Shown one piece after another: positions 1-48,168 of a stretch of DNA of 48,168 nt. Source of the DNA: Candidatus Altiarchaeales archaeon (lineage in GTDB: Archaea; Altiarchaeota; Altiarchaeia; IMC4; SCGC-AAA252-I15); contig WJMO01000010.1 of assembly GCA_014727915.1 (NCBI GenBank), forward strand, positions 1-48,168, read 5' to 3'. A model generated the notes under the pieces. That model was not told the origin of the DNA, searched no databases, and saw nothing but the letters and a program-made list of their open reading frames with translations. The translations under genes were made by a program, and so were the position numbers. Positions within the stretch are counted from its first letter, which is position 1. Each line of letters begins with the position of its first letter.

Positions 1-201
1 ACCCTGATCTACACCAAGGGGGACATAGGATTCGCGCCGGCCATGGGCATCATATTCCTCATGTTCCTATGCATAATACTGTTGGCGGCGCTGATGAGCC
101 TGAGCATCTGGAGGCACGAGAACAAGCACCTGGACGAGCTCATCAACATAGAGAAGGAGGACATGGGAGAGGATCCGCCAAGGGGCACCCCCCTAGTATA
201 A
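1..201 (+). CDS. 3' end of a membrane protein (partial, truncated by window edge)
   Basis: Frame 1 is open from base 1 to TAA at 199-201: TLIYTKGDIGFAPAMGIIFLMFLCIILLAALMSLSIWRHENKHLDELINIEKEDMGEDPPRGTPLV; one TM helix followed by a charged tail. Not in the ORF track. Confidence 0.7.
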   Translation, partial: TLIYTKGDIGFAPAMGIIFLMFLCIILLAALMSLSIWRHENKHLDELINIEKEDMGEDPPRGTPLV

Positions 202-243
202 ACTATTCCTAAAAAATCAAAACAGTTTAAACTTTTCTTTAAA

Positions 244-1512
244 CTATTTAAGCCACTTTTCCAGCGCCATCTTCAGCTCCTTGTGGCTCTGAGCCTGCTC
301 TTGCAGGGATTTGTCCTCCATGACCGCGTCCACGGCCTGGCGTGCGGCGGTCGCTCCCGCCCGGGTGCCCTTGGGGTGGCCGTGTATGCCCCCGCCCATC
401 TGGATTATGATGTCATGTCCCATGATGTCCATGAGCCTGTCCACGTGGCCTGGGTGCAGTCCACCGCTTGAAACGGGAAACACCGGCTTCATCCCATGCC
501 AGTTCTGGTCCAGCCGATCCACGCCATCGGAGACCTCGTCGTAGGTAATCTCCTCCCTTATGCTGACGACTTCCTGGGCGGGGCCTTCCATCTTGCCGAC
601 TGCCGTCCCTATGTGCAGCTGGTCCACGCCAACGAGCCTGCATAGTTTCGCCAAAGCGAGCATGGTAAGACCGTGCTGTTTGTTCCTCGTTATCGCCGCG
701 TGCATGGCACGGTGCCCGTGCAACACCAGAGACAGGCCCGCGTCACGTACGGTCTGCAAGCTGCTGAAGCCTAATGTTACAACGTCGACCATCGCATACC
801 TGCCCCCGTGGTCCTTCACGTACTCCATCCTACGGAGCATCTCCTTAGACTCGGCGGTTATGTTGGCCATGTAAACCTTGTTCTCTCCGGTCTCCTGCTC
901 GGCCTTGTTCCGGGCCTCGATAGTCTCCATCACCCTCTCATCGAAGCGGTTGAAGGACTGGTTGGTTAGGTTCTCGTCGTCTTTGACTATGTCGCAGCCG
1001 CCAACCCACGCCTCGTAGGCTACATCCGCGTGCTCCTTGGGGCTTAACCCCACCTTGGGCTTAACGATGGTTCCGACGAGCGGCCGCTCCTTGACGTATA
1101 CCACGTCCCGGACGCCCTCGATCCCATAGTGCGGCCCCTTGAATGATCGTATATACTTTTCAGGCATTGTGAAGTCGAGCAGCCGCAAGTTGTTGACCGC
1201 CTTCATCCCGTAGATGTTCCCCGCTATGCTGGAGAGCAACTGTGGGACGCTGCCCAGCTCGAACAAGCCCAGGGGATAGGCTATCTTGACCTGGTGATTC
1301 TCCTCGTCGAGGTCGTAGATGTGGGGCTGAAGCAGCTTACGGATATCATCCTTCATTGTTACGACATCGGTCCAAGTGCCTATGCTGGACTCCGCCGTGA
1401 CATGAACGGCAGCCTTCTCCAAAGTGAGGCCCCCCGCAGGCTCAACGTAGAAGAGGCAGTTAAGGTCGTCCTTTCCGGGGGTGTAGTCAAGGTCAACATA
1501 TCCGGAAGCCAT
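244..1512 (-). CDS. rbcL: Form III ribulose-1,5-bisphosphate carboxylase (RuBisCO)
   Basis: AESSIGTW, IVKPKVGL, GGCDIVKDDE (carbamylated Lys motif), HGHRAMH, GKMEG (loop 6), SGGLHPG, GGGIHGHP. Start taken at ATG 1512 (track start 1521). Confidence 0.95.
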   Translation of the reverse strand: MASGYVDLDYTPGKDDLNCLFYVEPAGGLTLEKAAVHVTAESSIGTWTDVVTMKDDIRKLLQPHIYDLDEENHQVKIAYPLGLFELGSVPQLLSSIAGNIYGMKAVNNLRLLDFTMPEKYIRSFKGPHYGIEGVRDVVYVKERPLVGTIVKPKVGLSPKEHADVAYEAWVGGCDIVKDDENLTNQSFNRFDERVMETIEARNKAEQETGENKVYMANITAESKEMLRRMEYVKDHGGRYAMVDVVTLGFSSLQTVRDAGLSLVLHGHRAMHAAITRNKQHGLTMLALAKLCRLVGVDQLHIGTAVGKMEGPAQEVVSIREEITYDEVSDGVDRLDQNWHGMKPVFPVSSGGLHPGHVDRLMDIMGHDIIIQMGGGIHGHPKGTRAGATAARQAVDAVMEDKSLQEQAQSHKELKMALEKWLK

Positions 1513-1534
1513 AGGATACAATTACCAGCAGACC

Positions 1535-1551
1535 CTAATAAAGCTTATTGG
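1535..1551 (-). promoter_or_regulatory. Putative TATA box of rbcL inside a short palindrome (AATAA-AGC-TTATT)
   Basis: Minus strand reads TTTATTA about 24-30 nt upstream of ATG 1512, the spacing expected for a leaderless archaeal transcript. Confidence 0.4.
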
Positions 1552-1573
1552 TTGATACTTCCCAGAATATAGT

Positions 1574-2818
1574 ATGCCAGAAAGGCGCGTATACCTTATC
1601 CCGGAGGAGAAAACAGGGAAAGACGCGGTTGAGGTGGGGGAAGACGGTCTGAAGTACTTCGACCAGCACCGGATGGTGCGGTTAGGGAAGGTGCCAGTAG
1701 GGTGCGAGCTTATAGGCAGGACCTCGGAGGAGATAGGGGAGATGAAGAGGAGACCGGGCGCCAGGGTCGTTGTGGACGCGGGGGACGTGAGGGAAGTCTA
1801 CGACGCCAAAGTCCTCCCAGTCCAGGATGACGCCATAGCCTTCGACCTGATGACCGGGAAATCCAGGGAGGGTTTCGAGAGAATGGAGGAGATGACGTTG
1901 AATGAGCTGTCACGTTTCCTGCATCCCAACTCTGATTTCCTGAGGGAATGGAGGTACCAGCACAGGGTAGACCATAGTGTGTTGAGGGGATTAAGCCGGA
2001 TTTTCAGGAATTCCAGGAACTGGGACGGTCTGAACCTTGGTCTAGCGCGGATGACGCCCGAGGAGTCTCTGTTCATGCTGGCGTTCATGAGGAGGTGCAG
2101 GGAACCGCCGAGTGTCATGTCAGAGAGGGTGAGTTACAGGGTTGGCGGGCTGGACGGGCCGACAGTCGATAGAGTATTGGGTGTTGTGGGGGCTAGGAAC
2201 GAGTACCTAGGCGGGGAAGGCAGAGAAGAGGTTGTTTTGGGGGTTGCAGACGACCTCCAAGGCCCGAAGGTGATGGGCCAAAGGCGAGTTGAGAGGGACC
2301 TTGACATGCTGTCTTCTTGGTGGACGCGGAGGAGAGTCCGCGCATCAGGCAGGCTGTACCTACACTACTGGGCGCTGACGAAGATCGCAGGCCCCCCCAA
2401 TGATAAGCCCGTTGACAGGCTGCTGCCGGCCCTCAAAGACAGGAACAAGGACGTAAGAGCCAACGTAGCAGCTGTGCTGGGTTTCCTGGAGGCGGACGAG
2501 GCGATACGTGCGTTGGCGCATGTGGTCGAAAATGACAGTGAAGAGCATGTGCGTTGGAGCGCGGCCGACTCGCTCGGGGCGATAAACAACAAGGACACCA
2601 TACCTCCGTTGCTGAAGGCGGTGGATGATGATTCCCCGGCTGTGCGCAACAGCGTTGTGACGGCACTGAGGCACAAGATAGAAACCCAGGAATTGTCTGG
2701 GGCGGCTGAAAGGCAGATAGACGAGTCCCTAACGGCAAGAAGGCCGGAAGAGGCGTCCGGGCACGTGAAAAAACTCATAGAAGAGACGCTAACCAAACTG
2801 CACAAAAGGAAAGGATGA
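1574..2818 (+). CDS. HEAT (PBS lyase-like) repeat protein with unknown N-terminal domain
   Basis: C-terminal repeats LLPALKDRNKDVRANVAAVLG, ALAHVVENDSEEHVRWSAADSLG, LLKAVDDDSPAVRNSVVTAL. Confidence 0.8.
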   Translation: MPERRVYLIPEEKTGKDAVEVGEDGLKYFDQHRMVRLGKVPVGCELIGRTSEEIGEMKRRPGARVVVDAGDVREVYDAKVLPVQDDAIAFDLMTGKSREGFERMEEMTLNELSRFLHPNSDFLREWRYQHRVDHSVLRGLSRIFRNSRNWDGLNLGLARMTPEESLFMLAFMRRCREPPSVMSERVSYRVGGLDGPTVDRVLGVVGARNEYLGGEGREEVVLGVADDLQGPKVMGQRRVERDLDMLSSWWTRRRVRASGRLYLHYWALTKIAGPPNDKPVDRLLPALKDRNKDVRANVAAVLGFLEADEAIRALAHVVENDSEEHVRWSAADSLGAINNKDTIPPLLKAVDDDSPAVRNSVVTALRHKIETQELSGAAERQIDESLTARRPEEASGHVKKLIEETLTKLHKRKG

Positions 2819-2819
2819 G

Positions 2820-4511
2820 ATGATGGCATCAACAAAGTATTCGAGGAAGGGTGAGAGGTTCATACTCATAAACAGGCGCAAGGAGGGAGAGCCGGTCTCC
2901 GCAGTGGAGCTGAGAGAGGTGAGGGTAGATTCTGAGGGGGGTCTTGTGAGGAGCATCGGCGCCAGGAACCTGGTGGAATCCGTTCACGTGGAAGGCGAGC
3001 CCGAGATCGTGGGGAGGGATATCAAGGGAGCCGACATCAACCCGCTGGTTTTGGGCGAGCGCCTCGCATCCGACGAGGCTCCGCGTGTCGTCAGAGTCCC
3101 CAGGTCAGGGGGACTTGAAGTGTACAGGATAGGCGAATTGGACCTCACGAGCATGCTGGAGCGGGACCGGGCATTGGACCACGGCGAGGAACGGCTGAGG
3201 CAGGGCCTGCTATACCACCTTGACGAGCACAGGAGGCATATGGGGGATACCCCACCAAGGCAGGACAGCTACTTGAGGGTTCAAGAGGCTCTGAAGCCGG
3301 GTAGCAGGGAGGTGATTTTGGGCAGATTGTCTGGTCTGACCGTCTGGGACAGCGCGCTGCTTGTAGAGGTTTTGAACGAGAACCCTGGCCTCCGGAGGAC
3401 TGGAGGCAGGAGTTTATTGAGTGACATGCGTTCGCTGCTGAGGTTCAACATAGCGGGAAGGGAAGAGCTGGCAGGCCTGCAGTCTGGTTCGCTGCAGGGT
3501 TCGACACCTGGGGAGGGAGGCGAAGTCTCGACTCCGGTGCACAGGTTCCAGCTCTCACAGCAGGAGCTCGAGGAAAGGTTCAACAGAGTCAGGGGAGTGA
3601 AAAGGCCAACCGGCGAATCCGAAAGCTGGTGGAGGAACGCAACAACATTGGAACGTAGAAAAGCCTACTCCCAGTCTTGGCAGGTGAATCCTGGCAGAAG
3701 AGGGGACATGGTGAGGGCGATGGGGGAGATACTCAACCACTACCGGTTCACAGGCCAGGTGGTCGACCACTCCAGGGAAGAGCACCAGGAGGACATCATA
3801 GCCCTGATAGACCACCCGAGCAGCACGATACGACAGTGTGCTGCCATATCAGCCGGGAGTCTGGGACTCTCAAGCGCGGTGGATTCATTGATCGGGAGGA
3901 TAGACGACCCGGATGAAGAGGATGAGGTCGTGTTCCACAGCATCCGCGCGGTCGGGAGGATAGGGCTGAGTCGGCGTGAGCCCATGCAGGAGCGGGATGT
4001 TAGGGCAGTCCCTCATCTCATGCGCTTCATCCAGATGGACCAGCCCCGCAACATTAGAGAGGCTGCCGTTGATGCATTAACCAGCATAGGAGGGGACGCA
4101 GCCTACGAGATACTGGATCATCGCATGAGGAGCACCATAGACCCTGAAACAGACCCGTTCATAAGGGAGATTATGACTGAAGGCTGCATAGAGCACCTGG
4201 ACAGGGTCTTGGACAGGGACAGCGCAACACCAGAGGATAGGATAGACGCTGTGCGAAGGCTCACAAAGATAGGGATGTCATCCGAAGGCGGTAGAATGCC
4301 ATACAGTGAGAGAGTATACCTGCTGCTCAAGCACTACCTACCGCCAGCAGAGACAGAGCACATAAGGGATGAGACAGGCCACAGGAGAGTAATACCCCGG
4401 ACCAGGCTGACCGACGCAGCCTACGGGGAATTCAGGGTTCCGGCGAAGCCGTTGCCGACGGAAGTGCAGGACGCTATCAGAGAGGCGTGCAGGAAGCTGG
4501 CAGCAGTCTAG
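2820..4511 (+). CDS. HEAT repeat protein with unknown N-terminal domain
   Basis: IIALIDHPSSTIRQCAAISAGSLG, VVFHSIRAVGRIG, NIREAAVDALTSIG; starts 2 nt after the previous stop codon. Confidence 0.75.
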   Translation: MMASTKYSRKGERFILINRRKEGEPVSAVELREVRVDSEGGLVRSIGARNLVESVHVEGEPEIVGRDIKGADINPLVLGERLASDEAPRVVRVPRSGGLEVYRIGELDLTSMLERDRALDHGEERLRQGLLYHLDEHRRHMGDTPPRQDSYLRVQEALKPGSREVILGRLSGLTVWDSALLVEVLNENPGLRRTGGRSLLSDMRSLLRFNIAGREELAGLQSGSLQGSTPGEGGEVSTPVHRFQLSQQELEERFNRVRGVKRPTGESESWWRNATTLERRKAYSQSWQVNPGRRGDMVRAMGEILNHYRFTGQVVDHSREEHQEDIIALIDHPSSTIRQCAAISAGSLGLSSAVDSLIGRIDDPDEEDEVVFHSIRAVGRIGLSRREPMQERDVRAVPHLMRFIQMDQPRNIREAAVDALTSIGGDAAYEILDHRMRSTIDPETDPFIREIMTEGCIEHLDRVLDRDSATPEDRIDAVRRLTKIGMSSEGGRMPYSERVYLLLKHYLPPAETEHIRDETGHRRVIPRTRLTDAAYGEFRVPAKPLPTEVQDAIREACRKLAAV

Positions 4512-5092
4512 AGCTTGCCTTTAGTGCTGGGTATTCCATCACCGACCACAGCGGCAGATTCCTTCAACGCTTTAGCCAGCGCCTTAAAGGTTGCCTCGAC
4601 CTTGTGGTGGTCGTTCTTGCCCTCGACCTTGACGTTAAGGTTGAACCTGCCGTTCAAAGCGAAGGACTCTAGAAGGTGTTCGATGTTCTCCTTGCTCACG
4701 TCACCCACCTTCCGCTCCTCGAACTCGCTGAATGGAAGTTCCACGACCGCATATGGCCTGCCCGAGAGGTCAACCGAGACTTCGGCTTTCGAATCGTCCA
4801 TTGGAACTATAGAATGGGACATCCTCGCGATCCCCTTCTTGTCGCCAAGGGCTTTGAGGAACGCCTCGCCCAGGACTATGCCTATGTCCTCGACCAGGTG
4901 GTGGTCGTCGACTTCCACGTCACCCTCTGCTTTGACCTTCAGGTCGAAACCCGAGTGTTTGCTGAAGGATTCGAGCATGTGATCCAGGAACTTCAGCGGG
5001 GTCTCAACGTCGGACTTGCCTTTGCCGTCCAGGTTCAACTCCAACGTTATTTCCGTCTCCTTAGTCTTCCTCTCGACCTTGGCAGCTCTCAT
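4508..5092 (-). CDS. hisB: Imidazoleglycerol-phosphate dehydratase (monofunctional)
   Basis: RKTKET, FLDHML, DDHHLVEDIGI, PMDD, NDHHKVEATFKA, PSTKG. Confidence 0.97.
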   Translation of the reverse strand: MRAAKVERKTKETEITLELNLDGKGKSDVETPLKFLDHMLESFSKHSGFDLKVKAEGDVEVDDHHLVEDIGIVLGEAFLKALGDKKGIARMSHSIVPMDDSKAEVSVDLSGRPYAVVELPFSEFEERKVGDVSKENIEHLLESFALNGRFNLNVKVEGKNDHHKVEATFKALAKALKESAAVVGDGIPSTKGKL

Positions 5093-5147
5093 CTTAACCC
5101 ATTAAAGGATTGGAATGGGAGGATTATAAAGGGTGAAAGGGGTGCTT

Positions 5148-5423
5148 TCAATCCAGTAGCTTCTTTATCTTCTCCACTTCCCTCGAGGTCTTCTTCCGCA
5201 TGACCTTCACGGTCCAGTAGAGGACGAGGACCTTCCATATTCGGCGTATGAAGTAGACTATGAACACGAACAGTATTATCAGGGGGAGCAGGAATATGAG
5301 GCTCAGGCCGAAAAGGAAGTAGAGGGGGATAGAGACAAGTATGCTGCCTATAAGGTCCTTCCGGTTGGGCATGAAAACCCGCTTAAAAGCGTCAAAAAGT
5401 TTCCTAATGATAGCGAATATCAT
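5148..5423 (-). CDS. Small membrane protein
   Basis: 91 aa, two hydrophobic segments, basic tail; 4-nt overlap with the upstream gene. Confidence 0.65.
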   Translation of the reverse strand: MIFAIIRKLFDAFKRVFMPNRKDLIGSILVSIPLYFLFGLSLIFLLPLIILFVFIVYFIRRIWKVLVLYWTVKVMRKKTSREVEKIKKLLD

Positions 5424-6271
5424 CGTAAACTATTGGCTAGCACCTTAAATAATTCACGGTTGCCAGCGCCTAGAAACTGGGTGTTAAGAGAAGGGTCGAG
5501 GGGCAGTTTCTCGGGTATCTTATCCTTTCCATACTCGATGACCGCCCCGGACTCGCTGCACAGGAGAAGCCCCGCGGCGATGTCGTAGGTCTTGGGCGTG
5601 GCGTCGAATCCGCTGGCAGCCCTCAGCTCGCACATCAGGTCGACCCGCCCGCATGCGAGGTAGGCGAGCTCCAACGCCGTCGAACCATAGCATTTCACCC
5701 ACACATCCCGCTCCTGGCGCTCGGCCAAACCACCAAGGTTAGACATCACGTCAGAGTATATGGGCAGGGAAGACGCGAAATGGGCGCCGACCTCCGCAAC
5801 CGCATCCTTCAAATTCTTCTTGGAAGACGGGGAGATGAGTTCTCCGTTGAGTTTCGCTCCCTTGCCACGGACCGCGGTGAACTCCTCGTCGGCGTCGAAA
5901 CGCTCAACCACAGCGCACAGGGCATCAGAAAGTTCCGAGGCGCCTATGTCATAGACTGCGATAGAACAGCAGTAGAATGGGAGGTTCCTCCTCGCGTTCC
6001 GCGAGCCGTCCAAGGGGTCGATGAGAAAGATGAACTCGGGGTCCTCTCCGTAGTCTATGATGCCGCGGTCTTCGGTCATCACCCTGCACGGAAGATCCGA
6101 TTCCTTGAAGAATCGCTCGACCTCGTCCTCTATTGGAACGTCGACTTCGAAGGTCGCGTCTCCCGTGACGCCGTAGTTGTCCTCGCCGTCTATGAATTTT
6201 CCCGAGTTCTCTCGGGCAATCACCTTCAGCCCCCGGGCCAGCTCCAACGCAACATCCAACGCCTCATCCAT
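5420..6271 (-). CDS. Inositol monophosphatase / FBPase family phosphatase
   Basis: TED, FLIDPLDGSRN, GSTALELAYLACG, YDIAAG motifs; start at ATG 6271 (MDEALD). Confidence 0.9.
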   Translation of the reverse strand: MDEALDVALELARGLKVIARENSGKFIDGEDNYGVTGDATFEVDVPIEDEVERFFKESDLPCRVMTEDRGIIDYGEDPEFIFLIDPLDGSRNARRNLPFYCCSIAVYDIGASELSDALCAVVERFDADEEFTAVRGKGAKLNGELISPSSKKNLKDAVAEVGAHFASSLPIYSDVMSNLGGLAERQERDVWVKCYGSTALELAYLACGRVDLMCELRAASGFDATPKTYDIAAGLLLCSESGAVIEYGKDKIPEKLPLDPSLNTQFLGAGNRELFKVLANSLR

Positions 6272-6965
6272 GGTAGTTATTGACACGAGTATAACTTAAA
6301 CGTTTGCGGAACCTCATGAGGACCCTCAGCAGGACCGGGCCAACCAGTGACATGAAGAACACGTTACCCACCGCCCGGGTGGTGTTGGCAACCATTCCCG
6401 CCGCCACGATGCCTGCGAAGGATTCGAGGGTATGGGCTGGTATGAACGCCATCCAAGAGAACAAATCGGTGAACACGCCATAGAGGTAGGCGACGACGAC
6501 CGAGTATGAAGCCAACAGGAGGATCTCATGCCTCCTAAACCTTGGCAGGAGGGACGCGAAGGCGCCCGCGAAACCCAAGCCGAACATCTGGAAGGGAGTC
6601 CACGGACCATGCCCTAGGAAGAAGTTTGACACGAACATGGTCAACGCTCCAACGGTGAAGCCGGGTGTGAAACCAAAGACGTAACCGGTGAGTATGACCA
6701 TGAAGAACACGGGGCTGAACTCCACCCCGTGAAGGAGCTGCCTGGAGGCGACAGTCAGAGCGACTATGACACCAACCAGGGCTATAATCCTGGAGTCGGC
6801 GTGCTTCTCCTCGAACTCCAGGAAGACCAGCAACACCACGAACAGGGAGGTAGACACCGCGTATATCATCCAGTTGACCTTAGCGCCCAATGGCAGGGAA
6901 GCGAGCACCAAGAGGAGCAACAACCAGAGTACAGCCCTCATAGCCTTAACCGTCAACGCCGCCAC
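6264..6965 (-). CDS. ECF transporter substrate-binding S component, CbrT (cobalamin)-like
   Basis: Multi-TM protein with SNFFLGHGPWTPFQM motif; overlaps the ECF ATPase gene; DUF4430-like gene divergently adjacent to the operon. Confidence 0.8.
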   Translation of the reverse strand: MAALTVKAMRAVLWLLLLLVLASLPLGAKVNWMIYAVSTSLFVVLLVFLEFEEKHADSRIIALVGVIVALTVASRQLLHGVEFSPVFFMVILTGYVFGFTPGFTVGALTMFVSNFFLGHGPWTPFQMFGLGFAGAFASLLPRFRRHEILLLASYSVVVAYLYGVFTDLFSWMAFIPAHTLESFAGIVAAGMVANTTRAVGNVFFMSLVGPVLLRVLMRFRKRLSYTRVNNYHG

Positions 6966-8299
6966 CCCCCCAAGTTGAACTCCCTCGAAGCCACCTCAGA
7001 GACCAAGCGCATGTCCTGGGTGACGACAATGACCGTTTTGGCGGAAGCCACCATGCCCCCGATAAGAGACGTGAGGGCAGCGGACGATTCCACGTCTATC
7101 CCGCGGGTTGGCTCGTCCAAGACCACCAGCTCCGGGTCGGCGACCATGACAGCCGCGAGAGCAACCCTCTGGCGCTCGCCAACGCTCAAGTCCCTCGGAT
7201 AGGAATCCCTGTAACGGGATATTTTGAAGGTCTCAAGAAGGCCGTCAACGTCGCCTTCAACCCCCTGATGATCCAATGTCAGCTTCAGCTCTTCCTCCAC
7301 GGTATCGCAGAAGAGCATGTCACCCGGGTTCTGGGGCAGGTACGCCACCCTGGAGGCGAGGGCCTCCACGCCAGCCTCAGCCGCATCCAAACCGAACACC
7401 CGAACAGAGCCTGAGGAAGGCCTGTGAAGACCGTTGAAGTGCTTCACCAGCGTTGTCTTGCCAGAGCCGTTCCTACCCGTTATCGCCAAGCACTCTCCCC
7501 TATGGACTTTGAGGTTCACGCCGTTGAGGGCCGGCCGGCCGCCGTAGCTGAAGCACAATCCCTCGACATCGACCACAACCTCCCCCGAAGGCTCCGAAGG
7601 CTTGAAGGTCTTCGGTTTGGAGGGTTTCATCTCGACCCTTGAGCGGGTGTCCATGTCAAAGACCCAGTCAACCCGTTCTAGCACTTCATCGATGTTATGC
7701 TCGACCAGCAATACCGTGATGCCCTCGCCGTTCAGGGATGATAATAGGTCGAAGAGTTCAATTCGGGATATTGGGTCCAGCTGGGAGGAGGGCTCGTCCA
7801 AGACGAGCACCCTCGGCTTCAAAGCCATCACCGAGGCCAGCACCACCTTCTGCTTCTCGCCGCCGGAGAGCTCGAAGGTCTTCCTATCGAGCAGGTGGCC
7901 TATGCCAAGGCGGTCGCATGCCCATGCTATCCTGTCCCGCATCTCCGGAACCGGCAGCATCTTGTTCTCCAAGCCGAAGGCTATCTCCGACTCGGCTGTG
8001 GACATTATGATCTGGTCCTCCGGGTCCTGGAAAACAAGGCCAACATGGGATGCCATCTCATTCACCGAATGGTATGCCGTTTCCAAGCCGTCAACGACCA
8101 CAGAACCTGATATCTCGCCGCCGTAGAACTCGGGTATCAGGCCGTTCAAAAGACGGCATAGTGTTGACTTCCCAGAGCCGGAAGACCCGGTTATGAGGAC
8201 GAACTCGCCCTCGCCGACGCTAAAGTCAAATCCTTCAAGCGCGTGTTCGACCATCCCAGGGTACCTGTATGATACTTTACTCAGTTCTACGGCTTTCAT
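6953..8299 (-). CDS. ecfA: ECF transporter ATPase with two fused ABC domains
   Basis: Two Walker A (GSSGSGKS, GRNGSGKT), signatures LSGGEKQ and LSVGERQ, Walker B LDEP twice, FQDPEDQ Q-loop. Confidence 0.93.
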   Translation of the reverse strand: MKAVELSKVSYRYPGMVEHALEGFDFSVGEGEFVLITGSSGSGKSTLCRLLNGLIPEFYGGEISGSVVVDGLETAYHSVNEMASHVGLVFQDPEDQIIMSTAESEIAFGLENKMLPVPEMRDRIAWACDRLGIGHLLDRKTFELSGGEKQKVVLASVMALKPRVLVLDEPSSQLDPISRIELFDLLSSLNGEGITVLLVEHNIDEVLERVDWVFDMDTRSRVEMKPSKPKTFKPSEPSGEVVVDVEGLCFSYGGRPALNGVNLKVHRGECLAITGRNGSGKTTLVKHFNGLHRPSSGSVRVFGLDAAEAGVEALASRVAYLPQNPGDMLFCDTVEEELKLTLDHQGVEGDVDGLLETFKISRYRDSYPRDLSVGERQRVALAAVMVADPELVVLDEPTRGIDVESSAALTSLIGGMVASAKTVIVVTQDMRLVSEVASREFNLGGWRR

Positions 8300-9152
8300 C
8301 TTCGAAGAGAGGCATCAAAAGTGGCATAAGGGGTAAGACCGCTATTGGTGAGAGTAGGGGAAGGTGTAGGGAGTCGTAGGGCCAGTAGTCCATGGCACCC
8401 GACATCTTGGCGTATATGGAGATGATAAAGCCAGACATAAAGGCTGTTGATATGGCCCTCTCAAGGCTGGTCCAGGCCTCATTCGAATACCTGGTCCTCT
8501 TCCCCGTGTATCCCCTGGAGACCATGGACTCGGAGAGTTTGAAGGACCGCTCCAAGGAGGTTACGATTGTTGGTATGAGCGTGCTCATGTGGTTACGTAT
8601 CCTCGTTGTCTTGGAGGCCGAGTTGAACCTGACGCCCCTGGATGCCTGGGCGTCCCTTATGGAGGAGTGGTCCCTGATGACGGACGGTATGAACCTCAGG
8701 GCTATGGAGATGGCAAGCGATAGGTTCCTGAACGTGGACGGTATTATGCGGAACATGGAATCCGGCGAGGTCATTGTGTTGAACAGTTGGAAGGCTGAGA
8801 ACATGTTGACTAGAAGCAAGGTCATGATGATCCCGGTCAACGAAGACTCCAATGTTATGTTCCCGCCGAAGATGATGACTGGGATGCGATGACCGTATAT
8901 CGTGAGATGTCGTGGGATCTCCACGAGGACCGTGTCGCCCAGGTGGATGAAGAAGACGTTGACTAACAGGGGTATGATGGACACCAGCAATGCGACCTTT
9001 AAGTATGATAGGATCGGCTGCCGCAACCATACAACCGACGATATGATAGCCGCGAAGAGGAGTAGCTGGTATAGGGGGTTGTAGGTGAGGACCGAGTAGA
9101 GCATAGCCAGCGCGAGCCAGAGGCCCCAGTTCACGGTGTTCATGTTCTCCAT
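8277..9152 (-). CDS. ecfT: ECF transporter transmembrane T component
   Basis: IALRFIP, AQASRG and SMVSRG coupling motifs. Confidence 0.9.
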   Translation of the reverse strand: MENMNTVNWGLWLALAMLYSVLTYNPLYQLLLFAAIISSVVWLRQPILSYLKVALLVSIIPLLVNVFFIHLGDTVLVEIPRHLTIYGHRIPVIIFGGNITLESSLTGIIMTLLLVNMFSAFQLFNTMTSPDSMFRIIPSTFRNLSLAISIALRFIPSVIRDHSSIRDAQASRGVRFNSASKTTRIRNHMSTLIPTIVTSLERSFKLSESMVSRGYTGKRTRYSNEAWTSLERAISTAFMSGFIISIYAKMSGAMDYWPYDSLHLPLLSPIAVLPLMPLLMPLFEDESRRTE

Positions 9153-9181
9153 TTTTATAGATGGAACGTGTGAATATAAAC

Positions 9182-9200
9182 GTTGGATAATTTATCCAAC
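9182..9200. promoter_or_regulatory. Perfect 19-bp palindrome GTTGGATAA-T-TTATCCAAC, putative operator
   Basis: Exact 9-bp inverted repeat immediately after a TATA-like AATATAAA (9173-9180) in the divergent ecfT/DUF4430 promoter region. Confidence 0.7.
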
Positions 9201-9219
9201 ATGTTTTGGTGATCTGGAA

Positions 9220-10149
9220 ATGAACGGAAAAACAACAATTATAGGGTTTTTGATGCTAATCCTGGCAGGGTCAGCCTGCGCAGCCCGGGTGGGGGTGGTG
9301 GCCGACAACGGGGAAGGCAGGATAACAGAGGCCTGCTATGAAGTGGGCGAAGGGGAGCCCCTGGACTTCCTATGCGACAAACCGAACTACAGATGCGACG
9401 ACTACGGATGGGGCAAGATGGTAACCCACATAGACGGAGACGACTGCCCGTGGGTGCCAGACAGCAAATGGTGGGCGCTATTCAAAGACGGAAAATCGAG
9501 CATGGTAGGCATAAGCGACATAACCGCAGAGGACGGGACGCTCATAGGCTGGAGGTGCGGGCAGGGAGAGGAACCAGAAAGCACTGCAACCTTCTGTGAC
9601 ATATGCGGGTGCGGGGGAGGCCTTGCAAAGGTCATACTGCCCGTGATGGGAATGGCAGTCGCGCCAGAAGCCCCGACAGTAGATGAAAGGATAACGATCA
9701 AGCTGACCGACGAGAAATCCGACAAGCCGGTTAGGAACGCTGTAGTGGAGGTGTTCGACGGAGTCGCAGGAGTCACGGCACCGCTGTTCGAAGGCGACAC
9801 CGGCAATACGGGCGAGGTGGAGTTCAGCATAGACGAGCCAGGCGAGTACACCATCCGAGTCACGGGGACCAAGTACGAGCACGAATACCAGACCCTCAAG
9901 GTCGACGACACTACCACGACAACAACGACCTCAAGCACGACAACAACATCCACGACAGCAACGACGACAACATCCACGACAACGACCTACAATCCCCCAA
10001 GGCACTTCCTGTTGAAGGAGACTACCACGACGTTGAAGCCGACCACCACGACATCAGAGGAGGAGCCGAAAATCATCGGGAACGCCATAGAACCACAGCC
10101 GAAAAAGAACGGCGGCCTCATCGCATGGATACTGAGCTTCTTCGGCTAA
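9220..10149 (+). CDS. Secreted/surface protein with DUF4430 (transcobalamin C-terminal-like) domain, Ig-like domain and Thr-rich linker
   Basis: Signal peptide MNGKTTIIGFLMLILAGSACA; YGWGKMVTHIDG...WWALFKDGKSSMVGISDITAEDGTLIGW matches the DUF4430 pattern; C-terminal amphipathic IAWILSFFG. Start ATG 9220. Confidence 0.75.
   Translation: MNGKTTIIGFLMLILAGSACAARVGVVADNGEGRITEACYEVGEGEPLDFLCDKPNYRCDDYGWGKMVTHIDGDDCPWVPDSKWWALFKDGKSSMVGISDITAEDGTLIGWRCGQGEEPESTATFCDICGCGGGLAKVILPVMGMAVAPEAPTVDERITIKLTDEKSDKPVRNAVVEVFDGVAGVTAPLFEGDTGNTGEVEFSIDEPGEYTIRVTGTKYEHEYQTLKVDDTTTTTTTSSTTTTSTTATTTTSTTTTYNPPRHFLLKETTTTLKPTTTTSEEEPKIIGNAIEPQPKKNGGLIAWILSFFG
9910..9987 (+). repeat. Low-complexity Thr/Ser coding tract
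   Basis: ACG/ACA/ACC codon run encoding TTTTTTTSSTTTTSTTATTTTSTTTT; ACAACATCCACGACA occurs twice. Confidence 0.8.
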
Positions 10150-11330
10150 TGGCGAGCCTGCCGGGTTCGCTTACGAAGCGTGCGCCTGAACATTATGGGA
10201 GAGACTACCGCGGCGATTATGGTCATCGCAACAATAGCCGAGAATATCTCGTCCGATATAAGGTTGTTCACCCGGGCTATGTTGGCTATTACCAGCTCCA
10301 CCGCACCCCGGGGGTTGATCCCCCACCCCATAAGACCCCGGTCCAGCCTGTGCATGTGAAACCTGGAACCTGTGAGCTGGGCAGCCACGATCTTCCCCGA
10401 CAAACCCAGGAACACGAAAGGGACTATCAGATACAGCAGGTCCCCGACCATGGTTATGTCAAAGTTCATCCCGACATATATGAAGAAGAACGGCACAACC
10501 AAGCCGAAGGTTACGGTTGAAAGGCTGTCAACTATCTCCTTCTCCTCCCGCCGGTTCTTGATGGTTATCTGGATGATGACACCAGCGACGAACGCGCCGA
10601 TGACAGAGCTCAAGTCGAAGATGTTCGAAAGCATCACGATGAACAAGCCGAAGATGACCGCGAGGCTGAAGACAGCAGCCTCGCTCTTCTCCTTCCAAAC
10701 CGCCTTCGCAGCCCTTGGCAACACCAGAATCCCGATAAGATAGGACAACGCGATGAACGTGAGGAAATCCCCGGGTATGTCGGTCAGATCAGTCACACCA
10801 CCTCCCTGCACGACCGCGATGACCGCAGCCAGCGACAGCACACCAAGGAAATCATCTATCATCCCCGCCTCCATTATGGTAGACCCCAAACTGGTCTTCA
10901 GCATGTCATACTCCAGGAGTATGTCGGTGGTCACAGCCTCAGCGCTGATGGCAAGGCAGATGCCCACGATGACCGCAGTAAGAAAGTCAAATCCCAGAAG
11001 TCGCATGAACGAGAAGCCAAGGACCAGAGGTATCAGATAACCCAGGAAAGCGAGGTAGAACGCCCTCTTGCTCACCCTCTTAAGGTGGTGGACCCTCACC
11101 TCCAAGCCCACAAGCAACAAGAGGAAAACCACCCCCAAGTCGCCAAGGTACTGTATGAACGAAAGAGCGCCTCTGTTGAAGTACACCCTTATGAAAGGCA
11201 AACCCAAGAAGACGCCCGCCAGTATGTGACCGACAACCCTCGGATATCCCAGCCTGTAGAAGAGCTCGGAGAGGATGAACGCAACGGTCAAACACACGGT
11301 GAAAATGGTGAGGATGGACTCCATCAACAT
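10146..11330 (-). CDS. Cation:proton antiporter (CPA2/NapA-like)
   Basis: About 12 TM helices; LGVVFLLLLVGLE, MIDDFLG, IGAFVAG, PRGAVELVIA. Confidence 0.92.
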   Translation of the reverse strand: MLMESILTIFTVCLTVAFILSELFYRLGYPRVVGHILAGVFLGLPFIRVYFNRGALSFIQYLGDLGVVFLLLLVGLEVRVHHLKRVSKRAFYLAFLGYLIPLVLGFSFMRLLGFDFLTAVIVGICLAISAEAVTTDILLEYDMLKTSLGSTIMEAGMIDDFLGVLSLAAVIAVVQGGGVTDLTDIPGDFLTFIALSYLIGILVLPRAAKAVWKEKSEAAVFSLAVIFGLFIVMLSNIFDLSSVIGAFVAGVIIQITIKNRREEKEIVDSLSTVTFGLVVPFFFIYVGMNFDITMVGDLLYLIVPFVFLGLSGKIVAAQLTGSRFHMHRLDRGLMGWGINPRGAVELVIANIARVNNLISDEIFSAIVAMTIIAAVVSPIMFRRTLRKRTRQARH

Positions 11331-11374
11331 CTAATTAAGAATAGCTTTTTATATCCGTCAGACCATTTCATACC

Positions 11375-12700
11375 ATGAAAGTCTTGGTGGTCGGCAACGG
11401 AGCAAGGGAGCACGCCATAGCAGCGGCGCTGGCAAGGAGCCCTCAGAAACCCACACTCTATGCGTTCATGTCCGCGTTGAACCCTGGAATAAAGGAACTG
11501 GTCAAGGACTACAGGCTAGGGGACACATGCAACCCCGGAGAAGTCGGAGAATACGCGAGCGAATCGGGCATCGAACTCGCGGTCATAGGCCCCGAAGCGC
11601 CGTTGGCTGCGGGAGTGGTAGACGCCCTGGAAGACCAGGGGATCCTATGCGCTGGCCCGAGGCAGGCAGCCGCCCAGATAGAGACGGACAAGAGCTTCGC
11701 CAGGGGGCTTATGAAAGACCACAAGCTGAAGGGCACCCCCGAGGTGGGCATATTCGAGGACGCGGAGGAAGCGTGCAAGTACCTGGAAGAATACGGCGGG
11801 GACATGGCAGTAAAGCCCGCAGGTTTGACAGGCGGCAAGGGCGTCAAGATAATGGGCGAGCACTTCGACCTCGAAGGCGCGAAAGAATACATACGGGAGA
11901 TATTCGAATCGCAGATGGGGGCCATACCCAAGGTTGTGCTGGAGGAGAGGCTCATAGGCGAGGAGTTCACGTTGCAGGCATTCGTCGACGGCGAGAAGAT
12001 AGTCGGCGTCCCGATGGTACAGGACCACAAACGCGCCTACGAAGGGGACGTGGGACCCAACACCGGAGGGATGGGATCATACTCGGATAGGGGATACGTG
12101 CTCCCCTTCCTGACGCAGGAAGACTACGACAACGCAGTCGGGATAATGGAGGACACCATAAAAGCCATCAGAGAAGAGACTGGATTCCCGTACAAGGGGT
12201 TCCTCTACGGCCAGTTCATGGCCACAGACGACGGGGTGAAAGTCATAGAATACAACGCCAGGCTCGGAGACCCTGAGGCGATGAACACACTGTCAATACT
12301 GGAATCGGACATGCTTGACATATGCTTGAAGATGGCCGACGGCGGACTGGAAGAAAATGTAAAGTTCAGCGACAAGGCCACAGTATGCAAGTACCTCGTG
12401 CCGGAGGGATATCCGGAGAAGCCGCTGAAGGACGTTGAAGTAACCATCGACAAGGAGCAGGTTGACAAGCTGGGAGGTATACTATACTACGCGAGCGTAC
12501 GCGAAGAGGACGGTAAGATACTCACCTCGTCCTCGAGGGCCATCGCAGTCGTCGGAGTCGCAGACACCATAGCAGAAGCGGAGAAAGTAGCCCAAGAGTG
12601 CATGGAACACATAAAGGGGAGACTATTCCACCGGCGGGACATTGGCACGGCCGCTCTCATACAGAAGCGACACAGCCACATGAAAGAACTGAGAGGCTAG
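11375..12700 (+). CDS. purD: Phosphoribosylamine-glycine ligase
   Basis: GNGAREHA, IGPEAPL, GGKGV, QDHKRAYEGDVGPNTGGMG, EYNARLGDPE. Confidence 0.97.
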   Translation: MKVLVVGNGAREHAIAAALARSPQKPTLYAFMSALNPGIKELVKDYRLGDTCNPGEVGEYASESGIELAVIGPEAPLAAGVVDALEDQGILCAGPRQAAAQIETDKSFARGLMKDHKLKGTPEVGIFEDAEEACKYLEEYGGDMAVKPAGLTGGKGVKIMGEHFDLEGAKEYIREIFESQMGAIPKVVLEERLIGEEFTLQAFVDGEKIVGVPMVQDHKRAYEGDVGPNTGGMGSYSDRGYVLPFLTQEDYDNAVGIMEDTIKAIREETGFPYKGFLYGQFMATDDGVKVIEYNARLGDPEAMNTLSILESDMLDICLKMADGGLEENVKFSDKATVCKYLVPEGYPEKPLKDVEVTIDKEQVDKLGGILYYASVREEDGKILTSSSRAIAVVGVADTIAEAEKVAQECMEHIKGRLFHRRDIGTAALIQKRHSHMKELRG

Positions 12701-12919
12701 TCATTCTTTCACCAAACCTACCAGCAGCACGGCAACCCCGCCGACCAGCAGGTGAGGCTTGAACTCCTCAAACACTCCCCTAGCCATCTCTATGTACGTG
12801 TTGAAGCCGTCTGTCACGAAGTAGGCGGCGGCCACTCCGAACAATGCCACCAGGAACAGCATCCCCAACAACGCACCCAGCTGGTCCAAAGCCGTCCGGG
12901 AGAACCTGTACAATATCAT
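12701..12919 (-). CDS. Small two-TM membrane protein
   Basis: 72 aa with two hydrophobic helices; fills the gap exactly between purD and the upstream ORF. Confidence 0.65.
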   Translation of the reverse strand: MILYRFSRTALDQLGALLGMLFLVALFGVAAAYFVTDGFNTYIEMARGVFEEFKPHLLVGGVAVLLVGLVKE

Positions 12920-12921
12920 CG

Positions 12922-13851
12922 TTACGACCTTGGTATTATGTCTTTAATACCGTTGAATCCTCGTTGGCCGTCACCGTTCCACGCCGTCGAAGTGCACCTG
13001 ACGGTCGTGCGTATCACATCCCAGGGGCTGTCTGTCTGGGATATCTCCGAGGCGCCCGGGGCACCGAGGAACGCATCCCCAAGCCAACCCTCATAGGCTG
13101 CGCCAACACCCTTAAGAGCGTCCTCTGCCGGGCTGCCCTCATGTCTTCTGATAAGATGATCTACCGAAAGCTTCGTCAGCGAATAGGCGCGATGAGCCCA
13201 TGCCTCCGCCCTGGGCAGGGCATCAGCGCTGCCTCTCGCATCAAGGTTCGAGTACCTGGCCTGCAAGGCAGCCAACGTCCTCAAACCCAAGCCGCTCCTC
13301 AAATCCTCGACCCTGCCCCCTGAGATCATCGCATCAGATGTCTTGTCCCATGTGTGGGTCAGCTCGCTCAGGACGGCGTCGCCCAGGCTCCAAACCGGCT
13401 TCGGGTTGGATATCATCTCCGCAGAACCCGTTTCAGCCTGGGAGCCGACCGAAGACCTGAGCCTATCCCATGCCCTGCCCGACTCCGAAAGGACCGTGTC
13501 GACCAGGTCAGCGGGCGCCATATCCGGCGTAATAGCCTCTGCTTCACGGAACTGGCTGTCACCCAACCGCCGCTCATATTCTCTCCCAACATCCCGGACC
13601 TCATAGCCCCGCTCTGCAAAGAATGCGACCGCCTCTGAGGTGACCGCCCGGACGGCCCGGACCGCGTCAAAGGCTGTTTCAAAATCACCCCTCTTCGAGG
13701 ATTCTCCCGCGACCTCGAACACGTCGGACAAGCCGAAACGCTCATGCAATGCGGTGACCTCCCCCTCCGCCAGAGCGCGAGCCTGCCTCACGCCCTCGCC
13801 GAGAGCCCTTCCCATGGCATCGTCACCCTGCCGCCTGTGACCCTGGGGCAT
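12922..13851 (-). CDS. Hypothetical protein, predicted mostly alpha-helical
   Basis: Long ORF with genome-typical codon use; start taken at ATG 13851 (MPQGHR); no motif recognised. Confidence 0.65.
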   Translation of the reverse strand: MPQGHRRQGDDAMGRALGEGVRQARALAEGEVTALHERFGLSDVFEVAGESSKRGDFETAFDAVRAVRAVTSEAVAFFAERGYEVRDVGREYERRLGDSQFREAEAITPDMAPADLVDTVLSESGRAWDRLRSSVGSQAETGSAEMISNPKPVWSLGDAVLSELTHTWDKTSDAMISGGRVEDLRSGLGLRTLAALQARYSNLDARGSADALPRAEAWAHRAYSLTKLSVDHLIRRHEGSPAEDALKGVGAAYEGWLGDAFLGAPGASEISQTDSPWDVIRTTVRCTSTAWNGDGQRGFNGIKDIIPRS

Positions 13852-13973
13852 AAAAGAGGATAGGGAAGCCCACGATAAAAACAATTTTGAATATTTTCAG
13901 AATAGTTTAAACAAATCTTTAAACAGTTTCGAACATGCTTTTCTCCCCGTACTTCCCAGATATTAGCTATAAT

Positions 13974-15068
13974 ATGAAGCATGTGCAGGTCGTGGGAGGG
14001 GGTATGCCCGGCCCGTTGGCAGCCGAGTCAACCAAGTTCACAGAATATGAGTTTGGCAAGGCCAGGGCCTATGCGCTGCCAGGAGCTGAAGAATACACGG
14101 AAACCCTCGACCCTAGAGGCTGGGATAGGAAGGGGAAGACGAGTAAACGTAGGTCGGAGAGGGTGACAGCCGCCGGCGGTGTGGAGCTTGTCGTGAGGTC
14201 CGTGAGGACAGGAGATGATGTTGTCGCAGAGAGCTTCGCGGAGGAGTTCCCCCGCCCGAGCGCGTCAGAGAACGTGAGAAAAGCGGATTTCATACACCGG
14301 AACCTCAGGTATGAGGATGGTGAGCTGGTAATCCGGGCGGAGCGGCCGCTAGGGTACGTGCGCCACGCGGACGGGAGGGAGGAGGAAGTCTACCTCGCAT
14401 GGGAGGACATCCTAAGGCAGTACCGGGATGTCGAACCAGGTGAGAGGGAGCAGGCGGACCGGGCGTGGGACAGGTACCGTGAGATAAAACGGGACCTTAA
14501 CGGGTTCAGGTTCGTCGACACCGACATGATAGAGAAGGACGACAACGTCCTCTTCGGGACTGACGGGCGCGGTAGGGCGGTTGTGTTCAAGAAGGACAGC
14601 GAGTACACGAGGGTCGTCGACCTCGGGATGCTAAGGGAGGACTGCGAGCGAGTGGAGGGTATGATGAGGTCTGTGGGATTCGACCCGTCTGCTGTGGAGG
14701 GCAGGACAGTCTTCAAGTCGATCGCCGGCCATGGCGTCGCAGAGCGGCTGATAGACGCGACCACGTTGATGAGCCCGATACAATCACAGGAGATGCTCAG
14801 CCCTCAGGTGGCGGGAGAACTTGTCATGGCCTCTTGGGAGCACTCCAGGCATGATCCGGCGGAGTTCATGCAGACCCTGACAACCGCTCTGTCAGACGCG
14901 CGGGAGATAGTTCCGGAGCAGAGGTGCGACTTCATAAGAGCAAACACCCAGGCTATAAGGGACGCGCAAGGAGACGGGAACGAACTTCTAAGACGGCGGG
15001 CGGGCGTCAAGGGTTTCAAGAGGATAAGGGCCGTGGGAACCGAGAAGGGAGACCTGCTGTGGGGCTAG
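13974..15068 (+). CDS. Hypothetical protein, possible divergent protein-kinase-like fold
   Basis: Start ATG 13974; ELVVR, IRAERPLGYV, VYLAWED, FVDTDMIEKDDNVLF, VFKKDSE occur in kinase-subdomain order. Confidence 0.65.
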   Translation: MKHVQVVGGGMPGPLAAESTKFTEYEFGKARAYALPGAEEYTETLDPRGWDRKGKTSKRRSERVTAAGGVELVVRSVRTGDDVVAESFAEEFPRPSASENVRKADFIHRNLRYEDGELVIRAERPLGYVRHADGREEEVYLAWEDILRQYRDVEPGEREQADRAWDRYREIKRDLNGFRFVDTDMIEKDDNVLFGTDGRGRAVVFKKDSEYTRVVDLGMLREDCERVEGMMRSVGFDPSAVEGRTVFKSIAGHGVAERLIDATTLMSPIQSQEMLSPQVAGELVMASWEHSRHDPAEFMQTLTTALSDAREIVPEQRCDFIRANTQAIRDAQGDGNELLRRRAGVKGFKRIRAVGTEKGDLLWG

Positions 15069-15463
15069 ACGCATACTCTGCAGGGAACCCTATCGGCTGG
15101 CGCGGAGTCATAGCATAGTAGGTTCTTCTCTGATATCTTCGCCGCCCACTCGCAGCCGCATGAGTGGTATTTGTCGCTGTTACGGGAAGCAACAAACTTG
15201 GTCCCCTCAGGACAGCCCAATGCGACGCATGGGTCGGTTGAAAGCTGGTAGTCGAGTCGGACGTCGTCTTCCGAGTTGCCTGAGATGCCGCACGATGGGC
15301 ATTCGCAGTCGGGACATATGCAATCCGGGCACACTCTCTCATGCCCCACGCAGTCGCCAGGGGAATCGACAACCCAACCGTCCGAGCAGACGAAATTCTC
15401 CTCTATCACGGTCTGCTGGAGGCATCCGGAGAACAGGAGCATGAGCATGAGGGAATATCGCAT
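15065..15463 (-). CDS. Cys-rich lipoprotein with Ada-like metal-binding C-terminal domain
   Basis: Start ATG 15463 MRYSLMLMLLFSGC (lipobox); CPDCICPDCECPSC; FVASRNSDKYHSCGC...PCRVC. Confidence 0.75.
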   Translation of the reverse strand: MRYSLMLMLLFSGCLQQTVIEENFVCSDGWVVDSPGDCVGHERVCPDCICPDCECPSCGISGNSEDDVRLDYQLSTDPCVALGCPEGTKFVASRNSDKYHSCGCEWAAKISEKNLLCYDSAPADRVPCRVCV

Positions 15464-15496
15464 GATTATAAAACGAAGACGCTGTAAATAAAACCA

Positions 15497-16720
15497 ATGA
15501 GGGTGCTGACCTACGGGTGCGCCACCAACCAGGCGGACAGCGAGATCATCCGGGGAGTTTTGAGGGAGCATGGGCTGGACCGTGAGGAGGTGGTGGTGGT
15601 GAACACCTGCACCGTGAAGAGCCCCACGGAGAACAAGATACTGAAGAAGATGCGGAAGCTGGGTGCGGACGGCGAGAAAGTGGTGGTTGCGGGTTGCATG
15701 CCACCAGCCCGGCCCGGGATAGTCGATGAGTTCCCCACTTTCAGCTTCATAGGCGTGAACACCCACGACATCGTGGAAGCGGTGTCAGCGACGGCTAAGG
15801 GGGAGAGGTACGTCAACATCAGGGGGTCAGAGAACAAGTCCTGCATGCCCCGGGTAAGAGCCAACGAGGCGGTGGGGATACTTCCTATAGGGGAGGGGTG
15901 CCTGGGGTCCTGCTCCTACTGCCAGACCAAGTTCGCGCGCGGCAACCTGAGATCATACCCTCTGGATAAGCTGGCGGGTGAAGTAGAGAGGATGGTCGGC
16001 GAGGGCGTGCGGGAGGTGTGGATGACCTCCCAGGACACGGGAGCGTATGGGAGGGACATTGGGTCTGGCCTGCCGGAATTGCTGAAGAGCATATGCGGGG
16101 TGGACGGCGACTTCAAGGTGAGGGTGGGTATGATGAACCCCGACCACGCGCTGAAAATGTTGGAGGATCTGGTTGGCGCGTTCGATGATGATAAGATGTA
16201 CAGGTTCCTCCACATCCCGGTGCAGAGCGGGTCGGACAAGGTCCTGGAGGACATGAACAGGAGGTACACGGTCGAGGACTTCCACAGTATTGTAGACAGG
16301 GTGGGTGACTTCACACTATCCACTGACGTGATAGTGGGGTACCCCACTGAGGGCGAAAGCGAATTTCAGGAGACTGTGAGTTTGATAGAGGATGTGAAGC
16401 CGGACGTGCTGAACGTGTCACGCTACTGGCCCCGGCCGGGGACGAGGGCCGCTAGACTTAAGGGGCATCCCGGGTCGGAGACGAAGAGACGGAGCAGGAT
16501 AATGGATGAGGTGTTCCAGCGGGTCGGATTGGAAAAGAACAAAAAATGGATCGGGTGGAGGGGCCCTGCACTGGTGAGCGAAGCCAACCCTGACGGGACG
16601 GTGACTGCGAGGAACCAACACTACAAGCCCATAGTAGCCAAAGGGGGGAGGTTGGGTGAGAGCATTGATGTTGAAGTAAGGGACTGCACATACTATGACC
16701 TCAGAGGCTCTCTACTCTGA
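15497..16720 (+). CDS. mtaB: MiaB-like tRNA methylthiotransferase, archaeal e-MtaB type
   Basis: UPF0004 domain (GCATN, NTCTVK, AGC), radical SAM CLGSCSYC, SQDTGAYG, HIPVQSGS, C-terminal TRAM domain. Confidence 0.9.
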   Translation: MRVLTYGCATNQADSEIIRGVLREHGLDREEVVVVNTCTVKSPTENKILKKMRKLGADGEKVVVAGCMPPARPGIVDEFPTFSFIGVNTHDIVEAVSATAKGERYVNIRGSENKSCMPRVRANEAVGILPIGEGCLGSCSYCQTKFARGNLRSYPLDKLAGEVERMVGEGVREVWMTSQDTGAYGRDIGSGLPELLKSICGVDGDFKVRVGMMNPDHALKMLEDLVGAFDDDKMYRFLHIPVQSGSDKVLEDMNRRYTVEDFHSIVDRVGDFTLSTDVIVGYPTEGESEFQETVSLIEDVKPDVLNVSRYWPRPGTRAARLKGHPGSETKRRSRIMDEVFQRVGLEKNKKWIGWRGPALVSEANPDGTVTARNQHYKPIVAKGGRLGESIDVEVRDCTYYDLRGSLL

Positions 16721-17705
16721 AGTCCGCACAATACCGGCTCAGGCAGGGGCTGTAGCTGCCGCATTCGACCGCGTCAAGTATGTCTGGTCTGAGGCCCATT
16801 GCTCCGAGCACTTCCGCCAGGTGGCCTGTCGCCTCCAGCGTGTTATGGGCGAAGGAGTAGTAGTGTATTATGCCGTTGGGGTTCAGCGCCTCCACCGCGA
16901 CGTTCAAAAAAGTGTCGGCCAGCTTCGGCAGGGGCATGATTATACGGTCGAATTTTCCGAGTGAGGGTGTGACTTCACGGGCGTCGCCTTCGACCACGTC
17001 CACGTCCACCCGGTTCTTCCGGACATTCCAGCGCATGTACTCCACCGCCTTCGGGTTCAGCTCCACCGCCGTCACCTTCGCATCCGCGTCTTTGGCTGCG
17101 AGTATCGCATAGGGCCCCACACCCGCGAACAGCACCAGGAGATGCTCTCCCCTGCCCATCTGGTCGACGACCCTCCGGCGTTCCGCAGCCAACCGGGGGC
17201 TGAAATACGCTTCCGAGACATCCAGCTTGTATAGGCAGCCATGCTCCCTATGAAGGGTTTCGGTCCTTTTCTCCCCGGCGATGACCTCGACTGTGGGCGT
17301 CCGGTACTCGCCGGATACCATCTCCGTCTTCAAAGCCACCACCTTCAGGTTACGGAAGGTGTCCATGAGGGCTTCGGCGATGACCTCCCGTTTATCCATT
17401 ATTTTCTCGTCCAATTCCAATACGGCGATGTCGCCGACTATGTTGTAGGATGTGGGCACGTTCGCCAGGTCCTCATCGGATAGCTTTCCTTCCAATGCCT
17501 CCCGGAGGGACCTGGGCTTCCGAGTCTTCAAGGGACCTTCCCGTTCGACGGTCTCGCAGCCTGCAACCTCTATCTTCTTCTTCAAAGGGAAGAGGACATG
17601 GTCGCCTTCGTGGACGATCTCATGTTCCCGTTCTAGCGCATCTTCTCTGATGAGCTTCCGCCTGGCATCCTCCGCAAATTCCCTTTGGACTTTCAGGTAT
17701 TCCAT
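16701..17705 (-). CDS. trm5: Trm5/Tyw2 (Met-10+) family tRNA position-37 methyltransferase
   Basis: SYNIVGDIAVL, ETLHREHG, YFSPRL, FAGVGPY, VELNP, DRIIMPLPK. Confidence 0.88.
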   Translation of the reverse strand: MEYLKVQREFAEDARRKLIREDALEREHEIVHEGDHVLFPLKKKIEVAGCETVEREGPLKTRKPRSLREALEGKLSDEDLANVPTSYNIVGDIAVLELDEKIMDKREVIAEALMDTFRNLKVVALKTEMVSGEYRTPTVEVIAGEKRTETLHREHGCLYKLDVSEAYFSPRLAAERRRVVDQMGRGEHLLVLFAGVGPYAILAAKDADAKVTAVELNPKAVEYMRWNVRKNRVDVDVVEGDAREVTPSLGKFDRIIMPLPKLADTFLNVAVEALNPNGIIHYYSFAHNTLEATGHLAEVLGAMGLRPDILDAVECGSYSPCLSRYCADFRVESL

Positions 17706-18067
17706 ATTATCTCGTTCAGCCAGCAGACGAACACGCCGGCGGTGGCCCCGGCCAGGTCGAGGAACATGTCCACCGTGGAGAAGACCCGGCCTGGCACGAA
17801 GAACTGGTGTATCTCATCTGTTACGCCGTAGAATGTGGCGATGAACAGGACATAGAAAAGGCGGTTGCTGTTGTTGTAGAATATTGGGAACAGTAGGATG
17901 GCCAGTATGAAGTATTCCATGAAGTGGAAGAATCCACTGTAGGGGCTGACGCCACCAGGTATCCCCGAGGACGGTATAGAGGATATGATGAATATGACGC
18001 TCATGTAGGATAATGCAGCCAGTACGTTCAGGTGCCTTCTCTCGCTCATTTGCTTCAGGGGGTTCAT
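17693..18067 (-). CDS. VanZ family membrane protein
   Basis: IFIISSIP, HFMEYFIL, YGVTDEIHQFFVPGR...D motifs. Confidence 0.88.
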   Translation of the reverse strand: MNPLKQMSERRHLNVLAALSYMSVIFIISSIPSSGIPGGVSPYSGFFHFMEYFILAILLFPIFYNNSNRLFYVLFIATFYGVTDEIHQFFVPGRVFSTVDMFLDLAGATAGVFVCWLNEIIWNT

Positions 18068-18474
18068 TGTTTCTTTATCAGGTCCACTATTATCTTGGAG
18101 CTGTGCAATCCGCTCACCCAGTACTTGCCCACCCGCACGACCTTCGTCTTCAACCCCCTGGATTCCAGCTCCGCCTGCAGCTCCTCTTCGTTGAAGTCCT
18201 GGTCGGGTCCCAAAGCGAGAACATCCGGGTTCAATGATTCGATGGTAGAGTACATGTCATCCCCTCCGAGTACCGCGTCGTCAACGGGCTTCAGGGACTT
18301 GACCATGTGCAAACGCTGCTCTGCGGATATGACCGGCCGGCGCTTCCGCTCCTGGGCGGTCTCATCCCTCGCCACAACCACTACAAGCCTATCTCCGAGT
18401 TTGCGGGCCTCCTCCAAGTACATGAGATGCCCGGGGTGGAGTATCTCGAACACCCCAGTAGCCACAACCAACAT
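18064..18474 (-). CDS. ribL: Archaeal FAD synthase (cytidylyltransferase family)
   Basis: VATGVFEILHPGH, LVVVVARD, SLKPVDDAVLG, LGPDQ, SSKI; start ATG 18474. Confidence 0.82.
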   Translation of the reverse strand: MLVVATGVFEILHPGHLMYLEEARKLGDRLVVVVARDETAQERKRRPVISAEQRLHMVKSLKPVDDAVLGGDDMYSTIESLNPDVLALGPDQDFNEEELQAELESRGLKTKVVRVGKYWVSGLHSSKIIVDLIKKQ

Positions 18475-18610
18475 TTTTAATAGTGTAGGGTATAACCGAC
18501 CACCAGGTGGGGGGTGGTTTTTATACGTCATAACCGTAAATGATTACCGTTTTAATAATCCGCAGCAAGAGACTGCGGTATTTAACGTATATAGGATAAG
18601 ACTGTATAAA

Positions 18611-19024
18611 ATGGATATCAGCCTTTCGTTCAAGAGCTTGGATGCACGCCGGCACGGGGGTTCACAGCAGCATGTGAACATAAACAACAACAGCACCATA
18701 ACCAACGTTTCAGGCGATGAAGGCCGTCTTACGGTCAGTTTCGCGTTCAGCAGCAACTACGAGCCCAACATCGGCTCGGTGAGGATAGAGGGTGACCTGG
18801 TTGTTGAGGGGGATGCGGAGCTCGTGGAGAAGGCGGTCCAGGAGTGGGGTGACAGCAACAGCAGGAACCTGCCCAAGGAACTCGCGGAGCAGGTGCATAA
18901 CACTATCTTGACCAACTGCATCATCGAGGCGAGCGTGCTTGCGAGGGATGTGAAGCTGCCTTCGCCGGTGCCCATGCCCCAGGTGAAGTTGAAGGACAAC
19001 GAGACCCAGAGTTACATCAGGTAA
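18611..19024 (+). CDS. Conserved archaeal protein, probable SecB-like fold
   Basis: Start ATG 18611 (MDISLSFK); INNNSTIT, VSFAFSSNYEPNIGSVRIEG, C-terminal LPSPVPMPQV. Confidence 0.75.
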   Translation: MDISLSFKSLDARRHGGSQQHVNINNNSTITNVSGDEGRLTVSFAFSSNYEPNIGSVRIEGDLVVEGDAELVEKAVQEWGDSNSRNLPKELAEQVHNTILTNCIIEASVLARDVKLPSPVPMPQVKLKDNETQSYIR

Positions 19025-19025
19025 A

Positions 19026-19676
19026 ATGCACGTCGATCAACTGTCAGTGAATGGAGAGGACTATATCGGACTGTTGGGTTATGCAACCGACAAGTACGCG
19101 CTGTTGTCGAATAATTTCCCGGATGTTGAAGCGCTTAGTGTGCCGGTTTTGAAGACCCGGATCTACGGGAGCAACCTTGCTGGTTTGTTCTGCGCGGGGA
19201 ACAGCAACGGCATACTCGCACCCTACTTCATATCCGACCTGGAACTGAAGACGCTGAAGGAATTCGCGGACGAAATAGGGGTGGGGGTCGGCAGGGTGGA
19301 GGGTAAATACACCGCCCTCGGGAACCTGATTGCCTGCAACGACCACGCCGCACTTATATCCAACAACATCCGAGACCACACCACCATAAAGGATGTATTA
19401 GACGTTGAGATAGTGTCGGGTGATGTGGCAGGCCACAGCGAAGTCGGAGCCTACACCCTCGCAACCAACAAAGGCTTCATCACACACCCCCAAGCAGAAA
19501 ACCAACTACAAGATTTAAAGGACATATTGAAGGTCGAAGGCATGACAGGAACCGTGAACAGAGGCATACCCTATGTGAAAAGCGGCCTCATAGCCAACAC
19601 CCACGGCTACATCACAGGCACACAAACAACCGGAATCGAACTACAACGAATAGACGACGCGCTAGGGTTCTTCTGA
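19026..19676 (+). CDS. eif6: Translation initiation factor 6 (aIF6)
   Basis: YIGLLGYATD, GNSNG, TALGNLIACND, ATNKG..THP, GTVNRG, TTGIEL.RI.DALG. Confidence 0.95.
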   Translation: MHVDQLSVNGEDYIGLLGYATDKYALLSNNFPDVEALSVPVLKTRIYGSNLAGLFCAGNSNGILAPYFISDLELKTLKEFADEIGVGVGRVEGKYTALGNLIACNDHAALISNNIRDHTTIKDVLDVEIVSGDVAGHSEVGAYTLATNKGFITHPQAENQLQDLKDILKVEGMTGTVNRGIPYVKSGLIANTHGYITGTQTTGIELQRIDDALGFF

Positions 19677-19690
19677 ATTTTCTTGTTTTC

Positions 19691-19831
19691 TTAGCTCTTT
19701 TTTCTACATTTTGGACATAACATAATAATTATTTTTCCTTTATGATCAGGATATAAGTTATTACAATATATGCAATATCCTTCTAACAATTTGATTTTTT
19801 GTTTGGAAGAAAGACCATTATATTTTTTCAA
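19691..19831 (-). CDS. Zinc-ribbon micro-ORF 2 (46 aa), not in ORF track
   Basis: Hand translation from TTG 19831: MKKYNGLSSKQKIKLLEGYCIYCNNLYPDHKGKIIIMLCPKCRKKS*; CxxC-x15-CxxC. Confidence 0.55.
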   Translation of the reverse strand: MKKYNGLSSKQKIKLLEGYCIYCNNLYPDHKGKIIIMLCPKCRKKS

Positions 19832-19931
19832 TAGTTTTTTTTTCGTTTATACTCTCTGTATTCATACAACCATCACATACCGGCACAGTTAACCCTTTTA
19901 CTTTAAAAATTTCACCACATTTCTTACACAT
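19818..19931 (-). CDS. Zinc-ribbon micro-ORF 1 (37 aa), not in ORF track
   Basis: Hand translation from ATG 19931 (or CTG 19943): MCKKCGEIFKVKGLTVPVCDGCMNTESINEKKTIEKI*; CxxCG-x2-F...CxxC; TATA-like elements at 19994-20010. Confidence 0.6.
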   Translation of the reverse strand: MCKKCGEIFKVKGLTVPVCDGCMNTESINEKKTIEKI

Positions 19932-20054
19932 TCGCTTTTCCAGGTTATGGTTATTCTTTGGTTATACCAGTAAGATTTATCGAGCAGGATAGGTTTAAAT
20001 TTGTATATAAGCAAGATTTATTGTCGGGTGCGTTCGACAAAGTCGAATGCGCCG

Positions 20055-20564
20055 TTAGTCGTCGGCTAATTCCGATTTGTTTAGTGTTTTGATTCTGTGT
20101 CTTCCGTTGGTTTTTTCGAGTGTTTGGATTGTGCCGAGGGGTAGTAGGGTGTTCCAGTCGGTGTCTTCTAGGATTCTTTTTCGGACTTCGGTGGAGCTGT
20201 AGAGGTAGCGGTCGTAGTAGGGTAGGGTTTTGACTTCGTAGCCGGCTTTTTGGAAGATTATGGTTTCGCTTTCGCTGTTGGTCATGAGGACGTCGAAGTT
20301 GATGTTTTCTCTGATCCAGTCCATCCACTTCTGGTTGTCTTCGAAGTCCGGTATCCTTTTTATCTCAAAGGGTGTTTCGATGTTCAGGCTTTCTTTCAGC
20401 ATGGTCTCCCGTTCCTCGGCGGTGAAGGGGTTCTCCGCCTCGCCGGACTTGTTGCAGCTGCCCAATCCTATTATGAGGTATTGGGCTTTGGAGGCCGCGT
20501 ATTCTATCATCTTCACGTGGCCTATGTGAAGTGGTTGGAATCGGCCTATGACGAGAGCACGCAT
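20055..20564 (-). CDS. nadM: Nicotinamide-nucleotide adenylyltransferase
   Basis: GRFQPLHIGH, NPFTAEER, SSTEVR. Confidence 0.93.
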   Translation of the reverse strand: MRALVIGRFQPLHIGHVKMIEYAASKAQYLIIGLGSCNKSGEAENPFTAEERETMLKESLNIETPFEIKRIPDFEDNQKWMDWIRENINFDVLMTNSESETIIFQKAGYEVKTLPYYDRYLYSSTEVRKRILEDTDWNTLLPLGTIQTLEKTNGRHRIKTLNKSELADD

Positions 20565-20597
20565 GGTTAATTATGTAGGAGTTGCTATTATAATATC

Positions 20598-22121
20598 ATG
20601 GGCGTCGGCCAGGTAATCGGTTCCACCACCTTGCGGAATTTCAGGTTCGTCATCAAGGAAGGCGAGGAAGCCAAGGTAAAACGGGACGAGTTCGTCACAG
20701 TAGAGGAGGCGGTGACGGGTAAGAAGGTGTTGGGTGTGGTGAAAGACATCATCATCTCCAATGAACTGCTACCGGATGAGTTCGGGCGTGATCTCAGATT
20801 GGCGGACATCATATTGAAGGAGGGGGAGTATCCGGTGCCGACGGTGAAGGTGCTGGGGATAGAGTCCGAGGACGGTTTGGAGATGCCACGGCACGGGATA
20901 AAGCCCGGGTCGATAGTGGACTTGGCGAGTGATGAGTTGTTAGACCGTATACTCGAGCAGGAAGAGGGTAGGTCCGCGCACGTGGGCAGCCTCTCCACCC
21001 GGGACACTGTCAGGATAAACGTGAACGTGAACGAGATGGTCTCACGGCACTGTGCGGTCCTGGCGATGACCGGAGCGGGGAAGAGCTACACCGTCGGCGT
21101 GCTGGTGGAGGAGCTCATGAAGAAGAAGGGCGCGGTGATCGTCTTCGACCTCCACGGGGAGTTCCTGCAGATGGAATTCGACGACGCCGACGTGAGAGTA
21201 TACAACACCGAGGGAGCCAACACCATAATGGTCGACGTCACATCCCTGCACGCGGGAGACTTCATGAACCTCATGCCCGACCTCACCACCACCCAGAGGG
21301 ACCTGTTGGACGAGGTGTTGGGTTTAGCGGACCGGTTCTACGACAAATACGACCTCAACACCCTGCACAAGATACTCGAGGTCATATACGACATAAAGAA
21401 GGGGGAGAAGAAGAGCGAGGACGCGGAAATGTTCCCAACGAACGTGCTGAAGAGCGTGACCAAGAAAGTCGGGGTCTCCACCGTTGGGGCGTTGATGCGG
21501 AGGATGCGGCGGCTGGAGCGGATGGGCGTGTTCTCCCTAAACGGCACGCCATTGACGGAGGTTGTGAAATCCAACCAGTTGTCCATCATCAACTTGAGCG
21601 ACGCGGACGAGCGGGTAAGCCAGATAATCGTCGCAGCCATATGCAGGGGGGTGTTCAACGGGCGGAGGAGGCACATGAAGTCCGAGAACGGCGGGGGCAT
21701 AGGCACTCCAACGTTAATCGTGTTGGAGGAGGCGCACAACTTCGCCCCAAGGAGCATCGAAGGCGAGTACTCGCCGTCTAGGACCATCATAAGGAAGATC
21801 GCCAGGGAGGGGCGGAAGTTCGGCGTGGGATTGTGCATCGTCAGCCAGCGCCCCAACAAGCTGGACCAGGACGTACTATCACAGTGCAACACCCAGGTGA
21901 TAATGAAGATCGTCAACCCATCAGACCAGGAGTATATAAGGCAATCTGTTGAAACAGTAACAGAGGACATCGTAAGGGACCTCCCCAGCCTCTCACGGGG
22001 CGAGGCCATCATAGTAGGCAGCGCCATAAAGCTGCCGGTGCCGGTGAAGATAAGGGAGCGGAAGACCCGGGTGTCAGGGGAGGACGTGGACATAGTAGGA
22101 GAGTGGAACAATGCCGGTTGA
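20598..22121 (+). CDS. herA: HerA helicase/translocase (HAS barrel plus FtsK/HerA ATPase)
   Basis: RHCAVLAMTGAGKS, FDLHGE, VLEEAHNFAP, IAREGRKFG, SQRP, SQCNT. Confidence 0.9.
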   Translation: MGVGQVIGSTTLRNFRFVIKEGEEAKVKRDEFVTVEEAVTGKKVLGVVKDIIISNELLPDEFGRDLRLADIILKEGEYPVPTVKVLGIESEDGLEMPRHGIKPGSIVDLASDELLDRILEQEEGRSAHVGSLSTRDTVRINVNVNEMVSRHCAVLAMTGAGKSYTVGVLVEELMKKKGAVIVFDLHGEFLQMEFDDADVRVYNTEGANTIMVDVTSLHAGDFMNLMPDLTTTQRDLLDEVLGLADRFYDKYDLNTLHKILEVIYDIKKGEKKSEDAEMFPTNVLKSVTKKVGVSTVGALMRRMRRLERMGVFSLNGTPLTEVVKSNQLSIINLSDADERVSQIIVAAICRGVFNGRRRHMKSENGGGIGTPTLIVLEEAHNFAPRSIEGEYSPSRTIIRKIAREGRKFGVGLCIVSQRPNKLDQDVLSQCNTQVIMKIVNPSDQEYIRQSVETVTEDIVRDLPSLSRGEAIIVGSAIKLPVPVKIRERKTRVSGEDVDIVGEWNNAG

Positions 22122-22356
22122 GGATATCAGGAAGAAAATTGATGAGGTGGATGGGAAGATGCTCGGCCTGCTGGAGAAGCGGGTGGAGTTGACGGAGAAG
22201 ATAGGCCGGGTGAAGAGAGAGAAGGGCCTGCCCATACACGACCCCCAACGGGAAGGTGAGGTGCTGGGGCGGTTGACGGGTAAGACCAGGCTGAACAAGG
22301 ACTTCATCAGGAAGATCTTCGCACAAATCATCGAATACTGCCGGGAAAATGAGTAA
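22111..22356 (+). CDS. Chorismate mutase (AroQ)
   Basis: IRKKIDEVD, KR...IGRVK, DPQRE; overlaps pheA. Confidence 0.9.
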   Translation: MPVEDIRKKIDEVDGKMLGLLEKRVELTEKIGRVKREKGLPIHDPQREGEVLGRLTGKTRLNKDFIRKIFAQIIEYCRENE

Positions 22357-23107
22357 GGTGGCATGTCTTGGGCCGAAGGGGACTTTCACGTCGCAGGCAG
22401 CGGAGAAGCTATACCCCGGAGCAGAACTGGAGTACGTGGACGACGTCGAGGACGTCTTCGAACACGTGAAAGAAGGATCGGGCGAGGGTGTGGTCGCGGT
22501 CGAGAACTCCCTCGAAGGCAGCGTGGGAAAGACCATGTCCTGCCTGCTAGACTATGATATTTACATATCAGGGGAGGTCACATTGGACATAAGCCTTTGC
22601 CTCATAGCCGACGAGGGAGTCAATAGGGGGGACGTGAAGGTCGTTCGAAGCCACCCCCACGCGCTGGCCCAGTGCAGGAAGGCACTGGCGGGACTGAAGA
22701 CCCAGTCGACGAGCAGCACCGCCGCGGCCATACGGGAAGTCAAGGGTAAGAAGGACGTGGTCGCCGTCGGCACAAAGGAGGCTGCTGAAGACTATGGGAT
22801 GAAGGTGTTGGAGGATGGGATCCAGGACTTGGACAGCCAAACCCGGTTCATAGCACTGGCAAAAGAGGACAAGGGCGGGGAGAAGACCTCGGTCATATTC
22901 GCGTTGAAGGACGAGCCCGGCGCACTATATAATATACTGAAGGTGTTCGCGGACGAAGGCATCAACCTCACCAAGATAGAGAGCAGGCCAAGCCGCAGGA
23001 AGCTGGGGGAGTACCTTTTCTACGTGGACTACGAGAACCAGGGCAAAGACCTCAGCGCCCAGCTGAAGGAGAGGACTGACTTCTACAAGTACCTGGGAAG
23101 CTACTAG
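22349..23107 (+). CDS. pheA: Prephenate dehydratase with ACT domain
   Basis: LGPKGTF, ENSLEG, SHPHALAQC, TRF, INLTKIESRP. Confidence 0.95.
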   Translation: MSKVACLGPKGTFTSQAAEKLYPGAELEYVDDVEDVFEHVKEGSGEGVVAVENSLEGSVGKTMSCLLDYDIYISGEVTLDISLCLIADEGVNRGDVKVVRSHPHALAQCRKALAGLKTQSTSSTAAAIREVKGKKDVVAVGTKEAAEDYGMKVLEDGIQDLDSQTRFIALAKEDKGGEKTSVIFALKDEPGALYNILKVFADEGINLTKIESRPSRRKLGEYLFYVDYENQGKDLSAQLKERTDFYKYLGSY

Positions 23108-23109
23108 GA

Positions 23110-25476
23110 CTATCTGATGAAGGACAATTTCGAATTGGCAAGTGATAGCACACCGTCCAATATGGCGGTCGTGTGGTTCAGGTAGACGATCGAAGAAGAC
23201 AGGTTCAGTATGTTGCCGCCGGTGATGTTCAACGGGCCGTTCCGGTTCTGGGTCGGCAGGAGCGAAGTTCCGCTGCAGTTAGTGTAAACGTTCACATTCC
23301 ACGCCGGCTCGTCGGTTGACGCGCCAGAGCACGTGGGACTGGCAGAATAGACTGAAGGGTCGGAACGTGATATGACGGTTCGAGAGTAGTTGCCGTCGGA
23401 GGCGTTGAACCTGTACGTGTGATCACCCTCCAAAAGAGTCGTGTTATAGAAGTAGACAACGCCCGAAACATAGTCTGAGCCGATGGCCGTCATGTCATAG
23501 GGTGAGCCGTCTATGACGACCTGCATGTACTTCGGAGCCTCATTGTCACCGTCGGTGTAGTTGAGGGTGTAATTGAATATGTCCGCTGTGCTCCCGAAGT
23601 CAGGGTTGACTATGGAATCGTATATTTGAGGCAGGTAGTTAACCACCGGAGCGTCAGTGACAACATCGGTCGAATTGTAGCTGACCCCGTCGGAGGCGTT
23701 GAAGTAGTAGGAGTGATTGCCCTGGCTCAAATAGGAGGTGGTATAGTGGTAGAGGACCCCATTTACATAGTCGGCGGAGCCGTTGGAGGCCATGTCATAG
23801 TATGAGCTGTCAATGCGCACCTTCACGAAGAAGGGCGCGTTGTCGTCCGCGTCCGCGTAGGTTACAGTATAGTTGTAGGGTGTGGAGGTGCTGCCGGAGA
23901 GCGGAGAAACCGAGGGGTTGGAGAGGGTGGGAGGTTCAGATGAAAGGACGAGGGACATGAGAGCCCGGTAGACGTCGATGCGTGGTTTGGTCACGTCGCG
24001 TGTGACATTCTTCCCGTTCTCTATGAACGCGGTCTTCAAGGCTGCCGGGGACTGGTAGGAGCCGGTCATGAGCCTGGAATACTGTTGTATCAACGCCGCG
24101 CCGCCGGCAACGTGCGGGGCGGCCATTGAAGTGCCCCCCTTGCTCGCCAAGCCCTCGCCGTCGGCGTCACATGAGCGGATGCTATAGCCGGGAGCCCACA
24201 CATCCAATATGCTGCACCTGTTAGCATGGCATACGACCTTGTCCACGTCAACGTTGGCTGCGGAGTCGTCGCAGGTGTTGCCGCCGGGGCAGGAGCCGCC
24301 GCCCCAGCAGATGGTAGAACTGCCGTCGTAGTCGTAGACGTCACCCACGGACACCACATACTCGTTGCATGCGGGAAAGCCGATGCCTGCCGTATTGGCC
24401 TCGTTACCGGATGATGCGTCTATGAAGATGCCCTGGTTGTATGCCGTCTCCAACGCGGCGCTCGCACCGCCATCCCAGCCCGGCCCGTCACAGGATGCGA
24501 TGTCGCAGAACTGGTAGGTGGGAGAGGAGGTGCCGAGGCTCATTGTTATGACCGTGATGTTGTATTTGCTGCTGTTCAGCGTGCACGCCTCGATGGCTGC
24601 GGCCACATCATCCAATGCGCCGCCTCCGCCGGCGTCCGTGAACACCTTCATGGCCACGATCCTCGCGTCCGGCGCGACTCCCGGGTAGGTGTTGTGGTCC
24701 GTTGCGACGGTGCCGGCAACGTGGGTGCCATGGCCGTTTAGTAAGGGGTGGAGTGTGTCCATGGGGTTCGCATCACCGTCGGCGAAGTCATATCCCCAGG
24801 GAACCTTGTCGCATGAGCCGGCGAGGAACTCGGCAGGAGTGCAACCCCCAAGGTCGGGGTGGGTGTAGTTCACACCCGAGTCGATGACACACACCGTCTG
24901 ATCGTTGCCTGTGATGGTGACGCCGCTTATCTCGATAGAATATATGCCATCGTCGGTGACGTTGATCAAGGGGACGCTCTGGAAATGGTGGGGTTCAACA
25001 GCCGCCACATAATCCACGCGTTCGACGTTATCGTCGGCGAGCAGCATCTCCAATCCTTCCCGTGAAGCGTAGCCTGAGAACCCGTTGACAAGAGTGAACC
25101 TATGACGCACCATGAACTCCGAATCCGGCAGCTTCGGCAGCACCCTGGACTTCGCCCGTTCGGCGTGGCGCTCTATGCTCCTTAGCTCCGCCATCCTACG
25201 CTCCTCCAACGACAGCTGCGAGGAAGCGATATCCGCCATGGCCGGCTTCAGACCCGGGTCCTCCTTCAGGTAGACCATCACGTGAACCCTTTCCCCCGAA
25301 CCGAGGAGGGATAGGTTCTCCCTGAGCCGGGGGGTTATCCTGCCCTCCCGGAGGGATGCGTCAAGGACGGCAGCGAACCCCGGAATATCATCCCTCTGCG
25401 ACGAGGACGTGTGCAATGCAATTAGGAGGGATAGAACTCCCAGGACCAGAAGATTGTGAACGCGGAATTCCACCAT
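23110..25476 (-). CDS. Secreted subtilisin-like S8 serine peptidase with I9-like prodomain and two C-terminal beta-sandwich repeats
   Basis: Catalytic triad VIDSG, HGTHVAG, GTSMAAPHVAG; signal peptide; duplicated module YTVTYADADD..FNASDG / YTLNYTDGDN..FNASDG. Confidence 0.92.
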   Translation of the reverse strand: MVEFRVHNLLVLGVLSLLIALHTSSSQRDDIPGFAAVLDASLREGRITPRLRENLSLLGSGERVHVMVYLKEDPGLKPAMADIASSQLSLEERRMAELRSIERHAERAKSRVLPKLPDSEFMVRHRFTLVNGFSGYASREGLEMLLADDNVERVDYVAAVEPHHFQSVPLINVTDDGIYSIEISGVTITGNDQTVCVIDSGVNYTHPDLGGCTPAEFLAGSCDKVPWGYDFADGDANPMDTLHPLLNGHGTHVAGTVATDHNTYPGVAPDARIVAMKVFTDAGGGGALDDVAAAIEACTLNSSKYNITVITMSLGTSSPTYQFCDIASCDGPGWDGGASAALETAYNQGIFIDASSGNEANTAGIGFPACNEYVVSVGDVYDYDGSSTICWGGGSCPGGNTCDDSAANVDVDKVVCHANRCSILDVWAPGYSIRSCDADGEGLASKGGTSMAAPHVAGGAALIQQYSRLMTGSYQSPAALKTAFIENGKNVTRDVTKPRIDVYRALMSLVLSSEPPTLSNPSVSPLSGSTSTPYNYTVTYADADDNAPFFVKVRIDSSYYDMASNGSADYVNGVLYHYTTSYLSQGNHSYYFNASDGVSYNSTDVVTDAPVVNYLPQIYDSIVNPDFGSTADIFNYTLNYTDGDNEAPKYMQVVIDGSPYDMTAIGSDYVSGVVYFYNTTLLEGDHTYRFNASDGNYSRTVISRSDPSVYSASPTCSGASTDEPAWNVNVYTNCSGTSLLPTQNRNGPLNITGGNILNLSSSIVYLNHTTAILDGVLSLANSKLSFIR

Positions 25477-25615
25477 AACCTATGAGAGGCAAAATTAAAA
25501 ACTATTTTGAAAAAAATAGGGATAGTTTTGAATAAAGTTTAAAATATTCTGGTTTTTTGTTTTCCACTGGTCTGTTGTGTGCGGATATAAAGGTTGTTCC
25601 AATATTCTATTCCAA

Positions 25616-27898
25616 ATGCTGGTCGAGCACCCGCTGATAAGGAGGAGGAAGCTGGAGCTGCGCAGGTACCAGGAGACGGTGATAGCCCGGGCTGTGGAGG
25701 ACAACACGCTGGTGGTGCTCCCCACCGGGTTGGGGAAGACCATAGTAGCCGTCGTGGTCGCAGCCCACAGATTGCACAAATACCCGCAGAGCAAGGTGTT
25801 GTTCCTCGCGCCCACGAAACCGCTGGTGGTCCAGCACAGGAAGACCTTCGAGGACTTCCTCACATTGGAGGAGATGTGCGTGATGACCGGCAACGACCCG
25901 GTCAATAAGAGGGAGGAGATGTGGGATGAGAACAGGGTCATATTCGCCACGCCCCAGACCATAGAGAACGACATCATACGCGGTTTGGATTTGAGCGACG
26001 TGTCCCTGATAATATTCGACGAGGCCCACCGGGCGGTGGGGGACTACAGCTACGTGGCCATCGCCAAAGAGTACATTGAGAAGAGCAGCATGCCCTTGAC
26101 CCTCGCGCTGACCGCAAGCCCCTCCAGCCAACGGGAGAAGGTGGCGGAGATATGCCGGAACCTCCACGTTAAGTATGTGGAGGCGAAGACCGACCGGGAC
26201 ATGGACGTGAAACCCTACATACAGGACGTGAAGGTACGGTGGGTGCGTGTTGAGCTGCCAGGGGACTTCAAGGGACTGCAGAAGCTGTTGCAGGACGTGC
26301 TGAGGGACGAGATAAAGCGGTTGAAAGACCTGGGTTACCTGGAGAGCGCCAACATGTCCAAGGTGAACAAGAGGGTGTTGCTGGGGATACAGCATGAGGT
26401 GCGGAGGGAGATAACATCCGGGGGGGACGCGTACAGCGCAGCATCAACGGTGGCCTCAGCCATAAAGGTCAACCACGGGATAGAGCTGTTGGAGACCCAG
26501 GGGATAAGCGCGTTGGACGAGTACTTCAGGAGGCTGCGAAGCCAGAAGTCCAAGGCCGTGAAGAAGCTCATGGCAGACTACAAGATGATGAAGGCCATGG
26601 TCAAGGTCAAGGAGATGCGGAAGAACGGGGTCGAACACCCGAAGCTGGACGAGATGGCTAGGATAGTGAAGAAATACAAGGGGAAGAAGGTATTGGTGTT
26701 CACACAGTACAGGGACTCGGTTGAGAGCATCATATACCGGTTGAACGAGGAGGACATACTCGCCCACGAGTTCATAGGACAGCAGGCCAGGGGCGTGAAG
26801 AAGGGGATGAGCCAGTCCAAGCAGGTGAAGGTGTTGGAACGATTCCGCGAGGGGGCTTACACCGCGTTGGTGGCAACTTCGGTTGCGGAGGAGGGGCTTG
26901 ACATACCCAAGGTGGACGCGGTCGTATTCTACGAGCCCGTGCCCTCGGAGATAAGGACCATACAGCGGAGGGGAAGGACCGGCAGGAGCGCGACCGGGGA
27001 AGTGTACGTGCTCATAGCCAAGGGAACGCGGGACGAGGGATACTACTGGGCGTCAACCCACAAGGAACGCAGGATGGGAGACATCGTCAGGGACATGCGC
27101 AGGGGCCTGGACGAGCAGGCGGGCATAACAGAGTATGAGGGTGAAGGAGGAGTTGAAGAGGGTGAGTTGGCGGACGACAATGAGACCGGCGAGGACGTTG
27201 AAGCTGCGGTTGGCGTCGGACAGCAGAGCCTCATAACGTTCACAAAAGAAAAGGATGATAGGTTGAAGGTGTACGTGGACGTGAGGGAGCGTAACAGCAC
27301 CATACTCTCCGCCCTTCGGGAGAAGTGCGATGTGGAGTTGAAGCAGCTGCCCGTCGGTGACTTCCTGCTGTCGGACAGGGTGTGCGTGGAGCGGAAGACC
27401 ATGGGCGACTTCCTCCAGAGCCTGGTGGACAAGAGGCTGATGGCCCAGGTGAGCGAGATGAGGAGGAACTTCCAGATACCCATACTGATGTTGGAGGGGG
27501 TGGACGAGCTCTACGCGCAGAGGAACATACACCCCAACGCGGTGAGGGGCGCGATGGCCTCCATCGCCGTCGACTTCGACATGCCCATAATACCCACGGA
27601 GGACGAGGAAGACACGGCGCAGATGCTCATAGCCCTGGCTAAGAGGGAGCAGGAGGACAACAGGAGGATCGTCGCGTTGAGGGGCGAGAGGAAGCCCGAA
27701 CTGCTCAAGGAACGGCAGAGGTATATCGTGGAATCCCTGCCCAACGTGTCGGCTGTGCTCGCGGACAGGCTGCTCGAAAGGTTCGGGTCGGTAGAGGCAG
27801 TGATAACGGCCCAGGAGAAGAAACTCATGGAAACCGAGGGCATAGGCTCCAAAAAAGCAAGCGACATACGCAAGGTTGTCAAGAGCAAGTACAAATAG
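25616..27898 (+). CDS. hef: Hef helicase-nuclease (FANCM/XPF homolog)
   Basis: LPTGLGKT, DEAH, TASP, EEGLDIP, QRRGRTGR; ERCC4 nuclease GDF...ERKT.D; C-terminal HhH2. Start ATG 25616. Confidence 0.95.
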   Translation: MLVEHPLIRRRKLELRRYQETVIARAVEDNTLVVLPTGLGKTIVAVVVAAHRLHKYPQSKVLFLAPTKPLVVQHRKTFEDFLTLEEMCVMTGNDPVNKREEMWDENRVIFATPQTIENDIIRGLDLSDVSLIIFDEAHRAVGDYSYVAIAKEYIEKSSMPLTLALTASPSSQREKVAEICRNLHVKYVEAKTDRDMDVKPYIQDVKVRWVRVELPGDFKGLQKLLQDVLRDEIKRLKDLGYLESANMSKVNKRVLLGIQHEVRREITSGGDAYSAASTVASAIKVNHGIELLETQGISALDEYFRRLRSQKSKAVKKLMADYKMMKAMVKVKEMRKNGVEHPKLDEMARIVKKYKGKKVLVFTQYRDSVESIIYRLNEEDILAHEFIGQQARGVKKGMSQSKQVKVLERFREGAYTALVATSVAEEGLDIPKVDAVVFYEPVPSEIRTIQRRGRTGRSATGEVYVLIAKGTRDEGYYWASTHKERRMGDIVRDMRRGLDEQAGITEYEGEGGVEEGELADDNETGEDVEAAVGVGQQSLITFTKEKDDRLKVYVDVRERNSTILSALREKCDVELKQLPVGDFLLSDRVCVERKTMGDFLQSLVDKRLMAQVSEMRRNFQIPILMLEGVDELYAQRNIHPNAVRGAMASIAVDFDMPIIPTEDEEDTAQMLIALAKREQEDNRRIVALRGERKPELLKERQRYIVESLPNVSAVLADRLLERFGSVEAVITAQEKKLMETEGIGSKKASDIRKVVKSKYK

Positions 27899-27920
27899 GT
27901 GTAAAACAATAGAATAAACC

Positions 27921-28949
27921 ATGACAGACGAGGAAGCCGAGGACCGGAGGCGTCGGTGGGATGTCATACACACGAGAGAGCAAGCAAGGAAACAGAACAT
28001 AACCCACTTCAAAAAGGCCATAGAAGAGGCCAGCGGCGCCAAGAAGACCCCGAAAAGCCTGCTTAAGCTGGTCATACACAGCGGGGGAATACGGTCGGGA
28101 GAGGCTTCGGAGGTGCTGGGCGTCAGCAGAGCCAATATAGACCTATGGGTCAGGGCCCTCGAGAAGAAGAACCTTGTGGAGATCGAGAGCAGAAAGCACC
28201 CAAACCCCACGATCAGACCCACCCACGCAGTCATATCGAAGGTGCGTAGGTTCCAGGACAAGAACAAGGAGCTCATAAAGGAACGGAAGGTCAGGACAGA
28301 CCTTGAGACCGAACTCGACAATAGAGCAAAGAGGATGGAGGGCCTGGAGGCGGAGTTGAAGCGCGAACGGCTTCTGAGGTCCCAGCTCGAGGAGAAGCTC
28401 ATACTAACAGACGAGAGGCTCAGGGCAGACGAAGAGGACTTTCTGGACCAGACGACAGACGACATAATGTCAGACATCCAGGAGGGGGAGGTTTTCCTGG
28501 ACTCCGGGTCAACATACCTGCTTTTGGAGGAACGCCCCGATAAGAGCGTCAAACTGTTCCAGAAGGGTTTGGAGGACGGGTCCAAGGGCATGTACATAAC
28601 AAGGTCCAACCCCCGGAAGGTAAGGGACAGACACGACCTGGGAGACACTACCATATGCTGGCTCACCAACGTCCAGGCCGACGGGGACATCATATCGGTG
28701 TCGGGTCTTCAGGACCTTAGCATACTCGTGAGTAACTTCATAGACGAGAACGAAGGGAGCGTGATATTATTGGATGGGTTGGAGTATCTGGTGAGCAACA
28801 ACGACTTCCCGATAGTCCTGAGGCTGGTGCAGCAGATCAGGGACAAAGTCAGCACCTCAGAGTCCAAGATGCTGATACCATTGAACCCCAAGGCGTTGGA
28901 CAGCAAGCAGCTGACACTGCTGGAGAGGGAGTGCCAGACCATCAGATGA
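27921..28949 (+). CDS. wHTH - coiled coil - DUF835 (inactive KaiC/RecA-like) protein
   Basis: EASEVLGVSRANIDLWVRALEKKNLVEI (wHTH); GMYITRSNP, WLT, VILLDGLEYLVSNNDF, LLERE (DUF835). Confidence 0.82.
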   Translation: MTDEEAEDRRRRWDVIHTREQARKQNITHFKKAIEEASGAKKTPKSLLKLVIHSGGIRSGEASEVLGVSRANIDLWVRALEKKNLVEIESRKHPNPTIRPTHAVISKVRRFQDKNKELIKERKVRTDLETELDNRAKRMEGLEAELKRERLLRSQLEEKLILTDERLRADEEDFLDQTTDDIMSDIQEGEVFLDSGSTYLLLEERPDKSVKLFQKGLEDGSKGMYITRSNPRKVRDRHDLGDTTICWLTNVQADGDIISVSGLQDLSILVSNFIDENEGSVILLDGLEYLVSNNDFPIVLRLVQQIRDKVSTSESKMLIPLNPKALDSKQLTLLERECQTIR

Positions 28950-28990
28950 GATTTTAGACGAAAATACCAACTAAGCGGGAGGGAGCTGGT

Positions 28991-30577
28991 GTGGAAGACA
29001 AACTGGGAGGCCCGGGGAGGGAGCAGAACATAGAACTCTACAAGAGGCTTATGAACGAGTTCGCAGGCAGCAAGAGATCCCCCAAGGGGCTTTTGAAGCT
29101 GATAATACACGCGGGTACCGTGCACGCGATAGACGCGTCCGAGATACTGGGGGTGAAGATCACCACAGTAAACGAGTGGATAGGGCTCCTGAAGAAGAAG
29201 CGGCTAATCGAAGTTGACGGGCGTCAGCCCAACCCGAGGGTAAGGCCCACGAAAGAGCTGCTAGAGAGGCTTAAGAGCAAGGACCGCGCCCGGGAGAGGG
29301 ATTTCAAAGAGGATCTTAGGACCGAGTTGGACAGCGAAGACAAGCCCATAGTAGTAGAAGACCTCAAGGAAGAGCTGCTGGCCGAGAAGAAGGCGAGAGC
29401 ACGTCTTGAAGAGGACATAGAACGTGTGAAGCGGGAGGAGCATGAGAGGTCCGAGCAGAGGATTAACGAGTTGGAGAAGCGCCTGCAGAGGGAGGAGATA
29501 GAGAGGAGCAAGGTAGAGGAGATACTCAAGAAGAAGAGCCGGGAGGTGGAGGAGCTGACAGCCGAGGTCATGGCGTTGAAGGAGCGGGCAGCCAAACTTC
29601 AGAAAAACCTGGAAGACGAGAGGGGGGAGGAGCCGGCACACAGAACGACGGCAGAAGCCGGGAGTACGGCCGCAACCGACCCGACAAAAAAGACGCTGAA
29701 GACTCCAACACCCGTTGGGACCCCTCACCCCCAAGCAGACGAACCCGCGCCAAAACCGGCACAAAAGGGGATTAGAGAAGCTGCCGGAGAGCAGCAGAGA
29801 CCTCCACAGGCTAGTAGAGCCGGGCCTGGCGGAGACTCTCCAACGGGGGAGCAGAGGGCGCCAACGCCGGCGGCTCCCACACCAAAGCCCGCAGGGCAGA
29901 CGTCAGGCCAGGACAAGCCCATGGCGTCAACCCAGGATAAAATAGCAGGCAGCGGAGGCGCAAAGCCGCTGCCGGAAGCTCCTGCGAGTAGCATGGCGTC
30001 TTCTGCCGCTACATCACCAACCGCTCCACAGCCGCCTAGGCAGGTGGCTCCACCACAGCCAATAGCCACTCCGGAATCCCGTGAAAGCATGCAAGAGAAT
30101 GTGAAGGCCAAGCCCGCCCAGCCGGAAGAGGATGTCGGACGCCCGAGGACTCCATGGGAGGCCATTAGCGAACCAGGAACGCCCGGTGGGGGAGGAGAGC
30201 TGGAATCCAAGATACTCGGCAGGATGTCGCCTGGAGCCGGGTCTGCCAGGTCGGAATCTCAGGCCTCAACACCCAAAAAAGCAGAGTCAGGCCCCGAAGG
30301 GGAAGACGGCGAAAAGGACAAGGACAGCCTTTTGAAGGTGCTGCTGCAGACCGAGAGCCTAAAGGCAAAGGACGCGGCCTCCATGTTAGGGGTGGACGAA
30401 GGCGCTGTGAAAAAGTGGGTGGACGAACTCGCCAAAGCCAACCTCGTGGAAGCCAAGAAGTCCATGCTCGGATCAGTAGAGATAAGGCTCATAGAAGGGG
30501 TTGACAAGGAGAAGATAAAGGGGGAGCTGGAGGCCGCCGAGATAAGGAAGGAGTTGAAGAGAATAAGGGGCAAGTAG
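28991..30577 (+). CDS. wHTH - coiled coil - Pro/Ala-rich disordered linker - wHTH protein
   Basis: N-terminal domain paralogous to the upstream gene; C-terminal DAASMLGVDEGAVKKWVDELAKANLVE. Confidence 0.78.
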   Translation: MEDKLGGPGREQNIELYKRLMNEFAGSKRSPKGLLKLIIHAGTVHAIDASEILGVKITTVNEWIGLLKKKRLIEVDGRQPNPRVRPTKELLERLKSKDRARERDFKEDLRTELDSEDKPIVVEDLKEELLAEKKARARLEEDIERVKREEHERSEQRINELEKRLQREEIERSKVEEILKKKSREVEELTAEVMALKERAAKLQKNLEDERGEEPAHRTTAEAGSTAATDPTKKTLKTPTPVGTPHPQADEPAPKPAQKGIREAAGEQQRPPQASRAGPGGDSPTGEQRAPTPAAPTPKPAGQTSGQDKPMASTQDKIAGSGGAKPLPEAPASSMASSAATSPTAPQPPRQVAPPQPIATPESRESMQENVKAKPAQPEEDVGRPRTPWEAISEPGTPGGGGELESKILGRMSPGAGSARSESQASTPKKAESGPEGEDGEKDKDSLLKVLLQTESLKAKDAASMLGVDEGAVKKWVDELAKANLVEAKKSMLGSVEIRLIEGVDKEKIKGELEAAEIRKELKRIRGK

Positions 30578-30578
30578 G

Positions 30579-31877
30579 ATGGCCACCCTGATAGTGAACT
30601 CCGGAAGATGCAGCCACGGCAGATGCTACTTCTGCGGATACGGTAGGATAAGGGGTTTCGAACCGGCCGTCGAGAACGTCAACCAATGCCTGGACAGGTT
30701 CTTCAAAGATTTGGGAGATGATGAGGTGAAGGTCTTCGGTTCCGGGAGCTTCCTGGACGAGAAGCAGATACCGGCCGATTCCAGGATGTATTTCATAGGA
30801 AAGTGCAGGGAGCATGGGGTAAAGAGGGTCACAATAGAGTCCAGGCCAGAGTATGTGAACCCTGAAGTTTTGGAGGAGTTCAGAGGACTGGAACTGACGG
30901 TCGCCATGGGCTTGGAAACCGCGGATGAAAGGCTGCTGGAGAAGCTGAACAAGGGATACGGGCGGAGAGAATACGAGGAGGCATCCGACATAATACACAG
31001 GTCAGGGGGAGAGGTGAGGACATACCTCCTCGTCAACCCCCCGTTCGCAAAGGACATAAAGGAGGGTTTGGGGGAGAGCGTGGACTACGCGCTCAAACAT
31101 TCCGACAGCATCGTGCTGATAAACATGCTGCCCCACAAGAACTCTCCGTTGATGAAGGATTATGCGAGCGGGGAATGGAACTTCCTGTCGAGGGAGGAGT
31201 TCAGGGAGACCACAGCGGAGTGGAGTGATGATAATCGGGTTGAATTGGACGAGGAGACCTACAGGTTCACCCCCAACTTCCCCGATGAGATGAGAGAGAA
31301 GTTGAAGGGTGTTGGAGAATGGCACCTCACCCACCCACACTTCGAAGTCTGGCAGGACTACCTCATAAGATGGTACAGGCCACCTGAAGGCAGAATACTA
31401 GTGTTCCTACCCTGCGCGTACAGGAAGCCTTACTCGCAGAGCAGAACACACCAGGGGATAATCGAGGCGTTGAGGAAGGCAGGCCGGAACAGTTTCCACG
31501 AGGTGATGCTGTCGAACGCGGGAGTGATACCAAGGGAGTTCGAAGACCACTACCCATTCAACAGCTACGACTGGGACGAGCGGCTTGAGACTCCGGAGAT
31601 AAAGAGGAGATACATAGAGGTTACTGGGGGGAGGATACGGGACTATTTAACAGAACATGGAAAATACTATAAGAGGGTCGTCTGCTTCCTAAAGCACGAC
31701 AGCGAATCTTACAAGGCATTGGAGGGGGCTTGCAGGGAGACCGGGTACGATATCAAGAACCTGCTGTCGGAGGATACGTACGAGAGGATAAGGGGGGAGG
31801 AGCGGCCACTGCAGGCCAGGGAGGCAATGGAGGACTTGGAAAAGGGCTTAAGATGGTGTCTGGAAAATTCCATGTGA
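30579..31877 (+). CDS. Radical SAM (RaSEA-like) - ArcS catalytic domain (DUF5591-like) fusion, archaeosine biosynthesis
   Basis: GRCSHGRCYFCGY, KVFGSGSFLD, IESRPE, GLET, YLLVNPPF; C-terminal FLPCAYRKPYSQSRTH, GVIPRE, YP..SYD. Confidence 0.82.
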   Translation: MATLIVNSGRCSHGRCYFCGYGRIRGFEPAVENVNQCLDRFFKDLGDDEVKVFGSGSFLDEKQIPADSRMYFIGKCREHGVKRVTIESRPEYVNPEVLEEFRGLELTVAMGLETADERLLEKLNKGYGRREYEEASDIIHRSGGEVRTYLLVNPPFAKDIKEGLGESVDYALKHSDSIVLINMLPHKNSPLMKDYASGEWNFLSREEFRETTAEWSDDNRVELDEETYRFTPNFPDEMREKLKGVGEWHLTHPHFEVWQDYLIRWYRPPEGRILVFLPCAYRKPYSQSRTHQGIIEALRKAGRNSFHEVMLSNAGVIPREFEDHYPFNSYDWDERLETPEIKRRYIEVTGGRIRDYLTEHGKYYKRVVCFLKHDSESYKALEGACRETGYDIKNLLSEDTYERIRGEERPLQAREAMEDLEKGLRWCLENSM

Positions 31878-32353
31878 AGGGAGACGACAGGGACTGGATA
31901 CGGATACGCCTGCAGGAGGAGATTATATCACATGGACTGGAAGGCAACGTGCTGAAGGCCAGCGAAAACAACATAGTCGTAGTGGTTGAAGGGGACAAGA
32001 GCAGGATAAAGAGGCTGTACACCGACGTGACCGAGTTCATGCCCGACGAGGTGGAGGTAGTGGACCTCACCATACGCCCGTCCAAGAAGCCGCGAAGGAT
32101 AAGGATGAGAGGCGTAAGCCCAGGCAGGGCACCGGAGAGGATAGACTACATCCAACAGTACCTGCAGGAGATAGAGAAGACAACCCAGAGGCTGGACCAG
32201 AAGATGAACACCATACTCGCCATCCTAGAGGGCGTTGGCGGCAGCGAGATACTGCAGCGCAGCAGCCTGGAAGACAGGGAGGGCTTCGAGGACGGGGAGA
32301 TGGACGTCGAAGAGGATGCGACCGGAGGTTTCGCGGCCATGTTCGGCGACTAG
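31853..32353 (+). CDS. Degenerate acylphosphatase-like domain plus coiled coil and acidic tail
   Basis: FHVKG...IR, GLEGNV, VVVEGDKSRI fit the acylphosphatase pattern; start ATG 31853. Confidence 0.62.
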   Translation: MVSGKFHVKGDDRDWIRIRLQEEIISHGLEGNVLKASENNIVVVVEGDKSRIKRLYTDVTEFMPDEVEVVDLTIRPSKKPRRIRMRGVSPGRAPERIDYIQQYLQEIEKTTQRLDQKMNTILAILEGVGGSEILQRSSLEDREGFEDGEMDVEEDATGGFAAMFGD

Positions 32354-32547
32354 GAAAGGCTCTCCAGCTGGTTTTTTATATCGAGGATTTTCTTGTGGTA
32401 CATCTTCTGCTTCTTGGTCCTGAGTAGCCTGCTCTCACCGCTAGAGCGAAGATCACGGATCATCTGCTGGTATCTGGCAAGTTCAGACTCTAAAACCGCT
32501 TTTTTCTCCGAATAACGGGCTTTAGCGGCTGTTGAACGCTTTGCCAT
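32350..32547 (-). CDS. Small basic coiled-coil protein
   Basis: 65 aa; fills the gap; AT-rich divergent promoter shared with hisA. Confidence 0.55.
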   Translation of the reverse strand: MAKRSTAAKARYSEKKAVLESELARYQQMIRDLRSSGESRLLRTKKQKMYHKKILDIKNQLESLS

Positions 32548-32583
32548 GGCTAATATATTGATTCAGGACTATAATAGTAGATT

Positions 32584-33282
32584 ATGGAGGTAATACCCGC
32601 CATCGACCTCATGGATGGTAGATGCGTCCAGCTCGTTGGAGGCGACCCGAACACCAAGAAAGACTATGGAGACCCTGTTGGGCGGGGCGTAGGGTGGAAG
32701 GAGAAGGGCGCCAGGACACTGCACGTAGTCGACCTGGACGCTGCGCTCGAAAGGGGCAGCAACCTCAACATACTGACGGATCTGAAGCGGCAGACCAGGC
32801 TGACATTGGAGTTCGGAGGGGGCATACGGACCGAAGAGAAGATGATGGAGCTGCTGAGGCTCGACATCGACAGGATCATAATAGGCACGCTGGCTCTAAA
32901 GGACTTCACCAACGACTTCGAGATACTGAAGTCCGTGAACGATGAGTTCGGAGAGAAGAGGGTGATGGTCGCATTGGACACCAAGGAGGGGCATGTGACA
33001 ATAAAGGGATGGACCGAGAAGACCAGCTTGAAGGCGGTGGACCTGATAGAGGCGAGCGAAGAGTACGTGTGGGGTTACCTCTACACGGACGTCGATGCGG
33101 AGGGAAAGATGATGGGAGTCGACGAGGGGAGGTTCAAGGAGGTTCTCAACGCCACTGACAAGCCGGTCATACTCTCCGGTGGCGTGTCGAGCAGGGAGGA
33201 CATAGACTTCTGCCGTGACGCGGGCGCATGGGGTGTGGTCGTCGGGAAGGCATTATATGAAGGCAAAGTCACTCTTGAATAG
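32584..33282 (+). CDS. hisA: ProFAR isomerase
   Basis: IPAIDLMDGRCVQL, LHVVDLD, GGGIR, VALD, SGGV, VGKALY. Confidence 0.95.
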   Translation: MEVIPAIDLMDGRCVQLVGGDPNTKKDYGDPVGRGVGWKEKGARTLHVVDLDAALERGSNLNILTDLKRQTRLTLEFGGGIRTEEKMMELLRLDIDRIIIGTLALKDFTNDFEILKSVNDEFGEKRVMVALDTKEGHVTIKGWTEKTSLKAVDLIEASEEYVWGYLYTDVDAEGKMMGVDEGRFKEVLNATDKPVILSGGVSSREDIDFCRDAGAWGVVVGKALYEGKVTLE

Positions 33283-33293
33283 CTGATTTGAAG

Positions 33294-34067
33294 ATGTACG
33301 TGAACAACCAGTTCATAACGCTGACCACAGACTTCGGACCCGGCTACTATGTGGCGGAGATGAAGGGAGTCATAAAGAGGGTCAACGACAAGGCCGAAGT
33401 GTTCGACGTCGCCCACAACGTAAGCAGGTACAACATCGTGGAGGGCGCGTTCATACTGTCCAGGGTATGGAGGCATTATCCTAGGAACACCGTGCACGTG
33501 GGAGTCGTCGACCCGAGGGTGGGGTCCGAGCGTAAGGCATTGGCCGTGGAGACAGAATACTGCACGTTCATAGGCCCCGACAACGGGCTGCTAAGGTGGG
33601 CTCTGAAGGACCAGCAGACCATAAGGGCGATATCTTTGGACTCGGACGTCATAAAAACCCGGGCTGGTTTGGATGGTGTGTCGGCCACGTTCCACGGACG
33701 TGACGTGTTCGCCCCCGCAGCCGCGCTGATAACCAAGGGCGTGGACGTCGACACATTGGGTATGAGGTTGGAGGACATCGAAAAGCTGGAAGTGGAAGAG
33801 GACAGGGTGATATACGTAGACGGGTTCGGGGACATAGTAACGACCATAACCAAGGAGATACCATTAGGCTCGAAGGTTAAGGTACTGCATGGGGGTGAGA
33901 GGCACGATGCTGTCTGCGTGGAAAAGTTCAGCGACGCGGAACCTGGCGAGCTCATAGTTTTGAACGGGAGCCACGGGCTGGTGGAGGTCGACGTCAACCA
34001 GGGCAACGCGGCCGAACGCCTTGGCGCCAAGTCGGGAGATGAGATAAGGATAGAGAATGCTGGTTGA
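33294..34067 (+). CDS. SAM hydroxide adenosyltransferase (DUF62, chlorinase/fluorinase family)
   Basis: LTTDFG, VVDP.VG, GPDNG, TFHGRDVF, YVDGFG. Confidence 0.92.
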   Translation: MYVNNQFITLTTDFGPGYYVAEMKGVIKRVNDKAEVFDVAHNVSRYNIVEGAFILSRVWRHYPRNTVHVGVVDPRVGSERKALAVETEYCTFIGPDNGLLRWALKDQQTIRAISLDSDVIKTRAGLDGVSATFHGRDVFAPAAALITKGVDVDTLGMRLEDIEKLEVEEDRVIYVDGFGDIVTTITKEIPLGSKVKVLHGGERHDAVCVEKFSDAEPGELIVLNGSHGLVEVDVNQGNAAERLGAKSGDEIRIENAG

Positions 34068-34800
34068 CACCCACTGCCACCTGGACTACGGAGAGTTCGA
34101 CAACGACCTCGAGGAGGTCATGGGAAGATGCCAGGGTATGTTGGTAGTCAACTCGATAGTCCAGCCGGACGCCGTGGAGAAGGGGCTGCGGCTTTCTGAA
34201 GAGTATGACAACATCCACTGCACGCTGGGTTTGACCGCAAGCGACGTGGACGAAGACAGGTTCAAAGAGGCCAAGAGGCTGGTGAGAGAGCACAGGGACA
34301 GGATCGTCGGTTTGGGCGAGGTCGGCCTGGACTACTACTGGGTGAAAAACGAGGAGGAGAGGGAGGTTGAAAGGCGGCATTTCAGGGAGTTCATCGAGTT
34401 AAGCCGCGATCTGAAGCTGCCGCTGGTCGTGCACAGCAGGGACGCGGAAGGGGATTGCATTAATATTCTTGAAGGGTGTAAGAGTAGAGCCATGATGCAC
34501 TGCTTCTCAGGACCCCCTGAAGAGGCTTTGAAGGCGGTTAAGATGGGGTGCCTGATCTCGGTGCCTGCGAACGTCGCATATGTGAAGAGCAGGCAGAGGC
34601 TCGTGGAAGCGCTGCCATTGGAATCGCTGGTGTTGGAGACGGACTCGCCATACCTGAGCCCCGTGAAGGGCTTCAGGAACGAGCCTGCGAACGTGAAATA
34701 CGCGGCGGAGAAGATAGCGGAATTGAAGGGAGTGAAGGTGAAGGAAGTCGAGGATGCGACATCGGAGAACGCGCTCGAGTATTTCAGCATAGTATTATGA
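34057..34800 (+). CDS. tatD: TatD family nuclease
   Basis: DTHCHL, GEVGLDYY, VHSR, HCFSG, LETDSPYL. Confidence 0.95.
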   Translation: MLVDTHCHLDYGEFDNDLEEVMGRCQGMLVVNSIVQPDAVEKGLRLSEEYDNIHCTLGLTASDVDEDRFKEAKRLVREHRDRIVGLGEVGLDYYWVKNEEEREVERRHFREFIELSRDLKLPLVVHSRDAEGDCINILEGCKSRAMMHCFSGPPEEALKAVKMGCLISVPANVAYVKSRQRLVEALPLESLVLETDSPYLSPVKGFRNEPANVKYAAEKIAELKGVKVKEVEDATSENALEYFSIVL

Positions 34801-35432
34801 TGGCCAAGACGGTGTTGTTGGACTGGGACGGGACATTATGGGATGTGCTGGAGTTCATGCTGGAGACCTACACCCACGTGTTCAACCACTTCGGGCTGAG
34901 GGTGTGGACACGGGAGGAATACCGGGAGAAGTTCAGGCACGACTGGCGGGACATGCTCGATGACATGGGACTCGCAGAGCATGAGGAATACCTGGTGAAC
35001 TACTGGGAGGACAAGATCAGATACGACAGGCCCATGGCATACGATTGGGTCAAAGGCTTCATAGAAGAGACCGCCAAGGAACACGCGTTGGGTGTTGTGT
35101 CGAGCGCTCCCAGGAAACCGCTGATGCGGGAGCTGGACAGGAACAACATACTCGAACACATGGAGGTCGTGGTTTCAGGGGATGACTTCGAGGACCGAAA
35201 GCCGTCGCCTACCCCATTGCTGTATGCAACCAAGAGGCTGGGGGTTAAACCAGAGGACTGCATATACGTGGGTGACATGGTGGAGGACATACAAGCATGC
35301 CGGCAGGCCAACATGCCAGTCATAGCAGTCACCTGGGGACTGCATAGCAAGAGCAGGTTAGAGGCTGAAAAACCGGATCACCTGGTGGAAGACCCCGTGG
35401 AACTTATGGAAGTCATAAAGGGTGACGGGTGA
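34797..35432 (+). CDS. HAD-IA family phosphatase
   Basis: DWDGTL, VVSS, KPSP, YVGDMVEDI; start ATG 34797. Confidence 0.9.
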   Translation: MMAKTVLLDWDGTLWDVLEFMLETYTHVFNHFGLRVWTREEYREKFRHDWRDMLDDMGLAEHEEYLVNYWEDKIRYDRPMAYDWVKGFIEETAKEHALGVVSSAPRKPLMRELDRNNILEHMEVVVSGDDFEDRKPSPTPLLYATKRLGVKPEDCIYVGDMVEDIQACRQANMPVIAVTWGLHSKSRLEAEKPDHLVEDPVELMEVIKGDG

Positions 35433-35549
35433 TATGCGGGTATAACGCAGGACGTCACCAGACAAAAACCCCCTGATGAAATGGGAGGATACGCCTTGAA
35501 AAGGGTGTTTAATCGGTTTATTTCCTGATTTTATAATAGGTACTCCCAT

Positions 35550-36596
35550 ATGGTAAGCCCTATGAAGAAAGGAGAAAAGAGGCCTGACACATACGCTAAA
35601 GCTGGTGTGGACATCAGGAAGGAGGACCGCACGATCAAAGGGATCAAGAAGTGGGTGTCCAGGACGTTCAGCTTCCGAGAAGGTAAAAAAGGCGCCGTAC
35701 TGGAGGATATCGGCTCATTCGCTAACCTGATGGACTTCGGAGACTTCGCCCTCGCCTTCTGCATGGACGGGGTGGGCAGCAAGGTGCTCATAGCCCAGGA
35801 ACTGGAAAAATACGACACCATCGGGATAGACTGCATCGCCATGAACGTCAACGACCTCATATGCGTCGGAGCCGAACCCGTGTCAATGGTTGACTACCTG
35901 GCCATGGAGGAGACAGACGACGAGATCGCCAAGGAGATTTCAGCCGGCCTCTACGAGGGGGCCAAGCAGTCCGGGATATCGATCGTCGGCGGGGAGACCG
36001 CCTCGCTGCCGGAGATCATAAAAGGCGTGGACGGGCGGGGATTCGACCTCGCAGCCGCAGTGATAGGGATAGTCAACAAGGACAAGGTCATAACCGGCGA
36101 AAAAATCATGGTAGGGGATGTGGTGCTGGGGTTCAAAAGCTCGGGGATACACAGCAACGGCATGACACTGGCGAGGAAGGTGACTCCCAAGAACATGTGG
36201 ATGAACCTGCTCACACCAACCAGGATATACGTGAAGGAAGTGATGGAGATACTGGGGAAATACGACGTACACGGTCTGGTCAACATAACCGGCGGCGGAT
36301 TCCTCAACCTGCTCAGGATCACAGAGCACGGATTCCACCTGGACAATATGCCAGATCCGCAGATGATATTCAAGAAGATACAGGAGCTGGGCAAGGTCTC
36401 CGACGAGGAGATGTACCGGACGTTCAACATGGGAATAGGATTCTGCGCCATCGCCCCAGACGGGGAAGCAGACAGGATAGTCGAGGAATACGGGCAGAAA
36501 CACGGAATCGCCCGCATTGGAACGGTGGTGGAAGGCCATGACGTGACTGTGATACGGAAAGGCGTTGAAATAAAACTCGAGAGGACAATTTATTAG
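35550..36596 (+). CDS. purM: Phosphoribosylformylglycinamidine cyclo-ligase (AIR synthase)
   Basis: YAKAGVD, DGVGSK, AMNVND, GGETA, SSGIHSNG, ITGGG, TFNMGIG. Confidence 0.97.
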   Translation: MVSPMKKGEKRPDTYAKAGVDIRKEDRTIKGIKKWVSRTFSFREGKKGAVLEDIGSFANLMDFGDFALAFCMDGVGSKVLIAQELEKYDTIGIDCIAMNVNDLICVGAEPVSMVDYLAMEETDDEIAKEISAGLYEGAKQSGISIVGGETASLPEIIKGVDGRGFDLAAAVIGIVNKDKVITGEKIMVGDVVLGFKSSGIHSNGMTLARKVTPKNMWMNLLTPTRIYVKEVMEILGKYDVHGLVNITGGGFLNLLRITEHGFHLDNMPDPQMIFKKIQELGKVSDEEMYRTFNMGIGFCAIAPDGEADRIVEEYGQKHGIARIGTVVEGHDVTVIRKGVEIKLERTIY

Positions 36597-36605
36597 TTAA
36601 ACGGG

Positions 36606-37529
36606 GTGACAAAAATGCCAATAAACAAGACGGAAAAAATCTGGTTTAACGGTAAGCTCGTGGACTGGGACAAGGCACAGACGCACATACTAAGCCACGC
36701 ACTCCACTACGGGTCAGGGGTGTTCGAGGGGATAAGGTGCTACAAGACAAATAAGGGCCCCGCCGTCTTCAGGCTCAGAGAGCACGTGGAAAGGCTCTTC
36801 ACTTCGGCGGAACTATACTTCATGGAAGTGCCCTACGATGTGGGAGAGATAGAAGAAGCCGTTAAAGGGCTGATAAAAGCCAACAAACTGGACGCCTGCT
36901 ACATAAGGCCCATAATATACAGGGGATACGGGGAGATGGGACTTAACCCCCTGAAGGCTCCGGTAGACACTGCCATCGCCGTCTGGCCCTGGGGCACATA
37001 CCTTGGGGAAGAAGGATTGAAGAAGGGCATAAAGGTGATGATAAGCTCTGTGGAGAGGTTCAACAGCAACATAGTGCCGACAAGGGCCAAAGCAACCGGC
37101 CAGTACATAAACAGCATACTCGCCAAGCTGCAGTCGCTAAAGTCAGGATATGACGAGGCCATAATGCTGGACAACAGGGGCATGATATCCGAGGGCCCGG
37201 GCGAGAACCTGTTCATCGTAAGGGACAAGGTCATATACACGCCGCCGGAGCATGCGAGCCTCCTCATGGGCATAACAAGGGACAGCATAGTCAGGATAGC
37301 GAGGGACATGAACTACGAGGTGGTGGAAACGGACATGGACAGGGGAATGCTCTACACCGCCGACGAGGCCTTCTTCACAGGAACCGCGGCGGAGGTGACA
37401 CCCATAAGGGAGGTTGACGGGCACACCATCGGAAAACCTGGACCGGTCACTTTGGAGATTCAGGAGAAGTTCTTCGAGATAGTCGAGGGCAAAGACCAGG
37501 AGTACGGACACTGGCTAGCTTATATTTGA
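36606..37529 (+). CDS. ilvE: Branched-chain amino acid aminotransferase
   Basis: LHYGSGVFEG, YIRP, AKATGQY, EGPGENLF, GITR, FTGTAAEV. Confidence 0.96.
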   Translation: MTKMPINKTEKIWFNGKLVDWDKAQTHILSHALHYGSGVFEGIRCYKTNKGPAVFRLREHVERLFTSAELYFMEVPYDVGEIEEAVKGLIKANKLDACYIRPIIYRGYGEMGLNPLKAPVDTAIAVWPWGTYLGEEGLKKGIKVMISSVERFNSNIVPTRAKATGQYINSILAKLQSLKSGYDEAIMLDNRGMISEGPGENLFIVRDKVIYTPPEHASLLMGITRDSIVRIARDMNYEVVETDMDRGMLYTADEAFFTGTAAEVTPIREVDGHTIGKPGPVTLEIQEKFFEIVEGKDQEYGHWLAYI

Positions 37530-37533
37530 TAAC

Positions 37534-38523
37534 ATGAAGGTCTGCCTCTACGGTGAATTAACCAAGATACTGAAGGGAAGCGGCATAGGAAGCGCCATAG
37601 ACCACCAGAGGAAGGCTCTGGAGTTGAACGGCGTTGAGGTGACGAGGAGCCACAGGGACAAGTTCGACCTCATAGACATAAACACCATCGGACCAAGGTC
37701 AGCATACGTAGCCCATAAGATGCGGTGGAAGGGCAAGCCAGTGGTTATGCACACCCACACCACGGCCGAAGACCTGAGGGACAGCTTCAAGTTCACCACC
37801 CAGCTGGCCCCCAAGCTGAGGCACTACCTGAGATACTTCTACAACCAGGCGGACCTGCTCATATCGCCTTCCAAGTACACGAAGGACGTGCTGGAAGACT
37901 ACGGGGTAACTCCGGAGATACTGCCAGTGAGCAACGGAGTCGACATGGAAAAGTTCAGCTTCAACGAGAGGGGCAGGAGGAGATACCGGAACAAATACGG
38001 TTTGGAGGGTGTGGTGCCGTTCACGGTCGGGCACGTGTTCAAGAGGAAGGGGGTGCTGGAGTTCCTGGAATTGGCGAGGGAGTTCCCGGACAAGAGCTTC
38101 ATATGGTATGGGAGGGTATACAAGGACCTGACATCCAAGGGCGTCAAGGACTCGGTTAAGAACGCCCCGGATAACGTAACATTCACAGGGTATGTGCGGG
38201 ACGTTAACGCTGCATTCAACAGCGGGGACATATTCCTCTTCCCGAGCTGGTGCGAGAACCAGGGCATAGCCATACTCGAGGCGGCAGCTTGCAAGATGCC
38301 CATAGTGGTCAGGAACCTGCCAACATACAATGGATGGTTGGATGACGGGGTGAACTGCCTGAAAGCGGACGACACCCGGGACTTCGCAGAACACCTCCAA
38401 CGCCTGTTGGAAAGCGAGAATTTGAGGTGTAAACTCGGGGACAGGGCGTATGAGATGGCGCAGGAGCACAGGCTAGAGAGGATAGGAGAACAACTAAAGG
38501 AGGCGTACGAGAAGCTGCTATAA
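37534..38523 (+). CDS. GT4 glycosyltransferase (diglycosyl-lipid synthase-like)
   Basis: SGIGSAIDHQ, HTHTTAED, RKG, FLFPSWCENQGIAILEA. Confidence 0.9.
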   Translation: MKVCLYGELTKILKGSGIGSAIDHQRKALELNGVEVTRSHRDKFDLIDINTIGPRSAYVAHKMRWKGKPVVMHTHTTAEDLRDSFKFTTQLAPKLRHYLRYFYNQADLLISPSKYTKDVLEDYGVTPEILPVSNGVDMEKFSFNERGRRRYRNKYGLEGVVPFTVGHVFKRKGVLEFLELAREFPDKSFIWYGRVYKDLTSKGVKDSVKNAPDNVTFTGYVRDVNAAFNSGDIFLFPSWCENQGIAILEAAACKMPIVVRNLPTYNGWLDDGVNCLKADDTRDFAEHLQRLLESENLRCKLGDRAYEMAQEHRLERIGEQLKEAYEKLL

Positions 38524-38524
38524 T

Positions 38525-39610
38525 ATGAACATCGGATTCTTCACAGACTCCTATTTCCCCCAGGTCAACGGGGTCACATACACAGTCGACGCCTGGAGGA
38601 AAGAGCTGGAAAAGAGAGGCCACATGGTATACATCTACTACCCAAAAGCAGATTACACCCCCGGCGAAAGAGAGCATGAGTTCGGGTCGATAGACTTCAA
38701 GAGCTACCCGGGTTATAAGATCGCCTTCCCCGTGAGGATATGCGATAAGACGCGGCACCTGGACCTGGTGCACGCGCACACACCCTTCGGTCTGGGGATA
38801 GCAGGTCTGAGGGCTGCACGAGCACATAAGCTGCCTAGGATGTTCACATTCCACACCCCAGGCGACGAGTACATAAGCTACATAACCAAGAACCCCGTGC
38901 TCAAACCACTCCTCACAAGCATAAGCCTCAGGTGGGACAGGTTCTTCTTCAACCAGTTTACAAGGATAACAACGGCATCTCCGGTGATAAAGGAGAAGCT
39001 CGAGGATAACAGGATAGGCAACGTAGAACTGCTGAGCAACGGACTGGACCTCAGCCTATTCCACCGGGTGGACCCAAGGGGATTCAGGGAAAAACACGGC
39101 ATAGCCGACGGCAGGGTGATAGGGTTCTGCGGCAGGCTGGGATATGAAAAACATGTTGAGGACCTTATAAGCGCAGCAGACCGGTTCGACGGAACAGTGC
39201 TTATAGCAGGCAAAGGACCTGCAGAAGACCACTACCGGAAACTCTCGGAGGGCAGGGACAACGTTAAGATGCTGGGTTTCCTCAGGAGGGATACGCTTAA
39301 GGAGTTCTATTCGGCACTTGACGTGTTCGTGTTCCCAAGCTTCGCGGAGACCCAGGGGCTGGTGGCCGTGGAGTCCATGGCATGCGGAACACCCGTCGTG
39401 GGGGTGCCTGTGCTGGCGTTGAAGACCACCATAGAAGACGGGAAGACAGGATACCACTACAAAGCCGGGGACATAGACGACCTCCTGGAGAAGGTCGAGA
39501 GGGCGTATGAGAACAGAAAGGTCCTTGTCAAGGGATGCCTGGAGGAGGCGGGAAGGCACTCGGTCGACAGGGTGGTGGACAGGCTGGAGGGAATATACGG
39601 TTCGCTCTAA
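38525..39610 (+). CDS. GT4 glycosyltransferase (monoglycosyl-lipid synthase-like)
   Basis: FTDSYFPQVNGV, HAHTPF, TFHT, GRLGYEK, FPSFAETQGLVAVESMACG. Confidence 0.92.
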   Translation: MNIGFFTDSYFPQVNGVTYTVDAWRKELEKRGHMVYIYYPKADYTPGEREHEFGSIDFKSYPGYKIAFPVRICDKTRHLDLVHAHTPFGLGIAGLRAARAHKLPRMFTFHTPGDEYISYITKNPVLKPLLTSISLRWDRFFFNQFTRITTASPVIKEKLEDNRIGNVELLSNGLDLSLFHRVDPRGFREKHGIADGRVIGFCGRLGYEKHVEDLISAADRFDGTVLIAGKGPAEDHYRKLSEGRDNVKMLGFLRRDTLKEFYSALDVFVFPSFAETQGLVAVESMACGTPVVGVPVLALKTTIEDGKTGYHYKAGDIDDLLEKVERAYENRKVLVKGCLEEAGRHSVDRVVDRLEGIYGSL

Positions 39611-40620
39611 TCCTGGCGGTCAACCAGGCGGGTGACATTCAATCCTATGTGCAGGGATGAAAGGAAACCTGTGAATATCGGCAGCCAGAAGAACAGCAGA
39701 CGGTCAACTAAGACGATAGCGGCTGAAACCTCCAATGGCAGGCCCAACACGGTGAACAACCCGGTGCCCACCCACTCCCATATGCCAAGAGCGCCTGGCA
39801 GCAGGGGAAGACCGCTGACTGTCACGAGTATCGCATAGACCACGATGACCTTCCACAACTCTATTGGGACTCCCAACGCGAGGAAGACCAGGTATATTCT
39901 GAGAACGCTCAGCGCCCATATGGCAATGGAGATTATCAATCCGACGGTCAAGGTCCAAACGTCGGTCATGGTCGTCCGGATGCTCCTGTGGAAGCTGGAG
40001 AAAAGGTCGTCAACGTGGGCTTCAACCCTCCTGACGTATTTTCTAAGGAAGACTATGCGTTCAAAGACGTCCAATATCGCATTGAACAATCTGAGGGACG
40101 GGTCTCTGCTCGTGAGTAGGCTGAAGGACCCTACCAGAAGGGTTGACGCTAGCACAGCCAGCAGGCCGAGAAGCCAGGCGAACCTCAAGTCCATCGAATA
40201 CTTGAAGACGATGAATATCGCTACGAGGTTCAGGAAAAGGACGGGTATTATGTGGAGGTAGAGGTCCACCAGGACCGTGGCAAAGGACTTCTCCATCTTT
40301 ATCTTGTCTATCTTGCTTATCACATAGGCCCTGACGGGCTCGCCCCCGGCCAGGCTGACGGGAGTGAGGCTGTTCACCATGAAGCCTATGATGGACGTAT
40401 GAAGCACGTTAGTGAATGACACCGCATATCTTCGTATGATGACATACCATTTGAGGGACATCAGTAGCATGATGAACAGCTGGAGGGCTATCAACGCCGC
40501 AGTCCACTCATAGCTCAGCTTGGATGTGATCCTGAAGAGCTCGTTATAGTCGACCGAGAAGAAGAGAGCGCCCAGTAGTAGGATGCTCACGACAAACAAC
40601 AATATCCTCTTACGGAACAT
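39607..40620 (-). CDS. Lysylphosphatidylglycerol synthase TM / flippase-like protein (UPF0104)
   Basis: NSLTP...GGEPVR, LPGALGIWE, VLVDR; multi-TM. Confidence 0.88.
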   Translation of the reverse strand: MFRKRILLFVVSILLLGALFFSVDYNELFRITSKLSYEWTAALIALQLFIMLLMSLKWYVIIRRYAVSFTNVLHTSIIGFMVNSLTPVSLAGGEPVRAYVISKIDKIKMEKSFATVLVDLYLHIIPVLFLNLVAIFIVFKYSMDLRFAWLLGLLAVLASTLLVGSFSLLTSRDPSLRLFNAILDVFERIVFLRKYVRRVEAHVDDLFSSFHRSIRTTMTDVWTLTVGLIISIAIWALSVLRIYLVFLALGVPIELWKVIVVYAILVTVSGLPLLPGALGIWEWVGTGLFTVLGLPLEVSAAIVLVDRLLFFWLPIFTGFLSSLHIGLNVTRLVDRQD

Positions 40621-40685
40621 GATAACAATTTGAATTGAAGGAATAAAACACGCTTAAATCAAAATTATTTATAAAAAAGTACGAA

Positions 40686-41618
40686 TTATTTGAATTTCAT
40701 GTTTCTATTTGCTACAAGAAACACGAGATAGAGGGACACTGCGGACAATGCCAACAGGAAGAAAAGCTGGAGGTTAGAGTTAGAATCTCCCACTTCGATG
40801 TGCCGGCCGCTGGACTCCATCAGCCTCTCGCTCTCCATCACACCATACGTGTCATTCAACTCCAGATAGATCGAATGGGCGCGTTTGGCACGCATGTAGG
40901 TCTCCAGGTGATCACCGTCCTCAAACGCGTAGAGGGCCTGGCCATAGTAGTCGTTGGCCTCCTCATAGCGTTCTATGGCCTTCATTATCTTGGACAGCAG
41001 AGAGTCGGCCCGGCTTATCCCGTATCCGTCCTGCCTGAACTTGTAAACCGACTTGGCGTTTGAAGCCAAGCTCAGCGCAGCCTCGAAATCCGCGGTATTG
41101 TATTTTGCAATAGCATCCCTCATGTACTCCTCGGGGTTCACAGGCGAGGGTATGTCCCTTATCTTGTTGAGGAACGCCTCTATACGGTGTATACCCTCAT
41201 AGTCCTGTGTCTCAACGTACAATCGCATGGCCTTGTTGGCGTATATCACAGCAGCCTCCAGCTCGTTCGCTTCCAGGCTCTGCTGTGCTGCGGCATAGTA
41301 CTCGTCTCCCGTCGCGTTGGGAGCAACTGCATCGCATATGTCTCCCAATTCCACTATGAACTCGTTCACCTCGTCTATCATGTCGGCGTAGACTTCCGCG
41401 TTGTTGTCGCAGGGCTGGTCGGACTTTCTCATCTCCTCCTCATACAGCCTAGTGTAATATTCCCTGGCATCCAAAGCCGCCCGGGTAGCGTTATCGCACT
41501 CACCTCTCAACATGAACATCTTAGCGGACTCAAGAGACCGGGGGCTGTTCACAGCCTGCCCGAAGGCAAACCCGGACAGGAGAACCAGCATAACAGACAA
41601 AAGCAGGAAACGCATCAT
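40686..41618 (-). CDS. Secreted helical-repeat (TPR-like) protein with C-terminal membrane anchor
   Basis: Signal peptide; repeats with pattern Y..A...F...D...A...A..A..IY....D.YG; C-terminal TM helix. Confidence 0.75.
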   Translation of the reverse strand: MMRFLLLSVMLVLLSGFAFGQAVNSPRSLESAKMFMLRGECDNATRAALDAREYYTRLYEEEMRKSDQPCDNNAEVYADMIDEVNEFIVELGDICDAVAPNATGDEYYAAAQQSLEANELEAAVIYANKAMRLYVETQDYEGIHRIEAFLNKIRDIPSPVNPEEYMRDAIAKYNTADFEAALSLASNAKSVYKFRQDGYGISRADSLLSKIMKAIERYEEANDYYGQALYAFEDGDHLETYMRAKRAHSIYLELNDTYGVMESERLMESSGRHIEVGDSNSNLQLFFLLALSAVSLYLVFLVANRNMKFK

Positions 41619-41624
41619 ATACAC

Positions 41625-42302
41625 CTAGGACACCACAGAGGTCCCCTTGAACGGCCTTCCCTCAATGGCTGAGCGCATGTTCCCCAGGTCCCTACCATCC
41701 AGGACCAGAGTCCTTATGCTGGAACGCTTGATCACCTTCAAGGCCACATGGTCCAGTAGCGGATATTCTCCCGCGTTCATTCCCTCGCCTTCCAAGAGGA
41801 CTATGAGGTCATCGACGCTTATCTCCTCCAGCGGCTTGGCATCATCATTTTCCCAGGGGTTCTTGTCGTAGACGGCGTCCACGTTGGATGCGTTCACGAA
41901 AAGGTCCGCCTTCACCCAGTCCGCGAGCAGGCATGCCACCGCATCCGTAGAATGGCCGGGTTCGGTGCCGCCCATCACGAGTATCCGGTCACCGAACAAA
42001 GAAGCTGCCTCGTGTATTGACTCTGGGATGGCTTCCACCGCAAGGTCTCCGAGAGCATCAGCCAAAACCCTCGCATTCTCCCGTGTGGCCAATATGCCCA
42101 CGTGGTCGCACTCAGCCCATGAAGCGCCCTTCGCACGCGCGACCGAGATTTTCTCCCTGGCTGGGCGGCCGCCGCCAACGACCACTGCAACCTCGTTACC
42201 CTCGGATATCCCCGAGAGAAACGATGAAACCTTGCCGACGTAATCGCCGTCAACCCCTTCTGGAGCCAATATGCTCCCCCCTATGGAGAAGACTATCTTC
42301 AT
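41625..42302 (-). CDS. pyrH: UMP kinase, archaeal type
   Basis: Start ATG 42302 MKIVFSIGGS; VVGGG, MGGTEPGHSTDAVA, NVDAVYDKNP. Confidence 0.93.
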   Translation of the reverse strand: MKIVFSIGGSILAPEGVDGDYVGKVSSFLSGISEGNEVAVVVGGGRPAREKISVARAKGASWAECDHVGILATRENARVLADALGDLAVEAIPESIHEAASLFGDRILVMGGTEPGHSTDAVACLLADWVKADLFVNASNVDAVYDKNPWENDDAKPLEEISVDDLIVLLEGEGMNAGEYPLLDHVALKVIKRSSIRTLVLDGRDLGNMRSAIEGRPFKGTSVVS

Positions 42303-42342
42303 CGTATTTAATTCGGCATACTCCAATATTAACGTGGTTGGC

Positions 42343-43233
42343 ATGGGACTCGATCTTCTGGTATTCGGAGACACGGCGATCGACAACTTCTACGTCGTTG
42401 ACAGGCTTCCCGAGTTGAACGAAGCCGCGGACGTGATAAAAGGCAGGAGATACTACGGGGGAATGGGAGCCAACACAGCCGTCGTAGCCAACAACCTCGG
42501 GCTGAAGGTCGGGCTGGTGAGCGTGATAGGAACCGACGCCGACGACTACAGGAACTACATGACAGGCCAGGGGATCAAACTATACCTCAAGGGTATATTT
42601 GGGGACACCACTAAGAGCATGTTCTTCAAGACCAACGGCGACCAGGTAAGCTTCTTCTACAAGGGCGTGACAGAGCAATTGGACGACCTCGACCCTGATG
42701 AAGAGTTCGGGCGGCGGCTCACAAAGGATGTGAAGGCTGTCTACATGGCGAGGACATACCTGAACATGCAGAAGCATGTGGTGAAGACGTTCAAGGACAG
42801 CTTAAAGGTCTACAACCCCGGCTATGGGACGTTCAAGTTCGACAGGATACCGAAGACGTTCCGGACCGTCATGAACGCCAGCGACGTGGTCGTGCTAAAC
42901 CACCACGAGCTCAACCACCTAAGGAAGATAGGCTACAAGATGAAGCTCAAGCCCCGGCAGGTGTTCATAGTAACACGTGGCAGGGAGGGGGCTAGCGTCT
43001 ACGTTAAGAACACGAAAGTCGACGTAAAAGCGCATAAGACCGATGTGGTGGACGCCAGCGGAGCGGGAGACGCATTTAACGCAGGATTCATAACAGGTAA
43101 ACTGAGAGGGCTGGACCTGTACGAGAGCGTCAAAGTGGGCAACGCGGCAGCCTCCTTCATAGTGGAGGGGTGGGGCTGCCAGACCAACCTGCCCAGCTGG
43201 GAGCAGGCGGTCGAAAGATACAAGAGGATATGA
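42343..43233 (+). CDS. PfkB/ribokinase family kinase, nucleoside kinase-like
   Basis: GGMGANTA, N..E, VTRG..G, DASGAGDAFNAG; start ATG 42343. Confidence 0.9.
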   Translation: MGLDLLVFGDTAIDNFYVVDRLPELNEAADVIKGRRYYGGMGANTAVVANNLGLKVGLVSVIGTDADDYRNYMTGQGIKLYLKGIFGDTTKSMFFKTNGDQVSFFYKGVTEQLDDLDPDEEFGRRLTKDVKAVYMARTYLNMQKHVVKTFKDSLKVYNPGYGTFKFDRIPKTFRTVMNASDVVVLNHHELNHLRKIGYKMKLKPRQVFIVTRGREGASVYVKNTKVDVKAHKTDVVDASGAGDAFNAGFITGKLRGLDLYESVKVGNAAASFIVEGWGCQTNLPSWEQAVERYKRI

Positions 43234-43236
43234 AAA

Positions 43237-44238
43237 ATGGGGGAATGGCACGCTGTAGAGGCATTGGAGGAGTCCGTTAACAGGACAAAGGAGCTGCTGC
43301 TGAAGCCCTTTGACCTAACATTCTGGTTGAAGCTTGCTGTGGTTGTGACGTTGGCCACCGGCCTGAGCAGCAACGGCGGGAACAGCATGTTCGACTTCGC
43401 AGAGGACAGCGGAGGATTCCAGCCCGGGGTTTTGGCGGTGGCGGCGATAGCGTTCGCGGTGCTGGTCTTCATAGGCCTAGTGCTCATGTACGTGTCCGCG
43501 GTCTTCCAGTTCGTCTACGTGAAAGCTGTCGTAAAAAAGAAGATAGAGTTGATAGCGGATTTCAAGTCATACTCGGGGGAGGGGTTGCAGCTGTTCCTAC
43601 TGGAGATAGTAGTATACGTTGCAATGTTCGTGTCCATAATAGTGGGGGCGATATTATTCGCTATGACGACGATGGGGTCGGGTCCTGGCGTGTTAAGCGT
43701 GTTCATGATCATATTGGCCATCATGGGTTTGATAGCCATGGTATTCGCCATAACCACTATCATATGGGTTTTCACCGAGTTCCTGGTGCCCATCACGTAC
43801 GCGAGGGGCAAGGGCATAATATCATCGGGGGGAGAGTTCATAAAACTTGTCAAAGCCAACGTCTGGGAGTTCGTATTGTACACTGCGCTGAAGTTCGGAT
43901 TGGGAATCGTGGCGGGGATAGTCGTCTTCATGGTGAGCATACCGTTCTTTCTCGGCATATTCCTCACCAGCTTCATGATATACCTGGCGATACTCTTCGC
44001 CTCCGGACCCAGCATCACCCCAGCGGCCCTGGCACTGATAGGGGCGGTGACGGTCGGTTTGATAGCAGCGAATATAGTGGTGTCATTCATGGTCATAGCC
44101 ATAACACTGCCCATAAAGGTGTTCTTCAGGTACTACGGGCTTACCTTCCTGAACAGGATAGAGCCGGGCTTGGATTTATTTAAACGCGTGAAAAAGATTA
44201 AGAATGAGAGCAAGGAAGATACTGTTAAGGTGTATTAG
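43237..44238 (+). CDS. Conserved archaeal multi-TM membrane protein
   Basis: RTKELLLKPF...WLKLA N-terminus, about 6 TM helices, FFRYY near the C-terminus. Confidence 0.75.
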   Translation: MGEWHAVEALEESVNRTKELLLKPFDLTFWLKLAVVVTLATGLSSNGGNSMFDFAEDSGGFQPGVLAVAAIAFAVLVFIGLVLMYVSAVFQFVYVKAVVKKKIELIADFKSYSGEGLQLFLLEIVVYVAMFVSIIVGAILFAMTTMGSGPGVLSVFMIILAIMGLIAMVFAITTIIWVFTEFLVPITYARGKGIISSGGEFIKLVKANVWEFVLYTALKFGLGIVAGIVVFMVSIPFFLGIFLTSFMIYLAILFASGPSITPAALALIGAVTVGLIAANIVVSFMVIAITLPIKVFFRYYGLTFLNRIEPGLDLFKRVKKIKNESKEDTVKVY

Positions 44239-45249
44239 ATGAAAGCGTTGGTTGTTGGAGGTTCGGGTTACACTGGAGGGGAACTCCTCAGGCTGCTTTT
44301 AAATCACCCCAAGGTCTCGGAGGTGGGGGCGACCTCCAGGAAGCATTCGGGACGTTATGTGTGGGAGGTGCACCAGAACCTTAGGGGAGCCTATGACGGG
44401 AAGTTTTCGGAGTACAAGGAGGGTAAGGTGGACGCTGACGTGGTCTTCCTGGCTTTGCCCCACGGACAGAGCATGGAACACGCCCCCAGACTAGTCGAGA
44501 AGGGAGTCAAGGTGGTGGACTTGAGCGCTGACTACCGGATAGGCGATGTTGAATTGTTCGAGAAGAGCTACGTCAAACACAAGAGCCCCGAGCTGTTGGA
44601 GAGGGCAGTATACGGCCTGCCAGAGCTTTTCCGGGACGACATAAGGAAGGCGGATCTGGTGGCGAATCCCGGCTGCTATCCGACAGCCGCCATACTCTCA
44701 ATCGCACCATTGCAGAAGTTCAAGGACAGCATGGACCTGCGGGTCATAGTGGACTCCAAGAGCGGCACCTCCGGGGCGGGGGCAACACCCACCGAATCAC
44801 TCCATCACTGCGAGGTCGCAGGTAACCTGAAGCCCTACAAGGTTACCGGACACCGGCACCAGCCGGAGATGGAACACATACTAAGGAGGATGATGCCCGG
44901 GTTGAGCGTTTCATTCACGCCCACGCTGATGCCCGTTGTGCGGGGCATACTCTCCAACACCCACGTATTCTGCGACTTCGACGTCGTAGACCTGGCAGAG
45001 CACTTCGGGGATTTCTACAAGGGGGAGAGGTTCATACGGATTGTGGAGACCGCAACCACCAAGAACGTACTCTGCTCAAACTACTGCGACATATCAGTCC
45101 ACTACGACAACGAGAAGGACCGGGGGCTGTTCATCTCCGCAATAGACAACCTCGTAAAAGGGGCTGCGGGGCAGGCAGTGCAGAACATGAACCTAGTTAT
45201 GGGATACCAGGAAGACGAGGGGCTAGCGGAACTGCCATACCATCCCTGA
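44239..45249 (+). CDS. argC: N-acetyl-gamma-glutamyl-phosphate reductase
   Basis: GGSGYTGGEL, LSADYR, YGLPE, ANPGCY, SGAG, HRHQPE, IDNLVKGAAGQAVQNMN. Confidence 0.96.
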   Translation: MKALVVGGSGYTGGELLRLLLNHPKVSEVGATSRKHSGRYVWEVHQNLRGAYDGKFSEYKEGKVDADVVFLALPHGQSMEHAPRLVEKGVKVVDLSADYRIGDVELFEKSYVKHKSPELLERAVYGLPELFRDDIRKADLVANPGCYPTAAILSIAPLQKFKDSMDLRVIVDSKSGTSGAGATPTESLHHCEVAGNLKPYKVTGHRHQPEMEHILRRMMPGLSVSFTPTLMPVVRGILSNTHVFCDFDVVDLAEHFGDFYKGERFIRIVETATTKNVLCSNYCDISVHYDNEKDRGLFISAIDNLVKGAAGQAVQNMNLVMGYQEDEGLAELPYHP

Positions 45250-45266
45250 GACGATGGGGAGGGAAT

Positions 45267-45291
45267 GACGACGGGGGAGAACCCCGCCGTC
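45267..45291. terminator. GC-rich stem-loop between convergent argC and nitroreductase genes
   Basis: GACGACGGGG-GAGAA-CCCCGCCGTC; fully paired on the minus strand with one G-U pair. Confidence 0.4.
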
Positions 45292-45352
45292 CCCCAAAGG
45301 ATTCAGGTAATAAAATGAGGTTAGTGTATATGCGCGGAAGTTAATAAGGTTT

Positions 45353-45433
45353 TGTAGTGCCTAAGATTTTTGAAACAGTTTTGGAATTTTTTCGAATAAT
45401 TCCAGGTTTATCGGGGACGGGTGTAGTGCCTAA
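45353..45433. repeat. 12-bp direct repeat TGTAGTGCCTAA, two copies 69 bp apart
   Basis: Exact copies at 45353-45364 and 45422-45433. Confidence 0.75.
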
Positions 45434-45479
45434 CTTGGTTTTATGCCCGTTAGCGGAGGGGGTATAGAGTAGTGACGGG

Positions 45480-45980
45480 CTATTTTTTTAGGTTCCTGAA
45501 TGATATCTCAGACGTTCTTTTGGGTTTTTTCGCCGCCACTTTACCGGCAGGATAGCCGGCTGGTACGAGGGATATTAGCGTGTATTCTCCCGGGACCTGC
45601 AGGAGGCTGCGAACGTCTTCTGCATATGCTTTCTTGTCGCCGGCCACCCAACATGTGCCGATGTTATGGGCCTCGCAGGCGTATATGATGTTCATCGTTG
45701 CCGCGCAACCGTCCTCAAGGCGGTATTTCTCGTCTGCAAGGCAGAAGACCGCGAAGCAGACGGCACAGTCGGCTATGAAGCCGCCATGGTCCGAGATCGC
45801 GCCCAGCTCCGACAGAAGTTCCCGGTCCGTGACGGCCCCTATTAGCCATGGCTGGACATTCCGAGCTGTGGGTGCGAGAGACGCGCATTCTAGCACCTCT
45901 TCTATTATTTCCTCGGACACGGGTATGTCCTTGTATTCTCTAACGCTCCTGCGGTTCCTTATGAGGTCGATTGAGGCCAT
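45480..45980 (-). CDS. Nitroreductase family protein
   Basis: RRSVREY, APTARNVQPW, GTCWV, GYP. Confidence 0.92.
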   Translation of the reverse strand: MASIDLIRNRRSVREYKDIPVSEEIIEEVLECASLAPTARNVQPWLIGAVTDRELLSELGAISDHGGFIADCAVCFAVFCLADEKYRLEDGCAATMNIIYACEAHNIGTCWVAGDKKAYAEDVRSLLQVPGEYTLISLVPAGYPAGKVAAKKPKRTSEISFRNLKK

Positions 45981-46137
45981 GATAGGAATTGATTTTACGG
46001 GTAAAAATCAGGGGCATGTACTCCTGGGGGTCGGGGTGCTGAGACTGGCCGGCCCCACAGGAGAAGCCCAAGTGACTAAGCACTTAAAGGATTCGAGCCT
46101 GCTAATAAAGAGGCTACCCTAGAGCGGTGGAAAAGTG

Positions 46138-47337
46138 TTATCCTAGAATTATTGGTTTCGTCTGAACGGCCCTGTCCCCGAAGTCCCCGCCAAGGAAAAC
46201 CAGGTCGCCATTGCCCAGCTCGGTGTAATCCGCCAAGTCAAGGTTATCATCAGACCAGAGGGTCTCGCCGGTTTCGGGGTTGACCTCCGACAGTCTATGG
46301 TTCCTCCAGACCAGCATGTCACCATTGGAGAGTGGCAGGACCTTCCCCGCGTATTCCTCAACCTCGTCGAATGTTATCAAGGGCTTGAAGTGGTTTGTCC
46401 TCTCATCCATGTAAAACAGCTTCTTTGACCCGAGGTATCCTATCTGCTCGCCCGTTGAGTATATGTCAAGGACCTCCCCGGCTCTGACATCGGTAACCGC
46501 CTCTTTTGATTTTCTGTCGACAAGCATGACCTTGTCTGCGTCTTCGTCAACGCACTTGACAAACCAGTTGCGGCCATAGTATAGGCCAAGGTGGGGGACA
46601 CAACCAAGGTCGGATTCAAGTATCTCATCAACAATGTTCCATTCTCCATCGAGCTCGAATATCCCATAACGCTTGGTTTCGTCGTAGTAGCCTGCGAGTA
46701 TGTTCCCGTTTTCCAGGCAGACAATGCTGGAGTGGGGGAATCGCACGCTGAGCTCGGAGAGGAGCCCGCCGGATGAGGGATCGTATTTTGTTATCTTGTC
46801 CTTTGAGAGGACATACCATATTCCATTGGACTCGCACATCGCCAGGGCAGACTCTGACACGCCCACAACTTTTTTACAGTCGGAGGGGCAAGAGGCCGGG
46901 GTTTCCCCGCGGTCGCATGCCCCGTCACCGCAGAATGTGCCGCCATCCCTGCAGATGCTATGCACGCAGTAGCCGCTACTGCAATCATCATCTGCCGTGC
47001 ATGACTCGTATTCCTCCTCTCCGCATGGCCCACAGTCGCTTTGGCAGCTTTTGCACGACTCATAATCCTGGCATGAACCATCACCGCAGTACTCTACCGG
47101 GGGGTTTGGAGGAGGATTGCCAACTACGATGTCCTCGTCGCTGTCGCATATACCGTTGTTGTTGATGTCCAGACAACATGCTAGGCCAACCTGCAGGTAG
47201 GGTTTGCTGCAGACGAACTCCTCACGGGACCCGCCGAAAAAGGACATCAGATAGTCGAAGAGGCCAGACAGCGAAAAGGCCGAGACGTTTGCTGAGAGGA
47301 AGAGGAAAACCATGAACAGCACCGGAAGACATCTCAT
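46138..47337 (-). CDS. Secreted Cys-rich repeat protein with probable beta-propeller C-terminus
   Basis: Start ATG 47337 (MRCLPVLF signal peptide); CSKPYLQVGLACCLDINNNGICD, two CGDG.C...E....C..DC repeats. Confidence 0.78.
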   Translation of the reverse strand: MRCLPVLFMVFLFLSANVSAFSLSGLFDYLMSFFGGSREEFVCSKPYLQVGLACCLDINNNGICDSDEDIVVGNPPPNPPVEYCGDGSCQDYESCKSCQSDCGPCGEEEYESCTADDDCSSGYCVHSICRDGGTFCGDGACDRGETPASCPSDCKKVVGVSESALAMCESNGIWYVLSKDKITKYDPSSGGLLSELSVRFPHSSIVCLENGNILAGYYDETKRYGIFELDGEWNIVDEILESDLGCVPHLGLYYGRNWFVKCVDEDADKVMLVDRKSKEAVTDVRAGEVLDIYSTGEQIGYLGSKKLFYMDERTNHFKPLITFDEVEEYAGKVLPLSNGDMLVWRNHRLSEVNPETGETLWSDDNLDLADYTELGNGDLVFLGGDFGDRAVQTKPIILG

Positions 47338-47375
47338 GGAATGAATTAGGCAGGGGGGACTAATAAGGGTGTTGA

Positions 47376-47525
47376 TCAGAGGTCGAATCTTTTTCTGAGC
47401 TCTTGCATCTGCTCTTCTGTCATGCCTGTTTCCATCATCTGCCTTCTGTCGTCGGGGTCTTCCCAAAGCCTTAGTATGGCCTTGGCCGACATGCGGTCCA
47501 ATCCCTTGAGTTCAATCTCTGACAT
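47376..47525 (-). CDS. 49-aa small protein, not in ORF track
   Basis: ATG 1 nt after the AAA ATPase stop: MSEIELKGLDRMSAKAILRLWEDPDDRRQMMETGMTEEQMQELRKRFDL*. Confidence 0.7.
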   Translation of the reverse strand: MSEIELKGLDRMSAKAILRLWEDPDDRRQMMETGMTEEQMQELRKRFDL

Positions 47526-47526
47526 T

Positions 47527-48168
47527 TTACTTTTTTAGCTTTGCCTCGAGGCTTATCATCTGCTTCTGGTATTCCACGAGGAGGCTATTGTAGACTTCCT
47601 CCGGTATCTCTCCGGTTGCTTTCTTCTGGGTCAGAACATCGATCTCCCTCTTCACATATTCCAGCTGTTTCCGTATCTCGGCGTTCTCCGGGTCGGCGGC
47701 TTCTTTCCGCTGGCTGACAAGCTTCCACAGCCCATCATATATCTCCTGCTCGTCGCTGCCTGCCAGCTGCTTCTCAGCCTGCTTGATCCAGGCGTCGATG
47801 GAGGGCCTGCTCTCGGCTATGACCTCCTTGAAGTCCTCCAATGATATGTCGCGTTTCTCTCCGGTCTGCATGCTCTCCTTCCACGGTATCTTCGCGGCCT
47901 CGTCGCAGATGAGCTTTATGTCGGCCGAGCTGAAGCCGTCGGTGAGCTTAGCCAGTTCGTCGAGGGCGACGTCGGAGCCGACTGGAAGGTTCCTTGTGTG
48001 TATGCCAAATATCTGACGCCTGCCCTCCTCGTCTGGCGGGGGTACGAACACCTGGTCGCTGAACCGCCCCGCCCTCCTGAGAGCAGGGTCGATGTCCCAG
48101 GGAGCATTCGTCGCAGCAAGCACAACAACGCCTTCACGCCGCTCGAAACCATCCATCTCCGTCAGGAA
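47527..48168 (-). CDS. C-terminal part of an AAA ATPase (CDC48/Vps4-like) with C-terminal coiled coil; partial
   Basis: EMDG, VLAATNAPWDIDPALRRAGRF, TDGFSSADI; frame continues to the window edge. Confidence 0.9.
   Translation of the reverse strand, partial: FLTEMDGFERREGVVVLAATNAPWDIDPALRRAGRFSDQVFVPPPDEEGRRQIFGIHTRNLPVGSDVALDELAKLTDGFSSADIKLICDEAAKIPWKESMQTGEKRDISLEDFKEVIAESRPSIDAWIKQAEKQLAGSDEQEIYDGLWKLVSQRKEAADPENAEIRKQLEYVKREIDVLTQKKATGEIPEEVYNSLLVEYQKQMISLEAKLKK

Follow-up and report, generated by a model that had tools for sequence, protein, structure and literature searches.

The analyzed window, a 48,168-nucleotide stretch of an Altiarchaeota genome that is 90.6% complete, encodes a 432-residue protein (P0001) in which a RaSEA-type radical-SAM half is joined to the C1 catalytic domain of ArcS (Table 1). 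The gene starts with an ATG that a single nucleotide separates from the stop codon of the preceding open reading frame (28991..30577), and it is surrounded by housekeeping genes, not by a mobile element or a defence island. Gene neighborhoods in Altiarchaeota display lineage synteny only (HisA-family, TatD and Hef genes) and no pathway link. A preliminary description of this DNA had interpreted the open reading frame as a single-chain archaeosine (G+) synthase on the basis of short motifs, all of which we find in its translation.

Table 1. Coordinates of the gene for P0001 and of the parts of its predicted product
Feature	Position	Strand	Description and evidence
Whole gene P0001	30579..31877	+	432-aa RaSEA-core / ArcS-C1 fusion; stop codon included; ORF list and translation
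Radical-SAM (RaSEA-type) half, residues 1-235	30579..31283	+	TIGR01210 match, tree position, Foldseek
C11-x4-C16-x2-C19, predicted [4Fe-4S]/SAM cluster motif	30609..30635	+	Sequence and alignment
Bridge joining the halves, about residues 216-257	31224..31349	+	Alignment with 6 stand-alone RaSEAs
DUF5591 / ArcS C1 catalytic domain, residues 258-393	31350..31757	+	PF17884, NCBIfam, PDB 2q07 match
ArcS signature P278-C-x3-K-P-Y-x2-S-x2-H291	31410..31451	+	Sequence
C-terminal strand and helices, residues 394-432, closing the C1 domain	31758..31874	+	AF2 secondary structure

In addition to the cluster motif, the N-terminal half contains S55-G-S-F-L-D60, E87-S-R-P-E91, G111-L-E-T114 and Y149-L-L-V-N-P-P-F156. 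The Pfam Radical_SAM profile matches residues 9-153 (E 1.9e-14, 54.6 bits with a cut-off of 29.5), and the best family match is NCBIfam RaSEA (TIGR01210), which aligns with residues 3-159 (E 1.5e-34). This match is partial rather than full-length (profile positions 17-184 of 313), and its 119.7 bits are below the equivalog cut-off of 212.15. The next-best NCBIfam hits are MnmL/YtqA (TIGR01212, E 1.2e-9) and then Elp3 (TIGR01211, E 3.2e-5), both radical-SAM enzymes of tRNA modification. Genuine YtqA (309 bits) and Elp3 (769 bits) are encoded as separate genes in the genome, which rules out the radical-SAM half as the ortholog of either. Its nearest non-fused relatives are genuine RaSEAs (343-358 bits). 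The three cysteines C11, C16 and C19 are invariant among all 120 aligned family members and also in comparison with six stand-alone RaSEAs, and the residues invariant between four fused members and six stand-alone RaSEAs include S55, G56, S57, E87, G111, L112, E113, K125 and Y149.

The C-terminal half is recognized by the Pfam DUF5591 profile (E 6.4e-20, 72 bits with a cut-off of 26) and contains P278-C-AYR-K283-P-Y-SQ-S288-RT-H291, an exact instance of the ArcS signature given in PMC10516641 and PMC5699537. The NCBIfam ArcS model NF040592 matches residues 222-375 (E 1.2e-20; 73.6 bits versus a cut-off of 440), and the ArcS equivalog NF053620 also matches (E 9e-18; 63.9 bits versus 600). In the 120-member alignment S288 is invariant, and conservation is 90% or higher at C279, K283, P284, Y285, T290 and H291. 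Of 25 diverse members of the fused family, 24 retain the signature and one, P0125, has a degenerate version. By sequence, PDB entry 2q07 (AF0587) matches residues 262-407 (E 5.3e-9). Together with the TIGR01210 match, the DUF5591 match and the exact signature bear out the earlier reading of a RaSEA-type radical-SAM domain fused to ArcS C1.

The four-domain ArcS architecture (TGT-like N-terminal domain, C1, C2, PUA) is reduced to C1 alone in P0001. As anticipated in the preliminary description, our Pfam scan locates no TGT-like barrel and no PUA domain; TGT_C2 is likewise undetected, nothing is found beyond residue 393, where neither C2 nor PUA follows, and we recognize no RNA-binding domain in the protein. 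ArcS forms with fewer domains, among them C1 alone, have been described (PMC10516641). At the level of profile scores, the domain matches in both halves lie far above chance. A search with P0001 returned 709 homologs at E<=1e-3; among the 120 matches listed, all contain PF17884 and 118 also contain PF04055. The identical architecture occurs on many independent contigs, which rules out a mis-assembly or gene-calling artefact. When we searched for larger fused forms (>756 residues) we obtained a single unrelated match, a near-blank of a kind that is weak evidence.

Comparison with stand-alone RaSEAs reveals several differences in the radical-SAM half. Among 13 fused representatives, 12 have their cluster cysteines spaced as C-x4-C-x2-C, against x7-9 in 66 of 81 stand-alone RaSEAs; the first cluster cysteine is found at residues 7-39 in fused forms versus a median of 52 in stand-alone ones; and a regular expression for a four-cysteine C-terminal tail (C-x2-C...C-x-C) matches 69 of the 86 representative stand-alone RaSEAs but none of the 13 fused proteins. 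In the alignment with six stand-alone RaSEAs, both the RaSEA N-terminal extension and the four-cysteine tail are absent from P0001, where we take these elements as RaSEA-defining from the alignment and not from a published criterion. The place of the tail is occupied by the bridge, and conserved residues in and around the bridge within the fused family include P232, G244 and W258. P0001 thus looks like a trimmed fusion rather than a plain end-to-end join of RaSEA and ArcS. The minimal fused core proposed in the preliminary description is retained in that RaSEA-type and ArcS C1 modules share one chain, with the refinement that the RaSEA part has lost its extension and tail. Were the tail a metal site needed for catalysis, the chemistry of the fused enzyme may differ.

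The AlphaFold2 model of P0001 (pLDDT 96.6, pTM 0.89) predicts the two domains as a single compact rigid body, in which the bridge is modeled with pLDDT values of 91-98 and two helices (residues 398-404 and 414-429) are located at the C terminus. The covalent join itself amounts to a physical association of the RaSEA-type half with the ArcS module. A Foldseek search with the whole model returned mostly radical-SAM barrels, such as Elp3 (the top hit), MgmA and viperin. 2q07 is not among the chains listed for the whole model, so that the match to the C1 fold is one of sequence alone. A homodimer prediction scored 0.14 relative to a mark of 0.42, which counts neither for nor against.

We calculated a tree of radical-SAM halves from 53 rows after thinning. 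The fused clade and the stand-alone RaSEAs form one group that excludes YtqA and Elp3 with 100/100 support on a branch of length 2.04; the tree program flags the meeting of long outgroup branches. Within this group the fused clade (90/93) is the sister of the stand-alone RaSEAs (90/84), each with moderate support, and is not nested among them. The RaSEA assignment of the preliminary description is therefore supported against YtqA and Elp3, with the refinement that the radical-SAM half forms a sister subfamily of stand-alone RaSEA; it also scores below the TIGR01210 threshold. Since the fused clade is sister to all sampled stand-alone RaSEAs and spans DPANN and Thermoproteota, it could represent an ancestral minimal archaeal G+ synthase, from which the two-subunit ArcS-RaSEA of Euryarchaeota would have arisen by fission and capture of C1 into an arcTGT paralog; we regard this scenario as rather doubtful. 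If true, it would mean G+ synthesis without a dedicated tRNA-binding domain or the RaSEA four-cysteine site. One member of the fused clade, P0140 (544 residues), begins with 312 residues in which no match to Pfam or to the profile of the fused family was obtained.

Profile searches of the source genome returned a single match to DUF5591 and a single RaSEA-like one, each inside the P0001 gene, and neither a separate ArcS nor a separate RaSEA. The only TGT-family match is one canonical arcTGT (TGT-C2-PUA), no second TGT_C2 domain is present, and among the searches made we found no other candidate G+ synthase domain. Of the pathway genes named in the preliminary description, arcTGT is thus present and a separate arcS absent, in agreement with a fusion, but QueC, QueD and a clear QueE were not found in the genome. 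Because of this gap, preQ0 supply would rest on two transporters of the Vut_1 family, whose substrate is presumed, and preQ0 is probably imported rather than synthesized in this genus.

We surveyed 61 genomes of this phylum, of which 47 contain the fused gene together with arcTGT and 9 contain neither. The remaining 5 are discordant, and each of them is at most 87% complete. The joint absences comprise all eight genomes of one family (f9), which also lacks QueC (0/8), and genome G032 (91% complete), in which QueC and PTPS are present and both arcTGT and the fused gene are absent; the phyletic pattern is hence based on just two independent joint absences. Of the 48 positive genomes, 45 have the two halves adjacent on the same contig and strand, and a canonical RaSEA scoring above the TIGR01210 cut-off is found in none of the 61. 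The fused architecture is also present in MAGs of Micrarchaeota, Aenigmatarchaeota and Thermoproteota. Five carriers outside the phylum (Thermodiscus, a member of the Micrarchaeota, two Aenigmatarchaeota and a member of the Thermoproteaceae) each contain one arcTGT, and their sole RaSEA-like match lies within the fused gene. A join in the reverse order (DUF5591-C2-PUA-Radical_SAM) is seen in P0187.

Every computational test capable of overturning the earlier reading came out in its favor, and we consider it likely that P0001 acts as a single-chain G+ synthase downstream of arcTGT. From the architecture, conservation, pathway context and phylogeny observed here, and by homology to the Thermococcus kodakarensis system for every step, we infer its chemistry, amine donor and tRNA substrate as follows. 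The arcTGT encoded elsewhere in the genome would place preQ0 at position 15 of tRNA. The C-terminal DUF5591/ArcS-C1 domain would then couple the preQ0 nitrile with an amine donor, for which lysine is the likeliest candidate, and the N-terminal RaSEA-type domain would cleave the adduct by means of SAM and an iron-sulfur cluster held by C11, C16 and C19, yielding the formamidine of G+. Free ArcS is reported to be inactive, with lysine transfer carried out only by the ArcS-RaSEA complex (PMC11298593). The covalent join would stand in for this obligate complex, which would account for the loss of the RaSEA extension and tail and of the ArcS TGT-like, C2 and PUA domains.

The same two-step logic may operate with another amine donor or stop at a 7-deazaguanine derivative different from G+; a stable adduct with an amino acid would be one example. 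This is conceivable because the radical-SAM half has no four-cysteine tail and falls in a clade of its own; the scores of both halves below their equivalog cut-offs point the same way, as does the variation of the nitrogen donor among known enzymes (NH4+, Asn or Gln for M. jannaschii ArcS, Lys for T. kodakarensis ArcS; PMC11298593). We nevertheless find this unlikely, given that the ArcS motif and the core shared with RaSEA (SGSF, ESRPE, GLE, K125, Y149) are conserved, that our searches of the genome offer no alternative G+ synthase domain, and that 17 of the 86 stand-alone RaSEA representatives likewise have no tail detectable by the regular expression.

Other readings concern the substrate. 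P0001 may need a tRNA-binding partner, either arcTGT or a different RNA-binding protein, on which it would dock to receive preQ0-tRNA directly; such docking would make up for the missing TGT-like, C2 and PUA domains. The protein has no recognizable RNA-binding domain of its own, arcTGT contains both C2 and PUA, and the two genes co-occur tightly and lie about 3 kb or less apart in 3 of 40 related loci. Consecutive steps of a pathway, however, co-occur without physical contact anyway, and ArcS accepts RNA fragments and even the preQ0 nucleoside, with no requirement for L-shaped tRNA (PMC11298593), so that a dedicated partner seems quite improbable. The same substrate range softens the statement of the preliminary description that the fused enzyme must bind tRNA differently. 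A non-tRNA substrate (DNA, for instance, or 7-deazaguanine nucleosides in free form) is suggested by viral stand-alone DUF5591 proteins (among them Vibrio phage nt-1 ArcS2, Sulfolobus viruses STSV1/2 and Methanobacterium virus PhiF1), to which the C-terminal half is 25-47% identical; nt-1 ArcS2 together with DpdA2 produces dG+ in DNA (PMC10516641). We consider this highly improbable for P0001: the sole TGT-family match in the genome is an arcTGT that carries a PUA domain (although PF01702 might miss a highly divergent DpdA), the fused gene follows arcTGT across the phylum, and its neighborhood is of the housekeeping type.

The closest known counterpart of the proposed single-chain G+ synthase is the ArcS-RaSEA complex of the euryarchaeon T. 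kodakarensis (Yokogawa 2019, as summarized in PMC11298593). Like P0001, it combines the ArcS C1 signature with a RaSEA-type core bearing the cluster cysteines, and it acts downstream of arcTGT with its activities physically coupled, as we propose for the fused protein. It consists, however, of two proteins (575 residues for ArcS and 313 for RaSEA in the NCBIfam models) with the accessory parts that the single chain lacks, and it is found in Euryarchaeota, whereas the fused form belongs to Altiarchaeota, other DPANN lineages and Thermoproteota. Stand-alone RaSEA shares a fully supported group with the fused clade and yet is its sister, with another cluster spacing and a tail; MnmL/YtqA and Elp3 share the broad radical-SAM subgroup and are split off by the same branch. 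Archaeoglobus fulgidus AF0587, deposited as uncharacterized, has a C1 domain with PC..KPY..S..H and, as P0001, no TGT-like N-terminal domain, but its 306 residues extend past the aligned C1 part (residues 21-159) and include no radical-SAM domain. Viral ArcS2 proteins (Vibrio phage nt-1, Sulfolobus virus STSV2) comprise only the DUF5591 core, which is 25-36% identical to the C-terminal half of P0001; for the stand-alone DUF5591 protein of PhiF1 the figure is 47.5%. Viral ArcS2 stands alone and works with DpdA on DNA, with no radical-SAM partner domain (PMC10516641), whereas the fused gene is cellular and tracks arcTGT.

Our literature search, with coverage outside Yokogawa 2019, Phillips 2010 and Phillips 2012, returned no description of a RaSEA-ArcS fusion, and a single chain combining the two cores seems not to have been described before. 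PDB searches by sequence match and Foldseek identified no ArcS-RaSEA structure, and structures with tRNA are still needed according to PMC11298593. A rigid 432-residue chain holding both predicted active sites would be attractive for crystallography, cryo-EM and mechanistic work. The annotation of hundreds of entries now called 'DUF5591 domain-containing protein', 'hypothetical protein' or 'archaeosine synthase alpha-subunit' would be corrected. In PMC11298593 the ArcS/RaSEA route is described for Euryarchaeota (196 species), and most Crenarchaea are said to be without arcS; the fused form would widen the range of the pathway to Altiarchaeota, to further DPANN lineages and to part of the Thermoproteota. 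An active fused enzyme would mark as accessory to G+ synthesis both the N-terminal extension and four-cysteine tail of RaSEA and the three ArcS domains that it lacks (TGT-like, C2 and PUA).

The open reading frame of the fused gene is separated from the stop codon of the preceding ORF by a single base. The preliminary description had read its product as a single-chain archaeosine synthase, and all motifs on which that reading was based are present in the translation. Pfam locates Radical_SAM at residues 9–153 (E 1.9e-14) and DUF5591 at residues 258–393 (E 6.4e-20) and returns no other domain, in agreement with the proposed lack of a TGT-like barrel and a PUA domain. The top NCBIfam match is the RaSEA model TIGR01210 (E 1.5e-34, residues 3–159, spanning profile positions 17–184 of 313). 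Two ArcS equivalogs rank second (E 1.2e-20 and 9.2e-18, residues 222–375), and MnmL/YtqA (E 1.2e-9) and Elp3 (E 3.2e-5) trail far below the RaSEA and ArcS models; every NCBIfam match scores under its equivalog cut-off.

Coordinates of the fused gene, of window genes close to it and of transporter genes elsewhere in the host genome
Feature	Position	Strand	Remarks
Fused gene	30579..31877	+	ATG-started ORF, 432 aa
DUF835 gene	27921-28949	+	HTH-like N terminus, DUF835 at end
HTH gene	28991-30577	+	HTH-like N terminus like that of adjoining 27921-28949 gene
HisA-family gene	32584-33282	+	His_biosynth, 215 bits
Vut_1/YhhQ-family transporter gene	G000:C12:485707-486192		outside window
Vut_1/YhhQ-family transporter gene	G000:C3:86295-86765		outside window

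We compared the radical-SAM half with RaSEA using an exhaustive HMMER search with residues 1–235 (926 matches at E<=1e-3). Fused proteins and their fragments make up the best tier (E<=1e-24), and a C-terminal DUF5591 is also present in 15 of the 150 representatives listed. The next tier contains 320–360-aa proteins, and all four scanned are genuine RaSEAs (343–358 bits). An IQ-TREE phylogeny of 53 rows was calculated from the window domain together with 12 representatives of the fused form, 7 fragments, 4 proteins with an unusual architecture, 21 stand-alone RaSEAs (thinned from 93 via 47), 5 YtqA and 3 Elp3 sequences. It leaves out 31 of the 150 representatives, whose domain is partial, and the long-branch rows P0215, P0237, and P0254. 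The fused clade and the stand-alone RaSEAs form one group with 100/100 support on a branch of length 2.04. For this tree the program gives a warning of long outgroup branches that meet. The fused clade has 90/93 support (21 rows) and the stand-alone RaSEAs 90/84 (24 rows); earlier trees concur. The fused clade includes P0140, a 544-aa homolog that lacks DUF5591 and has an unrecognized N-terminal part of 312 aa. Given the union with stand-alone RaSEA and the separate fused clade, the radical-SAM half is, by sequence comparison, a distinct sister subfamily within the RaSEA radiation. Its assignment to RaSEA is supported by the grouping but needs qualifying, as the half forms its own sister clade and scores under the equivalog cut-off.

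The nearest named homologs of the fused protein come from Candidatus Altiarchaeota MAGs. A word-indexed search found 709 proteins at E<=1e-3, and the 120 listed all contain PF17884 (118 of 120 also PF04055), measure 350–464 aa and are named solely ‘DUF5591 domain-containing protein’, ‘hypothetical protein’, ‘archaeosine synthase’, or ‘archaeosine synthase alpha-subunit’. Residues invariant in the 120-row alignment include Cys-11, Cys-16, Cys-19, Gly-56, Asp-60, Gln-63, Glu-87, Gly-111, Lys-125, Tyr-149, Ser-288, and His-307; Cys-279, Lys-283, Pro-284, Tyr-285, Thr-290, and His-291 are at least 90% conserved, and 24 of 25 diverse family members retain the ArcS motif. In one member (P0122, 635 aa), an insert of ∼200 aa separates the halves. 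Forty loci in the genome-contig collection encode a relative: 17 are from Altiarchaeota or Altiarchaeales, 13 from archaea without stated lineage, and the remaining 10 from Aenigmatarchaeota (3), Micrarchaeota (1), ‘Methanobacteriota’ (1), Thermodiscus (2), Acidilobaceae (1), Thermoproteaceae (1), and Thermoproteales (1). The ESM Atlas holds two clusters of the same architecture, with 93 (commonest phylum Altarchaeota) and 75 members (commonest phylum Thermoproteota).

The host genome (1.81 Mb, 13 contigs of which the window is C7, 90.6% complete) contains a single DUF5591 match and a single RaSEA-like one, both in the fused gene; a separate arcS is absent. It encodes a single arcTGT (570-aa ORF with TGT, TGT_C2, and PUA domains), and a genome-wide search revealed no second TGT_C2 domain and therefore no detached C2-PUA fragment of ArcS. 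Its own YtqA (309 bits) and Elp3 (769 bits) are encoded elsewhere. QueD/PTPS has no match in the genome, QueC only seven weak PP-loop matches (best 28 bits, none extending past position 73 of the 210-position profile), and the QueE model TIGR03365 peaks at 24.8 bits, below its cut-off of 206. Two genes of the Vut_1/YhhQ family, whose members are putative preQ0 importers, score 158.6 and 125.3 bits. Both genomes of the window's genus (G000 and G051) lack QueC and PTPS/QueD and carry two Vut_1/YhhQ genes apiece, a family found at E<=1e-10 in just 3 of 61 phylum genomes. The genus thus looks to have swapped preQ0 synthesis for import, retaining arcTGT and the fused gene.

Among the 61 phylum genomes scanned, the host included, DUF5591 occurs in 48 (12 of the 13 of high quality), arcTGT in 51, and none reaches the RaSEA cut-off. 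A RaSEA-like match of at least 73 bits is present in 46 genomes, directly 5′ of DUF5591 on the same contig and strand in 45 of them; in G048 the two halves lie on two contigs. Both the fused gene and arcTGT are found in 47 genomes and neither in nine; the fused gene occurs without arcTGT in one (G047, 67% complete), and arcTGT alone in four (70–87% complete). The joint absences comprise all eight genomes of one family, f9 (G053–G060), and G032 (91% complete), which has QueC and PTPS. The 61 genomes are related to one another, and no more than two of the joint absences count as independent. QueC is missing from all eight f9 genomes, as from the window's genus; YtqA is kept in 6/8 and PTPS in 7/8, and PTPS is therefore not specific to the archaeosine pathway. 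Five carriers outside the phylum have exactly one arcTGT apiece and their sole RaSEA-like match inside the fused gene. In 3/40 related loci, all from distant relatives (L040, L043, L049), arcTGT lies up to ∼3 kb upstream on the opposite strand. In a 60% complete genome (G015:C39:9788-10914), one TAG and one TAA break the RaSEA-like part, the DUF5591 part lying within a 322-aa open frame; this copy may be a pseudogene, or the assembly may be wrong here.

The neighbors of the fused gene are unrelated (subtilase, Hef-type helicase-nuclease, DUF835, HTH, and HisA-family proteins, SAM hydroxide adenosyltransferase, TatD, HAD hydrolase, and an AIR-synthase-related protein). The DUF835 and HTH genes both recur upstream in 7/40 related loci; the HTH gene product has a long low-complexity middle (Pro/Ala/Glu/Gly-rich) and a weak TrmB-like HTH C-terminally. 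The HisA-family gene is found shortly downstream of the fused gene in 20/40 loci, with TatD following in 11/40 and SAM hydroxide adenosyltransferase in 7/40, an order that probably reflects lineage synteny only. A tRNA-Ala(GGC) gene at 42115-42205 (−) is, with 91 nt, long for a tRNA and may contain an intron.

An AlphaFold2 model calculated from the 120-row alignment (mean pLDDT 96.6, pTM 0.89) contains no disordered linker, which indicates that the halves would be held in a fixed arrangement. Its best Foldseek matches are radical-SAM enzymes, among them Elp3, MgmA, viperin, and HydE; an ArcS-RaSEA complex was not found among the chains listed.

Of the ArcS domains, the fused protein retains C1 only, and PDB entry 2q07 (AF0587) aligns with residues 262–407. 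Viral stand-alone DUF5591 genes share 25–47% identity with the C-terminal half of the fused protein. One of them, ORF75 of Methanobacterium virus PhiF1 (MK994522.1), reaches 47.5% identity with this half and is annotated as ‘putative archaeosine tRNA-guanine transglycosylase’, with no annotated radical-SAM gene near; the tblastn match begins ∼100 nt 5′ of the annotated CDS start. A metagenomic protein (P0187, 497 aa, ‘predicted RNA-binding protein’) has the reverse order of partial DUF5591, TGT_C2, PUA, and RaSEA-type radical-SAM (TIGR01210 at 202.5 bits). It suggests a second, differently arranged joining of the same two genes, although this one sequence from a 2248-nt contig needs confirmation.

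Alignment of fused members with six stand-alone RaSEAs revealed two features of the latter, an extension at the N terminus and, at the C terminus, a conserved tail of the form H-N-C-G-K-C-D...C-x-C; the fused proteins lack both and continue after the barrel with a bridge and the DUF5591 domain. A regular expression for the tail matches 69/86 stand-alone RaSEA representatives and 0/13 fused ones. The first cluster cysteine is at median position 52 in stand-alone RaSEA and at positions 7–39 in fused proteins, and the cluster spacing is C-x4-C-x2-C in 12/13 fused proteins compared with x7–9 in 66/81 stand-alone RaSEAs. The parts of RaSEA (extension and tail) and of ArcS that are missing here would contribute to docking or affinity and not to the reaction itself. 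Should the tail hold a metal needed for catalysis, the fused enzyme could work by a different chemistry; in this less likely reading, the same two-step logic would yield another product or use another amine donor.

According to PMC11298593, ArcS attaches lysine to preQ0-15 and RaSEA turns the adduct into archaeosine (G+); lysine transfer needs the ArcS-RaSEA complex, ArcS alone being inactive, ArcS substrates include RNA fragments, preQ0 nucleoside, and its 5′-phosphate, and ArcTGT and ArcS do not bind each other. Covalent joining of both catalytic cores would be functionally sensible and loss of the tRNA-binding domains tolerable, since only the complex is active and ArcS acts on the nucleoside. 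As far as we found in the literature, a RaSEA-ArcS fusion is undescribed; Yokogawa 2019, Phillips 2010/2012, or supplements may mention one. Every available computational test supports the single-chain reading of the predicted activity, and we consider it probable that the fused protein is a single-chain G+ synthase acting downstream of arcTGT.
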